Shown here: positions 1-64,000 of the stretch, in pieces | Layout: the number at the start of each line of letters is the position of its first letter | Numbering within the stretch: position 1 is the stretch's first letter | Sequence record: OP114734.1 | Reading direction: 5' to 3' (one strand) | DNA: 64,000 bases | DNA from: Escherichia phage vB_ESM-pEJ01 | Notes under the pieces: generated by a model | What the model saw: only the letters and a program-made list of their open reading frames with translations | Database searches by the model: none | What the model was told of the DNA's origin: nothing | Made by a program: the position numbers and the translations under genes

Positions 1-81
1 TTCTTAGTAAACTGCAAAGAGTGAGTACCGACCGAAAACATTTTCTTTAGTGCTTCACGAGGTGCGATATTATCAATTTGT

Positions 82-588
82 TCAGTCATTATCAATACCA
101 TTCAAATCTGTCAATAATGCTTTTGGAATACGCGTGATCGTAATATCTGCATTATTCAGAATATCAGCCCAATCACGCCCACCATTTCGATCATATGTGT
201 CGCAATAGTATAGATGTTTAATTCCACTGTTTGCAATTGCTTTAGCGCAATCTGGACACGGTGAAGCAGTACACCACATACTAGCGCCTTCAATCGATAC
301 ACCGCTACGGGCAGCAAACAAAATAGCATTTAATTCAGCATGGATTTCGTTTTTCTGTGACCATGCACTATGCTCTGGTCGTTTTTCTGGGATCATTTTG
401 CCGTCATCATCCAGCCAACCGCTTTTATGTGCATGACAGCTACAATTTACTTGCCCTGCTGGAGTTCCGTTAAATCCAGTAGAAATGATTCGCCCGTCTT
501 TTTCGATCAGTGCTCCTACCTTCCACGAAACACATTTAGAGTTCTTTGCGATCAGATAGGCGATCTGCATGTAAGTTTGTGACAACAT
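82..588 (-). CDS. cd: dCMP deaminase
   Basis: 168 aa; zinc-binding deaminase motifs (HAE..., PCxxC); aligns with remembered T4 Cd; sits downstream of pseT as in T4. Confidence 0.9.
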   Translation of the reverse strand: MLSQTYMQIAYLIAKNSKCVSWKVGALIEKDGRIISTGFNGTPAGQVNCSCHAHKSGWLDDDGKMIPEKRPEHSAWSQKNEIHAELNAILFAARSGVSIEGASMWCTASPCPDCAKAIANSGIKHLYYCDTYDRNGGRDWADILNNADITITRIPKALLTDLNGIDND

Positions 589-609
589 AATATAATCCTC
601 ACATATTAA

Positions 610-813
610 TTAACCGTATACGCGAAAGTATTCTACTGATCCGTCGCTATACTGTTTTACATTGAATGTATTCACACCATGATTATTTCTCATGATGACA
701 TATACACTGCGACGTTCATCGCTAAACGGCATAACTGGCGCTGGTTCAATATCAACACTAAAACCACGTTTAGCAAGTGCTTCGCCTAATTGCTTGATTT
801 TATCGGTAAACAT
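610..813 (-). CDS. hypothetical small protein
   Basis: 67 aa track ORF tightly packed between pseT and cd in the same orientation. Confidence 0.4.
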   Translation of the reverse strand: MFTDKIKQLGEALAKRGFSVDIEPAPVMPFSDERRSVYVIMRNNHGVNTFNVKQYSDGSVEYFRVYG

Positions 814-1712
814 TAAAAGTCTCCGTAGTTAACCTGAAAACATTCTACACCAATTGAGCGGTACATGTCAACCACTTGATCACGGTCATCTACCGCCAAA
901 ACAACATGATAACGCGGTGCAATTTCAGAGAAGAAAATCTCTTTCTTCACTTCATGATCAGGACGACGATCATTAGTTTCACGTTGAAAGTGATCACTCG
1001 GTTCAATACCCTGTTCACGCAACCATTGCAGAGTATCTTCTTCGCAAACATCCTCACGCCCTGAGCATGTAATGATACGATAACCATTATCACGATACAG
1101 TTTAAGCATTTCGATCACTTGCGGACGCGGTTTATCTTCTTTGACCTTTGTCCAGTCAAACGGATGACGACCGCCCTTATCCGCTAATGTTCCATCAATA
1201 TCAAAGATCACTGCCTTCGGCAGCATGGTATTCGGTTTGTATACTTCTTGACCCATATATTCCTGGGTCAGATAAAATTGGTTACGCAAATGAGAAAGTG
1301 GAATTGCTTTCTCGCCTCGATAGAAATTACGTTTCTTTAGTGTCTCAAATGATTCATTGAACACTTGTTCAGTATACACCGCGTTAAATTCTTTTGCAAG
1401 TTCTTTGTAGAATACACGATGTTTTTCTTTCAGGTTAGTATCAGAGATAATGATACTTAATCCGCGTGATAGAGTCTCACGAGCAATCATTCTCTGAATA
1501 GACTCTACCAGTTTTTCTTTTTCCTTAGTATACTTGTATTTCAAATGTGAGTCAACACCAAACAACATAAGACGAAGATCATCGCGATTCACATTACGAT
1601 AATTACTAAACCGTTTACACGTTTCCATAGCCCATGTAGTTTTACCGGACCCAGAACAACCAACGGTTAAAATCACTTCACATTTCGGCATTATTTCTCC
1701 TTCGGTTTGCAC
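813..1712 (-). CDS. pseT: polynucleotide 5'-kinase / 3'-phosphatase
   Basis: 299 aa; P-loop GCSGSGKTT at N-terminus, HAD motif DIDGTL, C-terminus VECFQVNYGDF matches remembered T4 Pnk end. Confidence 0.9.
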   Translation of the reverse strand: MQTEGEIMPKCEVILTVGCSGSGKTTWAMETCKRFSNYRNVNRDDLRLMLFGVDSHLKYKYTKEKEKLVESIQRMIARETLSRGLSIIISDTNLKEKHRVFYKELAKEFNAVYTEQVFNESFETLKKRNFYRGEKAIPLSHLRNQFYLTQEYMGQEVYKPNTMLPKAVIFDIDGTLADKGGRHPFDWTKVKEDKPRPQVIEMLKLYRDNGYRIITCSGREDVCEEDTLQWLREQGIEPSDHFQRETNDRRPDHEVKKEIFFSEIAPRYHVVLAVDDRDQVVDMYRSIGVECFQVNYGDF

Positions 1713-2143
1713 CGTTCCTCATTAAGTTCTTTTCGATAATAACACATGATCAACTTACTTTCAAGTGTATATCTCTTAATATCCGCAAGCCAGACTCTAA
1801 ATTTTTGGGAGTCCTCCCACGACATAGAAACTCTAGGTTTACCGTCTATTGTATCCACTTTCAGGTCAATGTCAACTTTTTCTATTGGTGCTGGTAGTGA
1901 AGGATGTAATTTCGGTTCCTGTGAATAATGGTCCAGTGTACACGAAGAAAGCGCAAATACAATAGGCACAGCGAATACATGGATTATGGCGGTCTGAAAA
2001 TTCTTATGTGCTTTCTTAAACATCCAGTGTATCGCAAAAATTGAAAACACCATCAGGATAATAATGCTTGCACCTATCCCCAGATAATCAACCAGATTAA
2101 AATTGCTTATCTGCTCTTGCGTAGGCAATATTTCTATGCTCAT
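1691..2143 (-). CDS. membrane protein with lipoprotein-like signal (candidate spanin partner)
   Basis: 150 aa; strong SD AAGGAGG 8 nt before the ATG; hydrophobic segment followed by KKAHK...AVPIVFALSSC lipobox-like motif; position equals T4 pseT.2/pseT.3 spanin locus. Confidence 0.35.
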   Translation of the reverse strand: MSIEILPTQEQISNFNLVDYLGIGASIIILMVFSIFAIHWMFKKAHKNFQTAIIHVFAVPIVFALSSCTLDHYSQEPKLHPSLPAPIEKVDIDLKVDTIDGKPRVSMSWEDSQKFRVWLADIKRYTLESKLIMCYYRKELNEERCKPKEK

Positions 2144-2463
2144 TTAGTAGCCTCCTTTAATTCTTCGGTAAACTCCTTAAATGAGTCATTAAGCTGTTTC
2201 TCTACCAACTTGGGTTTTTGTGCTACTACATAGCCTCGTGTAGCGTCTTTCATTGCTTTGTTTTGTTCTTCTGCAAACTTAGTTCTTATTCCGTACATCT
2301 CCTTTTGTAGTGAGTCTACGACCTTCATCTTCTCATCTGTCTTTTTCTTATACTCTGTAAATTCCTGATTCAGTCGATCTACCTCCTTTTTATTTTCCCA
2401 CCACATATTTCCACCTACCCCCAGCAACACAGAGATGATAACAATGTATACCAGCTTTGACAT
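2140..2463 (-). CDS. i-spanin-like protein (N-terminal TM plus coiled coil)
   Basis: 107 aa from MSKLVYIVIISVLLGVGG; single N-terminal TM then charged coiled-coil region; start re-set to ATG at 2463 to avoid overlap with rnlA. Confidence 0.4.
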   Translation of the reverse strand: MSKLVYIVIISVLLGVGGNMWWENKKEVDRLNQEFTEYKKKTDEKMKVVDSLQKEMYGIRTKFAEEQNKAMKDATRGYVVAQKPKLVEKQLNDSFKEFTEELKEATK

Positions 2464-2507
2464 ATTACCCCCAACGACAAAAGGCGGGGAACTAGCCCCG
2501 CTTATTA

Positions 2508-3677
2508 TTACCAATCAATCTTATCAGCCGGAATCAGTTTCTTATAATTCCGTAGATAGTAAGTTTTCATTGAATCCAGAATACGGTCATAATCAAGACC
2601 ATCAAATGCAATCATCAGACACATGAAAATATATGCTTGTGCATCACCATGTTTACGTGATTCGATAGTCGCATTTGATGCATATGTCTTTCTGTCTTCT
2701 CCCGCGTGTGCGTTATAAAATTCTGTTGCTGTCGTGAAGGCATTGCGAAGAATAGACCTGAATGCTTCCTCGAATAACTCGATTCGTTCCAGTGCTTCTG
2801 GTTCGCCTTCATATGCAGCACGCAAATCATCGGTTTCGCTTTCTACGACATAGTAGATCAGGTTATTAGGAAACATCGATGTGTTTTTAATGTTATGCAC
2901 ACCAATATACCATTCACTCTTCACCTTGAACAGTTGACCGTCTTTAGTGCGTGCAACAATTCCTTCGATACCTTCTGCGGTCCGAACTTCATCAAGAATA
3001 TTGCTAAAACGCGCTGAATCAACCTGTAGCGCATTTACCAGATGAGGACGTAGGATTGCGTCAGCAAATAGCATTTGATGCGGTACGTACTCTCCTGTGA
3101 CGTTATGGCGTACATTCAGAAGTGTTAGCGACGGTTCAGAATATTCTACAACAATTCGGTTGCTGGGTGCTGTATATTCAAAGTTGAAAGTATAATCAGA
3201 CCCAATATCAGCAATCTTAGCGCGTAGATCCGCATACTTCTCTGAATACAGAAGACCGTTTGCTCTCTCTGCCTGGCTTGAGTACAAGGCCGCTTTAGAC
3301 TTCAACTGAACATAGCCGGTATCAATGTATGTGCTTACTAGACTACCGTCCATTTTGTCCATGACCATTTCCACATCTTCCGGCTTAAAGCGAGCGCGAT
3401 CATTCTCACCCAAATTAAAAAACTTCTCCATAGGACGAGATGCAATGCGGACCGGACGACCTTTATCGTCAATTTCAAACATGATCCCGCGACACTCTAA
3501 CGCATCTGGTTTATTCCACATTTCAGGTTTGCTCAAGTACAGATAGCTAAAAATGCGCATACGGGTTTGCATCGCCGTAATTTCATCTTTGTAGTAGAAC
3601 GTATCAGATCCGTCACATAGTGCCATCAGATTTTTGAACAATACTAAAACTTTTTTGTTGTTTTCTTTTGTTGACAT
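2508..3677 (-). CDS. rnlA: RNA ligase 1
   Basis: 389 aa track ORF; strong colinear match to remembered T4 gp63 (LFKNLMALC, ECRGIMFE, RIASRPMEKFFNL); the track 5' end overlaps denA by 65 nt so the true start is probably downstream. Confidence 0.85.
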   Translation of the reverse strand: MSTKENNKKVLVLFKNLMALCDGSDTFYYKDEITAMQTRMRIFSYLYLSKPEMWNKPDALECRGIMFEIDDKGRPVRIASRPMEKFFNLGENDRARFKPEDVEMVMDKMDGSLVSTYIDTGYVQLKSKAALYSSQAERANGLLYSEKYADLRAKIADIGSDYTFNFEYTAPSNRIVVEYSEPSLTLLNVRHNVTGEYVPHQMLFADAILRPHLVNALQVDSARFSNILDEVRTAEGIEGIVARTKDGQLFKVKSEWYIGVHNIKNTSMFPNNLIYYVVESETDDLRAAYEGEPEALERIELFEEAFRSILRNAFTTATEFYNAHAGEDRKTYASNATIESRKHGDAQAYIFMCLMIAFDGLDYDRILDSMKTYYLRNYKKLIPADKIDW

Positions 3678-4074
3678 AATTTGTGTTCCATTCTGGTTTA
3701 AATTTGGTGATCAAAACAGGTTCTTCGATATCGGCAGTGCTTATAATATCCTTACCCGTTGGATTCTCAATATATAACTCAAAGCACTGACGGTAATAGA
3801 ATGTTACTGTCTTACCTTCCTCTAGCGCCTTATGAATATTCTTACTCTTGCGAGTATCCGCCGTTGGTGTTTGTCTGTTAATGCTAGTCCGGTAATAATT
3901 GATCCGCTTTCTGAGATTGACAGTCTGTCCAATATATACCAGTTCATCATCAACCACAATAGCATAAAGAACATTTAAACGGTTCTTCTGAGGCGGTAGA
4001 ATCACATCACCATCTTTACACTCTAAACATGAATATTTAACGAATCCATAGTTTTCTATTAGCTCATTAATCAT
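3613..4074 (-). CDS. denA: endonuclease II (GIY-YIG)
   Basis: 153 aa; NVLYAIVVDDELVYIGQTVNLRKRINYYRT matches remembered T4 EndoII almost residue for residue; SD GAGGAAAGG upstream. Confidence 0.85.
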   Translation of the reverse strand: MINELIENYGFVKYSCLECKDGDVILPPQKNRLNVLYAIVVDDELVYIGQTVNLRKRINYYRTSINRQTPTADTRKSKNIHKALEEGKTVTFYYRQCFELYIENPTGKDIISTADIEEPVLITKFKPEWNTNYVNKRKQQKSFSIVQKSDGTM

Positions 4075-4090
4075 TATCCTTTCCTCACGT

Positions 4091-4117
4091 CACAACAAAG
4101 GCGGGATTTCTCCCGCC
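4091..4117 (-). terminator. rho-independent terminator after ORF 4125..4523
   Basis: hairpin GGCGGGAGAAATCCCGCC followed by T-rich tract on the minus strand. Confidence 0.55.
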
Positions 4118-4124
4118 CACCTTA

Positions 4125-4523
4125 TTAACTTTCCAGAATATCGCGAGCTTCGTTACGCTCCTTGATGATTTTCAGGACAAATTCCAGTTTTTCTTTGTTC
4201 AGCGTTCCATTTTCCATTGCTTCTTTGACGGTAAACACTCCGCCACCTTGCCCGTATACAGTGACAGTGATTTCACCTAACATCGTGGTATGAAAACCTC
4301 CAATTTTCGGTGATTCGAAAGAAACAATTACCTCGCGGACAGTATTACCGTCGTTGATTTCTGAGAGGGTAATGTCGTTTTTGTAGGCGGTTGCTTTAAC
4401 CATACGGATCAGCATAGTCTGATCTGGGGAGATGGTCATTTTGTCCATTGCATGTTGCAATGCAGCGTAACCGAAAACTTTAACGAAGTCCAGAACGTCT
4501 TTGCGAGTTTGAAATTTAATCAT
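4125..4523 (-). CDS. hypothetical protein
   Basis: 132 aa; own promoter (4557..4585) and SD AAGGAG 7 nt upstream; terminator downstream. Confidence 0.55.
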   Translation of the reverse strand: MIKFQTRKDVLDFVKVFGYAALQHAMDKMTISPDQTMLIRMVKATAYKNDITLSEINDGNTVREVIVSFESPKIGGFHTTMLGEITVTVYGQGGGVFTVKEAMENGTLNKEKLEFVLKIIKERNEARDILES

Positions 4524-4556
4524 CTTGATACTCCTTAGTTGTTTTGGTATGGGAGT

Positions 4557-4585
4557 ATCTTACTACTCCCGTGATATGCTGTCAA
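4557..4585 (-). promoter_or_regulatory. sigma70-like early promoter (TTGACA-17-TAAGAT) with -10 in hairpin loop
   Basis: minus-strand TTGACA at 4580-4585, 17 nt spacer, TAAGAT at 4557-4562; hairpin GGGAGTA/TACTCCC encloses the -10. Confidence 0.55.
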
Positions 4586-4593
4586 CTGCTTTT

Positions 4594-4743
4594 TTATGCA
4601 ACCGCAAACATCAACATTTGAACATTCTTGGCTGTCTGGCTTTCAAAGTTCTGACATTCTTTGATAATGTCCTCTACTTTCTCGCCGGAGATCTCCGCGT
4701 AAGTTTCGATTGCCATTTTCAGTACCGAGTCAAAGTTGTTCAT
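4594..4743 (-). CDS. small protein (49 aa), not in ORF track
   Basis: ATG at 4743 preceded by AAGGAG; own upstream promoter; translates MNNFDSVLKMAIETYAEISGEKVEDIIKECQNFESQTAKNVQMLMFAVA. Confidence 0.4.
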   Translation of the reverse strand: MNNFDSVLKMAIETYAEISGEKVEDIIKECQNFESQTAKNVQMLMFAVA

Positions 4744-4783
4744 TTGATTCTCCTTAAAGTGTATTTCGTTTCGATGGGGGGGT

Positions 4784-4812
4784 ATATTACTACCCCCGTT
4801 TCATGCTGTCAA
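4784..4812 (-). promoter_or_regulatory. sigma70-like early promoter (TTGACA-17-TAATAT) with GGGGG/CCCCC hairpin
   Basis: same cassette architecture as 4557..4585. Confidence 0.5.
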
Positions 4813-5031
4813 CTACTTTTTAATGACAAGTTCGAATTTTGCTACCTTGCGTCCTCGTTTATTGAAAGCAACCCACGGACGGTTTTCAATGTAGAACAAT
4901 TCTTCGCCAATAATGAATACTGGCTGATTGTAAAGGCGACCCATCAGGTCACGCTGGCGAATGGTAGTAGATTCGTATACTTCGCCTACTACAAAGTGCT
5001 TGCTGATAGAGTCGGTGCAAGTAAATTTCAT
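4813..5031 (-). CDS. small protein, member of a paralog pair (see 32267..32473)
   Basis: 72 aa; SD AAGGAG; C-terminal ...VAKFELVIKK resembles ...VAKFEIIE of ORF 32267..32473. Confidence 0.5.
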   Translation of the reverse strand: MKFTCTDSISKHFVVGEVYESTTIRQRDLMGRLYNQPVFIIGEELFYIENRPWVAFNKRGRKVAKFELVIKK

Positions 5032-5064
5032 TTTGATTCTCCTTTGTTTCGTTTCGATGTGGGT

Positions 5065-5093
5065 ATATTACTACCACCGTTATTCAGTGTCAA
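5065..5093 (-). promoter_or_regulatory. sigma70-like early promoter (TTGACA-17-TAATAT)
   Basis: third copy of the promoter cassette. Confidence 0.5.
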
Positions 5094-5100
5094 CTACTTT

Positions 5101-5319
5101 TTACTTGTTGTATTCATTCCACCATTGGGTTAGCTTATCAATTATTTTTGTGTTTCTATCCAACTTCTCCCACCGTTTTCTAGGGTTTATCAACCGGAAT
5201 AGGTAAGGTGTACTTGTTAAGTGAACTCGGTCAATGTAGTGATTGATGTACTGCTTTTCGATTCTAAGTTTCATCTTTTTACGATGAAAATATGCAATGA
5301 CTTGTTCTTCTGTTTCCAT
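5101..5319 (-). CDS. hypothetical small basic protein
   Basis: 72 aa; SD GGAGG; promoter 5344..5372 upstream. Confidence 0.5.
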   Translation of the reverse strand: METEEQVIAYFHRKKMKLRIEKQYINHYIDRVHLTSTPYLFRLINPRKRWEKLDRNTKIIDKLTQWWNEYNK

Positions 5320-5343
5320 ATGTTCCTCCGTTTCGATGTGCGT

Positions 5344-5372
5344 ATTATGCTATGGCAAGATCAGATTGTCAA
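5344..5372 (-). promoter_or_regulatory. sigma70-like early promoter (TTGACA-17-CATAAT)
   Basis: fourth copy of the promoter cassette. Confidence 0.5.
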
Positions 5373-5383
5373 CACCCAATAAC

Positions 5384-5409
5384 AAAAAAAGTCGCCACTA
5401 TGGGCGACT
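5384..5409 (-). terminator. rho-independent terminator after HAD-family gene
   Basis: hairpin GTCGCC-CATAGT-GGCGAC followed by TTTTTTT on the minus strand. Confidence 0.6.
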
Positions 5410-5420
5410 TTGAACAAACA

Positions 5421-5897
5421 TTAATCATGACCGTGATTTGCAATATCCGCTCGCGTCTTATCTTTGTGATTTCCTACGTCAAAGACACGATAACCATTTT
5501 CACGCAAAACTTTAATCACTTCTGGGTTATCCTCAAAGACTCCGACAACTTCATCTTTATCAAAGGATTTAATTACCTCTAATTTGATGTGATAGTCTTT
5601 ACGGGAATCGGTACGGCCTCTCATAAAGATTTTATCAAAACACACCCCGTTAGAAATTAACCAATCAATTGTTTCCATGTAAGCATGTGAACTTCGTCCG
5701 GTGAGGATGTAAATCAAATGCCCGTTGTCGGAAAGAGCATTAATAACACGAATTACATCGTAAATGGGGGAATCTCCCCCACATGCCTTGTTATATTCGA
5801 TCCATGACTCGACTTTATCAAGATTTTCGGTTGGCATCTTTGCTAGTCGATGTGTTGGATCTGTGATCGTAAAATCTAAATCGACAAAATATATCAT
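5421..5897 (-). CDS. HAD-family phosphatase (putative nucleotidase)
   Basis: 158 aa; N-terminal DLDFTITD (DxDxT) HAD motif; sits just after nrdB. Confidence 0.55.
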   Translation of the reverse strand: MIYFVDLDFTITDPTHRLAKMPTENLDKVESWIEYNKACGGDSPIYDVIRVINALSDNGHLIYILTGRSSHAYMETIDWLISNGVCFDKIFMRGRTDSRKDYHIKLEVIKSFDKDEVVGVFEDNPEVIKVLRENGYRVFDVGNHKDKTRADIANHGHD

Positions 5898-7081
5898 AGA
5901 TATTTCCCGAATCGGTTGTAGTCATCGTCTGTTAAATCGGTATTAACCTGAGATACCAGATACATAATCTCTACTTCCTGCGCTGCATTCTGTACTTCGT
6001 CAGAGTTCAACCATTTACGCATCCACGGTAACGGATGACGACGAACACTAAACTGGCTTTTCAGTCCGGCAGCACGCATACGGGAATCTGCCAGGTATTC
6101 TACATAGGTTTTCAGAATTTCCGGCGACAGGTTAGGAATTGCCCCCATTGCGAATAAGTGATCTACCCATTCTTTTTCTTGCTCGACAACATCCAGAAAG
6201 ATTTTCGTTGCTTCGCCTTCAAGTTCTTCCGCAATCTGTTTCCACTCATCACCATCAGCCCCCGTTTGCCATTGACGAATAATGTATTGTGTGCCTTTTA
6301 AGTGAAGTTGTTCATCACGCGCAATAAATTTCATGATCTTCGCGTTACCTTCCAGTAAACCACGTTCGGCAAAGCTGAAAGTACATGCAAAGGACACATA
6401 AAAACGTATTGCTTCCAGTGCATTTACGCAGTGTGCACACAGATAAATCGAAGCCATCAGATCTCGTTTTGTATCTTCAAAAAATCTTCTTGCATCATCT
6501 AATTCTGTCTGATCGTCTCGTTCTTCCCAATAGTGGTGGAGAACTTCTTCTTCCCAATAGCGGAGATCTTCTTTTGCATTCTCATACTTACGAATCCAAT
6601 AGAGAACATCATCATAATATTTCCCGATAGATTCCGCTCGCTTCATGATAGCAGGGTTATCGATGATCTGGTCGAACTCACTAGCCGGATCAATGAAACA
6701 GTTACGCATAATGTGTGTATAGCTTCGGCTATGAATCGTTTCGCTGAATGTCCATGTTTGCAACCATGTATCGAGAGTTGGATCAGATACAATTGGACCA
6801 AATGCTGCGGACGGTGCGCGACCTTGAATAGAATCAAGTAATGTCTGATACTTCAAGTTTTCGGTAAAGAAACGCTTTTCAACGTCACCCATATTAAGAT
6901 ATTGAATGCGGTCGGTTGCAAGTGAAATCTCTTCTGGACGCCAGAAAAATGACAATTGCTTTTCGATCAGTTCTTCAAATACTTGATGACGCTGAATATC
7001 ATAGCGAGCGATACCCAACCCACTACCCAGAAACATTGGTTCGTTCATAATATCAACATGTTCGCGGTTAAATACGCTCAT
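5894..7081 (-). CDS. nrdB: ribonucleotide reductase beta subunit
   Basis: 395 aa; di-iron RNR small-subunit features; downstream of nrdA as in T4; SD GTGAGGTG. Confidence 0.9.
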   Translation of the reverse strand: MSVFNREHVDIMNEPMFLGSGLGIARYDIQRHQVFEELIEKQLSFFWRPEEISLATDRIQYLNMGDVEKRFFTENLKYQTLLDSIQGRAPSAAFGPIVSDPTLDTWLQTWTFSETIHSRSYTHIMRNCFIDPASEFDQIIDNPAIMKRAESIGKYYDDVLYWIRKYENAKEDLRYWEEEVLHHYWEERDDQTELDDARRFFEDTKRDLMASIYLCAHCVNALEAIRFYVSFACTFSFAERGLLEGNAKIMKFIARDEQLHLKGTQYIIRQWQTGADGDEWKQIAEELEGEATKIFLDVVEQEKEWVDHLFAMGAIPNLSPEILKTYVEYLADSRMRAAGLKSQFSVRRHPLPWMRKWLNSDEVQNAAQEVEIMYLVSQVNTDLTDDDYNRFGKYL

Positions 7082-7096
7082 TAATTCACCTCACTA

Positions 7097-7264
7097 TCAC
7101 TTTTTAACACAAAAGAACTTAGTATTTCTGTTTATTTCGCTATCCTGCTGCAATTCCTGCACAGCTTCAAAACAATTTTGATATGATGAAAACTCTACGC
7201 TGGTAACAGTTCCTTTATTATATACGCCTACGCTAACGGAAAGCAATAACCATAATGTAGCCAT
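7097..7264 (-). CDS. small protein with hydrophobic N-terminus (55 aa), not in ORF track
   Basis: ATG at 7264 overlaps stop of upstream paralog (TAATG); MATLWLLLSVSVGVY...; paralog of 7264..7437. Confidence 0.45.
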   Translation of the reverse strand: MATLWLLLSVSVGVYNKGTVTSVEFSSYQNCFEAVQELQQDSEINRNTKFFCVKK

Positions 7265-7437
7265 TAGTTCACCTTTTGTTTTTCAACACAGTACAGATTC
7301 ATAAAGCGTTTATTGTCTTCACGGATAATCTCGCGAGCTTTAACGCAATCCTGCTTTGTTGCAAACTCAATGCTTGACATATTTCCGTAATTATACATTG
7401 AATTGCTTATTGCAATCAATAACCATACAGTAGCCAT
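7264..7437 (-). CDS. small protein with hydrophobic N-terminus (57 aa), not in ORF track
   Basis: MATVWLLIAISNS...; shares SVEF...C...CV.K pattern with 7097..7264; TAATG coupling on both sides. Confidence 0.45.
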   Translation of the reverse strand: MATVWLLIAISNSMYNYGNMSSIEFATKQDCVKAREIIREDNKRFMNLYCVEKQKVN

Positions 7438-7634
7438 TATCCGACAACCTCAAAACATTTATCATCAGGAAGAATCGCCCATTCTACACCGTATTCATCC
7501 TCGACGTAGTAGCAAGTCCCATCATGTCGAGCATCATATTCATCACCAACAACAAAGCTATCAGCTAGTTCAAAATCTACAGCAACACATTTAATTTGGT
7601 CATAATAAAATCCTCACTTGTTTTTGATGGTTGT

Positions 7635-7663
7635 ATTATAGCGGGGATTTCTCCCCGCGTCAA
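7635..7663 (-). promoter_or_regulatory. sigma70-like promoter (TTGACG-17-TATAAT) with hairpin in spacer
   Basis: spacer is the hairpin GCGGGGAGAAATCCCCGC; immediately downstream of nrdA stop. Confidence 0.5.
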
Positions 7664-7671
7664 CACTTATT

Positions 7672-9915
7672 TTACAGCTTGCAAGATGAGCACTCGCTAG
7701 CGTCTTCCGTACCATCAGCACCATCACGCACGTTAGCGTAATACAGGGTTTTCAGACCGTAATATTGAGCAAACAACATATCATCTAACACATCAGCAAT
7801 ATCGACTTTACCAGTCTTATAAGTGCTTGGATCGTATGATGTATTGGAACTAATCGCCTGATCCACAAACTTCTGCATGATCGCTGCCAGTGTGAGATAA
7901 GGCTTGTTACCTTTCTTGATCAGTGTCCAAAGCAGGTCAATAACATCAGCATTATTCTCTACGTTCGGAATAACCTGATTAAATTGCCCTTCTTTCGATC
8001 CTTTAACCGATACAATCCCGCGAGGCGGTTCAATACCGTTTGTGCTGTTAGATACCTGAGAAGACGACTCACAAGGCATCAGCGCCGACAGTGTACTGTT
8101 ACGAATGCCATATTTTTTCAGGTCTTCGCGCAGTTCTTCCCAATCCATCTCATACACCGGATCAACCAGTTCATCTACTGTCTTTTTGTACCAGTCGATA
8201 GGAAGTTCACCGCGACCATAGCGTGTTTCGTGCATCAGTTCGCAAGCACCCTTCTCTTTAGCCAGTCGCACACTAGCCTTAATCAGAGCATATTGCAAGC
8301 GTTCAAACGTTTTATGCGTAAACTCGTTAGCGTCTTCATATGTGAAGAAATTATCTGCTAGATATGATGCAAAGTTAGTAACACCAATACCCAGAGAGCG
8401 ACGTTTTTTGGCTGTCAGAGCTTGTTCTACAGGATAATCCTGATAATCTAACAGGTTGTCAAGTGCACGCACCATAACCATAGCAATGCGTTCTACTTCT
8501 TCCATATTTTCGATATCGAAATTACCTAAAACATATGCTGCCAAAGTACATAGGCTGATCTCTGAATCATCACGCCCCATCGGTTTTGTTGGCAGCGCAA
8601 TTTCACAACACAGGTTAGATTGTTTAATCGGTGCTACATTACGAATAAACGCCCCGTGATTGTTCATGTTGTCTGTGAACGTTGGGTAGATTCGACCTGT
8701 GTTAAAACGTTCAATTGCCACCGCTAAAAACAGGTCTTCGGCTTTAACACGAGTTTTACGAACACTCGGATCTTTTTCCAGTTTTTCGTAAAGCTGGCGG
8801 AAACCTTCCTCATCTCGGAAGTATAGATCCCACAATAAGCCACCCGCAACATCTGGACTAAACAGAGTAATGTAATCCCGTTTAAGGAATCGCTCTACCA
8901 TCAGGTTATTAATCTGTACGCCGTAATCAAGATGACGAATGCGGTTATCTTCCACCCCCTTATTGTTCTTTAACACAATCAGACTTTCAAACTCTAAATG
9001 CCACATTGGGTAATAGAGAGTAGCTGCCCCGCCACGAATACCGCCTTGTGAGCATGACTTAACGGCAGTCTGAAAATGTTTCCAGAATGGGATAACGCCA
9101 GTATGACGAACTTCACCATGCCCGATCTTAGATCCTTCCGCGCGAATCATACCAGCATTGATACCGATACCAGCACGCTTGCTAATATACTTGATGATTG
9201 CATTTGCTGTTTCGTTGATGCCCTGCAATGAGTCATCACTTTCAATCACCACACACGAACTAAATTGGCGTGTTTGGGTACGCACACCTGCCATAATCGG
9301 AGTAGGCAGAGAGATTTGCTTATTCGCAACAGCATTATAAAAATCAATCACATGTTCAAGTCGATTTTCTGTCTCTTCTTGATGCAAGCACATACCGATC
9401 AGCATATACGCAAATTGCGGTGTTTCGATGATTTTCTTAGTGCTGCGATCCTGAACAAGATATTTCTCTTTTAACTGCATCGCACCAGCATAGGTCATTT
9501 TAAAATCAAGTTTATGGTCGATGAATTTCTCCAGATATTCCACTTCTTCACGGGAATATTTTTGCAGAATTTCGCGATCATATTTTCCGGTTGCAATATT
9601 ACGCTCAATATGGCTATAAAAATCAATAGGTTGGAATTGACCGTATACTGATTTACGAAGCGCGAACATTGCAAGGTTACTTGCTACATATTGATAATCA
9701 GGTGTTTCTACAGTAATGTTATCTGCGGCGACCTTAATCAATACTTTCTGGATATCATTGGTAGACATACCTTCTGTCAGAAGTGGTTCAACCATATCAA
9801 ACAATTCATATGGATCAACGTTATGACCTTCGGCTGCCGCTTCCAGAATTTTCATTACTTTTTCTTTTTCAAACGGAACAGTCAGACCGGAAGACTTAAC
9901 AACATTTTTAATCAT
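7672..9915 (-). CDS. nrdA: ribonucleotide reductase alpha subunit
   Basis: 747 aa; class I RNR large subunit with ATP-cone N-terminus; T4 NrdA-like length. Confidence 0.92.
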   Translation of the reverse strand: MIKNVVKSSGLTVPFEKEKVMKILEAAAEGHNVDPYELFDMVEPLLTEGMSTNDIQKVLIKVAADNITVETPDYQYVASNLAMFALRKSVYGQFQPIDFYSHIERNIATGKYDREILQKYSREEVEYLEKFIDHKLDFKMTYAGAMQLKEKYLVQDRSTKKIIETPQFAYMLIGMCLHQEETENRLEHVIDFYNAVANKQISLPTPIMAGVRTQTRQFSSCVVIESDDSLQGINETANAIIKYISKRAGIGINAGMIRAEGSKIGHGEVRHTGVIPFWKHFQTAVKSCSQGGIRGGAATLYYPMWHLEFESLIVLKNNKGVEDNRIRHLDYGVQINNLMVERFLKRDYITLFSPDVAGGLLWDLYFRDEEGFRQLYEKLEKDPSVRKTRVKAEDLFLAVAIERFNTGRIYPTFTDNMNNHGAFIRNVAPIKQSNLCCEIALPTKPMGRDDSEISLCTLAAYVLGNFDIENMEEVERIAMVMVRALDNLLDYQDYPVEQALTAKKRRSLGIGVTNFASYLADNFFTYEDANEFTHKTFERLQYALIKASVRLAKEKGACELMHETRYGRGELPIDWYKKTVDELVDPVYEMDWEELREDLKKYGIRNSTLSALMPCESSSQVSNSTNGIEPPRGIVSVKGSKEGQFNQVIPNVENNADVIDLLWTLIKKGNKPYLTLAAIMQKFVDQAISSNTSYDPSTYKTGKVDIADVLDDMLFAQYYGLKTLYYANVRDGADGTEDASECSSCKL

Positions 9916-9963
9916 ATTACCTCACTTCATATTTTAGTAGGAACAAGTTTTATCCTCCATATT

Positions 9964-9979
9964 GGGGGCTTTCGCCCCC
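9964..9979 (-). other. stable GNRA-loop hairpin GGGGGCGAAAGCCCCC (minus-strand sense) between td and nrdA
   Basis: perfect 6 bp G/C stem with GAAA loop; identical 16-mer occurs in plus-strand sense at 21997..22012. Confidence 0.5.
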
Positions 9980-9985
9980 CTTTGT

Positions 9986-11206
9986 TTATACTGCCATTTG
10001 AGCGGTGATCGCTGGATGGCTTTGATAGTTGTGAATTTTAAAATCTTTCGGAGTCTTTGTCAATACCTCATCTAAAGATTTAAATTCCGGCAACTCAATT
10101 GTTGGTTTATCAAACGGAACACGGCTTAACTGTTCCATAACTTGATCAAAATGGTTTTTGTAAATGTGAGTATCTCCACCAGAGAAAATCAGTTCTCCTA
10201 CCTCAAGATCACACATTTTCGCTATGATGTGAGTTAACAGCGCATAGCTGGCGACGTTAAAGGGCAAGCCCAAAAAGCTGTCTACGCTTCGCTGAAACCA
10301 CATACAAGACAGTTTACCTTCATTGACGTAGAATTGTACGAACGGATGACATACACCCAATACAGCATTATGTGTTCCTTGTACGTTCCATGAGTCAATG
10401 ATGATACGTCGATCCGTTGGATTGTTTTTAATTTGTTCAATCACGTTTTGTAACTGGTCTTCCCAAATCTTCGGGCGATAGACATATTCTTCATCGTCTT
10501 TAGTGCTTGATGTGTCTACGTCCATACTAACAAACATCGTGGTATCCGGTGCTATAATATCCCCACCCAGATAATCACTATCAAGCAGATAACCGAAATA
10601 ACCATCATCTACCCATTCCTGGAATCCCCACAAGCAATATGCATCATTAACAAAATTAGATTGAGTCTTCCAGTGGTCTGCTACCAGAATATAATCAAAC
10701 TCTTCATAACGCATACCACGCCAGATAGCACATAAACGGTCTTCTGTGTCATTGGTTGGCGTAAAGTCTTCTACCCACGGGTGCTTAAATGTATGTGTAT
10801 ATTTGCTCTTAACGCGCTTAATTTTGATTTCACCATGTGGATGAATCGGTTTGCGTCTCCACGCCATACCATACATATTGCCGACATTATAACCATTGAA
10901 TCGCAAGGGATTCTTTTCTTTCATATCAAGACAGTTGCCGCGCCAAATATCAAAGGCTTCCTCGTCAAACTTGCCGCGTGTAATTTCCTGTAAGCGACGG
11001 CGGTCAAGTGATCCCTCCATAAACCATAGCAATTCGCCAATTACAGAGGCTGTAGCCATCTTTTTAGTGGTCAGTAATGGGAAACCCTTGCTTAAATCAA
11101 TTCGCATCTCTGCGCCGAATTTAGAGAGCGTACCTACCCCCGTGCGGTCTTCACGAGGACAGCCATTATCAAGAACATCACGCAATAGTTTCAAATATTC
11201 TTTCAT
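9986..11206 (-). CDS. td: thymidylate synthase with ~115 aa in-frame insertion
   Basis: 406 aa; N- and C-terminal thirds match remembered T4 Td (C-terminus HPAITAQMAV vs T4 HPPIKGKMAV); extra segment between the WR motif and the ...DRRIIIDSWN block. Confidence 0.85.
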   Translation of the reverse strand: MKEYLKLLRDVLDNGCPREDRTGVGTLSKFGAEMRIDLSKGFPLLTTKKMATASVIGELLWFMEGSLDRRRLQEITRGKFDEEAFDIWRGNCLDMKEKNPLRFNGYNVGNMYGMAWRRKPIHPHGEIKIKRVKSKYTHTFKHPWVEDFTPTNDTEDRLCAIWRGMRYEEFDYILVADHWKTQSNFVNDAYCLWGFQEWVDDGYFGYLLDSDYLGGDIIAPDTTMFVSMDVDTSSTKDDEEYVYRPKIWEDQLQNVIEQIKNNPTDRRIIIDSWNVQGTHNAVLGVCHPFVQFYVNEGKLSCMWFQRSVDSFLGLPFNVASYALLTHIIAKMCDLEVGELIFSGGDTHIYKNHFDQVMEQLSRVPFDKPTIELPEFKSLDEVLTKTPKDFKIHNYQSHPAITAQMAV

Positions 11207-11447
11207 CCCACATCACCTTTTTCTTATTGATTGCTTTCTTACGCAGTTTTGCTACTGTCTCGTCAATGTCTATAAAGATAACACCACGGTCGAATATAGT
11301 AGCAGGTCTTGATATATCGCTATTTTCTTGCACAGGAAGCCATGATGCGCTCGCTTCATCATAGAGATATTGTAAACCGTAATAATCTACGGCTACTGCG
11401 TAGTTTTCACTGGTAGCTGACCATAATTGAATAATACCGACTTTCAT
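11178..11447 (-). CDS. hypothetical protein
   Basis: start re-set to MKVGIIQ ATG at 11447, which overlaps the stop of the upstream micro-ORF (TAATG). Confidence 0.45.
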   Translation of the reverse strand: MKVGIIQLWSATSENYAVAVDYYGLQYLYDEASASWLPVQENSDISRPATIFDRGVIFIDIDETVAKLRKKAINKKKVMWDERIFETIA

Positions 11448-11539
11448 TATTGTTCCCGTCCGCAATGTAAACACCGACTACCAGCAAACATCAAAGATTC
11501 ACCACAATGTTTGCACTCATAATCTGTCAGAATTTTCAT
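11447..11539 (-). CDS. zinc-ribbon micro-protein (30 aa, CxxC...CxxC), not in ORF track
   Basis: MKILTDYECKHCGESLMFAGSRCLHCGREQ; SD GAAGG inside the frd 3' end; stop overlaps next gene start. Confidence 0.45.
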   Translation of the reverse strand: MKILTDYECKHCGESLMFAGSRCLHCGREQ

Positions 11540-11540
11540 G

Positions 11541-12122
11541 TTACGCCTTCTTACGTTCTAAAATTTGTTCGCTGATCAGGTAATCATCAAGGAAGTAATT
11601 ATGTTCTTCTTTTGTTGCAAAGTCAAAATATAATTCCTGAATCATTTCCTTAGAGATGCCAACATCATATTCAAACAGATCATTAATTCCTGATCGTTGA
11701 ACATACGTTAACACAATACGGTCCGCAAAGTCAACTGCTTTTTCAATCAGGGAAGGTCCGCCAATAACGCTTACCAAACCTTGCAATTTCTCTATGACTT
11801 CTAATAATTCCTTCAATCCACCATCATTAGTAATCTCGGTATACACATCTGGTTGGTCGCCGTTTTTTGCTTTCGGTGCTGGCTTACTGGTATCGGTGCT
11901 AACAACCACATTCACACGACCTTCCAGTGCTTTAGGGAGACTTTCAAAGGTATTACGTCCCATTACAACCGCCGCAAGATCAACATCTCCCATAGTGCGC
12001 ATTTTAAAGTTTTCCATGTCCTTTTTGATTGGACGTCCCCACGGTAAACCGCCTTTAAAACCAAAAGCCCAATTTTCATCTGACATTTTAGTATCACCAA
12101 TCGCAAATACACATTGAATCAT
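11541..12122 (-). CDS. frd: dihydrofolate reductase
   Basis: 193 aa; DHFR fold motifs (...GLPWGRP...); upstream of td as in T4. Confidence 0.85.
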   Translation of the reverse strand: MIQCVFAIGDTKMSDENWAFGFKGGLPWGRPIKKDMENFKMRTMGDVDLAAVVMGRNTFESLPKALEGRVNVVVSTDTSKPAPKAKNGDQPDVYTEITNDGGLKELLEVIEKLQGLVSVIGGPSLIEKAVDFADRIVLTYVQRSGINDLFEYDVGISKEMIQELYFDFATKEEHNYFLDDYLISEQILERKKA

Positions 12123-12137
12123 AATATAAATCTCCCA

Positions 12138-12467
12138 TCAAATCAGTTTGAAATAGTTTTCGTTTACATTTTCTTCTGTGATTGCTGTCTTAAATTCTTG
12201 ACCGTTATCCGGTGTGATGAAATAACGGTCTGAATAATCACGAAAACGTTTTAAGTGAGATACCCCAACATTAACACCATGTTCCCAAAAACGAAAGGTA
12301 ATCATTTTTGGTTCATATCGATAGTCGCTGGTTAACACAGTACCATCACCGCGACGGGCTTCATAAACCGTAATACATTCACGATTAGCGGCTTTAAGGC
12401 ATTCTTCAATAGTGCCGCACGAGATAATACTTACTTTTTCATCTACGATTTGTTCTACAGTCCACAT
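12138..12467 (-). CDS. hypothetical protein
   Basis: 110 aa from MWTVEQ; promoter 12499..12527 and SD AGAGAGGA upstream; track ORF start at 12527 lies inside the promoter. Confidence 0.5.
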   Translation of the reverse strand: MWTVEQIVDEKVSIISCGTIEECLKAANRECITVYEARRGDGTVLTSDYRYEPKMITFRFWEHGVNVGVSHLKRFRDYSDRYFITPDNGQEFKTAITEENVNENYFKLI

Positions 12468-12498
12468 AATATAATCCTCTCTTTGTTTCGATATGTGC

Positions 12499-12527
12499 AT
12501 TATACTTTGATTCTTACAAACTTGCAA
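12499..12527 (-). promoter_or_regulatory. sigma70-like promoter (TTGCAA-17-TATAAT)
   Basis: canonical spacing; drives ORF 12138..12467. Confidence 0.5.
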
Positions 12528-12937
12528 CCTAATTCTTTTTCAATTTGTTTCTGGCGCTCTATGTCCTGAGTAATTTTGTATTTGTGTTCCGGTTCGTCGA
12601 TTTCATAAGCAACGTTATTAACCGGATCATAACCATCAATTCTATACCCCAATATAGGGTATTGTCGTTTTAATTTTATATTCAAAAGCTGTTCTATTGT
12701 GTCTAGTGCAATCTTTTCGGCAGCTGATAATCCAAAACGTATTCCAAAATATTGTTTCCTCACCGCTTCCGCAAGTTCTTCTGTTAAAATTATTTGCTTC
12801 TGTTTTCTACCATACACATCAAAATATTCACTATAATCATAACACAGACCTGTGTTTCTTGCAACCTTTTTTATGTCTCTAGTTACATGGGCATGACGTT
12901 TATTAAATTCTTTCGCAATATCCAGTGAGCTAATCAT
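12500..12937 (-). CDS. Rha-like regulatory protein with C-terminal nuclease-like segment
   Basis: 145 aa; N-terminus ISSLDIAKEFNKRHAHVTRDIKK resembles phage Rha family; C-terminus GYRIDGY...AYEIDEPEH acidic motif; occupies the T4 frd.1-frd.3 slot. Confidence 0.45.
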   Translation of the reverse strand: MISSLDIAKEFNKRHAHVTRDIKKVARNTGLCYDYSEYFDVYGRKQKQIILTEELAEAVRKQYFGIRFGLSAAEKIALDTIEQLLNIKLKRQYPILGYRIDGYDPVNNVAYEIDEPEHKYKITQDIERQKQIEKELGCKFVRIKV

Positions 12938-12964
12938 TTTATCCTCCGTTGCTTAGATGAGTGT

Positions 12965-12992
12965 ATTATACATTACCACATCATCATGTCAA
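12965..12992 (-). promoter_or_regulatory. sigma70-like promoter (TTGACA-16-TATAAT)
   Basis: upstream of ORF 12500..12937 with SD GGAGG. Confidence 0.45.
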
Positions 12993-13015
12993 CACCTTTT
13001 CATAAAATTTTAGGC

Positions 13016-13044
13016 AATAAAAAAGCCTCCCCTAAGGAAGGCTT
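13016..13044 (-). terminator. rho-independent terminator after gene 32
   Basis: GC-rich imperfect hairpin followed by T-run on the minus strand, just after the gp32 stop. Confidence 0.5.
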
Positions 13045-13053
13045 TAAAATTCA

Positions 13054-14028
13054 TTACATCCCTAACAGAGCGTCAAGATCATCCAGATCAGAAGCGGAGG
13101 AAGTACCGCCACCCAGGTCCAGAGATGCCATCAGGTCATCAGCGGAAGAACTCGACGCTGCGATAGCTGCGGTAGAAACAGACGCGGCGATAGCTGAGGT
13201 AGTGCCAGCATCGAATGCATTCATCTGTGCGTCAAAATCGTCAAGCTGGCTGTTAATCGCTGCCGCAGCACTGGAAGCCGCCGCACCAGCTACCATAGAA
13301 ACGCCCATAGTTTTCTTAAATTTGGTTTCCAGTTCATCGAACGGTTTAAACTGGCTAGGCGCTACAATCTCACCCAGATCAACCATGTTTTCCATCAGAT
13401 ATTTCTGATATGCTTCGTCTTCAATCTTCGGAAGCTGTGATTGCTGCATGAAACGAGAATCATCATAGTTCTGGTGTTTATCAACCTTCTTAGCTTTCAG
13501 GAGGAAGTTAGCACCGGAGAACACACAAGTTACATCTACAGGAACTTCGCCCATATCGGTATTCACGTTCACCATTGCAACGATCTTATCATAAATTTTC
13601 TGACCGAAGCGGAATTTGAATACATTACCTTCATTTTCTGGTGCTTGAGGATCTTTCAGTACCAGAATATTTGCGTAGTAAGAGGCTTTACGCTTAATCA
13701 GTTGCCATTCGGTTTTATCGGTATTGTACAGGTCTTTTTCGTTAATATATTTGCACACAGGGCAAGAATCAAAATCACCGTGGGTGCTTGAGCAGTTTTC
13801 CCAATACCATTTACCATTAACTTTGAAGGAATGGTTTACCAGTTTCACAATCGGCAGACCGTCTTCTGTCTTAGACGGCAGGAAGCGAATCAGGGCTTCA
13901 CCGTTACCTGCTGCATCAGTCTTAATCTTCCACTCTTTCGGATCTTCTTTGGAGAAACCGTTGCCACCTTTCAGTGCGGCCAGTTGAGCTTGCAGTTTGG
14001 AAGAATCTTGACGACGAAACATGTTCAT
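13054..14028 (-). CDS. 32: single-stranded DNA-binding protein gp32
   Basis: 324 aa; GNGEALIRFLPSK, WYWENCSSTHGDFDSCPVC zinc site and acidic Ala/Ser-rich C-tail match remembered T4 gp32. Confidence 0.93.
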   Translation of the reverse strand: MNMFRRQDSSKLQAQLAALKGGNGFSKEDPKEWKIKTDAAGNGEALIRFLPSKTEDGLPIVKLVNHSFKVNGKWYWENCSSTHGDFDSCPVCKYINEKDLYNTDKTEWQLIKRKASYYANILVLKDPQAPENEGNVFKFRFGQKIYDKIVAMVNVNTDMGEVPVDVTCVFSGANFLLKAKKVDKHQNYDDSRFMQQSQLPKIEDEAYQKYLMENMVDLGEIVAPSQFKPFDELETKFKKTMGVSMVAGAAASSAAAAINSQLDDFDAQMNAFDAGTTSAIAASVSTAAIAASSSSADDLMASLDLGGGTSSASDLDDLDALLGM

Positions 14029-14088
14029 AATTATACCTCTTTATACATTAACTATTGATTAATTTACGTTTTATACTATATCAGATAC

Positions 14089-14685
14089 TTAATTGCTTGT
14101 CAATACTTTATCAATTATATCTAACAGTTTTGGCTTTCTATTTTCAAATTCTAACATCTCTTCGGGAGAAATGTCAACTACTTCTGTTTTGTTGAAAAAG
14201 TTTGGGTCTATAGCATCAGCAACAAAGTTTCTCGCAAGTGCTGCCGCTTTCTCATGAACATATATTCCCAAATATATCAACTTCTTTCTTTCGACCTGAA
14301 TATTGGCAACATATTTACCATCTCGTTTATAAAGACTAACACCGATATATTCAGACGATCGACCTTTCTGTTTACCCATATTTCTTGAGTTTTGTTGCTC
14401 GTTCGCATCTCTCAAGTTTTCAATCCGATTATCTGTTATAATTCGGTTAACATGGTCAACGTATTTTGGCATGTATCCATGATGCATAAAGAAAATTATT
14501 CTATGCTCTTTATGATGTTTACCATCGATACACACCAATCTGTATCCATGACTAGGATTAACTCCACCCGCTCTAGATCCGACTTTATGCTTTCGGTTTG
14601 TCGATATCTTGCGAATCAGCTTACCGTTATCATATTTAAAGAGTTCATGACAACGAGCATACAATTCAGGATCATATGTTTTCAC
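14089..14685 (-). mobile_element. freestanding HNH homing endonuclease with AP2-like DNA-binding domain
   Basis: 198 aa; HNH core ...KEHRIIFFMHHGYMPKYVDHVNRIITDNRIENLRDANEQQNSRN followed by YIGVSLYKRDGKYVANIQV AP2-like module; inserted between genes 32 and 59. Confidence 0.8.
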
Positions 14686-15349
14686 CTTTTAACCTCGATA
14701 TTTCTTTACACTCTTTAACTACTTTAACAAATAATGCTCTTGCTTTTGCGGCGTCAATAACAAGTAGTTTCTTGTACGCCTTCATTTTAACACTATAAGT
14801 TTGCCAAATCAAGTCTTTGGCTACCTTGTCGTGTGCGTCGATTATATTTAGAAAGCTATCTAACAACATAAACGACTCAAACGATATAATCCGATTTTGC
14901 AGTAGTTTAAAGATACCGCTAGTTTCGGTTGCGGGATTGTATGTAATTAGCTCTTTAAGAGTAACCCCGCGTTTCTCTGAGAAGTATACCAGACTTTTAA
15001 TGTCATCGTCAAATCGTGTTGCTGCATCGGTTATCTTTCCTATGTATTCCATATAAAAGCCGTATGCGTCAACATCAGTGATTTCACCTACCCATGCATC
15101 GGTATTAGCTACCAGATTGCTTAGGAATAGGAAGTATAATTCTCTTAGATTGTACTTTTCCGCTAATTTTGCGAAATAATACTTATCTCTGCGTTTATTG
15201 AATGCGGCATCAGACAACCGCATCCTCCAATTGTATTTTACGCAATCATAACGCCCGTTCATGTGAGCTTTCATCATGCAATATAACATATACACAGATT
15301 TAGCATTAATTCGCATATCTGGATCTGGAGGAAGACGGTTTCTGATCAT
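14672..15349 (-). CDS. 59: helicase loader gp59
   Basis: 225 aa; KSVYMLYCMMKAHMNGRYDCVKYNW and LVANTDAWVGEI match remembered T4 gp59. Confidence 0.88.
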   Translation of the reverse strand: MIRNRLPPDPDMRINAKSVYMLYCMMKAHMNGRYDCVKYNWRMRLSDAAFNKRRDKYYFAKLAEKYNLRELYFLFLSNLVANTDAWVGEITDVDAYGFYMEYIGKITDAATRFDDDIKSLVYFSEKRGVTLKELITYNPATETSGIFKLLQNRIISFESFMLLDSFLNIIDAHDKVAKDLIWQTYSVKMKAYKKLLVIDAAKARALFVKVVKECKEISRLKGENI

Positions 15350-15358
15350 ACATACCCC

Positions 15359-15628
15359 TTAAATATCGAGAGTGTTTGTCGGTTCGTCGATCACTCCCTT
15401 CCTGAGCGTTCTATTTACTATACATTCTTGTGTGATCTTGTCAATAATGGACACCGGAATATATTTCTGATAGTGACCATATTCGATAGAGTTTTCCTCT
15501 ACAAACTGCGTTGTCGCTTCAAGATAAGTCAATCCATCTTCAACAACCAGTTTTTCGATTGCAAGACCGTTTGCTGTTTTGTTCGCGGCTTTTACCGCAT
15601 GTTCATTAAGCATTGAACACCCGATCAT
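15359..15628 (-). CDS. 33: late transcription co-activator gp33
   Basis: 89 aa; ...TYLEATTQFVEENSI... resembles remembered T4 gp33; position between 59 and dsbA. Confidence 0.55.
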   Translation of the reverse strand: MIGCSMLNEHAVKAANKTANGLAIEKLVVEDGLTYLEATTQFVEENSIEYGHYQKYIPVSIIDKITQECIVNRTLRKGVIDEPTNTLDI

Positions 15629-15881
15629 AGAGTTCTACCGCTTCATCGCGTTCTGCTTCGAAGGTTTCGCGCTGTTGCTGGTGATACAGTTTAAACAGAA
15701 TACCCCACATTTTACCGTCTACGCCCAATTCTTCTTTAGCACGCTGTTTGATCTCTTTGATCTTATCGCCGTATGCTTCTTGAATGGTTTTCTGATCGCT
15801 GGCTTCTTTAATCAGTTGTGCCAGGGTATTTCCGTGCACTGCTTCGTCAAATACTACTTTTTCTTTTTTCTGTTCAGTCAT
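15606..15881 (-). CDS. dsbA: dsDNA-binding protein DsbA
   Basis: 91 aa; FDEAVHG...LIKEASD...ELGVDGKM resembles remembered T4 DsbA; position upstream of rnh. Confidence 0.65.
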   Translation of the reverse strand: MTEQKKEKVVFDEAVHGNTLAQLIKEASDQKTIQEAYGDKIKEIKQRAKEELGVDGKMWGILFKLYHQQQRETFEAERDEAVELYDRVFNA

Positions 15882-15885
15882 AATA

Positions 15886-16482
15886 TTAACCCTCTTTCGT
15901 CATTAATTGAAAACCACGTTCAGCTTTTGAAATTTCGCTAGGACTTAAATCGTCACCCACATATTCTAGCATCATTTCTCGGATAATGTCAAGTGCTTTT
16001 TCATCACCTGATTTTAACTCGAACTTAAGTTCATAGTGAGCATCTCCCATGACTTCGCCGACTTTGCAATAATAGAAAGTGTCTTTGCACATTTCCACTA
16101 TAGCACCCTCAAGGTCAAGTGTCAATGACTTGCGGTATGTCATTACTTGCAATAAAGGAACGATAAGGTCGGAGTTTACGCCTAGACTATCAACATAGTG
16201 ATAGAAATCATCCATTGTTGAAAAAGTAATTTCTTCTCGGTTGAATAGTCCAGATTCACCATCACCTATTTTGACCATGATCAATGATCTATTAACGTCA
16301 AGTCGAGCATAAATTCCTTTTCGACGCAGTGCATGATCTTCGGTATCATAATAAAATTCGTGTTTTAGTGTGTTAGCATGATCTACGATATTGTACCCGT
16401 CATACATTGCTACCCACAAATCACAGATTGTTTCGACGCCAATTTGTGAGTGTGCATAGTATTTTAATTCAAGTTCTTTCAT
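15886..16482 (-). CDS. CYTH-like (triphosphate tunnel metalloenzyme) protein
   Basis: 198 aa; N-terminal ELELK (ExExK), YYDTEDHALRRKGIYARL, HYELKFELK acidic/basic motifs typical of the CYTH fold; no T4 counterpart at this junction. Confidence 0.45.
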   Translation of the reverse strand: MKELELKYYAHSQIGVETICDLWVAMYDGYNIVDHANTLKHEFYYDTEDHALRRKGIYARLDVNRSLIMVKIGDGESGLFNREEITFSTMDDFYHYVDSLGVNSDLIVPLLQVMTYRKSLTLDLEGAIVEMCKDTFYYCKVGEVMGDAHYELKFELKSGDEKALDIIREMMLEYVGDDLSPSEISKAERGFQLMTKEG

Positions 16483-16492
16483 ATGTCAACCC

Positions 16493-17440
16493 TTAGAACT
16501 CACCAATTTTCTGCAACATTTTAACTAACGCATTTGTTACAAAATAGTTATAAATTTTACCGCGTGGTGCTGGTTTAGATTTTTCCCATGACTCCAGAAT
16601 CTGATTCTGAATATCATCTGGGATGTAATCGAAATCAATAAGTTCGCGGTTTTCGTCAAAGCGTCGTGCTTCTTCCTCTGTCATCAAAGACTTTGGATCT
16701 TCGGCATCGAAAATTTGCTCTAACCATTTGGTCGCAATTGGTTTAGCTCGTTCCCCTTCCAGTCGTGAGATAATGAAATCACTACGGCACTTGACAGAAG
16801 CTACACCGTCTTTTGCGTCACCCTTAACACATTTTACCATAAGGTCTTTGTAAGGGCTACCATATTTGCATTTCTTCCATGCTTTCTGTACTGGCGCCCA
16901 CTGTTTCACGTTTTTGTATTTGTGCAACTGTGTGTAGTCACCATCGCCGGAGTTGATCAGCACCTGACGACCTTCTACAGAAAACTTTTTAGTTAACACA
17001 GCGATTATATCATCTGCCTCAACTTTGTCAACCTTAATAACGTGATAAGGCATGTTCTCTTTAAACTCTTCGGTGATCTTATTGATCGCGGCAAAGATCA
17101 TCTCCCAATCACGCGGATCTGCGTCTCGTTTTTCCTTACGGTTGCGTTTATAGTAAGGGGCGATATCACGTCGCCAGTAACCTTTACTTGAATCAAAAGC
17201 AAGTACCGTAATTGGGTATTGTTCTTTGAATTTTGTCATATTATAACGCATGGTGTCAAGGATAAGATGACGGATCATGCCTTCATTAATAGGATCTTCC
17301 GGTTTAAAGGTATGCGAGATAGTAGCAATCATAAGCTGCGACATATCAATCAAATGCACACCTTCCGGTAGTTTATCTTCTGGATCATCGAAGAAATCAT
17401 TAAGTGTAGCGGTAGTTTTTGTAAACGGGTTATACGTCAT
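16493..17440 (-). CDS. rnh: RNase H (FEN-like 5'-3' exonuclease)
   Basis: 315 aa; colinear with remembered T4 RNase H (GYWRRD, YKKNR, HLILD, KGDKKDNVASVK-like, RGKIYNYF...EF end). Confidence 0.9.
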   Translation of the reverse strand: MTYNPFTKTTATLNDFFDDPEDKLPEGVHLIDMSQLMIATISHTFKPEDPINEGMIRHLILDTMRYNMTKFKEQYPITVLAFDSSKGYWRRDIAPYYKRNRKEKRDADPRDWEMIFAAINKITEEFKENMPYHVIKVDKVEADDIIAVLTKKFSVEGRQVLINSGDGDYTQLHKYKNVKQWAPVQKAWKKCKYGSPYKDLMVKCVKGDAKDGVASVKCRSDFIISRLEGERAKPIATKWLEQIFDAEDPKSLMTEEEARRFDENRELIDFDYIPDDIQNQILESWEKSKPAPRGKIYNYFVTNALVKMLQKIGEF

Positions 17441-17442
17441 AA

Positions 17443-17628
17443 TTAAGTTCTCTCCACTCTCACAACAACATATTCGCCAAACGAGTTAGATACTTCACGA
17501 TCATACCCGTACTTCTCCATAACTCGCAGAATTGCATTGTTTAGTTCTGCGCGAAAATAATTATAATCCTTATCAGGGATTCTGTCAACTACCCATTTTG
17601 CACCATCAGACAAATCAAATTTAACCAT
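17443..17628 (-). CDS. hypothetical small protein
   Basis: 61 aa track ORF directly upstream of rnh in the same orientation. Confidence 0.35.
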   Translation of the reverse strand: MVKFDLSDGAKWVVDRIPDKDYNYFRAELNNAILRVMEKYGYDREVSNSFGEYVVVRVERT

Positions 17629-17634
17629 AATATA

Positions 17635-18216
17635 TCATCCTCTTTTTGGAAAATTTAAATAAGCATACTCGCCAACTATTTCATGTGCTGCACGGTCATA
17701 AGCCTTAGCCGCCTCAACTTCTGTCTCAAAGTATCCTAGATGTATATTCTTTCGATTGATAACAATATACGCCTTCCACGGCTTTTTCTTGCTTGGTGAT
17801 AATGATACACCTTTATATTTGCTATGGCAAGCCTTTTTCTTTGAGACGTTAAACTGATTTTGCTGTTCGGTTGCTTCTCTCATGTTTGACGGTCTATTGT
17901 TAGTTTTGTCTTGGTCTATGTGATCTATTCGTTCAACCTGAGTACCATACTCTAAAAACCAGACAACTCTATGTACAAACAGATTAAGTTTATGACCATT
18001 GTTGTAAAATGTAAAGTATAAATATCCTTCTTTATGGAGACATACCCTTACCACATCACCTTTTTTGTATATGGACCCTTCTTTTCGGAATCCAGCAGCT
18101 ACAGAATCCTTTAAATGGTATAATATTCCATCGACATGATAGAATCTACCTTTTATCGCTTTCTGTGTCTCGATATCCCAAAATTTTGTTTTTGCCACAA
18201 CAAACACCTCACACAA
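17635..18216 (-). mobile_element. freestanding HNH-AP2 homing endonuclease
   Basis: 193 aa; VVWFLEYGTQVERIDHIDQDKTNNRPSNMREATEQQN HNH core plus YKGVSLSP...WKAYI AP2-like domain; paralog of 39976..40539. Confidence 0.8.
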
Positions 18217-18222
18217 TAAATA
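18215..18222 (+). promoter_or_regulatory. T4 late-promoter-like element (AATAAATA)
   Basis: 7/8 match to TATAAATA, ~30 nt upstream of gene 34 start. Confidence 0.35.
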
Positions 18223-18250
18223 ATTTCATATTATAACAGGAGACCCAATA

Positions 18251-21200
18251 ATGGCAGATTTTTCTCAACATTTCAAGGCCACCTTTGGCTTTGACGCTGG
18301 TAATGAAAAGGTCGTCAATGTAGCATACGCAGATAAAAACACATCAACGGATGCGGTCAACGTTGAATTTTTCAATTACCATAATGGTATTACTCAGTAT
18401 GACACAACTCGCGGTTATGATCAATACGGAACTACAATCTATCAAAACCGTCCGTATTATGCAAAAGAAGATATCACAAAGCCAGCAGGTGATTTTGACC
18501 CGACTAAATGGCAAGCACTGCGCACGGACCCACGTTGGGATTATGTTGCAGCAACTTCCGGCGATACTCCTTTAAAGTCTGGTGATTATATCGCAGCGGA
18601 CTGTCAGTTTGCAAACTTGACATTCTCAATGCCTACTAATCCGGCAGAGGGAGACACTATAACAGTAAAAGATATCGGTGGCAAGTGTGGTGTTAACGAA
18701 TTATCGTTCTTGAGTACAGGACATGAGTTTTACCATAACGGTAATGTGTACAACCGAAAATGGTATTGCACTACCCCGTATGCAATGAACTATTTCATCT
18801 TTGTTCGTAATCGTTGGCATGTTTATCAGACAGGAACAGAGCCACGCGGTGTGTACGCACAGCCAGCGATTGATGCTATTCAAATGCAGAATGGTGATCA
18901 GGTATTTCGTCGTAGTTCGTTGGGTAATATTACCTTAGTGCTTCCTAAGTTTGCCAACAATGGCGACATGATCCAGACTACAGACCTTGACGGATTAACC
19001 GCAACCAACCACGTTACGGTTAAAGTTCATGAGCACGCAGAAGAACAATCAATTGGCACGTCCGGTCTAAAAGAGATTATCGGTAAGCGTAGCGGTCATG
19101 GTGTATTCATCTTTGACAAGACGGAAAACTTATGGCGTTTGTGGGATGGTGATCAGTCTGTTCGTCTTAAACCGATCATCGATGACACTCGCTTGCAACC
19201 TAATAGCTATGTTGCTGTATTTGGTGATCGTGATGTTACTCTGACGCTGCCGACCAATGTCGAGCCGGGTGATCGTATTCAAGTTTCTATGCAGTATATG
19301 AACGGAAACCAGAATTGCCGTATTATCACCGCCACAGAGGATACAAAAATCCTTATGCAGAAAAACATGGTTCAGTTTCCTAAGCGTAGCGAGTACCCAT
19401 TCAATGGGACCGATACATGGACGGGAGTATCTGAATTGTCTTTCAACGCTGCAAATGATTATGTACCTTATGTGGAGTTCTCTTATTCAGAAGGTGATGA
19501 TGGTAAGAAATACTGGTTGGTGGCACATGCTCACCCGATTGTAGAACGAGTAGATCCGACTCGTAAAGATCGTGTTGGTGTAATTGCACTGGCTACCCAA
19601 ACTGAAACGAATAAAAACCATGAAGAGAATCCTAGCGACGAAGTTGCAGTAACACCAAAAATGCTGGCTAATAAAACCGCCAACGAAACTCGACGCGGTA
19701 TTGCTCGCATTGCGACTCAAGCGGAAACGCATCAAGATACTGGTTCCAACTTCCTGGATGATGTTATCGTTACGCCTAAAAAGTTAAATGACTGTGTTGC
19801 TACCGAAGCCCGTCGTGGTGTGATGGAAATTGCAACCCAGCACGAAACCAATGAAGGTTTAGACGATACCCGCGCTATTACTCCTAAGAAATTAGAAGAA
19901 CGTCGCGCTTCCGAAGATCTCGCTGGTATTGCTGAAATTGTTCAGGCTGGCGGCAGTGCTGCCGCTCGACGTGGCGAAGCTGGTACAGGGATCTATAACA
20001 TCAATGACCATGCTAAAATTGTTACGCCAAAAAACATCAACGAAGTCAAGGCGACCGAAACTTCCCGTGGTGTTGGCTATCTGGCAACTGACGCGGAAGT
20101 GCAAGGGGCTACAGAATCAACCCCGCAAGATGCTTTACTCATCACGACTCGCACGCTAACGAAACGTACTGCTACCGAATCGCGCACTGGTATCGCTGAA
20201 ATTGCAACTCAGGAAGAAACAAACTTAGGTCAAAGTGATAACCATATCATCACGCCTAAAAAGCTGCATACTCGCCGAGCAACGGAAACTTTACACGGTT
20301 TAGCAGAAATTGCAACTCAACCGGAGTTTGACGCAGGTCGTGACGATTCTCGCATTTCTACCCCATTGAAGATTAAAACCTTCTTTGAGAATGCACAGCG
20401 TTTGAAAGTAGATCCGACTCAGGGGCTTAACCTTACTGGTGATTTGTGGCAAGGTATCATGATCAGCGGTCTGGATGCAACCGAAGACACAAAAGGTGTC
20501 GCTAAAGTTGCGACTACTCAGCTTACTGACGCTGGTCAAGATGATACTACAATCATCACGCCTAAAAAGCTGCAAGGCAAGAAGGCCACCGAAGGTAAAG
20601 AAGGCATTATCCGAGTTGGTACTCAAGCCGAAACCGTGGCTGGTATTATGGACAATGTAGCAATTTCTCCGAAGAACTTCAAATATGTTGTTCAGACAGA
20701 GGATACATGGAAAGCAACCGAAGCGCGTCGTGGCTTCTTGAAAGTTGCTACTCAGGAAAACTGTTTTGTTGGTGATAATCTGCAAGGTTCTACTCAAGAA
20801 CTAGGAAACTACCAGCATGACGGAATTGCTGTTACCCCTAAAGGATTAAACTACGCACTTGCTAATTTCTTACCTAAGATGGCAACCGCTCAGAATAGTT
20901 TGAAATTAGGTAACGTAGAGGCCGCTAAATGGGCGCGTAGAGACATTGACCAGACCATAGAGAGCAATTACACGTTTAATAAAAACGTTAACGTGAAGGG
21001 CGATTTAGAGTGCTTAAAATCAGGTTCCTTTGAAACTCTGTCTGTGACTAAGAACTCGACCGATGTTCCGAGTAATGGTCATCTGGTGTTGGGTGAGCGT
21101 GGAGTTGACGGTCACACCGGAATTACTCTGCATGGCACAACCGCATCGGAAGGCATGAAAAACTCTTGGTCTATTATCGTTGGTGGTACTGGAACAGCGC

Positions 21201-21991
21201 AAGTTGTTGATAGTGATGCTATCGCTTTCGGTAAAATCAATGATGGTGGAGTCGTTCAGCATTACGCCTTTGCTATGAAACACAATGGCGATGTGACAGC
21301 ATATAGAGACTTTATTGCAGGTCGTAACCTGTATGCGAAACAAGGCGGGTTATACATTGTTGACCAGTCTAATCCGGCAATGACTCGTTCCCCAGATGGT
21401 ATGCTGAATATCGGTCACGGTGGAAGTGTTAACATCAAGGCAGGTCATCAAACGTTAACTACAGAGATCGCCGGACAGAAATATCAGATCGTACACGCAG
21501 GAAACGCTGACGAAGTTCTTAACCGTCAGTTTGTTAAGAATGCTGGCGATACAATGGTCGGTAAGCTGACTATGGATAATGCGCCTATTGTTTCCGTTAA
21601 GCATGAAGCTAGCGCGGCAACCGCTCCGGCAATCGGTAACATCGGTTTCTGGAATATGCGAGTTACTACCCAGAACATCAAAGAAACTTATCCAGAGAAG
21701 AAAAACGGTACTCTGATGCAATGGGGTACTGACGCGGACGGGCTTACCCAGCTTTGGTCCCCTGATGGTACTCATAAACATTATATCCGTTCCGGTACTG
21801 GTGGTCAATGGACAGCATGGGGTGAAATTTACACCAAACAGAATAAGCCTACCGCTCAGGAAATCGGGGCAGTAGTTGCAGAAGGTGGTTTAATGAACTC
21901 TATGACGGTTCGTGATTGGATCAAAGTTGGTAATGTTAAAATCATCGCCAATAATCTGACTCGTACCGTAGACTTTATCTGGGAAGACTAA
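18251..21991 (+). CDS. 34: long tail fibre proximal subunit gp34
   Basis: 1246 aa; colinear with remembered T4 gp34 including repeated ...ITPKKL...ATE.RRG... motifs and C-terminal ...VDFIWED. Confidence 0.93.
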   Translation: MADFSQHFKATFGFDAGNEKVVNVAYADKNTSTDAVNVEFFNYHNGITQYDTTRGYDQYGTTIYQNRPYYAKEDITKPAGDFDPTKWQALRTDPRWDYVAATSGDTPLKSGDYIAADCQFANLTFSMPTNPAEGDTITVKDIGGKCGVNELSFLSTGHEFYHNGNVYNRKWYCTTPYAMNYFIFVRNRWHVYQTGTEPRGVYAQPAIDAIQMQNGDQVFRRSSLGNITLVLPKFANNGDMIQTTDLDGLTATNHVTVKVHEHAEEQSIGTSGLKEIIGKRSGHGVFIFDKTENLWRLWDGDQSVRLKPIIDDTRLQPNSYVAVFGDRDVTLTLPTNVEPGDRIQVSMQYMNGNQNCRIITATEDTKILMQKNMVQFPKRSEYPFNGTDTWTGVSELSFNAANDYVPYVEFSYSEGDDGKKYWLVAHAHPIVERVDPTRKDRVGVIALATQTETNKNHEENPSDEVAVTPKMLANKTANETRRGIARIATQAETHQDTGSNFLDDVIVTPKKLNDCVATEARRGVMEIATQHETNEGLDDTRAITPKKLEERRASEDLAGIAEIVQAGGSAAARRGEAGTGIYNINDHAKIVTPKNINEVKATETSRGVGYLATDAEVQGATESTPQDALLITTRTLTKRTATESRTGIAEIATQEETNLGQSDNHIITPKKLHTRRATETLHGLAEIATQPEFDAGRDDSRISTPLKIKTFFENAQRLKVDPTQGLNLTGDLWQGIMISGLDATEDTKGVAKVATTQLTDAGQDDTTIITPKKLQGKKATEGKEGIIRVGTQAETVAGIMDNVAISPKNFKYVVQTEDTWKATEARRGFLKVATQENCFVGDNLQGSTQELGNYQHDGIAVTPKGLNYALANFLPKMATAQNSLKLGNVEAAKWARRDIDQTIESNYTFNKNVNVKGDLECLKSGSFETLSVTKNSTDVPSNGHLVLGERGVDGHTGITLHGTTASEGMKNSWSIIVGGTGTAQVVDSDAIAFGKINDGGVVQHYAFAMKHNGDVTAYRDFIAGRNLYAKQGGLYIVDQSNPAMTRSPDGMLNIGHGGSVNIKAGHQTLTTEIAGQKYQIVHAGNADEVLNRQFVKNAGDTMVGKLTMDNAPIVSVKHEASAATAPAIGNIGFWNMRVTTQNIKETYPEKKNGTLMQWGTDADGLTQLWSPDGTHKHYIRSGTGGQWTAWGEIYTKQNKPTAQEIGAVVAEGGLMNSMTVRDWIKVGNVKIIANNLTRTVDFIWED

Positions 21992-21996
21992 TTAAA

Positions 21997-22012
21997 GGGG
22001 GCGAAAGCCCCC
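21997..22012 (+). other. stable GNRA-loop hairpin GGGGGCGAAAGCCCCC between genes 34 and 35
   Basis: same 16-mer as 9964..9979 but in the opposite genomic orientation; no following T-run. Confidence 0.5.
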
Positions 22013-22024
22013 TATGGGGTTATT

Positions 22025-23164
22025 ATGACACAAGATATAGAATTACGCAACACTGGAATTAGGTTTGCGCATTTCGACGAAGACTCTGCGACATTTACCA
22101 GCATTTCAGAAAATAACTCTGTGATGTATAAGCTGGAAGTGCGCGGATCTAATGCGGATTCTACCAAACCAGCAAGGATTAGATTTAATGGAGTGGAGAT
22201 CGTTGGCACTGGCTATGAAAATGGCCTAAATTTTAAAGTTCTTACTCCAACTGGACAACTACACGAAGAAAAGGTATTCTATGGTCGCGGTGCTGTTTTG
22301 GCAATGCGTGATTATCTTTCTTTGCTGAAAGGTGACTATATCATTGCGATGGCAACGCATGGAGAATTGTTTGCAGATCCGATCAGTGATGGTGTATTCT
22401 CTAAGCTGGGATCTGTATCATTCCCGAATCACATTTTGCTACAGCAAATGCCTCGTGTATCATATGCAGCAATTTATTCTACTAAAATGGGTAAAATTGT
22501 GTGCGAAGGGATGCAAGCAACTCACGGGGAAGGACAAGATTCATCTATACAAATTGAGAAAGTCTATGATACTATAGATGATCTTGCTATAACAGGAACA
22601 CCACAACGATTTTTAGATTATCCGGTTGAGTATGTTAGCGAAGATGCCGAACATTTCGAGCTAATACAATGGCCTCATGATGAGACCAGCGCCCCACTTG
22701 AGGATTTTAACATAAAGGCAGGTGACAAACTATCAATATCCTTTGAATTGTTCCGTGATAGTGCCGCAGCCGCAGCCAACGTAACAGCGCGTTTCTATCA
22801 CAACTACTTCACCGATGGACAATATCAAACTGGTGTTCGATACAATGCCAGCAAAAAAGACCAATGGGAAAAGTTTGAAGCCGTCTATACCGTACCGGAA
22901 GGAGTTGATAGTGTAGTAACTGGTTGTATCAGATATCCAACCAACTCCAATGAAGGTATTGTTAAAATTAGAAACATACTAATAACGCCGATCAGTGGAG
23001 TCGTCAAAACTACTGGTCCTACTTCATTTGGTGTTAATGGTGTTAGAACAACTCATATTCAGGATAACGGTGATTTTACTAACCCTGTAATGAGTCTTCT
23101 TAAACTACCCAGAGATAATAAACACATCACATCCAACAACTTTAAAGAGTTCGATGTTGATTAA
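22025..23164 (+). CDS. 35: long tail fibre hinge connector gp35
   Basis: 379 aa; position between 34 and 36; T4 gp35-like size. Confidence 0.8.
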   Translation: MTQDIELRNTGIRFAHFDEDSATFTSISENNSVMYKLEVRGSNADSTKPARIRFNGVEIVGTGYENGLNFKVLTPTGQLHEEKVFYGRGAVLAMRDYLSLLKGDYIIAMATHGELFADPISDGVFSKLGSVSFPNHILLQQMPRVSYAAIYSTKMGKIVCEGMQATHGEGQDSSIQIEKVYDTIDDLAITGTPQRFLDYPVEYVSEDAEHFELIQWPHDETSAPLEDFNIKAGDKLSISFELFRDSAAAAANVTARFYHNYFTDGQYQTGVRYNASKKDQWEKFEAVYTVPEGVDSVVTGCIRYPTNSNEGIVKIRNILITPISGVVKTTGPTSFGVNGVRTTHIQDNGDFTNPVMSLLKLPRDNKHITSNNFKEFDVD

Positions 23165-23174
23165 CATTTTTAAC

Positions 23175-23206
23175 AAGCCGATCCATGTGGTCGGCTTTAT
23201 TTTTAT
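23175..23206 (+). terminator. rho-independent terminator after gene 35
   Basis: hairpin AAGCCGA...TCGGCTT followed by TATTTTTAT. Confidence 0.6.
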
Positions 23207-23325
23207 ACAGTTGGTTAAATTGTAACCAAAACGAAGAAAGATCTTTAGAATAATAGAAAATTTGTTTCGGTTAAAAAATAGCCAGTGCCTACGGCACGTC
23301 GCGAAGCGATATTTTGTTAACATTC

Positions 23326-23333
23326 TATAAATA
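23326..23333 (+). promoter_or_regulatory. T4-type late promoter TATAAATA
   Basis: exact TATAAATA 34 nt upstream of gene 36 ATG. Confidence 0.6.
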
Positions 23334-23366
23334 CTCGGAACTATAACTAATTTTTGAGGTTACTTT

Positions 23367-24857
23367 ATGGCAGATTTGAAATATGGATCTACTGTAGGTG
23401 GATCTCCCATTTGGACGCAAGGAAACTTGACGATCCAGCCAGCAGGGGATCAGCTTTTCTACAAAGGTCATAAAATCTATACCGCTTTTGATAGACCTTC
23501 GGCTACCGATTTTGATGCTGTTAGTGCATCCGAAGGTGGCACATTTCAAAAGCAAGTTCATTTCGAGGAAGGTTTAAGCGTAGGTAGCGCATCGGCAGGT
23601 GAAACCAAAAAGAATGGTATCTTTAAAGGTCAGAGCGACGCTGCTAATTTTGACGGCGTAAGCTGGGGTTTGCATTCATGGAAGTCAATCGGCTTTGTTA
23701 ATGCCCGTGATGGCGTTATTATGGCGTATATTGACACCACAACGGGCGAATTTAAGTCTAAAGGGACTATCGAAGGGACAACCATTAAAGACACAGGTCA
23801 ACGCGTCTATAGCCCTGTTAATAAACCAACGAATAATGATTTGGATTTAGTTTCCCGTCGCGGTGATACTCTCTCAGGAACGTATAATTTAAACACTGTC
23901 ACTGTTAAACTATCGGTTGATTCGAAATTAATTGCAAGGGAACGTGATTTAATTAATTTTGATGCGACTAAGATCTATTATGGTAACGTTCTTGATACGT
24001 TGGTCTTCCGAAGTAAAGATGAGCCTACCATTTTTGTTAATGGCAAAGAAGGTCGTTTTTATCACACCAACAATAAACCAACTAAAGCCGATGTTGGGCT
24101 AGGCAATGTCACCAATGATGCACAGGTTAAACGTGCTGGTGATATTATGGAAGGTAACTTGCAAGCGCCTAGAATGTTGGCGACAAACGATCCTGCTGGT
24201 CCTAATGAATTGGTTCGTTTGAGCTACTTTGAGAGAAAATCAATGGTAGCAAATCCAACCATCATTGGAAACGTTGATTGGAACACTCTTATTAATCGCG
24301 GTATCTATCGTGTGGAAAATGCTGGGTCGGGTACTAATAAACCGTCTGATAGCTATTATAATGGCGTTTTGATGGTATATCGCCCAGAAGATGCGGTCGG
24401 TACTCGTCGAATTGTTCAGGTGTATTATCCTGAATCTATTGACCATCCGATGTGCTGGCGTTCGTGTTCTAATGAATCATGGACTGCATGGAACTATGTA
24501 GATCACCGTAAATTAGCCGATATTCGCTATGTTAACGTAACTGGCGATACCATGACAGGACCGTTAACTGTTCCGGCTGTAAACGGTGTTAGAACAGCTA
24601 AAACTAACTATAACGGGGATAACTGTTATGCGGCGTTAAGCGGTGCTGATGGTACTGCTATGATTCACCGCATTAGTGATATTAAAGGGACCGAAAAGCT
24701 GGGGATCACCCACGACTCAAAGGTCGTGTTTTTCCGTTCTCGAAACAATACTCAAACCGTGGACCGCTATCAGCTTTATCATGAAGGTAATAAACCTACT
24801 CCGGCTGATGTTGGAGCGGTTCCACTTAATGCGGTGATTGATTTTGGTACTTTCTAA
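23367..24857 (+). CDS. 36: long tail fibre distal-half subunit gp36
   Basis: 496 aa; N-terminus MADLKYGSTVGGSPIWTQGN matches remembered T4 gp36 start; longer than T4 gp36. Confidence 0.85.
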   Translation: MADLKYGSTVGGSPIWTQGNLTIQPAGDQLFYKGHKIYTAFDRPSATDFDAVSASEGGTFQKQVHFEEGLSVGSASAGETKKNGIFKGQSDAANFDGVSWGLHSWKSIGFVNARDGVIMAYIDTTTGEFKSKGTIEGTTIKDTGQRVYSPVNKPTNNDLDLVSRRGDTLSGTYNLNTVTVKLSVDSKLIARERDLINFDATKIYYGNVLDTLVFRSKDEPTIFVNGKEGRFYHTNNKPTKADVGLGNVTNDAQVKRAGDIMEGNLQAPRMLATNDPAGPNELVRLSYFERKSMVANPTIIGNVDWNTLINRGIYRVENAGSGTNKPSDSYYNGVLMVYRPEDAVGTRRIVQVYYPESIDHPMCWRSCSNESWTAWNYVDHRKLADIRYVNVTGDTMTGPLTVPAVNGVRTAKTNYNGDNCYAALSGADGTAMIHRISDIKGTEKLGITHDSKVVFFRSRNNTQTVDRYQLYHEGNKPTPADVGAVPLNAVIDFGTF

Positions 24858-24861
24858 TTTT

Positions 24862-24888
24862 AGCGGGGATTATCTCCCCGCTTTTCTA
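24862..24888 (+). terminator. rho-independent terminator after gene 36
   Basis: hairpin AGCGGGGA-TTATC-TCCCCGCT followed by TTTTCT. Confidence 0.55.
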
Positions 24889-24927
24889 AATAATATTATT
24901 CTAATAACCGTTTAAGGATTTTATAAA

Positions 24928-27834
24928 ATGGCAGATTTAAGCAGAATCCAATTTAAACGCACTAGCACTAAAGGTCGTAAACCGGATGCTAGTACGATGA
25001 ATCCGGGGGAATTGGCAATCAACCTTGCGGATCAATATCTTCTTACTAAAAATGATTCCGGTACTATTATCAATTTAAGTTGTCCTCCGGTTTATGACCG
25101 CGATGTTACAATGGCGGGTAAGGTTAAAGGTAATAATTATATCTTAAGTAAAACCGCTAACTATCTGGAAGATCAGACAGCGAGAGATCTTAACTACTTT
25201 GGCGCTTTCCGTACCAATGGTCTTGATGGTCTTCTCGAACTCACGCTAAACGTTCCTCACTCTTCCGGTGTCCAGCATGGTCGAGGATTTACTTTCCAGT
25301 ATGGACATACTGGATCACGAGTAGAAACCTATGGATACAATAAAGAAGGTCAAAAAGCATTTAGCTATAAAATGTATCACGAAGGTGATAAACCTACTCC
25401 CTCAGAATTGAACGTTTATAGCAAACAAGAAATTGACAGAATGTTTATTAAAAACGTTAAAATGTCTGTTCCTTCCGGTGACGCAACTCGTGGTTACTTT
25501 AAGATCGCGACCGCAATGATTCCGCAGAATGGTCGAATGGCATTTTTACGGATTTACGGCGGAAACGGATATAATGTTAACTCCTACGATCAGGTGGATT
25601 TCCTTGAAATTGTGATTCGTGGTGGTAATAATAACCCTAAAGGTGTTAGTATTGCTGCATATCGTCGTAATTCTTTGAACGTCCATGAAGTATTTGCAAT
25701 TAATACTTCCGGTGATAACTATGACATTTATGTTAACTATGGTCGTTACACCGATAACGTTATTGTAGAGTTTGGAAAAACTGTTGATGTTGCATTGACT
25801 GTTCACGATGTTCCTGAATTTTCGGCGACTAAACCCGCAACCGGAACTAAATTTGATGCTCGTGTTATTACGATGTTCAACACCGAAAACAAAGCCGGAA
25901 CGTTGATGTTTGATAATAACGGTCAAGGAACATATGATATTATCAGCTTGAATAACTCGACTGATAGCAATAAAAAATATCTTCGTAAGTTTCGTAGCAA
26001 ATCCGCAGAAACAATATGGCATGAGGTTGTCGAGGGTAGCGTATATCGTTTAGCTACTGGTTTTACTGATACAGCGGATCAATTAAAAATTGATTTTAAT
26101 GGTGTTACTGTAAACCGCCTTTTTGTTAAGGGTAATAACGCTATTAGAATGGAACGCCGCGACGGGCAAAGTAACTATATCGAATTCTTTGATTATCGTT
26201 CTGGTGCTAATCGTCGTCAGGGTTATCTAGGTTATGGTGATGGTACTACTAACACTGTACAGTTAGTAAATGAATTAACGGAAGGTAATAACTCTGTAAG
26301 ACTGGATGAGAACGGTCAAGTTTCATTATCCACAGGTAAAACAAAAATTGTATACACAAACGGCGAATATGTTGCTGCATACGCTAACGCATTCCGTATG
26401 ATCTACGGAAACTATGGTGCATTCTGGCGTAATGATGGTGGTAAAATTTATCTTCTGTCTACTGCCGAAAATGATAAATTTGGTAGCTGGAACGGCAACC
26501 GACCATTCATTTATTATTTGACTACCGGTAAAGTTACTTTAGGTGGTGATGGTAACGAAGGTGCATTAGTTCTCGAAAGAGATAGCCGTGCGGCTAGATT
26601 TGCAGGTGACATTTACGTCGGTAAAGGAATGCTAACCTTTGATGCTGGTCGATTAAATTCCCGCGATTACTTCCGGTTTAACCATTGGGGCGATAGCAAT
26701 AACGGTCGCGATAACATCCTACAGATTGAAGACAGTCAGGGCGCACATTTTATCACTGAACGTGCTATGGGTACTGGTAACATAACAGCACGTTTTAAAG
26801 GCTTTGTACGTGTAGAATCTGGTGAAATTGCATTTGATGCTAATCGGGGGTCGCAGTCTCAATTTACCTTACATACATGGGGTAACGAGCAACGCAAACA
26901 GGTTTTTGAATGTAAGGATGCTACAAGTTATCACTGGTATACTGAACGTACTCAGGGTGGCACTGGACCTATTCTGTTCTCTATGGCGGGTAGTCTAAAC
27001 GTTGGTAGCAATATCACAACAACTGGTGCTGATATTACGTTTAAACGCGCTGGCAATAAGCACATCTGGTTTAGAGATCCAGACGGTTTAGAGTTAGGCT
27101 TGATGTACTGCGATGATGCTGGTGTTATTCGCTTCCGTGGTCAGAAACAAGCCCAGGCGTGGAAACTTGCGGATAAGATGATTCATCTTGAATCTGGTAG
27201 CGTCGGCGGGTCTGATAAAGGTTTGATTCGTGGTAGTGTTGCTGGTGGTAGTTGGGCTGGCTGGCGTGACCGTGCTTCCGGTTTACAAGTTGATTGTCCT
27301 CAATCAACCAATTCCGCTCATAACATCTGGAAAGCTACTCATTGGGGTCAATATCATATTGCGGCAATGGGTGTACACGTTCCTGATGGTACTATCGGAA
27401 ATGCTATGGTGCGTATGCACGTACACGATGCAACTTTTGACTTTAGCGCAACTGGTGATTTCCAAGCAGGTCGTAACGGTAATTTTAACGATGTTTACAT
27501 TCGCTCTGATGCTCGCCTGAAAATCAATAAGGAAGAGTATAAGGAGAATGCCACCGATAAAGTTAATCGCTTGACGGTATACACCTATGACAAGGTTAAA
27601 TCTTTAACCGACCGTACTGTCATTGCCCATGAAGTTGGCATTATCGCACAGGATCTTGAGAAAGAATTGCCGGAAGCAGTAACAACTTCTAAGGTTGGCG
27701 ATCCAGATAAACCAGAAGAGATCTTAACAATTTCTAACTCTGCTGTCAACGCTCTTTTAATTAAGGCGTTTCAGGAAATGAGCGAAGAATTGAAAGCCGT
27801 TAAAGCTGAACTAGCGGAACTTAAAAAGAATTAA
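24928..27834 (+). CDS. 37: long tail fibre distal subunit gp37 with C-terminal intramolecular chaperone (S74-like) domain
   Basis: 968 aa; N-terminus IQFKRTSTKGRKPDASTMNPGELAINL matches remembered T4 gp37 start; C-terminal ~120 aa (ARLKINKEEY...coiled coil) resembles self-cleaving chaperone domains. Confidence 0.85.
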   Translation: MADLSRIQFKRTSTKGRKPDASTMNPGELAINLADQYLLTKNDSGTIINLSCPPVYDRDVTMAGKVKGNNYILSKTANYLEDQTARDLNYFGAFRTNGLDGLLELTLNVPHSSGVQHGRGFTFQYGHTGSRVETYGYNKEGQKAFSYKMYHEGDKPTPSELNVYSKQEIDRMFIKNVKMSVPSGDATRGYFKIATAMIPQNGRMAFLRIYGGNGYNVNSYDQVDFLEIVIRGGNNNPKGVSIAAYRRNSLNVHEVFAINTSGDNYDIYVNYGRYTDNVIVEFGKTVDVALTVHDVPEFSATKPATGTKFDARVITMFNTENKAGTLMFDNNGQGTYDIISLNNSTDSNKKYLRKFRSKSAETIWHEVVEGSVYRLATGFTDTADQLKIDFNGVTVNRLFVKGNNAIRMERRDGQSNYIEFFDYRSGANRRQGYLGYGDGTTNTVQLVNELTEGNNSVRLDENGQVSLSTGKTKIVYTNGEYVAAYANAFRMIYGNYGAFWRNDGGKIYLLSTAENDKFGSWNGNRPFIYYLTTGKVTLGGDGNEGALVLERDSRAARFAGDIYVGKGMLTFDAGRLNSRDYFRFNHWGDSNNGRDNILQIEDSQGAHFITERAMGTGNITARFKGFVRVESGEIAFDANRGSQSQFTLHTWGNEQRKQVFECKDATSYHWYTERTQGGTGPILFSMAGSLNVGSNITTTGADITFKRAGNKHIWFRDPDGLELGLMYCDDAGVIRFRGQKQAQAWKLADKMIHLESGSVGGSDKGLIRGSVAGGSWAGWRDRASGLQVDCPQSTNSAHNIWKATHWGQYHIAAMGVHVPDGTIGNAMVRMHVHDATFDFSATGDFQAGRNGNFNDVYIRSDARLKINKEEYKENATDKVNRLTVYTYDKVKSLTDRTVIAHEVGIIAQDLEKELPEAVTTSKVGDPDKPEEILTISNSAVNALLIKAFQEMSEELKAVKAELAELKKN

Positions 27835-27875
27835 GGAAAATTCCCAGGGAAGGGAACTACTAAGGAGAAACGGCT

Positions 27876-28115
27876 ATGGTCTATAATATCGTCATTGGTG
27901 CTTTGTCTAATTTCGGAATGAAATTATTGTCAAAGTTAATTAGTGAAAAGATGCTCACTAAAATTTTCTTCTATTGCGCTCGTCGTCTTGCGGCTTATAC
28001 CAATACGCCAATTGATGATCGTTTTGTGGAAGAACTTTATAAGGAGTTTAATAAAGATCAGTCAGAAGATAGTAACGAGCAAGATAAACCTAGTGATAGT
28101 CAACTACCTAAATAA
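27876..28115 (+). CDS. hypothetical small protein in the gene 38 position
   Basis: 79 aa; strong SD AAGGAG; hydrophobic N-terminus, acidic C-terminus; no resemblance to T4 gp38 noted. Confidence 0.45.
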   Translation: MVYNIVIGALSNFGMKLLSKLISEKMLTKIFFYCARRLAAYTNTPIDDRFVEELYKEFNKDQSEDSNEQDKPSDSQLPK

Positions 28116-28148
28116 GAGTACACTGTCATAGTTATCTTAGGGCATTAT

Positions 28149-28805
28149 ATGCAAGTTTCTGAAAAAGGGAAAGACTTTGCTATCTCAAATGTCCTGCGCG
28201 CTATTTTCACAACTAAAAGCACGGAGTTGCTCGTACTTCGTGTTTTTGCTGCCGTCGTGTTGTCCATATTAGCATTTGTCGTTTATAGTAAAAACGAGTT
28301 ATTTGCGCTTTATAAAGAGACTCGTTATGAGACTTATGCTCACATTCTCCAGGTAGAGAAAGACCGCAATTTTGATAATGCAGCACAGGAGCAGTTACAG
28401 ATAGTTCATGTGTCGGCTGATGCCGATTTTTCTGCTGTTTTTAGCTTTCGTCCGAAAAACCTAAACTATTTTGTTGATTTGGTGGCATATGAAGGAAAGC
28501 TACCGCATACGATCGATGAAAAGAATTTAGGCGGGTTCCCTATCAATAAAACGAGTGAAGAATATCGTAGGCATCTTTTAGGTAAATCATATTTTACCGA
28601 TAAAGATTTCCAGTATATTCCATCGAGGGAGAAAAAATTAGAGAATATCGATATAGGGTTTATGTATTCTTGTCCTATATTCAATCTCGATAATGTCTAT
28701 TCTGGTAGTATCGCCATTGCATGGAAGAATAAACCGGATATTGACATTGAGAATTTGGATACTCTTTGCAATCAATCTGCCAGAATCCTCGGAAGGATTA
28801 GATAA
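28149..28805 (+). CDS. t: holin
   Basis: 218 aa; LQIVHVSADADFSAVFSFRPKNLNYFVDLVAYEGKLP and C-terminal ARILGR match remembered T4 holin T. Confidence 0.9.
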   Translation: MQVSEKGKDFAISNVLRAIFTTKSTELLVLRVFAAVVLSILAFVVYSKNELFALYKETRYETYAHILQVEKDRNFDNAAQEQLQIVHVSADADFSAVFSFRPKNLNYFVDLVAYEGKLPHTIDEKNLGGFPINKTSEEYRRHLLGKSYFTDKDFQYIPSREKKLENIDIGFMYSCPIFNLDNVYSGSIAIAWKNKPDIDIENLDTLCNQSARILGRIR

Positions 28806-28810
28806 CTTAA

Positions 28811-28844
28811 AGGGGAAGCCTTTCGGCCTCCCCTTCTTTTTTAT
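28811..28844. terminator. bidirectional rho-independent terminator between convergent genes
   Basis: hairpin AGGGGAAGCC-TTTC-GGCCTCCCCT with T-run on plus side and A/T-rich tract on minus side. Confidence 0.6.
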
Positions 28845-29089
28845 TGGCGCATAGAAGCCCCTGAATCACATTTTGACGCTGTATGATGAAAACAGGTAGC
28901 GTACCAGTCATCGGCTTGTTTGTCTTCGTCAGAAAACGCGTAATTGCGTTGTATGCCGTTTTCTACTTTGACCAGTGCAATAGCTGTTTCTGGAAGATCA
29001 ATCAATCGGACAAAATCGCCATCTTCCCATTCTACACGAGCAATATCATAACCCATCTCAAAATAAACAATCGCTTGTTCTAATTTCAT
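28841..29089 (-). CDS. DUF2829-like small protein (candidate Tad2-like signal sponge)
   Basis: 82 aa; pattern ...FEMGYDIARVEW.DG.FV ... YAFSDEDKQADDWYA resembles the DUF2829 arrangement as remembered; last gene of the accessory island. Confidence 0.35.
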   Translation of the reverse strand: MKLEQAIVYFEMGYDIARVEWEDGDFVRLIDLPETAIALVKVENGIQRNYAFSDEDKQADDWYATCFHHTASKCDSGASMRQ

Positions 29090-29418
29090 TCTGGAAACTT
29101 CCCGTAAATGTTCTCTGCCAACATACGCGCATCGCTAATGATATCTTTCATGCTATGACCGTAGTGTTCAGCCATTGAGTTGACACAATCAACAAAGAAA
29201 TTATAACGGCGACGGTTTAAGATTTCTTCTCTGCTATAGTTTTCATATTTGACGGTCGAGTGTGCTTTCTCGATTGCCTTGATTGCTATATTGACTTCAT
29301 TGATAATGGTTTTAGCATTGTATGCGCCACGACGGATCAGGATATTTGTCAATTCTCTTGCAATATCTTGCAATTCTTCATATTCATGTTCAAACATAAT
29401 CAACCTCTCAAAATACAA
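29086..29418 (-). CDS. hypothetical protein
   Basis: 110 aa track ORF, tightly packed in island. Confidence 0.4.
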   Translation of the reverse strand: MYFERLIMFEHEYEELQDIARELTNILIRRGAYNAKTIINEVNIAIKAIEKAHSTVKYENYSREEILNRRRYNFFVDCVNSMAEHYGHSMKDIISDARMLAENIYGKFPE

Positions 29419-29421
29419 TCC

Positions 29422-29754
29422 TTACAGATGAAAACCTGTTACGATCACCGCATCGATCTTACCGCTAGGAATAAACGGTTCGCCCTCTTTTATTTCAACT
29501 TTGAATTGATGCCATTTCGCTAATACTTCTTCCGGTACACCCAGCGATTCGGCGTCTGCTTTAGTTTCATCCATAATCCAACTAGGCTGCATGAGAGCAT
29601 AGTTTACATAGTCCATTTCTGGGGTCATGTCATCAATGTTAATATATTTGCAGTTGACGCGTTTCAGAATTTCAAATTCTTTATTGTCAACCTGTACCAT
29701 GTATAATTCAGTAGTTTCTGGAATCAGTTCCCACACAATCAGTACATTTTTCAT
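29422..29754 (-). CDS. hypothetical protein
   Basis: 110 aa track ORF. Confidence 0.4.
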   Translation of the reverse strand: MKNVLIVWELIPETTELYMVQVDNKEFEILKRVNCKYINIDDMTPEMDYVNYALMQPSWIMDETKADAESLGVPEEVLAKWHQFKVEIKEGEPFIPSGKIDAVIVTGFHL

Positions 29755-29762
29755 AGTTCACC

Positions 29763-30131
29763 TCACTTAACAAAGATTTTCTTTAATGCTTTCAGGATCG
29801 TTGCTTCCGGCGCTTCTTCCGGTGGAGGAAGCAATTCTACCACTTCCTCTTCCAACTCGATATAGTCTACCAGATATTCTACATAGAATGCAAGTGCTTC
29901 CATGAAATTAGATGCTACATCCGATTCACCACAAGCGCCTACATGCATTGTATAAACATCACTGCGATCAAGTTTGTGGATGCTTCCCAGATAGTTTCGG
30001 TTATACCAGACTTCCCACACTTTCAGCTTTCCGGTTTTGGTTGCTGTTTTATAATCGGTTTCGTAATGATGCAATTGACGTTGCAAATCATTGATAATAA
30101 CACATTTTTCGTAATTGTTTTGAATTTCCAT
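29763..30131 (-). CDS. hypothetical protein
   Basis: 122 aa track ORF. Confidence 0.4.
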   Translation of the reverse strand: MEIQNNYEKCVIINDLQRQLHHYETDYKTATKTGKLKVWEVWYNRNYLGSIHKLDRSDVYTMHVGACGESDVASNFMEALAFYVEYLVDYIELEEEVVELLPPPEEAPEATILKALKKIFVK

Positions 30132-30141
30132 GATGTAATCC

Positions 30142-30333
30142 TCACTTATCGTTAAGAAGTTCTAAAACTTTCTGTCGTACTTTGTCAATATTAGTTGATT
30201 CAAAAACTGTACGGTATCCCCAGCTTTGACCGTATGATCGGTTGCAATCTCCATATCCCCATTGTTCAACCTGATAGTATTCAAGGAATGGATGCTGCCG
30301 AACTATGATACCATCTCTATTAAAAATTACCAT
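30142..30333 (-). CDS. hypothetical small protein
   Basis: 63 aa track ORF. Confidence 0.35.
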   Translation of the reverse strand: MVIFNRDGIIVRQHPFLEYYQVEQWGYGDCNRSYGQSWGYRTVFESTNIDKVRQKVLELLNDK

Positions 30334-30355
30334 AATATAATCCTCACGTCAAAAC

Positions 30356-30643
30356 TTATTTTCGGTTGTGGTCACGATATGTTTTAAAATATCCCTCGTA
30401 CCACGGTAAAACATCTGGATTTTTACCACTATACAGACCTTTAACCATCATGTCAATAAGGCCATCTGGTGTTTGATAGTTTCCAGCTTTTATAAGCTCT
30501 CTGATTAAAATCTCTCTGTATATGTCTTTCGGATCTTCGTAATCAACTTGTATTGTGGTTGTGGTCTCATTCAATTTGGTTTCTGGATTATCTCGCATTG
30601 CATCCCACCAATCTTTTGTGACCTTCATGTTATTGAATTGCAT
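30356..30643 (-). CDS. hypothetical protein
   Basis: 95 aa track ORF. Confidence 0.4.
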   Translation of the reverse strand: MQFNNMKVTKDWWDAMRDNPETKLNETTTTIQVDYEDPKDIYREILIRELIKAGNYQTPDGLIDMMVKGLYSGKNPDVLPWYEGYFKTYRDHNRK

Positions 30644-30654
30644 AATTTAACCTC

Positions 30655-31413
30655 TTACTTGCAAACGTATTGATCTACATCAATTGCTCCACCGAATGTA
30701 GGATGACGTTTTTCAAATCGAATAGTTCCGTCGTTTGGTTCGAAAACGGAGTATTCATATAGATCTTTCTTGCCAACATTCTTATAAAACCCGCCTTTAG
30801 TCATAACGGTTTCTTGTACGTTTGCTTTGTGTACGTTGTATTCGTCAATGTATACAAAATCAACCATCTTCCCATTTTTAATGGTTACTTTAAGATCTCC
30901 TGGTTGATTTCCATATTTGGCATACAGTGGCGCTTCTTTAATTTTTGTGGAAATTCCATCTTTCATACTCCACTCATAACGAACGGTGCATTGATAGGTA
31001 AAAGTTTCGACCTTCGGTTCTTCCACCACTTTTTCTTCCTGTTTCGGTTGTTCTTCTTCAACCTTCGCAGAAGTCTCTGAATCGCTTTCTGACGCGGTTT
31101 CTTCTTTAGGTAATACATTCATCAAGTTTTGGATTTGAGCGTTGTATACAGCCTCCAGTGGCTGAATCTGCCCGATATTGATCATTGTATCACGAACAGT
31201 TTTATTCCAGTTGCGTTGCTCTTGTTTAAGAGACGGATCAATCTTAACAGCCTTAACATACACCTCATGAAGTTTCGAATCCAGTGCTGAGATTGACTCA
31301 TTAGCACAAATAAACTTCTCTGATTTGGTAGTGGCTTTAGCGCAATCAAAGGACGCAGCATTAGCACCGAAAGCAGTAGCGGAAATAACGATAGCAGCGA
31401 TAATGTTTTTCAT
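30655..31413 (-). CDS. secreted protein with LprI-like (DUF1311, lysozyme-inhibitor-like) N-terminal domain
   Basis: 252 aa; signal peptide MKNIIAAIVISATAFGANA; FDCAKATTKSEKFICANESISALDSKL...QRNW motif; SD GAGGAA and promoter 31448..31476. Confidence 0.5.
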   Translation of the reverse strand: MKNIIAAIVISATAFGANAASFDCAKATTKSEKFICANESISALDSKLHEVYVKAVKIDPSLKQEQRNWNKTVRDTMINIGQIQPLEAVYNAQIQNLMNVLPKEETASESDSETSAKVEEEQPKQEEKVVEEPKVETFTYQCTVRYEWSMKDGISTKIKEAPLYAKYGNQPGDLKVTIKNGKMVDFVYIDEYNVHKANVQETVMTKGGFYKNVGKKDLYEYSVFEPNDGTIRFEKRHPTFGGAIDVDQYVCK

Positions 31414-31447
31414 AATATATTCCTCAATGTTTTGTCTTGATGGGAGT

Positions 31448-31476
31448 ATCTTACTACTCCCTTAATCCGGTGTCAA
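31448..31476 (-). promoter_or_regulatory. sigma70-like promoter (TTGACA-17-TAAGAT) with -10 in hairpin loop
   Basis: hairpin GGGAGTATCTTACTACTCCC identical to the one at 4551..4570. Confidence 0.55.
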
Positions 31477-31483
31477 CTACTTT

Positions 31484-31696
31484 TTAATTTTTACCCGCTC
31501 GTGCATTAATACGCATTTTCTGCATAGCCATAATCTGGTTTACTGCTTCTTCTTTGCGTTTTTGCGTGATAACGTGACCAGATTCCGCAAACTCTCCCGC
31601 AACTTCTTCTACGATCTCGCGAACTTGAGAACGTCCAAAGATGCGGTTTCCTTCGTAGCTCATAAATTCAGTCACTACTTGCTCAATAGATTTCAT
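31484..31696 (-). CDS. hypothetical small protein
   Basis: 70 aa; promoter 31731..31759 upstream. Confidence 0.4.
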   Translation of the reverse strand: MKSIEQVVTEFMSYEGNRIFGRSQVREIVEEVAGEFAESGHVITQKRKEEAVNQIMAMQKMRINARAGKN

Positions 31697-31730
31697 GTGA
31701 TTCTCCTTCTTTCGTTTCGGTGTGGGAGTA

Positions 31731-31759
31731 TGTTAATACTCCCATTTCTTTACGTCAAC
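31731..31759 (-). promoter_or_regulatory. sigma70-like promoter (TTGACG-17-TAACAT) with hairpin
   Basis: hairpin GGGAGTATGTTAATACTCCC around the -10. Confidence 0.5.
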
Positions 31760-31761
31760 AA

Positions 31762-31923
31762 CTATTTTAAATTATTTTCGACCTTCATCCATTCCGCGTA
31801 TTCTTGCGCGGCTACTTTCGGATTTAGTCCGTCTTCGTACATTGCTTCAAGTAATTCTTCGTCGGTGGGCTTATACCCTAGATAAGCCTCCACCTGATTT
31901 TTCCAAATTTTATACCAGTTCAT
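31762..31923 (-). CDS. hypothetical small protein
   Basis: 53 aa from MNWYKIW; ATG at 31923 follows the stop of the upstream gene; track ORF 5' extension overlaps that gene. Confidence 0.35.
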   Translation of the reverse strand: MNWYKIWKNQVEAYLGYKPTDEELLEAMYEDGLNPKVAAQEYAEWMKVENNLK

Positions 31924-31927
31924 ATTA

Positions 31928-32200
31928 TCACCAGTCAAGAGCGCGTGTCTCTGCGTCTTCCCATGCTTGATCCATAACAGCCTTGAAAACATATTCTAAA
32001 GTATCATCTTTAGAGAATCCGAAGACCTTAGACGGAATATCTTCAATTGCTACTCCCGCGACTTCTGCATTACGCGCTTGGCAATAATGCAACTCTAAGT
32101 TATCGAGATAGCGACCGCCTAATTTCTCCATATCATCCCAGCATTTCCAGTAACCTACTTTATTTGCAATCGCTAACACCTTGCTGTTTTCGTTGTTCAT
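31928..32200 (-). CDS. hypothetical protein
   Basis: 90 aa from MNNENSKV; SD AAGGAG; promoter 32232..32260 upstream. Confidence 0.45.
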   Translation of the reverse strand: MNNENSKVLAIANKVGYWKCWDDMEKLGGRYLDNLELHYCQARNAEVAGVAIEDIPSKVFGFSKDDTLEYVFKAVMDQAWEDAETRALDW

Positions 32201-32231
32201 CTTTGATTCTCCTTTTGTTTGGTATGGGAGT

Positions 32232-32260
32232 ATGTTACTACTCCCTTGTTCTGGTGTCAA
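32232..32260 (-). promoter_or_regulatory. sigma70-like promoter (TTGACA-17-TAACAT) with hairpin
   Basis: hairpin GGGAGTATGTTACTACTCCC around the -10. Confidence 0.5.
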
Positions 32261-32266
32261 TAGACT

Positions 32267-32473
32267 TTATTCGATTATTTCAAATTTTGCTACCGGATCA
32301 CCGTTTCGTTTGGTTGCAGTAAGTTGTTGTTTGTCAAAGTAAAACCAAATATAGTCACCATGAACTACATCAAATGTGTTTCCGCTATTGTCCGTGAATA
32401 AATCAACATCATAATCACACCCAACACTAAAGCTATAATTGATGTGATCGGTTTCAATGCAACGTACTTTCAT
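32267..32473 (-). CDS. small protein, paralog of 4813..5031
   Basis: 68 aa from MKVRCIETDH; C-terminal ...GDPVAKFEIIE similar to ...GRKVAKFELVIKK; promoter 32505..32533. Confidence 0.45.
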   Translation of the reverse strand: MKVRCIETDHINYSFSVGCDYDVDLFTDNSGNTFDVVHGDYIWFYFDKQQLTATKRNGDPVAKFEIIE

Positions 32474-32504
32474 TTTTGAATCTCCTTTTTGTTTCACTGT
32501 GTGT

Positions 32505-32533
32505 ATTATGCAATGCTGGATTATGGAAGTCAA
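32505..32533 (-). promoter_or_regulatory. sigma70-like promoter (TTGACT-17-CATAAT)
   Basis: canonical spacing upstream of ORF 32267..32473. Confidence 0.45.
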
Positions 32534-32586
32534 ACAACTTTTTAAAATAAAAAAAAGCCGACCACAAGGATCGGCTTAATAATCAG

Positions 32587-32982
32587 TTACTTACTAAATT
32601 TCTTTTTGGCTTCGTCTACTGCATGAGATGCTAGTACCGCTGCCGCATGTGCACTTTTATCTGTGTTGCAGAGAACACCCAGATAAACATCACGCCAAAG
32701 TTTAATCATCTCATAGATCATATCAATATCATTTTCTTGTTTGTTGGCGATGCTATTCGTTGTTATCTGGTAAGGTAACGGCTTTATCTGTACTGGTTCC
32801 GCCATCGGGCTAATCGGTTTCGGATCAGTCATAATAGGTGCTGTTGTGGGTGGTGTTTTCCATACGTCATTATTCCACGGTTTAATCGTTGTATCGTAAA
32901 GTTTATAAGGATTTTTGTCTGGATCAACCATCCATGCATGATGGATACCTAAACCATTTGAAGTGATGCGTCGTTCATTCAT
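32587..32982 (-). CDS. hypothetical protein
   Basis: 131 aa track ORF. Confidence 0.4.
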   Translation of the reverse strand: MNERRITSNGLGIHHAWMVDPDKNPYKLYDTTIKPWNNDVWKTPPTTAPIMTDPKPISPMAEPVQIKPLPYQITTNSIANKQENDIDMIYEMIKLWRDVYLGVLCNTDKSAHAAAVLASHAVDEAKKKFSK

Positions 32983-33187
32983 GTTTTACCCCCTCTGATA
33001 ATTCTTTCATCAAGCTGTCGATCTTTGCTCTGTGTTCTGGCGTGTTTGTCATCTCTGCTAATTTGCTCAGAGATTCACTGGTGATCCGGTTGGATTCTTC
33101 CAGTGTTTCAACGACAATTGGAACAATCTTTTTATTGTTGTACAGAAATGCAATATAACCGTCTTCTGGATATTCTTTCATAATCAA
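32975..33187 (-). CDS. hypothetical small protein
   Basis: 70 aa track ORF immediately downstream of gene 52. Confidence 0.4.
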   Translation of the reverse strand: MIMKEYPEDGYIAFLYNNKKIVPIVVETLEESNRITSESLSKLAEMTNTPEHRAKIDSLMKELSEGVKHE

Positions 33188-34545
33188 CCCTTCTTAAGTT
33201 CTTTAAGATCTTTCTTATATTCCTTCATTGCGGTCGTCTTTGTCCAATACTCATATTCACTATGATGTTTCTCGGCATCTTTGACCAGTCGATCATACTC
33301 TTCTTGAGTAACGCTATACAATGGCATAGAAACTAGCTTATCGGCGTATGGACGCAGTTTTTCATGTCCATTGATGGATTGCATTACCTCGTCCTTTTTC
33401 TTTCCCTGTAGCTCGATTTCGCCCTTAATTACGCGATCGATAAATTCGGCTTTAGCCATTGCATAATTGTATGCTTCCAGCGTTTCCGCTTGCATCAATT
33501 CAATGCGTTTATCGACATACCCTAATCGGATTTCGACGAATCGACGGATCAGATCGCTCGCTTTCTCGAATACTTCTACTAAACCACGTTCGTTAACTAC
33601 TACGATATTCTGGGCTACTAACTGCGTTAGTTTAAAATCCTTCATGATTTGCTCATGTCGAGCGGATTCATCTTCGCTTTTGAAATAATCGCGTTTCAGT
33701 GTTACTTCAAATCTGAATCCGTCCTTAGAGCAACGGTCATTATACGATACAATCAGATCTTTTTCTTCCAGTGCATCCAGTACCGCTACATATTCTTCAC
33801 GGTCGAACTTATAAGGAACTTCTGATATTGTCAGTTTAGTCTTGCCGTTTAGTTCATATGTACCCTCAAGAATCACACCATCGCGATCATCTCGCGGGAT
33901 AACTTTACCTGTGAATTTCGGGAATTGAACACTAGGTTCTTTATCCAGTTTTCCGGTAAGTGCTAGCTCTGTGCATTCAATAAGGCTTTCCAGTGAATGC
34001 GGTAAAATGTCAGTTTTATACCCTGTAGCAATACCACTAATACCATTAGCCAATACCATTGGCACAACTGGCAAGTAGAAAGCTGGCGGGATGTGTTCCA
34101 GATCTTCGTGCTTAGGTGCGCAATTCATATCTTTATAGATTTTAAAGAAGTTTTCATGCACACGAGCAAAGATATAACGTGCCGCACCTGCTTTCTGGAC
34201 TAAACGCGATCCGAAGTTACCTTGACCGTCAAGCAGTGGAGTATTATTGCTCCATGTATTCGCCATGAGTGATCCGGCTTCTACGGCATTAGTTTCGCCG
34301 TGGTGATAACCCAACTCGGCAACACCAGATCCAATATCTGCCATCTTACGGAATTTCTTACGGTCGCCTTTACTCTTTTGAAGTGCGCACTCCATAACAA
34401 AGCGTTGCACTGGTTTAAGCCCATCCACTAATTGAGGAATCCCGCGTTCCTCGGCAGAATAGATCGCATATTCCTTAGCTTCATTATGTACAATGCTTTC
34501 AAGGCTGCGGTAAGTAACTGATTTATTCATCTTCACCTCATACAC
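33184..34545 (-). CDS. 52: DNA topoisomerase II medium subunit gp52
   Basis: 453 aa; GyrA-like N-terminal domain (QLVDGLKPVQRFVM..., active-site Tyr region), T4 gp52-like size. Confidence 0.88.
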   Translation of the reverse strand: MYEVKMNKSVTYRSLESIVHNEAKEYAIYSAEERGIPQLVDGLKPVQRFVMECALQKSKGDRKKFRKMADIGSGVAELGYHHGETNAVEAGSLMANTWSNNTPLLDGQGNFGSRLVQKAGAARYIFARVHENFFKIYKDMNCAPKHEDLEHIPPAFYLPVVPMVLANGISGIATGYKTDILPHSLESLIECTELALTGKLDKEPSVQFPKFTGKVIPRDDRDGVILEGTYELNGKTKLTISEVPYKFDREEYVAVLDALEEKDLIVSYNDRCSKDGFRFEVTLKRDYFKSEDESARHEQIMKDFKLTQLVAQNIVVVNERGLVEVFEKASDLIRRFVEIRLGYVDKRIELMQAETLEAYNYAMAKAEFIDRVIKGEIELQGKKKDEVMQSINGHEKLRPYADKLVSMPLYSVTQEEYDRLVKDAEKHHSEYEYWTKTTAMKEYKKDLKELKKG

Positions 34546-34900
34546 GCTTACAAATCACATTCTTTACTTTATCAGATTTATCAGCCCAATCCAATAGCCA
34601 TTTTAACGGAAGGATTGAAACAATAAACGGGGCAGCAATCAAAGCAAACATGATACACCGGATAATCAGGAAAGTGCAAGTAACAAAGCTAGCGATACTG
34701 ATCCCGACAAAACAAAATACCATAGAAAACAGAGTAATGATATAGAAAGGCCAGAATACCCACTCCCGCATCTTAACGCCTTTGTATTCCCTGAATTGCT
34801 TAAAATCTACAAACAACTCTCGGATAGACGCGTACAGGACCGAAAAATCATCTTTCATTGCTCTGAATGAGCAATCTTCTATTTTAGAATGACCTAGCAT
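34538..34900 (-). CDS. membrane protein
   Basis: 120 aa; two to three predicted TM helices. Confidence 0.4.
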   Translation of the reverse strand: MLGHSKIEDCSFRAMKDDFSVLYASIRELFVDFKQFREYKGVKMREWVFWPFYIITLFSMVFCFVGISIASFVTCTFLIIRCIMFALIAAPFIVSILPLKWLLDWADKSDKVKNVICKRV

Positions 34901-34902
34901 TA

Positions 34903-35196
34903 TTAACCGCCTTTCATCATTGATACTGGAATTGTTTTCTGATTTGTGTATAATTGGCCTACTTCAATTTTTTCTTGAATCACCACGACGTTACAATATC
35001 CACTGTCTTTAAGTTTTCTGATAATGACTCGCTTTTGTTCGTCGGTGATAGGATTGACTGTTCTCACCAATTCACCGCAAATAATAGCACCATCTTTACA
35101 ATTACCAGTAACTTTCATGCTACGACCGTGAACAACAACCACGTCACCGTAAATCACATTTTCGTCGTCGTATTTGGTAATAACCGTGACCGTCAT
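34903..35196 (-). CDS. hypothetical protein
   Basis: 97 aa track ORF. Confidence 0.4.
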   Translation of the reverse strand: MTVTVITKYDDENVIYGDVVVVHGRSMKVTGNCKDGAIICGELVRTVNPITDEQKRVIIRKLKDSGYCNVVVIQEKIEVGQLYTNQKTIPVSMMKGG

Positions 35197-35241
35197 AATG
35201 TATTCCCTCTAAGAAAGGCCGCGCAAAGCGGCCTATGTTGA

Positions 35242-35574
35242 TTATTGTTCTACAGTATAACCGTTGTTTTCAAGCCATGCAATAACAATCTTTTCGCCAA
35301 TTTCATCGAGCATTTCATCAGCGCCATATTCTTTAATGAAAGTCGATGGATCATTATTGCTTACTACGTGCTGGATCACAACATGTTCAGGAATTGCGTC
35401 TAGTAGTTCGCTATGATCATACTCATTAACGATATCTTCAACACTAACATTATTAACCAAATCAACATCATCCATAGTCACAGTAACGCGACCGGACGGA
35501 CGCAATGAATATTGGCTACTTTCAACTTCAACATGTGCACTTTCGCAAGTAACTTTCATATCAACCATAATCAA
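35242..35574 (-). CDS. hypothetical acidic protein
   Basis: 110 aa track ORF just downstream of rIIB. Confidence 0.4.
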   Translation of the reverse strand: MIMVDMKVTCESAHVEVESSQYSLRPSGRVTVTMDDVDLVNNVSVEDIVNEYDHSELLDAIPEHVVIQHVVSNNDPSTFIKEYGADEMLDEIGEKIVIAWLENNGYTVEQ

Positions 35575-35582
35575 TTCCTCTG

Positions 35583-36575
35583 TTAGTAATGGCTAAAACC
35601 TTCGGTCACATCTTCAACCACATAGTAACGATGACAGCGCATTTTGGCATTTGCATAATCTTTCGGGATACTTACAACGTGACGCGGATCAACTTTGCAT
35701 TTAATGATTCGGCCTCGTCCACCGCCATAGTGCGGAATATAGTGTTTCGCTGCAACGTGGAGGCCATTAGAGCAAGTGCGATCATCATCTGGGTCCACGT
35801 CTTTACGCTTCATTTTAACCGTGCGACCTGGGCTATTATCAAACGTATGCGTAAAGAAATCTTTATAATCAACATCAACACGTTTCCATGCATAGAAACA
35901 ACCATCTTCCACGATCTCAATGTCGTTGTGCTCTAAGAAGTCAAATAGACGATCTACGGCCTTACGGCTAGGGTTTTTCTTGCACTTCTCAAAGAAGTTA
36001 AGATAGTGCGTATATGGCTTATTCTCTTTAATCGACTCCACAACTCGACGAGTCAGATTATTATCAAGAACAATATTATGATAATACACAATACCATTTT
36101 CGATACGGAAAGCGCCGTGATAATATACTTCAACCGCTTTCTTAATGTCAATCAGCGTAATAGCTTTGATGAAATCATTATGTTTAATCGCTTCCAGTGC
36201 TTCCTTAAAGTTAACATGTGATGGATCAGCAGTATAAACAATGTCACCACATGTAATAGTAATAAACTTAGTTGAGGCTATGGCTACGATTTTTGAGGAA
36301 GTAGTCACGGGCTTTTTTGCGCGTTCACCGCCTTTTCCTTTACTGGTTTTACGGCGTGCTTTACGTTTTTCTAGTGCCTTGCGGCCTTCCGCTACTGCGT
36401 CTTTCTGAATCAGTAATACACGGGAAGCAGTGCGACGAGATACACCAAATGCTGCCGCAAGTGCTTCGCGGGTAGTAAACTTACCTTCGCCCCACTGTTT
36501 AGCCAGTTTGATTTGTTTCGCAGAATCCAGACATTGAACGTTACGGTCAGAGACGGTGATTTTTGCTTTAGTCAT
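35583..36575 (-). CDS. rIIB: rIIB protein
   Basis: 330 aa from MTKAKI; strong match to remembered T4 rIIB (AVDRLFDFLEHNDIEIVEDGCFYAWK, TFDNSPG, CSNGLHVAAKHYIPHYGG, PRHVVSIP.DYANAKMR); start re-set to the ATG 9 nt after SD AGAGGA. Confidence 0.9.
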   Translation of the reverse strand: MTKAKITVSDRNVQCLDSAKQIKLAKQWGEGKFTTREALAAAFGVSRRTASRVLLIQKDAVAEGRKALEKRKARRKTSKGKGGERAKKPVTTSSKIVAIASTKFITITCGDIVYTADPSHVNFKEALEAIKHNDFIKAITLIDIKKAVEVYYHGAFRIENGIVYYHNIVLDNNLTRRVVESIKENKPYTHYLNFFEKCKKNPSRKAVDRLFDFLEHNDIEIVEDGCFYAWKRVDVDYKDFFTHTFDNSPGRTVKMKRKDVDPDDDRTCSNGLHVAAKHYIPHYGGGRGRIIKCKVDPRHVVSIPKDYANAKMRCHRYYVVEDVTEGFSHY

Positions 36576-36625
36576 AGTATTCATTCCTCTATTAGTTGGG
36601 CGACTATCGCCGCCCGATTCACATC

Positions 36626-36654
36626 ATTATACCAGAATTATTTTGCTTCGACAA
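36626..36654 (-). promoter_or_regulatory. promoter with extended -10 (TTGTCG-17-TGG-TATAAT)
   Basis: TGnTATAAT extended -10 with 17 nt spacing to TTGTCG; followed by a 5 bp G/C hairpin in the rIIB leader. Confidence 0.45.
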
Positions 36655-36769
36655 CCTTGCGGATTGTGCGGTCTGATACATTATAGATTCGTGCCAGTTC
36701 GCCTTTAGTCAAACCGCGAGCGTATTGTTTACGGATGGTTTCTTTCTGGATGGCGGTCAGTTTAGTCAT
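36638..36769 (-). CDS. small helix-turn-helix protein (43 aa, rIIA.1-like), not in ORF track
   Basis: ATG at 36769 with SD GAGGTGA 7 nt upstream; MTKLTAIQKETIRKQYARGLTKGELARIYNVSDRTIRKVVEAK has an HTH pattern. Confidence 0.55.
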   Translation of the reverse strand: MTKLTAIQKETIRKQYARGLTKGELARIYNVSDRTIRKVVEAK

Positions 36770-36780
36770 AATATCACCTC

Positions 36781-38889
36781 TTAAAATTTAACATTCTTAA
36801 CCAGTTTCATAAAGTCTTGTGCGCGTTTGTCATTATGCAGAATACGATACCAGTTATCGACAATATCATACAGTAACGGGCTATTCTCTTTAAACTTCGC
36901 ACAAACTGCTTTAATTCGTTCGTTTGCTACCGTGAATTTTTCATCACAAATCTTTTTAGTTTCTTCGTCCATAACCCAACGAGTACGAAGGAGTAACTTG
37001 GAAACCTCTTTATTATAATGACGACCGTACAGTCTGTCAATAAATTCTGGAACACAGCGTTCTAGTTCATCGTCATGAAACAACATAGTGATCACACCCA
37101 GATATTCGCCATACCCCAGATGATTGGTCTTAACCTTCTTAGCCAGACCAGCCAGCTTACCGCGAACAAATTCTAGCGCACATTCCAATTGTTCGTCAAC
37201 GAGATATTTTTGTGTCTCGTTTCGAGTAATAATATACTTTGTTACCCCGAAGTAGTCAAGCGCCGTGTGTAATGTATTTTCACTATGGATCGATTTACGA
37301 CTACGGCTTTCGAATGCATCACCTACGCGGAACATGTGCAAGCCTGATAACTCGCGAATCTCTGCCGCTTTCATGTGATGGCTGGTTTTATGCCAACTGT
37401 CACCAATCTTTTCCATGATATACACGTTAGGCAGCTTGGGAGTAGCTTCACGTTGTGTACGCTCGGTCTTCTCCGGTTTAACTGCTTTAGCACGCAGATC
37501 ATCGGCCTCAGACACTTTAATCACGGTCATTTCAGAATCATCATAATACTGTTTGATGTACTCGAAAGTCTCCATATGTTTTTCGTTGCGCTGACGGAAC
37601 ACAAGTACCTTTTTATTGATGCCGTATTCCTGGACCATACCGTTAAGAGTCAGTGCACGCAGTTTCGGTTTATCGGTATCATCAATAAGACACGTAATAT
37701 CTTCTTTATGCATCCATACAAAATGCGTAATGTTGTATTGACTGCTAACGAAAGCAGGGCGCAATTTACTGATTGTGTGACGAGTACGATACAGAGTATA
37801 CACCTGACCTTCTACGTCATTAGGCGAATCTTTACCCGCATTCACAAACTTATTATAGATTGCTACCGGATCATCCCACTGCCCGATCTTACCCATCTTG
37901 CTAATAATATTGCGTTGAGTCGATGAATACTCGCTCATAAATTGCGCAAGTTTACGCTCTGTTTTAATGTTGGCGATCTTCTCTTTAACCTTTTCCAACA
38001 TCATTTCATTGATTTCTGCAATGCGTTTTTCGATGTTCGCTTTAGTCTCAATTGACAAGTGAACTTCTTCACGCGATGGCATCAGGTCCAGATCACCCAA
38101 CTCAAAATTAATGTAAATGGTCTGGTGCTGGCGGTTTACAGCTTCTAACCATGTTCCGCGAACATATTCATACGGGATCGGGTACTGGATCTTACCCATG
38201 ATTGCATATACCACATAGGAATCGTTATCACGCCCATTACAAACATAATAATTATCAAAGCTAGGGAAATAATTAATTTCGATTGCATTGATATTAGGTT
38301 TGTGTTCCCCAAAATGACGCAGTACAAACTGTGCTTCTCGATGCCATGTCTGAATATCTTTCTCTTTCACCGGAATAGTGATTTTCAGACCATTGTCTTC
38401 ATAGGTCGGTTCGTCGAAAATCTGCACCATTTTAGGCATAGAGTTTTGCACAAATGCCGTAAAGCCATAAGCGCGACCATTGTAATAGTTTACGATTGTA
38501 AAGGTGTCAGTGTAGCTATAAGCAGATTTCGCACCTAAACCAAAAGATCCGATATAATCATTAGTCTGGTCTTTGGTTGATTCAAAGTAAACCGTAAACA
38601 GTTGTTCTAATTCTTTCTTAGACGGAATACCAGTACCATAATCACGCACAGAAAAATACGGTTCGATTGCAGTCGGTAAATGAATATCAAACGGACGATC
38701 TAAGGTTCCTGCTTCTTTGTGAGTGTCGGTAGCATTACATGAATACTCACGGACGCAAGCACGCTCACAATATTGATAAGTGTTCTTAGAAAGCACCATA
38801 AAAGCCTTGCTACTTGCTTTCAGAGAAAAATCAACCGCACCGCTCAAGTCACTGCCAAATACTTCCTCATTATCGATATGCATTTTCAT
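36781..38889 (-). CDS. rIIA: rIIA protein
   Basis: 702 aa; N-terminal GHKL-type ATPase-like region; T4 rIIA-like size; directly upstream of rIIB. Confidence 0.88.
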   Translation of the reverse strand: MKMHIDNEEVFGSDLSGAVDFSLKASSKAFMVLSKNTYQYCERACVREYSCNATDTHKEAGTLDRPFDIHLPTAIEPYFSVRDYGTGIPSKKELEQLFTVYFESTKDQTNDYIGSFGLGAKSAYSYTDTFTIVNYYNGRAYGFTAFVQNSMPKMVQIFDEPTYEDNGLKITIPVKEKDIQTWHREAQFVLRHFGEHKPNINAIEINYFPSFDNYYVCNGRDNDSYVVYAIMGKIQYPIPYEYVRGTWLEAVNRQHQTIYINFELGDLDLMPSREEVHLSIETKANIEKRIAEINEMMLEKVKEKIANIKTERKLAQFMSEYSSTQRNIISKMGKIGQWDDPVAIYNKFVNAGKDSPNDVEGQVYTLYRTRHTISKLRPAFVSSQYNITHFVWMHKEDITCLIDDTDKPKLRALTLNGMVQEYGINKKVLVFRQRNEKHMETFEYIKQYYDDSEMTVIKVSEADDLRAKAVKPEKTERTQREATPKLPNVYIMEKIGDSWHKTSHHMKAAEIRELSGLHMFRVGDAFESRSRKSIHSENTLHTALDYFGVTKYIITRNETQKYLVDEQLECALEFVRGKLAGLAKKVKTNHLGYGEYLGVITMLFHDDELERCVPEFIDRLYGRHYNKEVSKLLLRTRWVMDEETKKICDEKFTVANERIKAVCAKFKENSPLLYDIVDNWYRILHNDKRAQDFMKLVKNVKF

Positions 38890-38903
38890 AATATAATCCT
38901 CAC

Positions 38904-39161
38904 TTAATTAAAATCTTCTTCGTCCATCTCTGCGTAGATTACATCCCACGCCCATAAATCAATAAACGCATTATATGTCACGGTGCAATCGTTGTCAATC
39001 ACTTCTTTCGCATATTTCTTGATGTTTTCGTAGGAAACTTGCGGATCAATTTTGTGTTTACGAAGGTGTGCATATTCATACCTCAAACATTTCATAAACA
39101 GGTTCATCGATTTCTTTTCTCGATGACACTTGGCGATCAGAAAATCAAAACTTCGACTCAT
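38904..39161 (-). CDS. hypothetical protein
   Basis: 85 aa track ORF. Confidence 0.4.
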   Translation of the reverse strand: MSRSFDFLIAKCHREKKSMNLFMKCLRYEYAHLRKHKIDPQVSYENIKKYAKEVIDNDCTVTYNAFIDLWAWDVIYAEMDEEDFN

Positions 39162-39171
39162 TTTCTACTCC

Positions 39172-39366
39172 TTATACATTTTCAATCACCCATTGCAGAT
39201 GGGCTTCTGCGTCAACCAGTTCAGCGCGGCTTTTCTCTAAGCACTTGCTGTATTCTTTACGTTCCCAATCAGCAATTTCGTTTTTCAGGACTTCTTCATA
39301 GTAAGCAATTACGCCTTTCAGGTCTGAAACTTTACGGCTTGCCAGTTCGATGTAATGGTTACGCAT
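39172..39366 (-). CDS. hypothetical small protein
   Basis: 64 aa track ORF. Confidence 0.4.
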   Translation of the reverse strand: MRNHYIELASRKVSDLKGVIAYYEEVLKNEIADWERKEYSKCLEKSRAELVDAEAHLQWVIENV

Positions 39367-39535
39367 TTTGATTCTCCTTTGTTACTAGATAACGAATTTG
39401 GTCTTGCATTGCGATCAGTTCCCAGCGTGCTACTTTCATCATGGAAACCGACTCTTTGAACATAATATTAGCCTTTTCCTTATTCCCTGTCAAGTAGATT
39501 TCTGCAATTTTCACAAAATTTTTGAGTTTCTTCAT
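39359..39535 (-). CDS. possible small ORF (58 aa), not in ORF track
   Basis: ATG at 39535; stop overlaps start of 39172..39366; weak SD, so uncertain. Confidence 0.25.
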   Translation of the reverse strand: MKKLKNFVKIAEIYLTGNKEKANIMFKESVSMMKVARWELIAMQDQIRYLVTKENQNA

Positions 39536-39581
39536 TCTTAAACGGTTTCATATAAGTCAACCTTTTGTTTTCGATGGGGAC

Positions 39582-39610
39582 ATTATGATATATCCCCGAT
39601 CCAATGTCAA
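39582..39610 (-). promoter_or_regulatory. sigma70-like promoter (TTGACA-17-CATAAT) with hairpin
   Basis: hairpin GGGGATATATCATAATGTCCCC encloses the -10. Confidence 0.5.
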
Positions 39611-39617
39611 CAGATTT

Positions 39618-39953
39618 TTAATCTTTTTTCAGTGCATCCATTACTCGCTCTGCGATCAGTTCTCGTAAGCACTGATAACCATGATATTTGATGGCAATGT
39701 CACGCAGATCATTAACCAGTTCCCGTACTTCATGGTCTTTCAGATCGTCTCTGTATTTCGATTTAACCGTGTCTTTAGGTGGATTGTGGATAACCTGAAA
39801 ACCTTGTTCTGCAATCACTGCGGCTTCGCGCTGGCGTTCATGTTGTACTGTATTTTTGATCAGGTCTGCTTCCATGAACTTTGCCATACTCATCATCATG
39901 TTATTCTTTTTGCTCATTATTAAATCCTCATAAAAGAAAAGGGAGACTCCCAT
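39618..39953 (-). CDS. hypothetical protein
   Basis: 111 aa track ORF; likely starts at the internal MSKKNN. Confidence 0.4.
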   Translation of the reverse strand: MGVSLFFYEDLIMSKKNNMMMSMAKFMEADLIKNTVQHERQREAAVIAEQGFQVIHNPPKDTVKSKYRDDLKDHEVRELVNDLRDIAIKYHGYQCLRELIAERVMDALKKD

Positions 39954-39975
39954 TATAGAGAATCTCCCTTGTATG

Positions 39976-40539
39976 TCAACTAAAATTTAAAGATGCAAAC
40001 TCCCCGTGATGAATTTTTGCATATTCATCATATGCTCTAGCGGCTTCCTCCTGAGTAGCAAACGATCCTATGTATTTTCTGTATCCGTTTATCCTTATTT
40101 GTGCTTGCCACGGTCTTTTGCTAGATCCTTTGCGATGAGTAACACCATTATATATGCTCGTGCACCCGTCCATTTTCTTTTTATTGTACATGTTTTGTTG
40201 TTGTGTTGCCTCCCGTAAATTTGGTGGATTGTTGTTTTCTGGATTCCCGTCTATGTGGTCTATTACCTTAACCTGTGTTCCATATTCAAGAAACCAGACA
40301 ATTCTATGTACAAGATATGTAGATGTTCTCTTTTTAACCTTATTGTAAACATCTATTGCCAAATGACCGTAATTTAACTTTTTTGTTTTTACTTTATCAC
40401 CGACTCGGTAGAAATATCCCTCTGGTAGACCATTAAAAGACGGACTATTTGTTTTGTGATATAGAACACCTTCCGTGTGTTCAAATCTGCGTTTTAATTC
40501 CTCTTGAATTTCAGTATTCCAAAATTTCGCACTTTTCAT
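39976..40539 (-). mobile_element. freestanding HNH-AP2 homing endonuclease
   Basis: 187 aa; IVWFLEYGTQVKVIDHIDGNPENNNPPNLREATQQQN plus AP2-like YNGVTHR...WQAQIRINGY; ATG 1 nt after the gene 39 stop. Confidence 0.8.
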
Positions 40540-40540
40540 A

Positions 40541-42364
40541 TTATGACGCCATCCATGCCTTCCTCATGTCTGAATCTTCGCTATAGAGCAAATCGAATAG
40601 CTCTTTATAGTTTTCCGGTAACGTGATGATCTCCATGACAGGATCGTTGATCACGCGATGATAGTCTGATTCTGTGAGCGATGCTAAACCTTTGATATAT
40701 CGAATGTTGTAACCTTTGATATTATCTCGGTCGTTCTCGAAATCTTCTAGGTCATAATACCATCGAACATCATCACCTTTCTTTGGTTCAGCAATGATAA
40801 TAGGTGTTTTGATAAACCGGATTCGTCCATCTTCGAACAATTCAGGCCAACGTGCAAAGAAAGAGATCAGACTAGGTTTAATAGACCCGATCCCGTCGGT
40901 ATCAGCGTCTGTCATAATCGCAATATTTTTGTATTGCATAACTTCCAATGCATCAACACCAAATTGCAAGCCAGTGATCGCCATGATGTTAAAAATTTCG
41001 GCGTTATTAACGATCTTTGCCTCCGGTTGTTCCCACGTTGTAAGAGTTTTGCCTCGCAACGGGAAACCTCCATGTAAATCTTGATCGCGTACAGAGATCA
41101 GATAGTTGATCGCGGAATCACCTTCCGTCAAAAACAGGGTAGTTTCTGCGTCAGTTCCAATAAGGTTAGCTTTAACGTGTTTTGCCACCTTAGCCCGTTT
41201 CGCTGCCTTTGCTGCCTTAGTCGCTGCCGCTTTATCTGCTGCCTCTTTGCGTGCCAAGACTACAGCAATAATAGGCATGATAATGTTTTCTTTCTTCGCA
41301 ATGACTTTAGCCAGCTTTTTAAAATCAAGATCAATATGACGCTTGATATCACCAGTCGGGTTAGTCAAGCGTTCTTTTGTCTGTGAATCAAAACGAAGGT
41401 TAGGCAATTCACGAACAATAAGAATACAGGTCAATCCAGATTTAACCGCAGCTTTAGTAACATCAACCTTATATTCTTTCTTGATTCGTTTTACAATCTC
41501 TTCACAAAGATCATCTGTCACATAATCAACGTGTGTTCCCCCGTTTTTGGTAAACAGACCGTTAGCAAAGGATACTGATTTAAAACCTTCTCCCTCGACC
41601 GCCGGAACTAGGGCAAGTGAAAAGTTTTTATCTTCAATGACAAACGGATCATCATTGTATAGTTTAGCATAATCCTTGAACTTACTAACAATACGTTTAC
41701 CATTAAACTTAAACGTGATCTTAGGAAATATTACGCTCAATGATTGCAGACGATCATGAACAATATCTAAAACAGAGTTGTCCATCATATAACCTTCGAA
41801 GTGGTCGAAGTCTGGACAAAATGTAACCTTCGTTCCCTTCAATTTTGATGGTTTTGATGACCATGTGACATTTTCAGCACCGTTTGTGCATTGAACGGTC
41901 ATTTCTGTTTCGCCGTCACAGGTCACACCAGTAAACCAATCGCTAAAGAAATTTGATAACGACGACCCAACACCGTTCATCCCTTGCGTTAATCGATTGG
42001 TATCATCAAAGTTAGACCCTGCTTTTGTTCGTGTCCATGCGGCTACAGGTTGCGGAATCTGCGTACCCTCTGGGGTAGTAACCATATGTTGAGGAATACC
42101 GCGACCATTGTCTGTTACCGTAACAATATTGTTTTGGATATCGACGCTAATCACATTGGCAAATTCAAAGTTAGTGCGGATCGCCTCGTCTACAGAGTTG
42201 TCGATGATCTCATCAATGATTTTAACCAGTCCAGGAACGTATGAAATTTTTGTCCATTTACCGAACAGGAAACGTTGATGTTCTTCGTAAGTTGTTGATC
42301 CTATATACATTCCTGCACGCTTAAGGACATGTTCACGATCAGATAAAATGCGAAACTCACTCAT
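40541..42364 (-). CDS. 39: DNA topoisomerase II large (ATPase) subunit gp39, unsplit
   Basis: 607 aa; GyrB-like GHKL ATPase and TOPRIM motifs; one continuous ORF covering the region that T4 splits into genes 39 and 60. Confidence 0.88.
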   Translation of the reverse strand: MSEFRILSDREHVLKRAGMYIGSTTYEEHQRFLFGKWTKISYVPGLVKIIDEIIDNSVDEAIRTNFEFANVISVDIQNNIVTVTDNGRGIPQHMVTTPEGTQIPQPVAAWTRTKAGSNFDDTNRLTQGMNGVGSSLSNFFSDWFTGVTCDGETEMTVQCTNGAENVTWSSKPSKLKGTKVTFCPDFDHFEGYMMDNSVLDIVHDRLQSLSVIFPKITFKFNGKRIVSKFKDYAKLYNDDPFVIEDKNFSLALVPAVEGEGFKSVSFANGLFTKNGGTHVDYVTDDLCEEIVKRIKKEYKVDVTKAAVKSGLTCILIVRELPNLRFDSQTKERLTNPTGDIKRHIDLDFKKLAKVIAKKENIIMPIIAVVLARKEAADKAAATKAAKAAKRAKVAKHVKANLIGTDAETTLFLTEGDSAINYLISVRDQDLHGGFPLRGKTLTTWEQPEAKIVNNAEIFNIMAITGLQFGVDALEVMQYKNIAIMTDADTDGIGSIKPSLISFFARWPELFEDGRIRFIKTPIIIAEPKKGDDVRWYYDLEDFENDRDNIKGYNIRYIKGLASLTESDYHRVINDPVMEIITLPENYKELFDLLYSEDSDMRKAWMAS

Positions 42365-42467
42365 TATTAAACCTCTTCATAACATAACCATAACTTACTG
42401 CAACCGCCACAAAGACGGCTGCAACAATCATATTAAAAATTGAGTGATTGTCAAGTATATGACTCAT
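42357..42467 (-). CDS. possible hydrophobic micro-protein (36 aa), not in ORF track
   Basis: ATG overlaps stop of the Zn-ribbon gene (ATGA); MSHILDNHSIFNMIVAAVFVAVAVSYGYVMKRFNNE; stop overlaps gene 39 start. Confidence 0.3.
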   Translation of the reverse strand: MSHILDNHSIFNMIVAAVFVAVAVSYGYVMKRFNNE

Positions 42468-42637
42468 GACACGCGCACATTTTTATCATAGTACCCGCCA
42501 TTAATCCCGCGCGGGGCAGTTAATCCCTGTTTGCATTCTTTACCACATTCAGGGCATTCTGCCTTTTCACGCTCGGAAATTTTGCGGATTTTCTGAAATT
42601 GACCGTGTTCTTCACAAGAATAATCATATAATGGCAT
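42464..42637 (-). CDS. FmdB-like zinc-ribbon protein
   Basis: 57 aa from MPLYDYSCEEHG...ECPECG (CxxH...CxxC); start re-set to avoid overlap with dexA. Confidence 0.5.
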   Translation of the reverse strand: MPLYDYSCEEHGQFQKIRKISEREKAECPECGKECKQGLTAPRGINGGYYDKNVRVS

Positions 42638-42638
42638 A

Positions 42639-43307
42639 TTATCCCCTTTGTTTCTTAACTGAATTTGGATCTGGATTTTCTGGTAGGTCTTCCAGACCCA
42701 TAGCATAACGTTGTGCATAGATTAGCATAAGAATATCGCGAGCGCAATCATGAATTGCATCATGTGCGATAAAACCATCTAGCGTACCCATTGGTAACGG
42801 GCATTCACACATACCACGATGCATCAATGTACGCTCAATGGCGGTGCGAACATCTCGGATGTTCCAGAATCGCACAGGTTCAAGATTGAACGTCTCACGG
42901 GTATTGTGTGCACGGCGGATCATATCAACCAGTAACGGAATATCAAACGCATTACCGCGTGACCACATTACGGATTTAACCGGATCTACTCCTACAGATT
43001 CACAGAATGCGTTAAAACGCGCTAAACCTTCTTTAGTTGATACTTCCGTACCATTTGTGATTAATTGCTTTCTCATGCCTTCTGAGGCGGTATTCTTCCA
43101 CCATTCAACCACACCATGATCAAACACCCTTACACCTTTCTGGGAAGGAATATCAAATTTTACCAGAAAGGAATTGTCAACCAGTTCTTTAAATGTAGGT
43201 GGGTTGTGCGGATCTTCTTTAAATCCGATTGCCGCCATATTGATCACCGCCCCATCAGGCGGATAACCTAAACTTTCAAAGTCAATCATTAAATCCACTG
43301 GAAGCAT
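42639..43307 (-). CDS. dexA: exonuclease A (DnaQ-like 3'-5' exonuclease)
   Basis: 222 aa; colinear with remembered T4 DexA (LEPVRFWNIRDVRT, GTLDGFIAHDAIHDCARDILM, YAMGLED). Confidence 0.88.
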   Translation of the reverse strand: MLPVDLMIDFESLGYPPDGAVINMAAIGFKEDPHNPPTFKELVDNSFLVKFDIPSQKGVRVFDHGVVEWWKNTASEGMRKQLITNGTEVSTKEGLARFNAFCESVGVDPVKSVMWSRGNAFDIPLLVDMIRRAHNTRETFNLEPVRFWNIRDVRTAIERTLMHRGMCECPLPMGTLDGFIAHDAIHDCARDILMLIYAQRYAMGLEDLPENPDPNSVKKQRG

Positions 43308-43308
43308 T

Positions 43309-43554
43309 TTAAATATCCTCCGCTATATGCCGGAACAACTCCAGATCGTTTTTATCTAGAATGAAACCGCTACAATCAATAATCCCTTTACCGTAATTAT
43401 CAGTTAACAGTCGGTCCGTTGCCATGTATGCGCGTACTTTGTTGTTAAAATTAATTACATGTTGTGCATAATCACAATGAATCTTTTGACGGTTCCACGC
43501 GACAATTGATTGTAGATGTATTACATTAGCCACATTATTAATAACAACCATATC
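43309..43554 (-). CDS. hypothetical protein
   Basis: 82 aa from the internal ATG (DMVVINN...); the track start at 43614 is a GTG inside a duplicated segment. Confidence 0.4.
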   Translation of the reverse strand, partial: DMVVINNVANVIHLQSIVAWNRQKIHCDYAQHVINFNNKVRAYMATDRLLTDNYGKGIIDCSGFILDKNDLELFRHIAEDI

Positions 43555-43603
43555 AAAACCCTCGCTTAGTGGAATGTTCTGGCATTTTATTGATACATTC
43601 AGC
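43548..43603. repeat. direct repeat copy A (~56 bp) of gene-junction sequence
   Basis: near-identical to 43725..43790 (catatcaaaa[a]cctc[g/t]cttagtg[g/a]aatg...cattttattgatacat[t/g]cagc). Confidence 0.6.
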
Positions 43604-43724
43604 TTGGTAGTCACGAGATTTTTTTGACGAATTAAGAGCTACAGCCAAAAATCCTGTAACTGTTCGTTTGTCATTTTTGGCTTACACCGCGTATCTAAAC
43701 CCTTCGTTCTTCTAGCTTCATTAG

Positions 43725-43790
43725 CCATATCAAAAACCTCTCTTAGTGAAATGCTCGATCATTTTATTGATACATGCAGCCTCACTATCG
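43725..43790. repeat. direct repeat copy B
   Basis: second copy, covering the 3' end of small ORF 43730..43897. Confidence 0.6.
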
Positions 43791-43897
43791 CCGGACACGT
43801 TCCAGCCGTATAGACCCCATCTAAAGCACATGGTAACAGTTCCATTGTGACGGCTTACCGTCACATCATTAAATTCTGGGATACTTCGCATAATCAT
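43730..43897 (-). CDS. small protein (55 aa), not in ORF track
   Basis: ATG at 43897 with SD GAGGAAA; MIMRSIPEFNDVTVSRHNGTVTMCFRWGLYGWNVSGDSEAACINKMIEHFTKRGF; first gene after dda. Confidence 0.45.
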   Translation of the reverse strand: MIMRSIPEFNDVTVSRHNGTVTMCFRWGLYGWNVSGDSEAACINKMIEHFTKRGF

Positions 43898-43907
43898 AAT
43901 AATTTCC

Positions 43908-45299
43908 TCAAATATAGTCTACTCGATACCTCGCACGGGTAACACCCACATATAATAACTGCATTGCCAATTCAAAGTCAACATTGTCTGTACACATGCA
44001 AGGAGTATACAGGAACACGCGGTCTACGCTGATCCCTTGTGACTTATGAATGGTGCAAGCTGGTAATGCTTTTACATTCAAGAACATACGCTTCATCGTC
44101 CAGAATGAATCCCAATCTGGTTTAAATTTTGGATTCTCTTTCTTCATTTCGCGATATTGTCCGGCGACCGTATTCAGATAGATAGAGAAAATGTTCTTCT
44201 GACGTTGTTCTGTCAGAATGTTGATTTCTACTAAATCTGGTTTATCTGTAGTGATTCCGACTGCATCTAAACCTACTTTCTGATTTAGGATTTCTTTGTC
44301 TTCGTCATCATCGACGCTTTCCACTTTCAGAGTATATCCTAAAACTGGTTGCGGATCTACCCCCGTGCAACGTAATGTAAATTCACGCGGGATGACCTCT
44401 TTAACTCGGATCATCTCACCATTGTTAAAAATAACATTGGGAATCTTCTTCCCGCGTTCATCTCGCAGATATTCGATCAATGGTTCCTGAGTAACCAGAA
44501 TTTCATCTACAATCACTGGTTCATCGGTGTTATAAACGCGCTTACGTACAATTTCATTGAGTTTTTCGACGCTCTTGTTAGTGTAGGCCAGAATACGGTT
44601 TTCTAGAAGGTCTTCCGGCGTTTTAACGGTTTCGAAATAATGCTTCATAAACTCCGGCAGAGTTGAGCTATGGAATACACCCTCGTTGCCGCACTGCTTT
44701 TCGAATACCCATTTACCATTACGGACAGCGGTCGCCACATCAATTATTGGCGCATTAGATCGTTTAATCTCTGTAAGTTCTACATTCTGAAACCTTTCAT
44801 CGGTGAAGAAAGGAGAGATCGACGTTGCACCGCTCGGATCAACTGGTCGTAACTGGTACAGATCACCCACGGCAATAATAACAATTCGACCGTTGATACT
44901 CTTCATGAGAATATCAAATAGTTTCTTATCGACCATACTCGCTTCATCAACAATGATGATCTGAACATCATCTAGCTTAGGAGTATCTTTTTGCTCAAAT
45001 ACTTGAGTATCTTCATAGTTGGTCGGGTTTAGTCGCAGTAGTGCATGTAAAGTAAATGCTTGACGACCTACCGCTTTACTCAAAACTTTTTTAGCCTGGT
45101 GGGTAGGCGTTGCCAAAACCACACCAGTTACACCACGACGGACCATTTCCTGAACAATGAATTTCATCATTGCGGTTTTACCAGTACCCGCCGCACCACG
45201 GACAGTTGTATGCTTCTTTTGTTCAATGCGTTTCATTAGAACATCAAAAGCATGTTTTTGCCCGTCTGTTAACATATCGAAAGTTAATACTCTGCTCAT
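43908..45299 (-). CDS. dda: Dda DNA helicase (SF1)
   Basis: 463 aa; Walker A GAAGTGKT, colinear with remembered T4 Dda (FTEIKRSNAPIIDVATAVRNGKW, YVGVTRARY). Confidence 0.9.
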   Translation of the reverse strand: MSRVLTFDMLTDGQKHAFDVLMKRIEQKKHTTVRGAAGTGKTAMMKFIVQEMVRRGVTGVVLATPTHQAKKVLSKAVGRQAFTLHALLRLNPTNYEDTQVFEQKDTPKLDDVQIIIVDEASMVDKKLFDILMKSINGRIVIIAVGDLYQLRPVDPSGATSISPFFTDERFQNVELTEIKRSNAPIIDVATAVRNGKWVFEKQCGNEGVFHSSTLPEFMKHYFETVKTPEDLLENRILAYTNKSVEKLNEIVRKRVYNTDEPVIVDEILVTQEPLIEYLRDERGKKIPNVIFNNGEMIRVKEVIPREFTLRCTGVDPQPVLGYTLKVESVDDDEDKEILNQKVGLDAVGITTDKPDLVEINILTEQRQKNIFSIYLNTVAGQYREMKKENPKFKPDWDSFWTMKRMFLNVKALPACTIHKSQGISVDRVFLYTPCMCTDNVDFELAMQLLYVGVTRARYRVDYI

Positions 45300-45613
45300 T
45301 ATCCTAAAATCCTCACCTTGCGAACACAGATAGTATTGAGTTCTCGCCGTACCCGTTCTTTTTCATATTCAGGAATTTTATATTCGATACCATCCCGAAC
45401 AATTTCAGAAGACCGGATTATGCCAAATTTTCGTTTAGGTACAACCTTGTATTTCGGTTCACCCGCCAATAGACTCTCACAATAATCTATCTGATCACAC
45501 ATTGACGCTAACGCAGCATCATGTGTTTCGCAAGTTAGGACGCGACCTTTCGCGTCCACTGAGTATTGAAAGAATCCGTCTTTATCACGATAACATACAG
45601 CAAATACATGCAT
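45299..45613 (-). CDS. hypothetical protein
   Basis: 104 aa track ORF upstream of dda. Confidence 0.4.
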   Translation of the reverse strand: MHVFAVCYRDKDGFFQYSVDAKGRVLTCETHDAALASMCDQIDYCESLLAGEPKYKVVPKRKFGIIRSSEIVRDGIEYKIPEYEKERVRRELNTICVRKVRILG

Positions 45614-46368
45614 TATAAACCTACCTTCGCTTTCATCAATTCAATCCACGACGCATCAATCGGAAGCCCGTATTTCACGCGTTCTTTTTGTGCTGGCGTT
45701 AAGTTCTCATACTTAGAAAGAGATTCAATCAAAACGCTGGTATATTTTAGCACGACTTCGGTATTGTTTGCAATAGCCTTAAGTTTTTCTTCTTTCTTGT
45801 TGATTTCGCTAAGGGCTTGCTTGAGATCTGCAATTTTCTGATAACGTTCTTCCATACGGAAGAGAGTATTTTTAATCGCTCGCTCGGCTGCCTCTGCTTT
45901 CTCCGGTTCGTTGTGCTTTTTGTGGCGCTCGATTGCTAACTTCTTTTCTTCGATTGCCATTTCCTGATTTTTGATGCGATTCTCGTTAAGTTCGATCCAC
46001 TCGATGTACTTCGCACGTAGGGCAATTTCATCATCAGAAAGTTTACCGTTAGTTCCTAGTTCCTGGATCTCTTTAAGAGATTCGATAGTGTGATTGCCAC
46101 GGAAAGAATTGTATTTCAGTTTAACCGGAATTACACTGCCATCAACATATCCTAGATTGCAATCAATGCGCTCTAAGGAGAGTCCATCATCACCTTCACC
46201 GAACGCTTCACCGGAATAGGCGCAATGAGTCTGACGGTAAATGTTGCGCACAGTGACTAAGCTCATAGAGAAGTCTTTGTTGCGACGTGAAGCGCCAGCC
46301 ATGATAGAGTTCAGACGGAAAACAACCAGCGCCAATTCTTCGTTAGATTTAAAAGCAAACAGTTTCAT
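45613..46368 (-). CDS. hypothetical protein with C-terminal coiled coil
   Basis: 251 aa; promoter 46398..46426 and SD AAGGAG; position corresponds to the T4 srd/mod region but identity not established. Confidence 0.4.
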   Translation of the reverse strand: MKLFAFKSNEELALVVFRLNSIMAGASRRNKDFSMSLVTVRNIYRQTHCAYSGEAFGEGDDGLSLERIDCNLGYVDGSVIPVKLKYNSFRGNHTIESLKEIQELGTNGKLSDDEIALRAKYIEWIELNENRIKNQEMAIEEKKLAIERHKKHNEPEKAEAAERAIKNTLFRMEERYQKIADLKQALSEINKKEEKLKAIANNTEVVLKYTSVLIESLSKYENLTPAQKERVKYGLPIDASWIELMKAKVGL

Positions 46369-46397
46369 AATTGATTCTCCTTAGTTGGCATGTGTGT

Positions 46398-46426
46398 ATT
46401 ATTGTCTATCTGGTTTGTGCTGTCAA
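46398..46426 (-). promoter_or_regulatory. sigma70-like promoter (TTGACA-17-AATAAT)
   Basis: canonical spacing upstream of ORF 45613..46368. Confidence 0.4.
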
Positions 46427-46429
46427 CAC

Positions 46430-46933
46430 TTAAATTAAAGAAAATTTGTAAATCTCTATCAGATCGCCATTACACGCGTAAACTTCCTCGATCTCATCAA
46501 GGATCATGGTCGTCCCTGTCTTGTATATGCACTCGCGCTCATCTGCCAACATAGCATACAAAGACAGTCGAGTAGTCGGATTGTCATACTCTTTAGACAC
46601 CACTCGGTCAATAGCATGTTCGTAATAATTCATGCAAGGCTTGGTAGGTTTTATTGCAATAATCTTTCCTGTTGCATAAACATCGGTTGCAAAGTCCTCT
46701 GCTGTTGATTGCAGTGGCGTAAAGCTCATAGGACGCTCTACAACGAAAGAATCGCCTACAATTAAGGTATCCAGCTTACGGCCTTCTCTTTTGCTCACAC
46801 CGCGATACAAGGCTTCATGATGCACTAACCGCTCAGTCTTTTCAATCAATCCATTAAGGATCGACATATCGATATTTTCTTTAGAGTTCATCACCTCATC
46901 AATGATGTTAAGTTCTTCTGGTGTAAATTGCAT
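46430..46933 (-). CDS. hypothetical protein (weak ADP-ribosyltransferase-like R/S-T/E-x-E pattern)
   Basis: 167 aa; YRG..., ...QSTAEDF..., ...ADERE... in the order expected for an ART triad; located where T4 carries modA/modB; speculative. Confidence 0.3.
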   Translation of the reverse strand: MQFTPEELNIIDEVMNSKENIDMSILNGLIEKTERLVHHEALYRGVSKREGRKLDTLIVGDSFVVERPMSFTPLQSTAEDFATDVYATGKIIAIKPTKPCMNYYEHAIDRVVSKEYDNPTTRLSLYAMLADERECIYKTGTTMILDEIEEVYACNGDLIEIYKFSLI

Positions 46934-47002
46934 AATAAAAAAGCCTCCAATCTTTCGACGGGAGGCATAATAAAACCATGATAGAGTAGTGTCAACTAAT
47001 TT

Positions 47003-47527
47003 TTAGTAGCCTCGTTCTTGACGGGCGAAGTTTTCAGCATTTTTCAGATAGTACAGAATAAAGAGTTCTTGAGCGTCAATACCCAGCGGGATCATCTTTG
47101 ACAGAATGAAGTGGATCGCGTCCACAAATTCAAATTTCACTTCAAGCTGATCTTCCGGTGACAGTTCAGAGAATTTACGCGCTCGCGCTTCTCCGTGGTT
47201 CTTTTTCCACATTTTCCAGATTGCACTTGCATCTTTACCATTGGACATTCCACCCAGCGATGTGTAAAGCTCTCGTGTTTCGTCTGCGATAGCGTCATCC
47301 ATCCGCTGCATCCAATCCAGCATTTCACCGCAAGTCTCTAGCTTAGTTGGATTTGGGACCCAATCAAATTTTTCGGATAATGCAACCTGCAAACCAGTTT
47401 GCATTTCGAGCATCACCTGAAACGGATCTTTACCTTCTGCAATAGCGTGATGATATGCGGCGATAGCCGCGTTAATATCTTTTTCGTTAACCAGACCAGC
47501 ACAAGAATTAAATTCTGACATATTCAC
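47003..47527 (-). CDS. 56: MazG-like dCTP/dUTP pyrophosphatase
   Basis: 174 aa; KDPFQVMLEMQ, SPEDQLEVKFEFVDAIHF and C-terminal LYYLKNAENFARQERGY fit the T4 gp56-type enzyme; adjacent to gene 61 as in T4. Confidence 0.7.
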   Translation of the reverse strand: MNMSEFNSCAGLVNEKDINAAIAAYHHAIAEGKDPFQVMLEMQTGLQVALSEKFDWVPNPTKLETCGEMLDWMQRMDDAIADETRELYTSLGGMSNGKDASAIWKMWKKNHGEARARKFSELSPEDQLEVKFEFVDAIHFILSKMIPLGIDAQELFILYYLKNAENFARQERGY

Positions 47528-47535
47528 CTCATTAA

Positions 47536-48564
47536 TTAAAATTTACAATATTTCATAAACCGCATTTTAGCCATCAGACCTTGTACGGTGTTCTCTTTGA
47601 TATATTCCATGATCTGGTCGCGTGTAGCGCCCTCGTCCTGAATCATGGCGTTGACGTCTTTAGAATGCCACGGGCAACGATCCCACAATACAATCTTTTC
47701 CCCTGCATTGATAAACTTTTCCAGTCGGTGCATTGTATCGGCAGACCGTGGTTCCGCATCAAGTACAAACACTCGCTGATCAGGGAAAGGAATTTCATCT
47801 AATCCCAAAGTACCGCCAGTAATTGCACACCCGTTATCAATAAACAATGAATCGATCGGACCTTCTAAGAAATACACTGGCCTACTCGGATCGGCGCGTT
47901 CAAGACCATAGACCTTACTCGCTAACTCATGAGTTTTAATCGTCATATATTTGGTCTTTCCGTAATCCTTTCTCAATGCTCGCCCCTGAATGGATTCTAT
48001 CTTGTTCTCGCGGTTAAAGATAGGAATCACTAAACGCGGTTCAGGTTGTGGATTCTTGAAAGTATCAGCCTTAATGTGATTTGCTACCTTTTGCCATTCT
48101 CTCGTGAAATACAGAAGATCCCATTTATCGTGGGGAATGCAACGATCACTGACATACTTTATTATAGGATGATTAGCCGGAAGAGTATCTAACCTCTCGC
48201 AGAAAGGCAATGTTTGCACTTTCTTAATCTCCGGCTTTTCTACCTTTTTCAGTGGCTTGAACGTGGTGTTCTTGTGGTCGCCTTGTTCCTTCCGTCGTTC
48301 CATAAGCCATTCCCTGAATAGGTCCGGCTTATATTGTTTAAGAAATTCACCTAACGGCTGATTATAGTTACAGTTGAAGCAACCACAACGCAAACTATCT
48401 TTATAGGTATAGATACGGAATCGCGCTTGAGTATGATTTTTCTTTGAGTCACCGCAGATCGGACAACTACACACCAGCGTAAATGAGCTAGTATGCAACC
48501 GTTTAAAATTTCGTTCGCCGTATATGGCTTTTTCCGCTATTTCATAATCTGCGTAGTAAATCAT
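47536..48564 (-). CDS. 61: DNA primase gp61
   Basis: 342 aa; N-terminal zinc ribbon (CSCPICGD...CGCFNC), TOPRIM-like core, T4 gp61 size. Confidence 0.88.
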   Translation of the reverse strand: MIYYADYEIAEKAIYGERNFKRLHTSSFTLVCSCPICGDSKKNHTQARFRIYTYKDSLRCGCFNCNYNQPLGEFLKQYKPDLFREWLMERRKEQGDHKNTTFKPLKKVEKPEIKKVQTLPFCERLDTLPANHPIIKYVSDRCIPHDKWDLLYFTREWQKVANHIKADTFKNPQPEPRLVIPIFNRENKIESIQGRALRKDYGKTKYMTIKTHELASKVYGLERADPSRPVYFLEGPIDSLFIDNGCAITGGTLGLDEIPFPDQRVFVLDAEPRSADTMHRLEKFINAGEKIVLWDRCPWHSKDVNAMIQDEGATRDQIMEYIKENTVQGLMAKMRFMKYCKF

Positions 48565-48573
48565 AATAACCTC

Positions 48574-48777
48574 TTATAGCTCAAATTTCATGAAAGTTCC
48601 CACACTTTCATTTTCATTCTCTCCGTTTTCATCTAAGCCAAATTTGTAGACACTACCATCTGGCGATGTGTAAGAGAATACACGAAAACGGCCTACCGGA
48701 TCAAGTTCTGTAAATTCATATTCTTTTCCGGCTTCAAAAAGTGAATATGTGCTTTTAAGACATTTCATCGTGATCAT
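48574..48777 (-). CDS. hypothetical small protein
   Basis: 67 aa track ORF. Confidence 0.4.
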   Translation of the reverse strand: MITMKCLKSTYSLFEAGKEYEFTELDPVGRFRVFSYTSPDGSVYKFGLDENGENENESVGTFMKFEL

Positions 48778-49040
48778 TTAAGCGCCACCGACAACAGAAT
48801 GAGAACTACACCAACATACATTGTGATCTCGGATAACTTTTCTGTTTTTGTTTTGTGTCCAGATAATCCGAAAACAACAACACCGACAATAGCGGACAGC
48901 AAGCCAACGATAAACATGATGATACTAAGCACCGTCTTTCTCCTTTTTGCGTTTTTCTTTACCCGATATACTAGGTCCACGATTGGTAATAGATCCGCTC
49001 GTTTCACCTGCTGCGATCTTCTCAGGATTGCCGCCAGCAT
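48774..49040 (-). CDS. small membrane protein (two predicted TM helices)
   Basis: 88 aa; hydrophobic stretches IIMFIVGLLSAIVGVVVFGL and MYVGVVLILLSVAL. Confidence 0.4.
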   Translation of the reverse strand: MLAAILRRSQQVKRADLLPIVDLVYRVKKNAKRRKTVLSIIMFIVGLLSAIVGVVVFGLSGHKTKTEKLSEITMYVGVVLILLSVALK

Positions 49041-49097
49041 CGCCAGCGGTCATATCTTCTTTGAGTTTATTTTCTTCAACAAACTGTTTAAAGCCAA

Positions 49098-49472
49098 TCA
49101 TAGAATAATCTCTTTCAGTAAGTCAACAATCTGGTCTTTCGTCAGTTTATCCTGATTCTCTACAATCTTGATAACACAAGCGTTAACATCTTTTCGAGTA
49201 ACGCGGGAGATCGTTTTAATACGATGAAACGGTTCGTAGAAATATACTGCTTCATTATAGAGCGCAGCAATTTTTCGACGCATTTGATCTTTATCAGCCA
49301 GAAAAACAATTGCAGTTTTCGGATCTACACCAGCCACATCATAAAGTTCGGCGACTCCCCAGCGTCCTTCCGGTTCAACCATCCCAGCGTGTTTACCGTT
49401 AATAAAGATAAGAACGTCTCCGTTATTTGCGGTTTTAAATGCTACATCTTCCGGTGTAATCATATTTTTCAT
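49098..49472 (-). CDS. hypothetical protein
   Basis: 124 aa track ORF. Confidence 0.4.
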   Translation of the reverse strand: MKNMITPEDVAFKTANNGDVLIFINGKHAGMVEPEGRWGVAELYDVAGVDPKTAIVFLADKDQMRRKIAALYNEAVYFYEPFHRIKTISRVTRKDVNACVIKIVENQDKLTKDQIVDLLKEIIL

Positions 49473-49502
49473 AATATAGTCTCCTTAGAGTTTCATTATA
49501 GG

Positions 49503-50138
49503 TCAAGCGAACGTAGAAAGCAAATGTTTTGTTTCTTTCAGTTGTCTTTCAAGATCTTTGCGTTTCTCTTTAAGTTGCATTTTAGCATTATTTCGCTCTC
49601 TTGAAACCTCTCTATCAATGCTCTTAGTCCAATTATCAATATCAGAATAAGTTGGCATACCCAATTCTAAGCCTAATGCGGTTGGATACAGGGTAACAGT
49701 CCATAAACCGCTAATCTTCTTAAATAGGTCGGGGTGTAGTGTACTATCTACATCTTCCGGTGTCAACTCTTTTTCTTCTTTCAGTGGTGGGATCTCGTCA
49801 TATGGTTCCAGTGCATTTACTTTAATATCAGATACCTCATCAAAGAATCCGCGTACATCCGCAGGAAATACACAAGCAATTTCCCAACCGTGGTCACGCA
49901 GAGAAGTAATATTTTTCACTCCCCCACCATGTGTGATGATTGATGTGACATTGCCATCAAGGTCCACCGAATTTACGAGAAATGGCTTATCGTCTGTCAG
50001 ATCATTATAAAACTGTGCTTCGGCTGTAGTCATCTCCAGAAACAGATCTCGGATCGGACGACCATCAGGTGCGTTACCTTCCTTGAGAGTATAAAAACGA
50101 CTTACGATCCATTTTGGCGGTAAAGCATTAGCGATCAT
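49503..50138 (-). CDS. hypothetical protein
   Basis: 211 aa track ORF immediately downstream of gene 41 (T4 61.x slot). Confidence 0.4.
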   Translation of the reverse strand: MIANALPPKWIVSRFYTLKEGNAPDGRPIRDLFLEMTTAEAQFYNDLTDDKPFLVNSVDLDGNVTSIITHGGGVKNITSLRDHGWEIACVFPADVRGFFDEVSDIKVNALEPYDEIPPLKEEKELTPEDVDSTLHPDLFKKISGLWTVTLYPTALGLELGMPTYSDIDNWTKSIDREVSRERNNAKMQLKEKRKDLERQLKETKHLLSTFA

Positions 50139-50188
50139 GTTATATCTCCTATCAAATCATTCACCAGCGCCCCGCAGGGCGCATTTTA

Positions 50189-51601
50189 TTAGAAAGTCAT
50201 GTTATTTGCTAGCTCGTCGAGTTTTTCTCGTTTCTCGGCTTGCTGTGCGCTTTGTGGTTTAACTTGTGCATTCTCCTGATCTGCGATCTGGTTTGGTACT
50301 TCATACCAACGCTGATTGCCTTTTTTCACACCAACGTTAAACCGTGAATAATAGTTCTTATCACCGTAACGAGACTTGATCTGCTTCATGAGTTGGACGC
50401 CCATTTTAGCCAGGTCTTCGGTTTCGATAACACCCAACATAAAGTCGGCAGTAGCCGGAAGACCTGCCGATTCAGCGGTATCACTCATGTTAAGGTCGGA
50501 AGCATCCCAACCCGCGCGGGTAGTCTGTGCCGCAGTCCAACCAACAACATCCCACTTAACAAAAAATCCTCGCAGTTCTTCCGCAATCGCCTTAACTAGT
50601 GTGTAACTATTTTCAGAGTATACACGCAAGCGAGACGATGCGCAAATCCCAAGATAGTCAACAATCACAACATCAGGTTTAAACTGTTTCTTGAGTCGCA
50701 ATTCATTCATTAACGCCTCAAAGTGATTGGAGTTCGCGCCACCAGTCGGATACTGCTTGATCATCAATTTTCCAACCGGACGATCTCCGATCTTCTTATT
50801 CTTAACACGCTTCATACGTGCGGAATATTCCGCAAAAGAAACATTACCATTATCCAATTCATCTAATGTAATGTCAAGCAAGTTTGCGTCAATACGTTTG
50901 GCTACGACATGCTCTGCCATCTCCATTGAGATATACAATACATCATAACCACATTCCATATAATCCGCAGCAAGAGAACACAGTCCAAGCGATTTGCCAA
51001 CGTTTACACCAGCAAGCAACACGTTTAGCGTTTTTCTTTCCGCCCCTCCTTTCGTGATTTTATTCAACATCGGCAGCTTAAATGGGATCTTATTCGCCTT
51101 AGTCTGATATAACAGGAATCGTTTTTCAAAGTCATTAAACCAGTCATGACCTACATCAGAATCAAACGTAATGGATAGTGCTTCCTGCATAATTTCAGGA
51201 ATAGCGCCCTCACTAGGCAATTTCTTATTCTGTTTCTCTTTTGGTAGTTGTGCGTTCGCCTGAATCTCTAGCGCCCGTGACATTGCATTGTACATAGCAC
51301 GGTCACGAATAAATTTTTCGGTTTCCTTCATTAACCAATCAAGGTCTTCCGGTGTATTCTCCAGCGAATCGAGAAGAGTTTTAGCCCCTTCATATGTTGT
51401 CTGATTGCCTCTCTCCTTGTCTAAAGCAATCTGTAATGCAGTTGGCGTAGGAATATTGGAATATTCGTCTACGTGCTTTTTAATCAGCTTATAAATCAGT
51501 TTTTCTTCGTCTTCGGTGAAGTAGTCCGCTTTAAGGTGAGGCCATACATTCGTAAAGAATGCGCCATTGTAAATCAACTGTGAAAAGATAGTTTTAATCA
51601 T
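50189..51601 (-). CDS. 41: replicative DNA helicase gp41 (DnaB-like)
   Basis: 470 aa; N-terminus colinear with remembered T4 gp41; Walker A ...AGVNVGKS... Confidence 0.9.
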   Translation of the reverse strand: MIKTIFSQLIYNGAFFTNVWPHLKADYFTEDEEKLIYKLIKKHVDEYSNIPTPTALQIALDKERGNQTTYEGAKTLLDSLENTPEDLDWLMKETEKFIRDRAMYNAMSRALEIQANAQLPKEKQNKKLPSEGAIPEIMQEALSITFDSDVGHDWFNDFEKRFLLYQTKANKIPFKLPMLNKITKGGAERKTLNVLLAGVNVGKSLGLCSLAADYMECGYDVLYISMEMAEHVVAKRIDANLLDITLDELDNGNVSFAEYSARMKRVKNKKIGDRPVGKLMIKQYPTGGANSNHFEALMNELRLKKQFKPDVVIVDYLGICASSRLRVYSENSYTLVKAIAEELRGFFVKWDVVGWTAAQTTRAGWDASDLNMSDTAESAGLPATADFMLGVIETEDLAKMGVQLMKQIKSRYGDKNYYSRFNVGVKKGNQRWYEVPNQIADQENAQVKPQSAQQAEKREKLDELANNMTF

Positions 51602-51915
51602 ACGTAGCCCCCAACTACACGCATAACAAAGGTCTTGAGTTTATACCAGAAAGTTTCTTTTTTCAACTTTTCTTCTGCTTCTTTGATCTGCGCGGTTAAC
51701 GCCTTAATGACGTGTGGATATACCACATCACGATCTGACGGCGTGGAGTAGTCGACCACAATACCTTTAGTGTCTGGATCGTATTCAACATTATGAATAT
51801 AGACAATATGATGTTCTCCCTCTTCATCAACAATTATCAGTTCCTGAATAACTGTCTTCATTGCTTCTTGAATCAAGCTGTGTGCTTCTTCTAAACTTGT
51901 TGGTTTCTTATCCAT
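51598..51915 (-). CDS. hypothetical protein in the gene 40 position
   Basis: 105 aa; hydrophobic C-terminal tail; call is positional only. Confidence 0.3.
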   Translation of the reverse strand: MDKKPTSLEEAHSLIQEAMKTVIQELIIVDEEGEHHIVYIHNVEYDPDTKGIVVDYSTPSDRDVVYPHVIKALTAQIKEAEEKLKKETFWYKLKTFVMRVVGGYV

Positions 51916-51956
51916 AATATAATCCTCTCAGTCAAAATATCATTTTACTACTTTAA

Positions 51957-52733
51957 TTATTCTATGTCAACAAATTTCCAATTTGGAAAGTCTGGACTCA
52001 TACAACGACGCCGAACGGTTCCGCGCTCGTTTCCTAGTACCTTAGATACTTCCGATACAGATTTATAAATCACACCATCAACAAATACAGCCTTTCGGTC
52101 TTTCCTGTTTTGGTTTTTGCTCTTTTCTCTTCTGGCTTCTACGTTATCCGAATCATTCCATTGTCTCTTTGCTGTCTCTCTGGAAGATATTGCCTTTTGT
52201 TCTTTAACAATATCTTTAACGAGTTGTTCTTGTCCTGTTATCTTCGCCCACACATTAACAGACTGGATAGCATTAGCCTCACTCATTCCCCAGCGTTTGC
52301 CGGATATATTCTTACGACGCACGCGTAGAAATTCGTTAAAGACTTCTTCGCATTGGTGCATATAATCACGAAATCCATATTTCTTAGCCCATGCCTCTTT
52401 AATTGCATCAGACATATTTTCGGCAATACGTCTACGCATCCATGCATACTCCTTATTATTGCGACCGTGACTGGTCATGCACATCATACGCGAAGCCATA
52501 ATAAGACCCACATGTTTAGGATACATTTTAGCTAAAAGTAGATGTGCTGTAAAGTGTTCCTCTGGAGTCAATGGAACGAGATTTTCGTGGTCATCGGTTC
52601 CACCCATACAACGTGGTTTAACGTGATGGATCTCTACATATCCGGTCGGCTTCTCGCGGGTTCTTGCTCGTTCAATCAATTTTTTGTAATGTGCTTTGTA
52701 GTTCATGTGATCCTCCATATGAAAAAGGGGCAT
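51957..52733 (-). mobile_element. freestanding HNH homing endonuclease (basic C-terminal DNA-binding region)
   Basis: 258 aa; HNH core GYVEIHHVKPRCMGGTDDHENLVPLTPEEH; lysine/arginine-rich C-terminal half; inserted between uvsX and gene 40/41. Confidence 0.75.
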
Positions 52734-52757
52734 AACGCCCCTTAACTGTCACTGATA

Positions 52758-53828
52758 TTATGCTAACATATCTTCGATTTCTTTGTCAACTGCTTCGTCG
52801 CTGATAATCTGGCCTAACTGATAATGATCGTTGATTGCTTTCTGGAAGTGCTCATTGGTCAGTAGAGGTTTCCAGAACTCCACACTGTCAGTGTCTTTTG
52901 CACGCACCTTGCGGTCTTCAACTTCCATTTCTCCGGTCTCCTCGTTAAGAATAGCGCGAGAATACCAGCCATTTGATGGTTTAACTACCCAACCCAACTC
53001 CACCGCAAGATCCAGCAATCCAGAATAAGGATCGATGCCACCACTAAACGTTACGCTAATCGGGAACTTTGATCCCTCTCTAACCGTTCGTGATTTCTCG
53101 GCTTTCAGAATAAAGTCATAACCCGTAACCTCGGTTCCTTCTTTCTGCTGGCGACGCCCAATGATGAAAATTTCATTGGAAGAGTAAACGCCACCAGTAC
53201 CGCCACCCATGATATCTTTCGGGTAAAGATCCATTGAGCTATAAACGTGGTTAATCGCAATGCACGGAATATCATTCATGGTCAGATACGGCGTAATCAT
53301 ACGGAACAAGCCTTTAAGTGCTTTAGCTCTCGTCATATCCTGTGCCGATTTCTCATTAATCGCGTCTTCAACTTCTTTTTTACTTGCCAAGTTACCGATT
53401 GAGTCAATAAAGATGATCACTTTATCTTCACGGGTAATTTGCTCAAGCTGGTTCATGATCTCAAATTTAAGTTCTTCGATGTTCTTGATTGGAACGTGCA
53501 CCACTCGATCAGGATCTACACCCATAGATGACAGATACGCGGAAGTAATGCCAAATTCTGAATCAAAGAACAAACAAGCCGCATCTGGATTCTGTTTCAT
53601 GTATGCACTAACACAAGTTAATCCCATGTTTGATTTAAAGTGCTTAGACGGACCAGCAAAGAAAATCAGACCAGATTGAAAGCCTTTTTTAAGATCACCA
53701 GAAAACGCAATATTCAGCATCGGGATCTTAGTGCGAGTATTTGTTTTTTCGTTAAAGAAGCTGGATTTAGACAGTACCGCAGTAGTTTTCAGGGTAGAGT
53801 TCTTTTTCAGTTTTTCCAGTACAGACAT
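52758..53828 (-). CDS. uvsX: UvsX recombinase (RecA-like)
   Basis: 356 aa; colinear with remembered T4 UvsX (GPSKHFKSNMGLT, FFDSEFGIT, IDSIGNLASKKE, CIAINH). Confidence 0.9.
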   Translation of the reverse strand: MSVLEKLKKNSTLKTTAVLSKSSFFNEKTNTRTKIPMLNIAFSGDLKKGFQSGLIFFAGPSKHFKSNMGLTCVSAYMKQNPDAACLFFDSEFGITSAYLSSMGVDPDRVVHVPIKNIEELKFEIMNQLEQITREDKVIIFIDSIGNLASKKEVEDAINEKSAQDMTRAKALKGLFRMITPYLTMNDIPCIAINHVYSSMDLYPKDIMGGGTGGVYSSNEIFIIGRRQQKEGTEVTGYDFILKAEKSRTVREGSKFPISVTFSGGIDPYSGLLDLAVELGWVVKPSNGWYSRAILNEETGEMEVEDRKVRAKDTDSVEFWKPLLTNEHFQKAINDHYQLGQIISDEAVDKEIEDMLA

Positions 53829-53839
53829 TATTAATACCT

Positions 53840-54067
53840 CTATTCAGTTAATCCGTAATACTTTAATTGCTTCATTGTTATTCGATCTTTGTAGTGCTCT
53901 TGAATTAACTTTTTCATCACATCAACATCGATCGTCACAAATACTTCGTTGCTGTGATTTCCGTGAACTTTCTTGAAATGCTCTATGCCTTCCTCACGTT
54001 CACGTTTAATCTTTTCAATGTCTCTCATAATATATTTCTCACATTGGCGGGTATCGTAACCCAACAC
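53840..54067 (-). CDS. hypothetical small protein
   Basis: 75 aa; the only ORF between gene 43 and uvsX. Confidence 0.4.
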   Translation of the reverse strand: MLGYDTRQCEKYIMRDIEKIKREREEGIEHFKKVHGNHSNEVFVTIDVDVMKKLIQEHYKDRITMKQLKYYGLTE

Positions 54068-54089
54068 CCGCCATTATACACACTTTATC

Positions 54090-56768
54090 TTAAATGTCAA
54101 ACAGGTCCGTAAGCGATGCCACCTTTTCATATTGCAGCTTTGCAGCCGTGGTAATGTTCTCCAGTGGTTTGACGAAAGTCTTATTAAACAACAAAGGCCA
54201 GTCCAACCACTTCAACACCTCTGATTCAATTTCTGGAGGAATACGAGTACCAGACAACCAACCAAAACAGATTTCTCCAAACGGATTTCGATCTTTAAGC
54301 GGTACAATCATAACCTTCTCGCCTTCACGAATCGGATCTAGTCCGAATTTTCGAGCATTACGATTATAACACAATACACTCTTAACCGCATACGGACAAC
54401 CCTTAATCGGATACCCGTTTGAATCGCTGTATTTCTGTAGGTTGTTTGCAGATGATACCGCAGCAACATCAAGATAGTCAAGTTTTCTAAATTCTTGCTC
54501 AAAAATACCGTAGTATTCCTGCAATGACTCTTCACCTTCCTGCAACATACGGCGAATACATTCTTTCAGTGATTTCTGACATGCTTTAGGGGTGGAGCTA
54601 CGTTGCGTTTCCAAGCCCATGATTTTTAGCTTAGGTTCAGCAAAGCGCGTTCCTTCCATATCCCAAACATTAAGAGCATAACGCTTTTTGCCAGTCCAGA
54701 ATCCACCGATACCCGCAGATTTCAACGGAGGACCAGCAATTGCCTCACGGTCCATAAACATCAAGTGCTCATAGTTGTTCATGTACTCGCATAACTCGCG
54801 ATATCCCTTGTCGATAATAGGTTCCATTCGATGTTTACCGAAATTATCAAGGAAGTCAACAAGTTTTTCGGTATCGTCGAAACGATCTTCCCCGCCAACC
54901 TTATCAACAACATTGTTAACCAGCACATAAACGGAGTCAGTATCACAATAACGAACATATGCAAAATCGGTTGTTCCGCAAAGCTCGTTTAAGTATTCGT
55001 TAATCTTACGCTCAATCCACTGAATTGCAAGCTGACCGAACAGTGTGATCGCACTAGCGTTACGGAGATCATAAAAACGGAATTTAGGATTCCCCAACGC
55101 ACCATAAAGTGAGTTGATCAAAACTTTTCGAGAAAGCTGGTTTGTATTGCACAAGATCGACTCGTCTTTACATTCTTCCAGCAATTTCTCTAAGGTATCT
55201 TTGCTTAATTCAGAAAGCATCGATTTAAACGCTTCATCGAAGTCGTGACGCACTTCAACGCTATAGCTAATGGTTCCCCCATAAACATGATTTTCATCGT
55301 GTAGAATCGCTTTACATAGTTCAGCATTGCGATCACATGCCAACATCATGTTTTTGTACTGCTTACGCTGATCGAATACCTTTTTAATCTCAATCGGTAC
55401 GATACCATGAATATCTTTTCTATACATCCATCCGTTAGGCGAGCAAGAATACTCATCACTCGGACGTGGTGCAGTTTTATTGATATACTCGTGCATCGGT
55501 GCAGCATCAAAAGATCCAGCGATTGTTTCAGGAGAAATATTAACCTGTCGAATAATAGATGGGTACAGACTTGTTAAGTCAAAGCTCATCATCCAACGGT
55601 AAGCATTTGGCACAGGTTCTTTTACAAATGCGCCTGGATACGTCTGCTTAGGCTGTATCTTATTTTCCGGTACTACTTTACCCTCAGCTTTCAGAGATCC
55701 GAAGATAATAGCATCCCATACTTTCATCGGGTTATAAACATGGTTAAATTTAATCTTTGCATAGAAACATAGACTATACACAAGATCGATAAATCCACGC
55801 TTTTTATCAATCGCCAGCACACGATCAACGTCGCCGATGTTATAATCGATGTAAAGTTGATGGTTGTCATCACGCAATTTCTTTAACGGACCATCATAAT
55901 CAACCTTACCGATTCCTGTCTCATATTCAGCAACATAATCTAACGCATATGTTGGTTGAGTCGTAAAGCTAAATTTCTTGTACAGGTCAATATAATCAAG
56001 GCTTTCGATCCCCATGATCGTAAATGCTTCACGCTCGTTGCCAAAATCATCCTGTGAGATTCTGGATTTAATCTTACCGCACGGGCTTAGACGGTTAGCG
56101 GTTCTACTTCCGAACTTATTACTGATACGTTTAATGATATATGGAATATCGAATGTTTCTGTGTTCCAGCCAGTGAAACCAACGGGTCGGTTTTCCTCAA
56201 AGAATCGGATGTATTCTAACAGCAATTCATCTTCTGTGTCATAGACGTTATAAACAACGCGCTCTACAATATCAGGTCGAAGAATAGACTTGCTTGCTTC
56301 CCAGATTTCACCGTTTTTTCCTTTCAAATCAAATACAAAGAAACGATCATGTACGGAATCATAATGCGTAATTGCATCGATAGGATATTTCGCTTCTTCT
56401 GGTTTAGGAAATTCTGGGGCAGTGACCTCAATATCAACCCATGCTACACGGATTTTATTTCGGTCATATCGAATCTCGCCTTTATACGTATCAGACAGAT
56501 AGGAGATGATAAAATCATCCATCCCTAGTGCCTCCTGCCCCATTTCTCCCATCTTTTTACGCCATTTGTTGGCCTCGTTCATAGATGGGAATTTTTTAGC
56601 AATGCAAGGCTTGCCATAGATATCTTTATAATTCGTAACCATACCAGGCGCGGCATGATGAAATAATGTTGGCGTATATTCAACGTAACGCTCTTGTTCT
56701 TGTCCAGCATCATCAATATAACGCTCGTAGATCTTATCACCTACTCGCTCACATGACAGAAAATACAT
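54090..56768 (-). CDS. 43: DNA polymerase gp43 (family B)
   Basis: 892 aa from ATG at 56768 (SD GAAGGAG; the track ORF starts at an upstream GTG); colinear with remembered T4 gp43 including exo and pol motifs (FDIE, YGDTDS, KILINSLYGALG). Confidence 0.93.
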   Translation of the reverse strand: MYFLSCERVGDKIYERYIDDAGQEQERYVEYTPTLFHHAAPGMVTNYKDIYGKPCIAKKFPSMNEANKWRKKMGEMGQEALGMDDFIISYLSDTYKGEIRYDRNKIRVAWVDIEVTAPEFPKPEEAKYPIDAITHYDSVHDRFFVFDLKGKNGEIWEASKSILRPDIVERVVYNVYDTEDELLLEYIRFFEENRPVGFTGWNTETFDIPYIIKRISNKFGSRTANRLSPCGKIKSRISQDDFGNEREAFTIMGIESLDYIDLYKKFSFTTQPTYALDYVAEYETGIGKVDYDGPLKKLRDDNHQLYIDYNIGDVDRVLAIDKKRGFIDLVYSLCFYAKIKFNHVYNPMKVWDAIIFGSLKAEGKVVPENKIQPKQTYPGAFVKEPVPNAYRWMMSFDLTSLYPSIIRQVNISPETIAGSFDAAPMHEYINKTAPRPSDEYSCSPNGWMYRKDIHGIVPIEIKKVFDQRKQYKNMMLACDRNAELCKAILHDENHVYGGTISYSVEVRHDFDEAFKSMLSELSKDTLEKLLEECKDESILCNTNQLSRKVLINSLYGALGNPKFRFYDLRNASAITLFGQLAIQWIERKINEYLNELCGTTDFAYVRYCDTDSVYVLVNNVVDKVGGEDRFDDTEKLVDFLDNFGKHRMEPIIDKGYRELCEYMNNYEHLMFMDREAIAGPPLKSAGIGGFWTGKKRYALNVWDMEGTRFAEPKLKIMGLETQRSSTPKACQKSLKECIRRMLQEGEESLQEYYGIFEQEFRKLDYLDVAAVSSANNLQKYSDSNGYPIKGCPYAVKSVLCYNRNARKFGLDPIREGEKVMIVPLKDRNPFGEICFGWLSGTRIPPEIESEVLKWLDWPLLFNKTFVKPLENITTAAKLQYEKVASLTDLFDI

Positions 56769-56800
56769 AATATAAACTCCTTCATTTACGAAAGACACTC

Positions 56801-56829
56801 ATTATAGGGGAATCGACCTAGTTTGTCAA
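56801..56829 (-). promoter_or_regulatory. sigma70-like promoter (TTGACA-17-TATAAT) upstream of gene 43
   Basis: GGGG...CCCC inverted repeat flanks the -35. Confidence 0.5.
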
Positions 56830-56850
56830 TACCCCTATCCCATCAGTATC

Positions 56851-57213
56851 TTAGCGTCCGATCTGATATTTCTCGATCAGCGTCCACTCTTCTTTCTGTT
56901 TGAAAGACAGTACACGGAAATTATTAACTTCGGTAGTTTCAAAATCACTATCAATCAGGGTACACAGATTCCACTGCGCCAGAAGTTTTGCAATGTTATT
57001 ACGGCGTAATTCATCTTCCCACGTCATTTTAACACTACGACCATCTAATTTCAACAACTCCTTGAAATGAACGATGTAATAGCGCCCCTTCTTCTGGAGA
57101 ATATGACAAGACTGATACAGTGTCTTGTCTCGATTGTTGGCAATGCCGCAGCGGGTTAAAGTCTCCTTAATTTTAAGGAAGTTTTCAGGACTAATCAAAT
57201 TAATTTCAATCAT
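56851..57213 (-). CDS. regA: translational repressor RegA
   Basis: 120 aa; MIEINLISPENFLKIKETLTRCGIANNRDKTLYQSCHILQKKGRYYIVHFKE almost identical to remembered T4 RegA. Confidence 0.92.
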   Translation of the reverse strand: MIEINLISPENFLKIKETLTRCGIANNRDKTLYQSCHILQKKGRYYIVHFKELLKLDGRSVKMTWEDELRRNNIAKLLAQWNLCTLIDSDFETTEVNNFRVLSFKQKEEWTLIEKYQIGR

Positions 57214-57214
57214 T

Positions 57215-57793
57215 TTACCACCTTTCTATAATCTTTTTAAGTCGTTTCCTTTCTGTCTGATTCTTAGTAACACCCGCCAAAAGTTCATCGGTCGCATACG
57301 GTTTAATGTGCTTCAATAACTTGTCCATATATCCCTTTTCATTAGCCAAATCGAGATAAAACCGGGCGTCATCCATATTTACACAATATGCTTTCGCCAC
57401 TGCCATTAAAACCAATTTTTGGTCCAATTCTTCTGTTAGTTTAGCCCATTTACCGTATCGTTTCCCCTTAGAAATACTCTGTAAGAGATAATCAAAATGC
57501 ATTTGATCTGGGAGGCCATGACCGATTAAATTCATCACATACGCGCTATATAGGCAATCTGCGTGCTGGGAAAGAGCGGTGTTAATCCATCTCTGGTTAT
57601 ATGCAGAATTGTTTCCCACATTAACGCGCTGTTTATCTAAGGTGATATGATCCATCAGAGCAAATAATGCATTGTCGGTTTTCTCGGTGAATGTATCCGC
57701 TAATTCAGACACCTTTTCCCAATCACGAGAACGCCATGCAATTTCATGCTCGTTTAATTGTGTATCATCTTCACCGAAAAATTGACCTAACAT
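57215..57793 (-). CDS. 62: clamp loader small subunit gp62
   Basis: 192 aa; colinear with remembered T4 gp62 (QLNEHEIAWRSRDW, YVMNLIGHGL, GKRYGKWAKL). Confidence 0.85.
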   Translation of the reverse strand: MLGQFFGEDDTQLNEHEIAWRSRDWEKVSELADTFTEKTDNALFALMDHITLDKQRVNVGNNSAYNQRWINTALSQHADCLYSAYVMNLIGHGLPDQMHFDYLLQSISKGKRYGKWAKLTEELDQKLVLMAVAKAYCVNMDDARFYLDLANEKGYMDKLLKHIKPYATDELLAGVTKNQTERKRLKKIIERW

Positions 57794-58767
57794 TATACGA
57801 ACTCCAATTCAACCATTAATTGCATTAACAAAAAGACAATGTGAATCTCTTTATCAGCCGCGTGCGCAAACATCTGATTATTTTCACCGATAATCTCGGT
57901 CAGACGAATAATAGAAGCTGGCTTAACTTGAGTATACAACTCATTATAAAGTTTCTTGACAAATTGAGCGTATGTATTGGTATAGCGTGGTGCGAGTTTA
58001 CGCACATTAGCAAACTGTTTAGTTTTAAGTGCTTCCACCACATCGGTTACTTCGGTATTGCTACTTTCGATAACCATGCTCAATACGCCAGCATCAATTT
58101 TACCATGTTTAGCGTAGCGGTCCAAAAGTTTCATTACGCGTCGGAAGTCTGGGAAGTTCTGCTTAACCAATTCCGCTAATACGCGCATTTCTTCTACTGG
58201 CACACCTTCTTTATCAAGAATTGCTTTACACCGGACGATCATTTCTTTCATCATGCGAAGCTGATCATCTTTAGTCGGAGATCCAAACGTGATGGGGTCA
58301 AATCGAGATCGTAACGCTGGGATAATACCTTCTAGATCGTTTGCTGTGATAATGAATGTCACGTTGTTTGAGTATGCCTCAGAGAAACTACGCAAGTGTC
58401 TTTGAGCATCAGCTAGCCCCGCTCGGTCATACTCATCGATAATAACAACTTTGCCTTTTTCTCGTTTTTCTTCATCGAGTGATACACTCTGCGCAAAGCG
58501 TGTAATCTCATCGCGGATAAAATCAATCTTACAATCTGCGCCGTTAACAAACAGATAATCAACACCCACATCTTCGCAAAGCGCCTTAGCAACGGTTGTT
58601 TTACCAGTACCCGGCGATGGGCTATGCAGTATCATAGAAGGGATTCGGCCTTGCTTAACAATCTGCGCGAAGATCTTTTTATCTGCTTCCGGCAGAATAC
58701 ATTCAGAAATTGATTTCGGACGGTATTTCTGTTCCCACTGAAACTCATTTTCATTAACACTCAGCAT
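57793..58767 (-). CDS. 44: clamp loader large subunit gp44 (AAA+)
   Basis: 324 aa from ATG at 58767 (SD GAGGTGA; the track ORF starts at an upstream GTG); Walker A SPSPGTGKTT; EQKYRP motif as in T4 gp44. Confidence 0.88.
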   Translation of the reverse strand: MLSVNENEFQWEQKYRPKSISECILPEADKKIFAQIVKQGRIPSMILHSPSPGTGKTTVAKALCEDVGVDYLFVNGADCKIDFIRDEITRFAQSVSLDEEKREKGKVVIIDEYDRAGLADAQRHLRSFSEAYSNNVTFIITANDLEGIIPALRSRFDPITFGSPTKDDQLRMMKEMIVRCKAILDKEGVPVEEMRVLAELVKQNFPDFRRVMKLLDRYAKHGKIDAGVLSMVIESSNTEVTDVVEALKTKQFANVRKLAPRYTNTYAQFVKKLYNELYTQVKPASIIRLTEIIGENNQMFAHAADKEIHIVFLLMQLMVELEFV

Positions 58768-58832
58768 ATAATCACCTCTCACAAATTACATCATTAAAAC
58801 GGGGAGTATTTACACTCCCCACAAACATTATA

Positions 58833-59522
58833 TTAGTCGGTGTAGCTGGAGTCAAGGTCACACGCGATCATATAAGATACGGTTTCACTTGCCAGCCATA
58901 CAGCCTTACGGCGAGTGAAGCTCAGTTTGTAATCGCCGAAGTCAGTAGCAACCAGTTTCATGTTATCTTTACGAATAAAGAAATGGAAGTCTGCGGTTCC
59001 GGTATATTCGCCCATATCAAGACAAAACATCTCATTCGGATTATTTTTGTCAATCTCTTCCCAGCCTTTGATCATCAGACGACCATCAATCGGAAGAAAT
59101 TCAAGGCGATCCACTTTAAGCTGATTGCTCATTTTCATAAGCTGTTTCAGATCGTCGTTGCTCAGTTCGTAATCTACATCGCTTGCAGGTGGAGTAACTC
59201 GGCCTTTCGGTGATACGATAGCAGCAGCACTAGCACCAGGATAATTAATTTTCAGACGATCATTAGACACACGAATGTTTCCGGTGCGGTCATCAACCGT
59301 AATATCTGCTTCATCGCCTACCAGATTCAGAATACCCAGGAAAGAGTTAAGATCATAGATCCCAATTTCGTGTTCCAGTTCTTGATTCAGAGTCGCTTCA
59401 CCATATACAACGTTTGTCATGTTTTTGGTGATCAGGACGTTTCCTTTTTTCAGGATGATACCTGGGTTAATAGCGGAAAAGTTTTTCAGGGTAGCAATGG
59501 TTTCTTTAGTCAGTTTCATCAA
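58833..59522 (-). CDS. 45: sliding clamp gp45
   Basis: 229 aa; N-terminus LTKETIATLKNFSAINPGI matches remembered T4 gp45; T4-like size. Confidence 0.85.
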   Translation of the reverse strand: MMKLTKETIATLKNFSAINPGIILKKGNVLITKNMTNVVYGEATLNQELEHEIGIYDLNSFLGILNLVGDEADITVDDRTGNIRVSNDRLKINYPGASAAAIVSPKGRVTPPASDVDYELSNDDLKQLMKMSNQLKVDRLEFLPIDGRLMIKGWEEIDKNNPNEMFCLDMGEYTGTADFHFFIRKDNMKLVATDFGDYKLSFTRRKAVWLASETVSYMIACDLDSSYTD

Positions 59523-59549
59523 ATCACCTTTATCATGTTAATCAATTAA

Positions 59550-59948
59550 TTACGGGTTTACTGCGTGTTCGTTACGAATCTTGAGCATTTTGTTTTGAAA
59601 GTTTTCCGCAGCTTGCTCATCAATAGCATGAGTATACTTAAATCCAATGTATGCTGTCAAGTATTGTTGCAGAGCATAGACAGTAACAGGATTCTTTGCG
59701 GTCTTCTTGCCTTCGAGATATATCAGATCACCACGAACATCAAACGCAAGTTTACGACGAATCACATTATCAACAAACTCATCAACAACAAAATGCCAAA
59801 TGTTGCTATCGGTTCCAATATCAAAATTAATCACAAATCCTTGTTTGACATAATCAAACGGTATCGGGAATAGTTTATAGTCAAGTTCGATAAACATTAA
59901 TTGTTCTTTTAGGCTCATACGTTTCATTCTATCACTTCCCATCAGCAA
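59550..59948 (-). CDS. rpbA: RNA polymerase-binding protein RpbA (positional)
   Basis: 132 aa; located between genes 45 and 46 as T4 rpbA; sequence identity not verified. Confidence 0.45.
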   Translation of the reverse strand: MLMGSDRMKRMSLKEQLMFIELDYKLFPIPFDYVKQGFVINFDIGTDSNIWHFVVDEFVDNVIRRKLAFDVRGDLIYLEGKKTAKNPVTVYALQQYLTAYIGFKYTHAIDEQAAENFQNKMLKIRNEHAVNP

Positions 59949-60324
59949 TTGCGATCAGACGAGTTACTACTACGCTAGCGGCTTCAATCAGCAGTTCATC
60001 AGTGTCAATCTGATAACCTTTTTCGAGAATATCTTTACCTCGAATAGTTTTAGCGCCTTTAGCAATTGAATCATCGTAATACTTGCGCATTGCAGCGATC
60101 CATTCTTTTTGCACCATATCATCAATATGCGCGTACAGTTCAAAGCGTGCTTGCTGCGGGATAACCTTCATTTTAGCTTTCTCGCTTTCTGGCATTTGTA
60201 GTACCCACGCTTTACGGATCTTGTTCATTGCTCGGTCAAATTCGAGGCTGGTTTTCTTGTTCTGAATGTCTGCTACAGTAATTTTAGCCAGGTTTGCGGA
60301 AGTAGTCATAATATTAATCTCCAA
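59932..60324 (-). CDS. hypothetical protein
   Basis: 130 aa track ORF. Confidence 0.4.
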   Translation of the reverse strand: MEINIMTTSANLAKITVADIQNKKTSLEFDRAMNKIRKAWVLQMPESEKAKMKVIPQQARFELYAHIDDMVQKEWIAAMRKYYDDSIAKGAKTIRGKDILEKGYQIDTDELLIEAASVVVTRLIAIADGK

Positions 60325-60339
60325 AATAAAATCAGTATA

Positions 60340-60570
60340 TCACGTTCTAAAGTTTGTTGCAACCCCAGCATCAGGGTAATCAAGTTTATCAAAGTTGGGG
60401 ACCAGCATAAACTCATGATGACGACAAGACAACATTTTTGTTATGTCTGCATCGCTGTATATGCTGTTTTTCATATCCCCCATACTAACTACATATTCTT
60501 CACCGGAATATAGATTGATTAAGGTATACAATTCTAACTCCGGCTGCGTTACTCTGTCAAATGTTAACAT
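60340..60570 (-). CDS. hypothetical small protein
   Basis: 76 aa track ORF immediately downstream of gene 46. Confidence 0.4.
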   Translation of the reverse strand: MLTFDRVTQPELELYTLINLYSGEEYVVSMGDMKNSIYSDADITKMLSCRHHEFMLVPNFDKLDYPDAGVATNFRT

Positions 60571-62239
60571 TCATTTCAGTGAATCGCCCACGTTTAACCA
60601 TCTTGAGATGACGGCTAAAATCATCAGGGTTATGGTCACGATGGCTGATAATATACACGTTATCATCTAACTTGTCAATGATGGAATCAAGTGCTTTTAC
60701 GCCTTGAACGTCCGTAGCCCCATCATAAATTTCGTCGAGTACCAACAAAGAAATATTAGTACCAGATACTTTACCAGCAACATCACGCCATGTAAAGAGC
60801 ATCGCAAGGTCAATACGTGCCTTTTCGCCTTGACTGAACGATGTATACGAAAACGATTCACGCCCCCGTGATTTGATTGTTTCGTTAAACTCTTCATCTA
60901 GCGTAAAGATATAATCCGCTTCCATGATATCAAGATAATACGCAATCCGATCATTGAAATATGGAATATATTTCTTGACGATAGACGCCTTAACACCGGA
61001 ATCCTTCAACATTTCTGTTACAAATCCACGGTGATATTTTTCAAGAACTAGCTTTGATTTTTCATTAGTAATCTCTACCAGTTCGTGTTCCAGTTTAGCA
61101 AGTTCTTCGGAATTGTCAACCCTTTCTTTTTGTAATTCCTGAATTGCTTTCTGGATCTGTTTAGCCCGACCTACAGATGCCGTTAAATTCGCTCTCTGTG
61201 ACTCTATAGCGCGTTTAATTTCCAAGACCTTAGTTTGTGCTGTCTGGAAAGAATTGGCTTTCTCTGCGTATTCTACGCGTTTCTCGTCAATCAGAGACAG
61301 TTTATGTTCCGCTTGTGCTTTTTGTTCGCGTACAGCCTGATCATTACCCTGAATGATCGGTTGTGTGCACGTAGGACAGATCCCGCCTTTCTCATGCATA
61401 TGAATAACACGGTCAAAGTTCTGGATCTGCGCACCAATCTGTGCGATAGCCGTATTAATTTTAGCCAATGCCGCGCTAGGATCTTCCGGCATAACAACAG
61501 CCAATAGCTCATCGGTCAAGCGCGTTTCTTCGGCTTTAAACGCTTTAGCTGATTCTACTTCTTTCTCGTACATATTCTGCAAACGCTGTAGATTCTCGGC
61601 ACTCGCCTTGCTAGCGTCTTCTATGTACTTTTTATGAGTGTTGATTTGTTGCTGAACGTGATTAGCTTTCATTTCCTGCATTTGGATATTCTGGGTAATC
61701 TCGCGCACATACGCTTTATTCAGTTTATCCATTTCGCCTAGCGTAGCAATATCAAGCAAATCCTCAACCAGTTTACGGCGACCCGCTGCCGGAAGACTCA
61801 TAAACGGAACATAACCAGCAGTACCTAAAACAACGATCTGTTTAAAGCTGGCTAGGTTCATGCCTATGATACCTTCAAAATATTCCTGAAAGTCTTTGGT
61901 GCTTGCGCTCTCGTCGATCTTTTGACCGTCGCGATGCACTTCGAATACTTCCGGTTTTTGACCACGTTTGATATAAAACTCTTTCCCGTCCAGTTCAAAC
62001 CAGACTTCGACTAACAGTTTCTTTTTGTTGACGCTGTTAATCAATTGGCCTTTCTTGATACTACGAAACGGTTTACCGAACAACACAAAGCAAAGCGCCT
62101 CGATCATTGTTGATTTACCAGCACCGTTAACACCAGTGATTAGTGTCTTTTTGAATCCGTCTAGCTGAATCTCAACAGGTTCAGCACCCACGCTCATTAT
62201 ATTTTGATAGCGCAAGGTTTTAAAATTTAACTTTGCCAT
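60557..62239 (-). CDS. 46: recombination endonuclease ATPase subunit gp46 (Rad50/SbcC-like)
   Basis: 560 aa from ATG at 62239 (the track ORF starts at an upstream TTG); Walker A GVNGAGKST, zinc hook CPTC, C-terminal EEFNETIKSRGRESFSYTSFSQGEKARIDLA and LVLDE match remembered T4 gp46. Confidence 0.9.
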   Translation of the reverse strand: MAKLNFKTLRYQNIMSVGAEPVEIQLDGFKKTLITGVNGAGKSTMIEALCFVLFGKPFRSIKKGQLINSVNKKKLLVEVWFELDGKEFYIKRGQKPEVFEVHRDGQKIDESASTKDFQEYFEGIIGMNLASFKQIVVLGTAGYVPFMSLPAAGRRKLVEDLLDIATLGEMDKLNKAYVREITQNIQMQEMKANHVQQQINTHKKYIEDASKASAENLQRLQNMYEKEVESAKAFKAEETRLTDELLAVVMPEDPSAALAKINTAIAQIGAQIQNFDRVIHMHEKGGICPTCTQPIIQGNDQAVREQKAQAEHKLSLIDEKRVEYAEKANSFQTAQTKVLEIKRAIESQRANLTASVGRAKQIQKAIQELQKERVDNSEELAKLEHELVEITNEKSKLVLEKYHRGFVTEMLKDSGVKASIVKKYIPYFNDRIAYYLDIMEADYIFTLDEEFNETIKSRGRESFSYTSFSQGEKARIDLAMLFTWRDVAGKVSGTNISLLVLDEIYDGATDVQGVKALDSIIDKLDDNVYIISHRDHNPDDFSRHLKMVKRGRFTEMNVNI

Positions 62240-62483
62240 TAATCCACTCCGCAATCACACATTCCATAATATTAAATGCTAACACATCTTCATCAATATT
62301 GTAAACACTTGCCGCCTTCACTTTAACTAATGTGTCTCTGCGATCTGGCAACATGATCACATAATCCAGTGTCGCAGGATCATATGTCATAAAGGGATCA
62401 ACATAAATCCCTTTATTCAATGCCAGATATTCGCGAAGACCTTCTATAACCCTGTGTCTAAGGTAGGTCATCGATAGAATCAT
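62220..62483 (-). CDS. hypothetical protein
   Basis: 87 aa track ORF; 20 nt overlap with gene 46 start. Confidence 0.4.
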   Translation of the reverse strand: MILSMTYLRHRVIEGLREYLALNKGIYVDPFMTYDPATLDYVIMLPDRRDTLVKVKAASVYNIDEDVLAFNIMECVIAEWINGKVKF

Positions 62484-63076
62484 TTTAGTTTATGTTCCTC
62501 TAAAAATTCTTCAATTTCACCTTGCAGGTCTTCCGCTTGTTGTTCCAGAATATCGCGAAATTCACCTACAGTCAAGCGATAATCACACTTCACCAGTCGA
62601 TGTGGGAGAATATACCCTTTATACATCGTCTCTGACGCTTCCAGGAATACCCCACTATGCATGACAGAGATCCAACCTGTTAGCGTCAATGGAGTATTCG
62701 GAAAATAATACTTGCTGGATTGTTTCCACTGGACGAAAGCACCATATACAATCGGATTATATTCACCAACCACACTCTTAATAATGGATTCTACTTTGTC
62801 TTTTACAAAGTCGCCAATGCCCATAGTCACCATCAACTCTTGTGGGTGAATCACTTTAAGGTAACGACGGTAGCCGTCATCATACCACAGCTTAACCACT
62901 GGATGGCCCCACATTTTAGCAATACGCGCTTTCAGATAACCATAGATCGGATTCTTGTAATATGATTGTTTTATTGTGTATGCGTGCACCAATTCAATAA
63001 AATATTCCATTGCTATCGAATCAGGATCAGCCGCGACCATAGTCGTATTCATAATATGTTCCTCGTTCAATTTCAT
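62480..63076 (-). CDS. hypothetical protein
   Basis: 198 aa track ORF; the 5' end overlaps the upstream ORF so the true start is probably an internal Met. Confidence 0.4.
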   Translation of the reverse strand: MKLNEEHIMNTTMVAADPDSIAMEYFIELVHAYTIKQSYYKNPIYGYLKARIAKMWGHPVVKLWYDDGYRRYLKVIHPQELMVTMGIGDFVKDKVESIIKSVVGEYNPIVYGAFVQWKQSSKYYFPNTPLTLTGWISVMHSGVFLEASETMYKGYILPHRLVKCDYRLTVGEFRDILEQQAEDLQGEIEEFLEEHKLK

Positions 63077-63347
63077 ATTGTTTCAGGTCTTCTAAAAGTT
63101 CATCCACTGCTTGTTTCAGCACATGACGCAGCGTAAAGTAATAGCTTTCATCAAATTCTATTTCCGCGCGAGGAATAGAGCGAAACTTACACTTAACAGT
63201 AGTATCGGTGAGTCGCTTTTCGACCATCATCCGAACTTCTTCATGCTCTTTGGAATACCATACATCAACGGAGATTCCCTTACGGCGAGCGAACATAGGC
63301 AACGCTGCATTAAATTCCATTACTTTTTGTGTAAGTGTTTTCATCAT
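63027..63347 (-). CDS. hypothetical protein
   Basis: 106 aa track ORF. Confidence 0.4.
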   Translation of the reverse strand: MMKTLTQKVMEFNAALPMFARRKGISVDVWYSKEHEEVRMMVEKRLTDTTVKCKFRSIPRAEIEFDESYYFTLRHVLKQAVDELLEDLKQYEIERGTYYEYDYGRG

Positions 63348-63604
63348 ACAGACCCCATAGATCCACGCGCAATAACATTCTGGGTAATATCAGCAACCTT
63401 ACGGGATACGATGTTTGTTAGCCCCTCTTTGGTGATATTTTCACGATCAAATGGGATTTCGTCATGAGTCCACAAACCATAGTTAGACCGAAATGATAGC
63501 ATATACTGACCATCTCGCACAACCTCAAATACATGGATCTTAGTGAATTTCGATAAACCTTCGTTGATTTCTTTCAGTGCATTAGTAATCATAACAACCT
63601 CCAA
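63344..63604 (-). CDS. hypothetical protein
   Basis: 86 aa track ORF; promoter 63618..63646 upstream. Confidence 0.4.
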   Translation of the reverse strand: MEVVMITNALKEINEGLSKFTKIHVFEVVRDGQYMLSFRSNYGLWTHDEIPFDRENITKEGLTNIVSRKVADITQNVIARGSMGSV

Positions 63605-63617
63605 TCAATTTTTAGAG

Positions 63618-63646
63618 AGTATAACGGGGATTTCTCCCCGCGTCAA
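63618..63646 (-). promoter_or_regulatory. sigma70-like promoter (TTGACG-17-TATACT) with hairpin in spacer
   Basis: spacer hairpin CGGGGAGAAATCCCCG, same family as 7641..7658. Confidence 0.45.
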
Positions 63647-64000
63647 CTAACTTTTTGCGTTATTTACTTCGGCTAAAAGTTCATCAGAAATACGCTTGAC
63701 CGCCGCAAGTTCTTCCGGTTCTAGGTTTTGTTCTTCCAGATATTCATAGACCATCTGAATAGTGCTTTTAACTTCAATAACACCTGTTTCCTGTGATGCG
63801 CTACTCTCCAGTTTATGGACCACCTTTAGCTTGTGTACAACGGCCTCTAACGCGCTTTCTAACTTAGTTAACCCATTATCAGCGACCGTTGCGATAAGAC
63901 GCACACTAAGCCCTTTAAAGCGTTCGACATCGATTTTATCGTCTGACGGGTAAGTGATACGCACATGATAAGTTTTGTCATTCTGAATAAACTCTTTTTT
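63647..64000 (-). CDS. 47: recombination endonuclease nuclease subunit gp47 (Mre11/SbcD-like), 3' part only
   Basis: reading frame is open to the window edge; ...YHVRITYPSDDKIDVERFKGLSVRLIATVADNGLTKLESALEAVVHKLKVV matches the remembered C-terminal region of T4 gp47; 5' end lies beyond position 64000. Confidence 0.75.
   Translation of the reverse strand, partial: KKEFIQNDKTYHVRITYPSDDKIDVERFKGLSVRLIATVADNGLTKLESALEAVVHKLKVVHKLESSASQETGVIEVKSTIQMVYEYLEEQNLEPEELAAVKRISDELLAEVNNAKS

Follow-up and report, generated by a model that had tools for sequence, protein, structure and literature searches.

The t-52 interval of the Krischvirus vB_ESM-pEJ01: small accessory genes, stem-loop promoters and two candidates for functional study

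Gene content of the interval

The 64,000-nt stretch of Escherichia phage vB_ESM-pEJ01 analysed here (OP114734.1; hereafter the window) belongs to a Krischvirus (RB49-like) phage and shares 94-97% DNA identity with 58 records. The holin gene t and gene 52 flank positions 28841-33187, which contain 13 minus-strand ORFs of 53-252 aa when realistic ATG starts with Shine-Dalgarno (SD) sites are used (Table 1). The coding density of the interval is about 91%, and the ORF coordinates give intra-operon gaps of -8 to +24 nt. In comparison with nine related genomes, pooled pN/pS values are between 0.01 and 0.33 for all 13 ORFs, which indicates purifying selection; they are therefore real genes. The tight packing of minus-strand ORFs between t and gene 52, which was noted in a preliminary description made from the letters alone, is thus borne out, while its view of the block as a single island has to be replaced by five transcription units, with o13-o12 being translationally coupled to gene 52. 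No functional assignment was found for ten of the 13 proteins. Two of the small genes, o10 and o11, are also common to unrelated T1-like phages.

Table 1. Genes and transcription signals of the t-52 interval and its flanks (window positions)
Feature	Position	Strand	Remarks
Holin t, left flank	28149..28805	+	Late gene, convergent with the ORF block; PF11031 Phage_holin_T, 2e-61; t in the annotation of RB49 and others
Hairpin terminator shared by t and o1	28809..28836	.	Minus strand -23.2 kcal/mol (z -4.5), plus strand -16.8 kcal/mol (z -2.6); bidirectional terminator annotated in GEC-3S and Makalu_003
o1, 82 aa, Tad2/DUF2829-family protein	28841..29089	-	Last gene of seven-gene operon
o2, 103 aa, ORFan	29086..29397	-	Two alleles (~53% identity); 5' part is a recombination breakpoint
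o3, 110 aa, ORFan	29422..29754	-	phrog_4658; 95-100% identity, 9/9 genomes
o4, 122 aa, T4 Arn.4 homolog	29763..30131	-	tblastn to T4 arn.4 frame E 6e-7, blastp 3e-9; >=95% identity in 58 Krischvirus records
o5, 63 aa, ORFan	30142..30333	-	phrog_6957; 9/9 genomes
o6, 95 aa, ORFan	30356..30643	-	Two alleles (~48-50% identity)
o7, 252 aa, predicted secreted protein	30655..31413	-	Signal peptide, DUF1311/LprI helical domain, acidic disordered linker, hypervariable disulfide-bridged beta-barrel
PeSL of o7-o1	31414..31483	-	-35 31476-31471, -10 31453-31448, hairpin 31442-31461; indel hotspot (RB49 ORF263 present/absent)
o8, 70 aa, ORFan	31484..31696	-	PeSL cassette of a single gene
PeSL of o8	31697..31761	-	-35 31758-31753, -10 31735-31730, hairpin 31724-31743; 1-3 additional ORFs here in other genomes
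o9, 53 aa, ORFan	31762..31923	-	Co-transcribed with o10; missing in ECD7
o10, 90 aa, ORFan	31928..32200	-	Homologs in T1-like siphoviruses; missing in ECD7
PeSL of o10-o9	32201..32266	-	-35 32260-32255, -10 32237-32232, hairpin 32226-32245; one edge of the o11 cassette
o11, 68 aa, truly variable cassette gene	32267..32473	-	13 phage records at >=90% identity; missing in RB49, GEC-3S, MIZ4 and ECD7
Sigma70-type promoter of o11, hairpin-less	32505..32533	-	TTGACT-17-CATAAT; also the promoter module of o10 in RB49 and of o8 in ECD7
Intrinsic terminator of gene 52-o13-o12 transcript	32555..32577	-	9-bp stem then T8; -12.7 kcal/mol, z -3.65; annotated in GEC-3S, Makalu_003 and G2494
o12, 131 aa, ORFan, Krischvirus-specific	32587..32982	-	58/58 records; start overlaps o13 end by 8 nt
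o13, 68 aa, ORFan	32975..33181	-	Begins 3 nt past gene 52 stop codon; translationally coupled
Gene 52, right flank, topoisomerase II medium subunit	33184..34545	-	PF00521, 5e-69, and annotations

Promoters, stem-loops and terminators

The best minus-strand promoter matches of the interval are located at 32533-32505, 32260-32232, 31758-31730 and 31476-31448, with 9-10 matches to the 12 hexamer positions and 17-nt spacers. Each of these is intergenic, directly 5' of an ORFan and 25-45 nt upstream of an SD sequence and ATG. A generic promoter scan of the window, by comparison, yielded 16 sites versus 20.6 expected and thus no overall enrichment. Three of the four promoters form hairpins with stems of 7-9 bp, which overlap the -10 element (dG -11.9 to -14.5 kcal/mol, z -3.2 to -4.7) and carry the 20-nt motif GGGAGTA-N6-TACTCCC at this position. 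The motif is present in five copies in the window, where 0.11 are expected; the other two copies are found at 4551 and 4778, all five lie upstream of small ORFs, and the remainder of the RB49 genome contains five more. The promoter at 32533-32505 lacks an internal hairpin (z +1.1), and a terminator hairpin is situated 22 nt upstream of its -35 element. The four sigma70-like promoters proposed in the preliminary description are borne out as sequence matches, but only three contain a hairpin. Its bidirectional terminator closing the block was likewise confirmed in part: the strong hairpin at 28809-28836 can form on either strand; however, a canonical U-tract is present only on the plus strand, downstream of t, and the minus-strand tract is weak, with just three U following the stem.

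The hairpin promoters are the published promoter-early stem-loops (PeSLs) of RB49 and phi1: they combine sigma70 hexamers with a stable stem-loop, are repeated in the genome and are associated with indel junctions. In PeSLs, the stem-loop is most often located between the -35 and -10 elements or overlaps the -10 (PMC2839356). Promoter and attenuator activity of other PeSLs was demonstrated using lacZ reporters (Arbiol et al. 2010, PMC2839356). By analogy with the different PeSL assayed in that study, the copies of the interval, whose hairpins have no minus-strand U-tract, might also act as attenuators. PeSLs mark hyperplastic regions (HPRs) and mediate cassette shuffling in RB49 and phi1 (PMC2839356; Comeau et al. 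2014, PMC4122927), and phi1 ORFan263.1, which is located in the t-52 region, was named as an HPR difference (PMC2839356). The window resembles these regions in genus, locus, the composite motif (AT-rich stop, -35/-10, stem-loop over the -10, SD and ATG) and the gain and loss of ORFans. Its ORFs are 92-100% identical to those of RB49 at the amino acid level, except for o2 (53%) and o11, which has no counterpart there. RB49 differs only in the combination of cassettes, as RB49 ORFs 256.1, 257 and 263 are missing from the window, which in turn carries o11; a further difference from the RB49/phi1 PeSLs is that one of the four window promoters is not of the hairpin type.

Conservation and shuffling of the genes among relatives

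Ten of the 13 ORFs recur in each of the nine genomes that were compared in full, and seven (o1, o3, o4, o5, o8, o10 and o12) show 83-100% identity in this comparison. A collection-wide search, which covered o1, o4, o7, o10 and o12, detected o1, o4 and o12 in 58 Krischvirus records each and o10 in 55; o7 was found in essentially the same set of 58 records, as two alleles. The presence of genes varies solely at o9-o11 and two insertion sites, with gain and loss occurring within about 1 kb (o8-o11), and strongly divergent alleles exist for o2, o6, o7 and o13 among the nine genomes. Across related genomes, the t-52 interval contains between 11 (ECD7) and 19 genes. The region had been described as hypervariable, which does not hold uniformly.

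Five clusters of recombination breakpoints were identified in the nine genomes. Four of them (31465-31491, 31759-31780, 32233/32470 and 31708/32477) fall on promoter cassettes or their 5'UTRs, and an alignment of the junctions revealed that the terminator and promoter module of o11 is joined straight to o10 in RB49 or to o8 in ECD7. The fifth cluster, 29211/29419, is located inside o2 and away from any PeSL; PeSL recombination therefore does not account for the whole variation.

The interval is very probably the t-52 hyperplastic region of RB49-type Krischviruses, that is, a set of leftward accessory genes, which are transcribed by host sigma70 in five units and shuffled via PeSL recombination. 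The first unit consists of o13-o12, coupled to gene 52 and halted by the intrinsic terminator, and the second of o11 with its plain early promoter. PeSLs would drive the remaining three, namely o10-o9, o8 and the seven-gene operon from o7 to o1, which would terminate at the hairpin shared with t. Judging from the promoter type, the interval is probably transcribed early. A PeSL is a repeated cassette of about 70 nt, in which an AT-rich stop region is followed by TTGACA, by a hairpin of 7-9 bp that overlaps the -10 and by AAGGAG with the ATG. Such cassettes would provide each gene set with its own early promoter and, furthermore, with portable homology, through which recombination deletes, inserts or swaps the intervening small genes. 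This recombination, along with the exchange of alleles within o2, o6, o13 and the o7 C-terminal domain, would generate the mosaic seen among relatives.

It is rather unlikely that the entire 13-gene block is a hypervariable cassette dedicated to host takeover and anti-defence. The T4-equivalent position, the Tad2-like o1, the divergent alleles and the occurrence of o10 and o11 in T1-like phages would fit such a role; however, the presence of ten genes in all nine genomes, the high identity of seven, the recovery of the five searched ORFs in 55-58 records and the confinement of presence/absence variation to o9-o11 and the two insertion sites speak against it. Moreover, the anti-defence content attributed to regions of this type is supported for o1, whereas the remaining 12 genes gave no PADLOC, NCBIfam or Pfam match in favour of such a role or of host takeover.

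A conserved housekeeping core would be compatible with the ten genes present throughout, their purifying selection and the coupling of o13-o12 to an essential topoisomerase gene. This is nevertheless very improbable, since only o4 is matched by a gene of the syntenic T4 interval, matches of o12 are restricted to Krischvirus records among 50,697 phage records, ECD7 is a viable phage despite lacking three of the genes, and none of the 13 ORFs matched a housekeeping family. On this point the preliminary description is not refuted, as the genes are genus-conserved but carry no housekeeping assignment.

Comparison with the asiA-arn-motA interval of T4

The T4 interval between t and gene 52 contains asiA, asiA.1, arn, arn.1-4, motA and motA.1, and the two flanking genes confirm that the pEJ01 block occupies the same place. 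Both intervals agree in position, orientation and the presence of early accessory genes beside gene 52, including a small ORF at the 3' end of gene 52 (T4 motA.1, pEJ01 o13). The only common gene is arn.4/o4: residues 39-95 of o4 are 29% identical to the T4 arn.4 frame, and the RB49 annotation note concurs. In contrast to T4, the window lacks AsiA, MotA and Arn, and RB49-type phages have neither the sigma appropriation nor the anti-McrBC functions of the T4 interval. The Pfam AsiA and MotA families matched none of the 13 ORFs, and tblastn with T4 AsiA and MotA gave nothing at E<=1 in the window and RB49 1-130000, which together correspond to the whole genome; the absence of recognisable AsiA and MotA, first remarked for the interval, hence extends genome-wide. 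Published analyses found neither a middle-promoter consensus nor a motA ortholog in RB49 (PMC1524935), so that there is no evident need for a MotA-like activator.

The shared position, the AsiA-like sizes of o8 (70 aa), o13 (68 aa) and o2 (103 aa) and the genome-wide lack of AsiA and MotA might suggest that at least one small ORF is a non-homologous AsiA/MotA substitute, which would shut off or redirect early transcription through sigma70 remodelling. We consider this highly improbable, as sequence and profile similarity are lacking, the RB49 findings cited above argue against it, and the RNA-polymerase modifiers annotated in RB49 (Srd, ModB, RpbA and Alt) are encoded elsewhere. Instead, we propose that the products of the hyperplastic region are dispensable accessory proteins and not AsiA/MotA replacements.

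o1, a candidate Tad2-type sponge

The o1 protein matches DUF2829/Tad2 (PF11195) over profile positions 1-71 of 73, with a marginal score of 27.9 bits at a cut-off of 25; two homologs (P0004 and P0005) are equally marginal with 26.1 and 25.5 bits. Its moderately confident structural model (pLDDT 70.7) fits the Tad2 fold of one N-terminal helix, a subsequent antiparallel sheet of five strands and short loop helices. A Foldseek search with this model returned nothing significant, and the o1 sequence could not be aligned with that of a solved Tad2. The closest known systems are the Tad2/DUF2829 sponges SPO1 Tad2, ModTad2 and HgmTad2 as well as AcrIIA7, from which the small o1 subfamily is very divergent; it comprises five full-length small proteins, o1 included, among 1.8 billion representatives. 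SPO1 Tad2 is a homotetramer with two inter-protomer ligand pockets, which are lined by W25, N26, W73 and D79, and the invariant residues W21, Y50, S53 and D56 of o1 could match these when paired by spacing alone. SPO1 Tad2 dimerises via its alpha2 helix, whereas the o1 model has no alpha2. The supplements of a 2025 sponge survey contain neither the o1 sequence nor a Krischvirus entry, and no paper linking RB49-type phages to Tad2 was found in the literature. The profile match and the modelled fold make o1 a candidate Tad2-type sponge, which would sequester a nucleotide immune signal; binding of such a signal and protection of the phage against Thoeris, CBASS or Pycsar characterise this family.

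o7, a modular secreted protein

The o7 protein shows the features of DUF1311 (PF07007) proteins, namely a helical domain, conserved cysteines and predicted export. The closest known systems are M. tuberculosis LprI, in which a DUF1311/LprI domain is combined with an MliC beta-barrel lysozyme inhibitor, and periplasmic inhibitors of the PliC/ACP type. o7 probably acts in the periplasm, where the conserved DUF1311 module would present the diversifying beta-barrel. It is conceivable, though quite unlikely, that o7 stands for an undescribed periplasmic family of phages and prophages, with a near-invariant exported DUF1311 module and a swappable beta-barrel, which is directed at a variable target in the periplasm and confers exclusion or immunity. 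Within such a family, virulent T4-like phages and temperate E. coli prophages may exchange beta-barrels at the acidic linker. One candidate target is the lysozyme on the tails of superinfecting phages; o7 would then be a functional analogue of T4 Spackle, a protein that Krischvirus lacks.

At the DNA level, an E. coli prophage gene matches the N-terminal half of o7 with about 95% identity, and some cassette genes have siphovirus homologs, yet a recent acquisition of the interval as a foreign mobile island is extremely unlikely, as its GC content (0.36-0.42) is continuous with that of the flanks (0.37-0.45), integrase, transposase and terminal repeats are all absent, the block occupies the identical site in 58/58 Krischvirus records, and exchange takes place gene by gene rather than en bloc.

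Significance

The locus, the promoter-hairpin cassettes, their modular shuffling and the absence of MotA and AsiA in RB49-type phages are already known (PMC1524935, PMC2839356, PMC4122927). As a genomic feature, the t-52 hyperplastic region of pEJ01 is ordinary for Krischvirus and adds little to this picture. Phage-therapy cocktails include Krischviruses, and the interval differs between otherwise near-identical isolates. Its practical value lies in a short list for bench work, which consists of o1 and o7. The conserved and very strongly constrained o1 may help Krischviruses to evade nucleotide-signalling defences of E. coli, and o7, which is exchanged with prophages, could affect superinfection or lysis behaviour; both merit experimental study.

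Identity and setting of the t-52 interval

The interval 28841-33187 of phage vB_ESM-pEJ01, between the holin gene t and gene 52, is the t-52 hyperplastic region already known from RB49-type phages, including its promoter-early stem-loop (PeSL) cassettes; it is largely conserved across the genus and not hypervariable. The region 28100-34600 is matched at 94-97% DNA identity by 58 phage records, all from Krischvirus (RB49-like T4-type coliphages) to judge from record names and the records fetched. Of these, 50 align with at least 80% of the region, each time as 3-6 separate pieces. In T4, the same two flanking genes enclose asiA, asiA.1, arn, arn.1-4, motA and motA.1, and the preliminary description was therefore correct in placing the region where T4 has asiA/arn/motA. 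The GC content of the interval (0.36-0.42) is no different from that of the flanks and thus gives no hint of a foreign island; such an origin was rejected on composition.

It had also been stated that no AsiA or MotA is recognisable. Indeed, no island ORF matches the AsiA or MotA families of Pfam, and tblastn searches with the T4 proteins at E<=1 gave no match in the window and RB49 1-130000, which jointly represent the whole genome. The absence of both factors from RB49 is already reported: efforts to find an ortholog of motA and a consensus for middle promoters were unsuccessful, and RB49 does not appear in the list of phages having AsiA orthologs (PMC1524935). The sole link of the interval to T4 is o4, a homolog of the frame of arn.4 (E 6e-7 and 3e-9). 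This homology, with its W-x-x-W-Y...Y-L-G motif, falls ahead of the start codon that current annotation gives to arn.4; the frame there is open for 110 codons, which supports the older, longer (12.8 kDa) arn.4 annotation.

Features of the t-52 interval and related loci (window coordinates unless a locus is named)
Feature	Position	Strand	Remark
Holin t	left flank		PF11031, 2e-61
Topoisomerase II medium subunit gp52	right flank		PF00521, 5e-69
Hairpin at left end of island	28809-28836
Promoter match within o6	30456-30428	-	TTGACA-17-TATAGT
o7	30655-31413	-
o10	31928-32200
o11	32267-32473
Promoter of o11	32533-32505	-
Intrinsic terminator	32577-32555
PeSL hairpins with T-rich tails	31722-31745, 32226-32245	+
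Further PeSLs of the same subclass	4551-4570, 4778-4797	-	TTGACA, GGGAGTA/TACTCCC-type hairpin over -10, AAGGAG, ATG
S15-leader match	35407-35499	-	outside island
Breakpoint cluster 1	29211/29419		inside o2; away from any PeSL
Breakpoint cluster 2	31465-31491		PeSL of o7
Breakpoint cluster 3	31759-31780		PeSL of o8
Breakpoint cluster 4	32233/32470		o10 PeSL to o11 5'UTR
Breakpoint cluster 5	31708/32477		in ECD7; o9-o11 removed, junction in two SD regions
T4 frame homologous to o4	L010 4128-4460	-
Brandy ORF	L002 5721-6299
o7-like E. coli loci	L012 9001-9771; L013/L014 6001-6780

Genes and transcription units

As first described, 13 minus-strand ORFs (o1-o13, numbered from left to right) fill the interval. 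With starts chosen at ATG codons having Shine-Dalgarno (SD) sequences, they encode 82, 103, 110, 122, 63, 95, 252, 70, 53, 90, 68, 131 and 68 aa, which agrees with the annotations of related records. Pooled pN/pS values against nine related genomes, which are qualitative only since the pairs are phylogenetically non-independent, range from 0.01 to 0.33 for each of the 13 ORFs, and even the smallest are thus genuine genes.

The start of o13 follows the gene 52 stop codon by 3 nt and o13 overlaps o12 by 8 nt, so both are assigned to the transcript of gene 52; in our model, this transcript stops at the intrinsic terminator ahead of o11. The four promoters that come next would then define the units o11, o10 with o9 (gap of 4 nt), o8 and a seven-gene operon o7-o1, within which gaps span -4 to 24 nt. 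Promoter type and published work lead us to infer that the island genes are expressed early. In phage Brandy, the o13 and o12 frames are annotated as one 579-bp ORF, which suggests a fusion or frameshift compared with the two overlapping genes elsewhere.

Promoters, stem-loops and terminators

The four promoters proposed from the sequence (31448, 31731, 32232 and 32505) proved to be the top minus-strand sigma70 matches. A generic sigma70 scan was overall not above chance (16 found vs 20.6 expected); the four were judged real from their context and from a palindrome present in three of them. They are intergenic, have the right orientation and are followed by an SD and an ATG 25-45 nt downstream, and the 20-nt palindrome GGGAGTA-N6-TACTCCC occurs five times in the window (0.11 expected). 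Equivalent promoters are found in the GEC-3S annotation. A hairpin had been assigned to all four; it was confirmed for those of o7, o8 and o10 (-11.9 to -14.5 kcal/mol), but not for that of o11 (z +1.1), just upstream of which lies the canonical intrinsic terminator. Likewise, the hairpin thought to close the island as a bidirectional terminator is strong on both strands, but has a proper U-tract on the + strand only. The strongest sigma70 match of the interval (11/12) falls within the coding part of o6, some 90 nt before o5; it could represent an internal promoter or have arisen by chance.

The hairpin promoters fit the published PeSLs, which are known from RB49 and phi1 and consist of an AT-rich region with an upstream stop codon, consensus -35/-10 boxes, a stem-loop, mostly located between these boxes or overlapping the -10, and an SD with a start codon (PMC2839356); the aligned window copies have exactly this architecture. 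A genome contains around 50 PeSLs, which cluster ahead of ORFans in hyperplastic regions; promoter and attenuator activity has been demonstrated, and modular shuffling by recombination is their proposed role (PMC2839356). PeSLs were later extended to other T4-like phages (PMC4122927). Among the differences between the hyperplastic regions of RB49 and phi1 is phi1 ORFan263.1, inside the t-52 interval (PMC2839356). Elsewhere in the window, small ORFs are preceded by two further PeSLs of this subclass, and the part around them (4551-4797) is presumably another hyperplastic region.

Two of the PeSL hairpins have T-rich tails when read on the + strand, where they score as terminator-like sites; they might additionally keep antisense (late, rightward) transcripts from entering the early block. 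A search of 28000-35000 for the exact T4-type late promoter (TATAAATA) found none on either strand, even ahead of the late gene t; the late promoter of t could be situated farther upstream or differ from the T4 consensus. No RNA family of Rfam was found in the island. An S15-leader match within a small ORF downstream of gene 52 is sub-threshold (25.5 bits vs a gathering score of 39.5, E 0.011) and probably due to chance.

Variation within Krischvirus

The interval was fetched from nine Krischvirus genomes, and blastn segments were mapped to window coordinates. It holds 11 (ECD7) to 19 genes, and the breakpoints fall in five clusters (see table). At cluster 1, four genomes have a different 5' part of o2 and two extra ORFs (RB49 256.1 and 257). 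Most genomes carry an extra 156-bp ORF (RB49 ORF263) flanked by a duplicated PeSL at cluster 2, and other genomes contain an insert of one to three different small ORFs at cluster 3. RB49, GEC-3S and MIZ4 lack the o11 cassette (cluster 4). In the RB49 and ECD7 junctions, the terminator-plus-promoter module of o11 is fused directly to o10 or o8, and alignment places the crossover between the -10 and the SD. This is the mechanism of deletion and insertion published for PeSLs, at work in the t-52 locus.

The region had been called hypervariable. This holds for o9-o11, for the insertion sites and for strongly divergent alleles of o2, o6, o13 and the C-terminal half of o7; however, 10 of the 13 ORFs occur in all nine genomes. 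When five island ORFs were searched against the entire phage collection, o1, o4 and o12 were each found in 58 Krischvirus records, o7, as two alleles, in the same set, and o10 in 55. The cassette gene o11 occurs in just 13 records at >=90% identity. The N-terminal domain of o7 also occurs in Klebsiella and Aeromonas phages. Homologs of o10 and o11 (38-62% identical) are present in phages of ~45-54 kb, taken to be T1-like siphoviruses, which infect E. coli, Shigella, Klebsiella, Citrobacter and Salmonella; this indicates that small early genes are exchanged across unrelated phage families sharing hosts.

Candidate functions of the island genes

Neither Pfam nor PHROGs gave an assignment for ten of the ORFs, PHROGs offering only families of unknown function for island ORFs. 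NCBIfam, run on the first ten ORFs, and PADLOC, run on ten, were without hits, and so was Pfam for nine alternative cassette ORFs of other Krischvirus genomes. The suggestion that anti-defence genes reside here is backed by evidence for such a family in one gene, but not in the others. This gene, o1, encodes a Tad2-like protein (DUF2829 family). Tad2 proteins sequester Thoeris signals, and various homologs also bind CBASS or Pycsar nucleotides. PDB sequence searches with o1, its five-member profile and a DUF2829 homolog of a Klebsiella phage gave nothing, and no sequence bridge thus connects o1 to a solved Tad2 for a residue-level or pocket alignment. Word-indexed searches (single sequence and profile), HMMER over 1.8 billion representatives and an IMG/VR scan added only Krischvirus copies and two or three divergent metagenomic proteins to the family; long multi-stretch HMMER matches were Fn3-repeat proteins and spurious. 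No mention of a Krischvirus Tad2 was found in the literature searched or in the supplements to the sponge survey.

The protein o7 is modular. Its N-terminal half comprises a signal peptide, a DUF1311 domain and the start of an acidic linker; among 14 homologs, residues 1 to ~115 are nearly invariant, and only two Cys and a Gly are kept in the hypervariable beta-barrel of the C-terminal ~115 residues. The domain boundary is also a recombination breakpoint in Krischvirus, as GEC-3S aligns to 30673 and resumes at 31012. Over its first 408 nt, o7 shares 94-96% identity with a chromosomal gene carried by 26 of the 5,426 complete E. coli genomes, and similarity ends there. The surroundings of this gene were inspected in strain H2, where it lies at a prophage edge adjoining hicAB; a second assembly has the same neighbourhood with a different C-terminal barrel allele. 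A TKG tripeptide in the barrel, which we took to resemble the MliC motif, was dismissed because it is unconserved among alleles. No Spackle homolog was found in Krischvirus with T4 sp as query; a periplasmic exclusion role for o7 is therefore conceivable.

Taken together, the original observation was sound and its anatomy nearly right, and its interpretation was partly right. Novelty is limited to the cassette permutation of this isolate and two leads: the Tad2-like o1, and o7, which is modular and shared with prophages.

Follow-up and report, generated by a model that had tools for sequence, protein, structure and literature searches.

The most striking feature of the 252-aa gene at 30655..31413 (minus strand) of Escherichia phage vB_ESM-pEJ01 is its C-terminal domain, a hypervariable cassette that recombines. 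The gene has an ATG start and is the ortholog of RB49p262 (NP_891833.1), and the DNA analysed here, a 64,000-nt stretch of sequence record OP114734.1 that we refer to as the window, is ~97% identical to RB49-like coliphages (Krischvirus, Straboviridae). The cassette, delimited by blastn and by an identity profile in 30-nt bins, extends from the distal part of a linker to the stop codon (30655..31030, minus strand). In blastn comparisons with other Krischvirus contigs there was no similarity from ~31012-31043, in the distal linker, to ~30652-30673, at the stop codon, and the flanks on both sides of the cassette were 87-97% identical to those contigs. The N-terminal 125-135 residues are encoded by DNA with ~95% identity in all relatives, and the fall in identity at aa ~125-135 places the 5' recombination boundary in the distal linker. 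Boundaries this sharp point to modular exchange inside the gene, at the level of a domain, an addition to the whole-gene shuffling mediated by promoter-early stem-loop (PeSL) cassettes that is already known in these phages.

The same division was apparent at the protein level. A search of 5.8 billion proteins returned only 20 clusters at 90% identity, in whose alignment residues 1 to ~130 are almost invariant and the last 110-125 residues have only C142, G153 and C251 in common. Clustering of the C-terminal domains at 55% identity sorted them into seven types, which fall into two super-classes and are 20-50% identical to one another, and the motif Y-x-C...IDG...C is kept in every one of them. 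All variants are syntenic, lying between gene 52 and t in Krischvirus genomes. An ortholog was found in 58 such genomes: allele a, which is that of the window, occurs in 44 of the 58 isolates, mostly as a 100% identical protein, and a 36%-identical allele occurs in 12 (phi1, GEC-3S, MIZ2/3/6, E26 and others); JSE has a form of the domain from what we call class d. Within its own allele class, comparison of the C-terminal domain of the window with those of RB49 and TB34 gave 7-8 synonymous codon changes and no nonsynonymous ones, which excludes ongoing hypermutation of allele a. For class c, the phage and prophage copies differ by 39 synonymous and 38 nonsynonymous changes in the C-terminal domain, and by 13 synonymous and 4 nonsynonymous changes in the N-terminal module. 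The idea that variability is focused in the loops of the domain was rejected, strands having a mean conservation of 0.58 and loops one of 0.52. The alignments read as the record of old allele classes maintained on a backbone homogenised by recombination, and the presence of at least seven types of tail on ~95% identical backbones appears typical of the evolution of conflict genes.

That 30655..31413 is a genuine gene, and not a chance ORF, is clear. The N-terminal module differs from those of its relatives by 11-16 synonymous and 1-5 nonsynonymous codon changes and, as in the C-terminal domain within its class, this preponderance of synonymous changes points to purifying selection on the gene. 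The match to PHROG 14799, a family of unknown function, takes in the whole protein (E=7.5e-156), and the matches of PHROGs 4675 and 33858 are confined to its N-terminal part; the product of the RB49p262 orthologs is given as "hypothetical protein" in all phage records inspected. The gene sits in an early, minus-strand, hyperplastic block that runs from the topoisomerase gene 52 (33184..34545) to the holin gene t (28149..28805). A Shine-Dalgarno sequence, GAGGAA (31420..31425, minus strand), can be read 6 nt 5' of the ATG, and directly upstream of the gene is a putative PeSL-type early promoter with its stem-loop (31440..31476, minus strand), recognised by motif. Its -35 element (TTGACA, 31476-31471) and -10 element (TAAGAT, 31453-31448) are separated by a 17-nt spacer and scored 10/12 in a promoter scan, and the stem-loop GGGAGTA/TACTCCC lies at 31441-31460. 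This 37-nt repeat of promoter and stem-loop is present in three copies in the window (31440-31476, 31722-31758 and 32224-32260) and fits the PeSL cassettes known from RB49 and phi1 (PMC2839356). The sigma70-like motif presumably acts as the early promoter of the gene.

Several neighbouring genes are worth recording in their own right. The 95-aa gene directly downstream (30356..30643, minus strand), which lacks a signal peptide and matches nothing in Pfam, exists in two types with 43-52% identity, type I in the window, RB49 and contig L007, and type II in contigs L009 and L010 and in JSE, and both types keep the core LIxELIxAGNYQTPxGLIDMMV. By the holin gene t, an 82-aa ORF (28841..29089, minus strand) matches the Pfam Tad2-like family (Thoeris anti-defence 2) at E=3.4e-6 and 27.9 bits, with a cut-off of 25, and the same weak match was found in the related contigs L007, L009 and L010. 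Farther away, between the primase gene 61 and the helicase gene 41, an interval where T4 has sp and the 61.x genes, an 88-aa ORF (48774..49040, minus strand) with two hydrophobic segments may encode a small membrane protein.

The first-pass annotation, made from the letters of the sequence, had described the product of the gene as a protein with a Sec signal peptide, an FDCAKA...FICANESISALD...QRNW segment of DUF1311/LprI type for which it proposed an HMM search, an acidic linker and a β-rich C-terminal domain, and this description proved right in each of its parts; the variability of the tail had escaped it. The signal peptide (aa 1-19, MKNIIAAIVISATAFGANA, followed by AS; 31357..31413, minus strand), assessed by hydrophobicity profile and AxA site, has the canonical features recognised by SPase I, consisting of MK, 12 hydrophobic residues and ANA/AS at the cleavage site, with no lipobox. 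The AxA/ASFDC junction is kept in distant homologs of Marfa and Aeromonas phages, and the protein would be exported via Sec to the periplasm. The FDCAKA, FICANESISALD and QRNW motifs are all present in the ORF, and the domain to which they belong (aa 20-102, with conserved C24 and C36; 31108..31356, minus strand) matched Pfam PF07007 (LprI/DUF1311) over aa 24-76 with 26 bits, above the curated gathering threshold of 22 (E=1.3e-5). The assignment to DUF1311 is itself not new, as Nolan et al. (2006) had reported a weak match (E=0.2) for the RB49 gene, there named RB49ORF260c (PMC1524935), and it is also reflected in PGAP names. An AlphaFold2 model of the 252-aa protein, built from a 16-sequence alignment, has four helices at aa 30-98 (pLDDT 70-78), a helical fold like that of the solved DUF1311 structure 3gi7, in which the N-terminal cysteine pair is conserved.

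The linker that follows (aa 103-136; 31006..31107, minus strand) is rich in E, K and P, has a net charge of -8 and is modelled as disordered, with pLDDT <50, the disordered stretch covering aa 104-132. The alleles have linkers of 21 to 45 aa, built of units resembling KVEE(E/K)QP, and one variant (P0002) has a 12-aa deletion. Beyond the linker, the C-terminal domain (aa 137-252, allele a; 30658..31005, minus strand) spans the invariant C142 and C251 and was modelled as all-β, with ~10 strands at aa 135-251 and pLDDT ~88. An independent AlphaFold2 model of the class-d domain was likewise an all-β barrel (pLDDT 80, pTM 0.71), from which it follows that the types of C-terminal domain are divergent homologs and not unrelated insertions. 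The models show a small up-and-down β-barrel, which a putative C142-C251 disulfide would close; both domains have a cysteine pair (C24/C36 and C142/C251), as expected for a protein of the oxidising periplasm.

By sequence, the C-terminal domain is an orphan. It had no match in the PDB (phmmer, hmmsearch), NCBIfam or PADLOC, ten of its alleles had no match in Pfam at E up to 10, and a search with its profile against 1.84 billion representatives returned family members only, plus two spurious repeat proteins. Foldseek matches to the PDB were weak (best E=3.9e-3). The structural matches of the class-d model were Cap15 (9.3), PhiA (9.2), Salmonella PliC (7.9) and Brucella PliC (7.3), and unrelated barrels match the domain as well as barrels of the MliC/PliC type do. 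The fold is a generic one for binding, with Cap15, lipocalin/FABP, NHBA, fHbp and TbpB among the structural matches. As for the lysozyme inhibitors themselves, none of the ten alleles matched PF09864 (MliC/PliC) in the Pfam search, there was no match to MliC/PliC profiles from the PDB, and hhalign gave a probability of ~1% for the domain against MliC, the MliC alignment being a narrow one with relatives at >=75% identity. A conserved SGxxY loop, with which these inhibitors bind lysozyme by reaching into its active site, was found in none of the allele classes, allele a having only KGGFY. Judged from the models, the likeness of the domain to MliC/PliC stops at the level of the fold, and we do not assign it to that family.

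The gene is not restricted to virulent phages. Its N-terminal module was found at 94-96% DNA identity in 26 of 5426 complete E. coli genomes, in each case as one chromosomal copy, and the DNA common to the prophage copies and the window is limited to that module. PGAP names the E. coli copies "lysozyme inhibitor LprI family protein". In the four E. coli loci examined, the gene is at the edge of a prophage, adjoining host hicAB/yncJ/rlhA and ~8 kb from a lambda-type terminase gene, and in O55:H7 DEC5A the adjoining hicB is annotated as truncated. The GC content of the prophage-borne gene is phage-like (38-39%, with 48% in the host flank), and one prophage copy retains 72 bp of the Krischvirus 3' flank; together, these features suggest that the gene moved from a T4-type phage into E. 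coli prophages. On this reading, the cassette data would testify to a recent flow of genes between a lineage of virulent T4-type phages and lambdoid prophages. More distant homologs, found in Klebsiella Marfa-like phages, Aeromonas T4-like phages, SSU5 and ev099, have the signal peptide and DUF1311 head at 36-47% identity and unrelated C-terminal regions. The Marfa protein, also of 252 aa with a signal peptide, a DUF1311 head and an unrelated tail (L011:2501-3259), is encoded between the genes for primase and dCTPase, ~2 kb from an annotated spackle gene. The literature searched contained no account of domain-level cassette polymorphism, of the orphan barrel or of its sharing between phage and prophage.

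What might such a protein do? The name given to the E. coli copies is weak evidence of function, since the inhibition of lysozyme by M. tuberculosis LprI is, in the literature (PMC7933661), ascribed to its MliC domain, and since the periplasmic ScwA, which consists of DUF1311 only, gave a negative result, its deletion mutant having unchanged lysozyme sensitivity (PMC7933661). Other DUF1311 proteins keep closer company with enzymes that attack the cell wall. Etsi4 of EHEC counteracts the toxicity of Etse4, an effector that acts in the periplasm (PMC12981562), LprI-domain genes of Pantoea adjoin genes for lysozyme-like effectors (PMC9796082), and an LprI-domain protein adjoins a pesticin-domain T6SS effector (bioRxiv 10.64898/2026.08.01.741415). 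By analogy, lysozyme inhibition by the phage protein is plausible.

The reading that we favour, with a likelihood that we would set a little short of even, is that of a periplasmic immunity or exclusion protein against incoming peptidoglycan hydrolases, with a second module that diversifies. Expressed early, exported via Sec and soluble in the periplasm, the two-module protein would begin with a helical DUF1311/LprI-N module that stays constant, connected through a flexible acidic linker to a small, disulfide-closed β-barrel. RB49-like phages and the lambdoid prophages of E. coli would swap the barrel, in its at least seven deeply diverged types, by homologous recombination within the conserved sequence on either side. 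The protein would bind or neutralise peptidoglycan-cleaving proteins that arrive from outside, the prime candidates being muramidases of the T4-lysozyme/pesticin type, e.g., the gp5 tail lysozyme that a superinfecting T4-like phage brings in, or effectors of T6SS and bacteriocin type. The infected or lysogenic cell would thereby be protected, with the swappable barrel serving as the second, diversifying specificity module. Here we infer the export, the binding, the identity of the target and the exclusion phenotype alike.

The T4 precedent for such a role is Spackle, of which, the first-pass annotation had suggested, the protein could be a non-homologous functional analogue. [quoted passage not shown] Searches for Spackle by tblastn and HMM found no homolog in RB49 or the window, and a literature search for Spackle together with RB49 found nothing. 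A weak Spackle match at 50342-50533 was set aside as spurious, being inside the helicase gene 41. The gp5 of RB49 includes a Phage_lysozyme domain, and the endolysin of the same phage (RB49p102, L017:4719-5108) is not a T4-type lysozyme but a Peptidase_M15_4 (VanY-like) protein, so that a periplasmic lysozyme inhibitor would leave the lysis of the phage's own host unblocked; in T4, Spackle has to tell gp5 from the endolysin gpe (PMC7677548). These three facts about RB49, i.e., no Spackle, a lysozyme domain in gp5 and an M15 endolysin, are consistent with a Spackle-like role. The possibility that the allele of the C-terminal domain covaries with the phage's own gp5 was rejected: the lysozyme domain of gp5 is >=98.7% identical in all Krischvirus genomes, irrespective of allele, and being near-invariant it cannot drive the diversification of the barrel. 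Nor are Spackle and the DUF1311 two-domain protein simple alternatives, since Marfa carries both. A more specific version of the proposal, in which the DUF1311 head would be the Spackle analogue acting on T4-lysozyme-type muramidases and the barrel would set the specificity against invaders, making the protein a modular, polymorphic exclusion factor, is on balance unlikely. If it were so, the gene would represent a balanced polymorphism comparable to repertoires of immunity genes, in a genus without Spackle and across virulent and temperate phages.

The absence of covariation with gp5 is in line with a different target. The variable barrel could bind something other than a hydrolase, such as an ejection or tape-measure protein of an invading phage, a protein of the host envelope or a host-defence sensor in the periplasm, with DUF1311 serving only as a scaffold, oligomerisation or tethering module. 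The finding of the same head on unrelated C-termini, in Marfa and Aeromonas phages and in PHROGs 4675 and 33858, suits a generic carrier, the generic binding fold of the barrel points the same way, and the discreteness and deep divergence of the allele classes suggest targets that are themselves discrete and diverse. Against this, no candidate partner was found, PADLOC gave no match, and the literature on DUF1311 returns repeatedly to the antagonism of peptidoglycan hydrolases (PMC12981562, PMC9796082); we regard a non-hydrolase target as credible, if somewhat improbable.

The position of the gene, ~2 kb from the holin gene t, brings to mind a modulator in the manner of ScwA, one that would bind or stabilise host lytic transglycosylases or other peptidoglycan-remodelling enzymes and so tune envelope integrity or the timing of lysis. 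ScwA, periplasmic and disulfide-bonded, raises MltD, and its overproduction lyses cells (PMC7933661). However, conserved peptidoglycan enzymes of the host would not drive seven allele classes, early expression, as judged by the promoter motif, suits protection better than lysis, and the DUF1311 of ScwA is C-terminal, making for a different architecture (PMC7933661), so that such a role seems to us distinctly unlikely. A true inhibitor of animal c-type lysozymes of the MliC/PliC type, equivalent to M. tuberculosis LprI and of benefit to lysogens in animals, is very improbable: to the lack of a PF09864 match and of a conserved SGxxY, and to the hhalign result of ~1%, can be added that the phage protein is not a lipoprotein and that resistance to the lysozyme of the animal host would be of little use to a lytic phage whose latent period is short. 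Lastly, we give next to no credence to a polymorphic toxin, with an N-terminal delivery part, a variable C-terminal toxin and the small downstream gene as its immunity, for although such toxins are recognised by just this combination of a constant head and a variable tail, and the gene directly downstream is itself dimorphic, in the contigs examined its two types did not pair 1:1 with the at least five classes of C-terminal domain (a and c with type I; b, e and d with type II), its product has no signal peptide where the barrel would be periplasmic, and the C-terminal domain has a binding-type fold and no match to a toxin family.

Should the favoured role in exclusion be confirmed, it would be the first function of any phage DUF1311 protein and would account for the way in which RB49-like phages cope with superinfection or lysis from without in the absence of Spackle. 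It would also offer a naturally occurring series of recognition domains, interchangeable on a common scaffold, with which the periplasmic invaders that phages and prophages defend against could be mapped. If it is not confirmed, the gene would be an accessory ORF like many others, whose domain annotation is informative and is one that its relatives in RefSeq already have.

Comparison with known systems shows how far each of them resembles the phage protein. Salmonella ScwA is likewise a soluble, disulfide-stabilised, periplasmic DUF1311 protein, and differs in having its DUF1311 at the C-terminus, in being chromosomal and not polymorphic, and in regulating MltD (PMC7933661). The DUF1311 immunity proteins of T6SS (EHEC Etsi4; Pantoea Psi15 and orphan immunities) are similarly periplasmic, are encoded in mobile or variable loci and are linked to the neutralisation of cell-wall-degrading effectors; their genes adjoin that of the cognate effector, whereas the phage gene has no effector partner, encodes an extra, variable barrel and is borne by phages and prophages. 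T4 Spackle (gp61.3), the periplasmic inhibitor of the gp5 tail lysozyme, has in common with the phage protein its origin in an early gene of a T4-type phage and, as predicted features of the phage protein, export via Sec, disulfide bonding and the proposed role, yet it is a single helical bundle of 75 aa that is well conserved among homologs (PMC7677548), in contrast to the two domains and polymorphic tail described here. MliC and PliC have, like the C-terminal domain of the phage protein, a Y-x-C at strand 1, and E. coli MliC also has a cysteine near its C-terminus. In PhiA, the closest soluble structural match, the barrel is closed by a Cys76-Cys154 disulfide, and tests in vitro showed neither binding nor inhibition of SagA or HEWL by PhiA (PMC8334348). 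At ~116 aa, the phage domain is larger than the MliC/PliC/PhiA/ACP inhibitor barrels, which have ~85 aa. The closest likeness in overall plan is to M. tuberculosis LprI (Rv1541c), although LprI is a lipoprotein with a recognisable MliC barrel (PF09864), and the phage protein combines an SPase I signal with a long acidic linker and a hypervariable barrel that shows neither MliC sequence similarity nor SGxxY. Both are exported, by prediction in the case of the phage protein, and have an N-terminal DUF1311 (PF07007) followed by a small β-barrel with a disulfide, putative in the phage protein, and since PMC7933661 gives the order in LprI as DUF1311 and then the β-barrel MliC domain, the resemblance of the modelled phage barrel to MliC, PliC and PhiA suggests that the order of parts in the phage protein mirrors that of LprI.

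Follow-up and report, generated by a model that had tools for sequence, protein, structure and literature searches.

The interval between dexA and gene 39 of Escherichia phage vB_ESM-pEJ01 probably comprises one real small gene, 39.2, followed by a regulatory spacer that is incidentally open in one reading frame. The window analyzed was the whole 64,000-nt stretch (OP114734.1), which comes from a Krischvirus, an RB49-like T4-type phage. The locus itself is ordinary, and the annotations of RB49 and Phi1 already list both of its small ORFs, under the names gp39.2 and ORF006.1. The original prediction described a 57-aa FmdB-like zinc-ribbon ORF joined through ATGA to a 36-aa hydrophobic ORF, and proposed a small regulatory or membrane peptide translated together with the topoisomerase. 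The anatomy and the family call stood, and the functional reading was supported for neither part. The features of the locus are as follows.

42642 to 42648, minus strand: Shine-Dalgarno (SD) sequence AAGGGGA of gene 39.2, within the last dexA codons (-7.8 kcal/mol duplex, Phi1 copy)
42641 to 42639, minus strand: stop codon TAA of dexA, one base before the ATG of gene 39.2
42464 to 42637, minus strand: gene 39.2, a 57-aa FmdB-type zinc ribbon (ATG 42637 to 42635, stop TGA 42466 to 42464)
42357 to 42467, minus strand: micro-ORF of 36 codons, RB49 ORF006.1 or phrog_25974 (ATG 42467 to 42465, stop TGA 42359 to 42357)
42378 to 42467, minus strand: 90-nt invariant block of promoter, stem-loop and linker, whose 3′ end (...GTTATG) is the breakpoint
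42427 to 42454, minus strand: candidate early promoter of the sigma-70 type (-35 TTGACA at 42454 to 42449, 16-nt spacer, -10 TATGAT at 42432 to 42427)
42395 to 42427, minus strand: RNA stem-loop, a 14-bp stem including four G-U pairs, with loop UUUGU
42372 to 42377, minus strand: SD sequence AAGAGG of gene 39 (-6.5 kcal/mol), a ribosome binding site in the Makalu_002 annotation
40541 to 42364, minus strand: gene 39, DNA topoisomerase II large subunit, 607 aa (phrog_543, E = 3.5e-252; Pfam DNA_gyraseB, HATPase_c and Toprim)

Both small ORFs, their ATGA junction and the overlap with the gene 39 start were found as described, all on the minus strand, and the predicted span of 42357–42637 was exact: the zinc-ribbon ORF starts at 42637 and the stop codon of the micro-ORF ends at 42357. 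The micro-ORF encodes the peptide MSHILDNHSIFNMIVAAVFVAVAVSYGYVMKRFNNE, and its end overlaps the start of gene 39 by 8 nt (ATGAGTGA). Gene 39 is present in the unsplit 39+60 form.

The assignment of the 57-aa product (gp39.2) to an FmdB-like family was right. It scored above the curated cut-offs of both PF09723 (Zn_ribbon_8; 46.7 bits vs. a cut-off of 34.4, E = 3e-12) and TIGR02605 (CxxC_CxxC_SSSS; 54.0 bits vs. 31.3), and 884 phage records contain a relative, which together place the gene above chance. FmdB-type proteins carry two CxxC knuckles with ~15–20 residues between them. The candidate zinc ligands of gp39.2 are C8, H11, C28 and C31; the second knuckle is C28-P-E-C31, and the first is C8-E-E-H11, in which the histidine perhaps takes the place of the second cysteine. 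In gp39.2 of T2 and T4, C8 is followed by a second cysteine five residues further on. A sequence search of the PDB returned no close solved structure for gp39.2, and the best match (E = 0.012) was to an unrelated consensus zinc finger. The mechanical list of ORFs held an 84-aa version of the gene reaching 42718, and all annotated records start at the 57-aa ATG.

Sequence and gene order identify 39.2 as the counterpart, in Krischvirus, of T-even gp39.2, and as its ortholog. Its product shared 24 of 54 residues (44%) with the 58-aa gp39.2 of T2 (pairwise E = 3e-17), and tblastn found T4, T2, T6, JS98 and others at E ~1e-9. The gene lies in the early region upstream of gene 39 in RB49, T4, T2, Karamvirus CkP1 and Muldoonvirus WSPA, with different intervening genes each time. 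Conservation of both frames in relatives had been proposed as a check, and gene 39.2 passed it: the variable sites among 14 genomes comprised 18 synonymous and three non-synonymous ones, indicating purifying selection. The 39.2 copy of phage Brandy carries a frameshift in a homopolymer run. With gp39.2 as the query, IMG/VR yielded three Krischvirus contigs that were nearly identical and, beside PhoH or terminase genes, three zinc-ribbon contexts that were unrelated; none of these added information on the micro-ORF.

The product of T4 39.2 is NwgI, a modulator of GroEL, and T4 needs it to grow on certain hosts with groEL mutations, according to the account of Ang and Georgopoulos (2012) given in the Georgopoulos memoir (PMC5153855). 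Given the orthology, an NwgI-like action on GroEL would be expected of RB49-type gp39.2, which by this analogy would be a small modulator of host GroEL and not a partner of topoisomerase. Map position is the sole link of the zinc-ribbon gene to topoisomerase. The Krischvirus and T4 versions of gp39.2 are alike in length class (57 vs. 58 aa), in belonging to the FmdB-type zinc-ribbon family, in map position upstream of gene 39 and in the conserved motifs MP(L/M)YDY-C, KI-KISERE, CP-C and AP--NGG-YD, the identity to the T2 copy being 44%. RB49-type phages likewise need GroEL, via their own co-chaperonin CocO. However, the first zinc knuckle of the Krischvirus protein is C-x2-H and not a two-cysteine pair, dexA lies directly upstream of 39.2 where T4 and T2 have goF and cef, and no 39.1 separates 39.2 from 39. 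The gene should be named after its T4 ortholog, 39.2/NwgI (GroEL modulator), and not "FmdB-like transcriptional regulator."

The second part of the locus, from the stop of 39.2 to the ATG of gene 39, measures 99 nt, and the neighboring gaps that hold promoter-early stem-loop (PeSL) cassettes measure 50–90 nt. Ten nucleotides after the 39.2 stop lies the -35 hexamer of a candidate promoter, TTGACA-16-TATGAT, which matched the consensus at 11 of 12 positions and would place a transcription start near 42420 on the minus strand. Matches of at least 11/12 across the whole window numbered 32 on the minus strand and none on the plus strand (1.2 expected in shuffles), and the GEC-3S annotation labels as promoters the corresponding matches that precede srd and modB. 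At this spacer neither the 2006 RB49 predictions of promoters and terminators nor the GEC-3S annotation has an entry for either element. The 14-bp stem begins on the final base of the -10 hexamer, with the arms UUGUUGCAGCCGUC and GGCGGUUGCAGUAA. Its folding energy was -18.3 kcal/mol (z = -5.1), and none of 200 shuffles was equally stable. The stem-loop has no proper U-tract. A search of 42250–42750 against Rfam, with E up to 1, found no family.

The micro-ORF sits exactly on this promoter and stem-loop spacer, and for that reason it probably does not encode a functional peptide of its own; its status as a gene is doubtful. The hairpin arms encode VAAVFVAVAV, the core of the putative transmembrane segment, and the SD sequence AAGAGG of gene 39 is read as the codons of K31 and R32. 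A single-pass transmembrane helix was predicted over the same stretch that the arms encode, with a Kyte-Doolittle maximum of 1.99 (19-residue window) and basic residues after the helix. For the micro-ORF the anti-SD duplex energy was +0.3 kcal/mol; the 42 other local genes ranged from -2.8 to -10.0 kcal/mol, which makes it the sole SD-less start among 43 and leaves the ATGA overlap as its one potential initiation signal. Relatives of the peptide were found in 58 Krischvirus records only, and none outside the genus. An exhaustive comparison with 1.84 billion cluster representatives found nothing but its own cluster, and profiles of Pfam and NCBIfam gave no match. Krischvirus transcriptome, Ribo-seq or proteome data were sought in the literature and none were found. 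The original prediction of a regulatory or membrane peptide was not supported, as each segment of the micro-ORF falls on a regulatory signal in the DNA (-35, -10, stem-loop, then the SD sequence and start of gene 39), its start lacks an SD sequence, it is limited to one genus and its C-terminus is replaceable.

The open frame did not clearly exceed chance. A frame of 32 open codons arose in 8% of shuffles with the base composition of the spacer, the overlap of ATG on TGA requires merely an A before the stop, and the neighboring 27 kb has 12 intergenic gaps of 45 nt or more, four of which were open in one frame or several. Among 14 sequences, the micro-ORF had no synonymous change and one non-synonymous change, where ~9 synonymous ones were expected from its neighbors. 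Over its first 90 nt, 56 of the 58 genomes carry the same DNA, which makes the proposed check of frame conservation uninformative for the micro-ORF and leaves no synonymous variation by which to show selection at the level of protein. A frameshift of the micro-ORF in LF73P4 also falls in a homopolymer run; this and the one in Brandy were taken as probable sequencing errors and not as evidence. Kinship with other genes after 39.2 was considered and rejected. The micro-ORF is not a leftover of T-even 39.1: T2 gp39.1 is an 86-aa lipoprotein-like product with no similarity to it, and T4 gp39.1 is also unrelated. In Karamvirus and Muldoonvirus, 39.2 is followed by genes for soluble proteins that are likewise unrelated.

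All 90 nt of the block were the same in 56 of 58 records; for the adjacent 90 nt of 39.2 this was so in 15 of 58. The invariant stretch is limited by 42472 and 42354, which nearly match the stop of 39.2 and the start of gene 39. At 42378, three alternative genes are joined to the block across genomes: gene 39, an HNH-AP2 endonuclease gene and a gene of the Endonuclease VII type. Endonuclease genes of these two unrelated homing types occupy the junction in ~15 Krischvirus genomes. In all four junction types the ATG of the micro-ORF lies in the ATGA overlap and the frame remains open as far as an overlap with the following start. The micro-ORF terminates at the first stop that the respective initiation region offers and is 35, 36, 36 or 43 aa long; the length of 43 aa, in JK32, results from a 1-nt change. 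The first 300 nt at the 5′ end of gene 39 exist as two haplotypes, 82–84% identical, which track the presence of the endonuclease. In the window, the junction at 42378 is uninterrupted, and an HNH-AP2 gene lies immediately downstream of gene 39 (39976–40539). Gene 62 contains an invariant run of 206 nt, and 49 of 58 genomes shared a 90-nt sample of it unchanged. That the block is frozen was rejected as a proof of function, because some other promoter cassettes vary and others are invariant, and because of this stretch of gene 62.

Here, the following scheme was favored for the locus. Gene 39.2 would be translated from its own SD sequence straight after dexA. Host sigma-70 RNA polymerase would begin an early transcript at the start near 42420, and this transcript would carry gene 39. 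On transcripts that read through from dexA and 39.2, the full hairpin might serve as an attenuator or as a stabilizer of the RNA end, by analogy with tested PeSLs. ORF006.1 would then most likely be a by-product of the cassette, in which the promoter yields the polar N-terminus, the hairpin arms yield the Ala/Val-rich "transmembrane" core and the purine-rich SD sequence yields the basic tail. Ribosomes that finish 39.2 at ATGA may sometimes reinitiate and read on, and no function of the peptide would have to be assumed. Several observations run counter to the by-product reading: the ATGA start and the overlap in all four junctions resemble translational coupling; the topology is credibly single-pass, and two expert annotations retain ORF006.1 as a CDS; promoters inside real genes are common in this phage; the 2006 RB49 predictions and the GEC-3S annotation have no promoter or terminator here; the stem-loop is not of the polyG-loop-polyC type and has no proper U-tract; and the total invariance of the block is greater than the constraint expected of a promoter and a hairpin, other PeSLs being variable.

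The first of the other explanations, a tentative one that we hold to be clearly less probable than not, is that ORF006.1 is a genuine single-pass membrane micro-protein, translated via termination-reinitiation at ATGA and passing ribosomes to gene 39, with the promoter and the hairpin embedded in it. The ATGA start together with the 8-nt stop/start overlap and the hydrophobic 21-residue core followed by K/R fit such a protein, as does the preservation of residues 1–30 in 58 of 58 genomes, carriers of insertions included. ORF006.1, which the RB49 annotation gained in 2010, is an annotated CDS with its own PHROG, and RB49 has many small transmembrane ORFs (Additional file 2). Five of the 14 promoters checked lay wholly within real genes; in-gene promoters are thus common in this phage, and a promoter within the micro-ORF is compatible with coding. 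A double constraint, on protein and on regulatory signals, would help to account for the frozen DNA. However, the unique SD-less start, the restriction to one genus, the unconserved C-terminal tail (43 aa in JK32 by one nucleotide) and the exact coincidence of the hydrophobic core with the hairpin arms all argue against this protein. So do the lack of synonymous variation, with a sole substitution that is non-synonymous, and a chance expectation of such an ORF that is not small.

A further explanation, which we consider quite unlikely, is that translation itself matters: ribosomes reinitiating at ATGA would melt the 14-bp hairpin, relieve attenuation and reach the start of gene 39 or of the endonuclease gene. 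Each junction variant keeps the frame open through the hairpin and closes it at the next start or past it, with a tail that is free to change; the strong hairpin lies entirely inside the ORF, and transcription termination has been demonstrated for PeSL stem-loops. However, the absent SD sequence implies inefficient reinitiation, the hairpin has no U-tract, and gene 39 has a good SD sequence and probably a promoter of its own, which makes coupling unnecessary; the invariance of the block leaves no comparative signal. That ORF006.1 is translated by SD-independent reinitiation at ATGA, either as a hairpin-melting conduit of ribosomes for gene 39 or the endonuclease gene or as a 30-residue membrane anchor peptide, was judged unlikely. 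It is highly improbable that the 90–120 nt of invariance are only history, with repeated homing of endonuclease genes at 42378 and co-conversion of the flanks homogenizing the genus while the promoter and hairpin add little constraint: the two unrelated endonuclease genes at exactly this junction in ~15 genomes, the gene 39 haplotypes tied to them and the long invariant runs within ordinary genes such as gene 62 agree with it, but nothing would make co-conversion tracts halt at the stop codon of 39.2 and the start of gene 39, the sequence of 39.2 immediately upstream is freely variable in carriers of the endonuclease too, and such a history accounts for the conservation only and not for what the sequence does.

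The case of ORF006.1 suggests that promoter-plus-hairpin cassettes in T4-type phages can pass for hydrophobic micro-proteins. A T-rich promoter would give a polar head, GC-rich hairpin arms an Ala/Val helix and a purine-rich SD sequence a basic tail. This caution bears on large-scale catalogs of small phage proteins; beyond annotation hygiene, the importance of the locus is small. If the translated reading were true, the same 90 nt would be used three times, as promoter, as RNA hairpin and as coding sequence, and this would explain the genus-wide freeze.

Three known systems resemble parts of this spacer. Free-standing homing-endonuclease genes, such as mob and seg of T4, are inserted between genes in T4-type phages. 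Similarly, in some Krischvirus genomes the inserted gene takes over the promoter and the neighboring target gene is strongly diverged; the insertion is, however, seen in relatives and not in the junction of this window. Bacterial operons have translationally coupled membrane ORFs of small size and leader peptides, which resemble the micro-ORF in starting at ATGA, in ending on the following start, in having a hydrophobic core and in enclosing a hairpin. In contrast to them, the micro-ORF has no SD sequence, no regulatory codons and no conservation past one genus.

The third system is the PeSL, a regulatory cassette described in RB49, Phi1 and JSE (Arbiol et al., 2010, PMC2839356; Comeau et al., 2014, PMC4122927), of which Arbiol et al. 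reported 51 in RB49. Five subclasses have been described, one of them with the stem-loop downstream of the -10 hexamer. Several features set the present spacer apart from these cassettes: the stem is not of the polyG-loop-polyC type of RB49 and Phi1, the promoter spacer is 16 and not 17 nt with scant AT-rich sequence upstream, the genome holds one copy of the block and nothing else that resembles it, and the spacer is annotated as a CDS and not as intergenic. In other features the two agree. The order is the same, from an upstream stop codon through a near-consensus sigma-70 promoter, a stem-loop with G-T pairs and an SD sequence to a downstream start, and the position of the stem-loop downstream of -10 is that of the described subclass. 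The spacer lies at a breakpoint where genes are swapped, and it occupies the interval between the upstream stop and the downstream SD sequence and start, provided that ORF006.1 is left out of the gene count. Likened in this way to the published description of the layout, the spacer between 39.2 and 39 appears to be a PeSL-like cassette.

The minus strand carries every gene of this region of the window. Between dexA and gene 39 the following features were recorded.

Features of the dexA–gene 39 interval
42641..42639, minus: dexA stop codon TAA, read from the sequence
42637, minus: ATG of gene 39.2, 1 base past the dexA stop, with the Shine-Dalgarno sequence (SD) AAGGGGA ahead
42467, minus: ATG of the micro-ORF (ORF006.1), overlapping the 39.2 stop (ATGA)
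42466..42464, minus: 39.2 stop codon TGA, within ATGA, read from the sequence
42454..42449, minus: putative -35 element TTGACA, a sigma-70 consensus match
42432..42427, minus: putative -10 element TATGAT, 16 nt past TTGACA; 11/12 overall to the sigma-70 consensus
42427..42395, minus: 14-bp stem-loop, -18.3 kcal/mol, z = -5.1
42377..42372, minus: gene 39 SD AAGAGG, read from the sequence
42364, minus: ATG of gene 39 (607-aa topoisomerase II large subunit)
42359..42357, minus: micro-ORF stop codon TGA, 8 bases past the gene 39 ATG

The products comprise 57 aa for 39.2 (MPLYDYSCEEHGQFQKIRKISEREKAECPECGKECKQGLTAPRGINGGYYDKNVRVS) and 36 aa for the micro-ORF (MSHILDNHSIFNMIVAAVFVAVAVSYGYVMKRFNNE). 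The original prediction described both exactly, coordinates included, and left only the strand unstated. The stretch was 99.8% identical to coliphage RB49, and 58 Krischvirus records matched it at ≥96.9%. The RB49 and Phi1 records already annotate both ORFs, one as gp39.2, which RefSeq relabels "FmdB-like transcriptional regulator", the other as ORF006.1, listed as a "hypothetical protein". The latter entered the RB49 annotation in 2010, after comparison with Phi1, and forms a PHROG of its own with unknown function. The literature and databases already cover these two ORFs as well as the type of cassette.

The 99-nt spacer that separates the 39.2 stop from the start codon of gene 39 holds successively the promoter match, the stem-loop, an 18-nt linker and the SD, and quite likely includes a functional early promoter of gene 39. 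In the whole window, sequences agreeing with TTGACA-N16-18-TATAAT at 11 or more of the 12 positions numbered 32 on the minus (transcribed) strand and 0 on the plus strand, with 1.2 expected by chance; this class is therefore overwhelmingly real. Minus-strand examples lie at 56829, 54100, 39979, 37040, 17588 and 12992. Many of the 32 are overlapped or trailed by GC-rich hairpins, the promoter-early stem-loop (PeSL) pattern, and several fall wholly within long genes; elsewhere in the phage, 5/14 promoters lie wholly inside real genes. The GEC-3S annotation marks equivalent sites ahead of srd and modB as promoters; the 39.2–39 site is in neither that annotation nor the 2006 RB49 promoter and terminator predictions.

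The identical 90-nt block, ending ...GTTATG (42378, minus), precedes a homing-endonuclease gene instead of gene 39 in ~15 Krischvirus genomes. JK32, MIZ2 and JEP8 have an Endonuclease VII-type gene at this place and phiS has one of the HNH-AP2 type, each with its own SD. There the micro-ORF extends to the first stop of the new sequence (36, 43 or 35 aa), and a one-base A-run difference alters its tail in JK32. Since the same block is joined to different genes, it behaves like a portable promoter cassette with the ORF tail as passenger. The junction at 42378 (minus), which immediately precedes the gene 39 SD, is a hotspot for insertions and is filled in these genomes by a 242-aa Endonuclease VII-type or a 179-aa HNH-AP2 gene (1501-2341, 1554-2221 and 1554-2450 in the compared phage records L004, L020 and L022). 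The first ~300 nt of gene 39 showed 82-84% identity to the window in endonuclease-bearing genomes (~91% in phiS), and G37-3 shares the diverged start of gene 39 but lacks an endonuclease. Directly after the gene 39 stop (40541) lies a 187-aa HNH_3 + AP2 homing-endonuclease-like ORF (39976..40539, minus); an ORF is present at this position in JSE but not in RB49 or Phi1, so the window is a mosaic relative to RB49.

Read in the micro-ORF frame, MSHILDNHSIFNMI comes from the promoter, VAAVFVAVAV from the arms and loop of the hairpin, SYGYVM from the linker, and KRFNNE from the SD and spacer. The putative transmembrane helix (Kyte-Doolittle maximum 1.99) is therefore a translated GC-rich inverted repeat. 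The first 90 nt were identical in 56/58 genomes; JEP8 differed by one non-synonymous substitution and LF73P4 by the loss of 1 nt from a homopolymer. Frame conservation, the check suggested in the original prediction, is therefore uninformative here; the adjoining 90 nt of 39.2 were identical in only 15/58. The LF73P4 deletion (window-equivalent ~42436) frameshifts the micro-ORF and also alters the promoter spacer. Synonymous changes numbered 0 against ~9 expected, unlike ordinary gene evolution. Composition-matched shuffles gave an open frame this long in 8% of cases, 4/12 nearby gaps of comparable size were open in some frame, and an ATG overlapping TGA needs only an A ahead of the stop.

We lean towards ORF006.1 having no function as a peptide. 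The original prediction of a small regulatory or membrane peptide co-translated with topoisomerase was not supported, and a real membrane micro-protein is unlikely: the hydrophobic helix that speaks for it is hairpin translation, the ORF lacks an SD, and tblastn found no relatives outside the 58 Krischvirus records. Its anti-SD energy was +0.3 kcal/mol vs. -2.8 to -10.0 for other genes, and of the 43 genes annotated over Phi1's first 27.5 kb, it alone had no anti-SD complementarity. Exhaustive phmmer against 1.84 billion cluster representatives matched only its own cluster. T-even gp39.1, considered as a counterpart, was unrelated. That the act of translation alone matters is more doubtful still. 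SD-less coupling through ATGA may occur. A literature search found no expression data for the genus Krischvirus.

The block's total invariance goes beyond what promoter and hairpin should require, because other cassettes vary; several superimposed constraints may account for it, or endonuclease homing that homogenised the stretch. Ordinary genes too contain long invariant runs, of 177-206 nt in seven Krischvirus genomes (57279..57484, 60524..60703, with two near-consensus promoters, and 53701..53877; mean variable-site rate in such genes 9.6%), which points to mosaic history or local constraint.

The original interpretation held in part: for 39.2, the FmdB-like family call was right, with the curated thresholds of PF09723 and TIGR02605 exceeded; the functional reading attached to the pair was not supported. 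Its frame conservation was evident among 14 Krischvirus sequences, where 18 synonymous vs. 3 non-synonymous variable sites identify a real gene. Relatives occurred in 884 phage records (tblastn), and pairwise alignment with the 58-aa T2 gp39.2 gave 44% identity over 54 residues (E=3e-17). The gene also lies upstream of gene 39 in T4, T2, one Karamvirus and one Muldoonvirus, with differing genes in between; no link between the protein and topoisomerase was found. The T4 reference NC_000866 (2590-2850 in the compared record L003) gives 39.2 as 45 aa, against 58 aa in T2 and the T4 literature. The T2 gp39.1 (86 aa) begins with a lipoprotein-like signal peptide, MKYINRSIAALVLAVSLVGC, whose coding counterpart in the T4 reference lies in an unannotated gap, 39.1 being called from an internal Met; mistakes in the annotation or sequence of the T4 record probably account for these discrepancies. 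In Brandy, a 1-base homopolymer-run deletion (window-equivalent ~42515) frameshifts 39.2; this and the LF73P4 frameshift are probably assembly errors.

The T4 protein (58 aa) is reported to push GroEL towards its open, co-chaperonin-binding state and to be required in certain groEL mutant hosts (Ang and Georgopoulos, 2012, cited in PMC5153855). The window's 39.2 is very probably the ortholog of this protein, NwgI, and by orthology would have the same GroEL role; it differs in its first zinc knuckle, which is C-x2-H. PeSLs of RB49 and Phi1 are described as running from upstream stop codon through promoter, stem-loop and SD to start, with the stem-loop in one of five positions, one directly downstream of the -10, and with promoter and terminator activity demonstrated for representative cassettes (Arbiol et al., 2010, PMC2839356; Comeau et al., 2014, PMC4122927). 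The 39.2–39 spacer has the same layout of parts; however, its stem is not of the G-run/C-run type.
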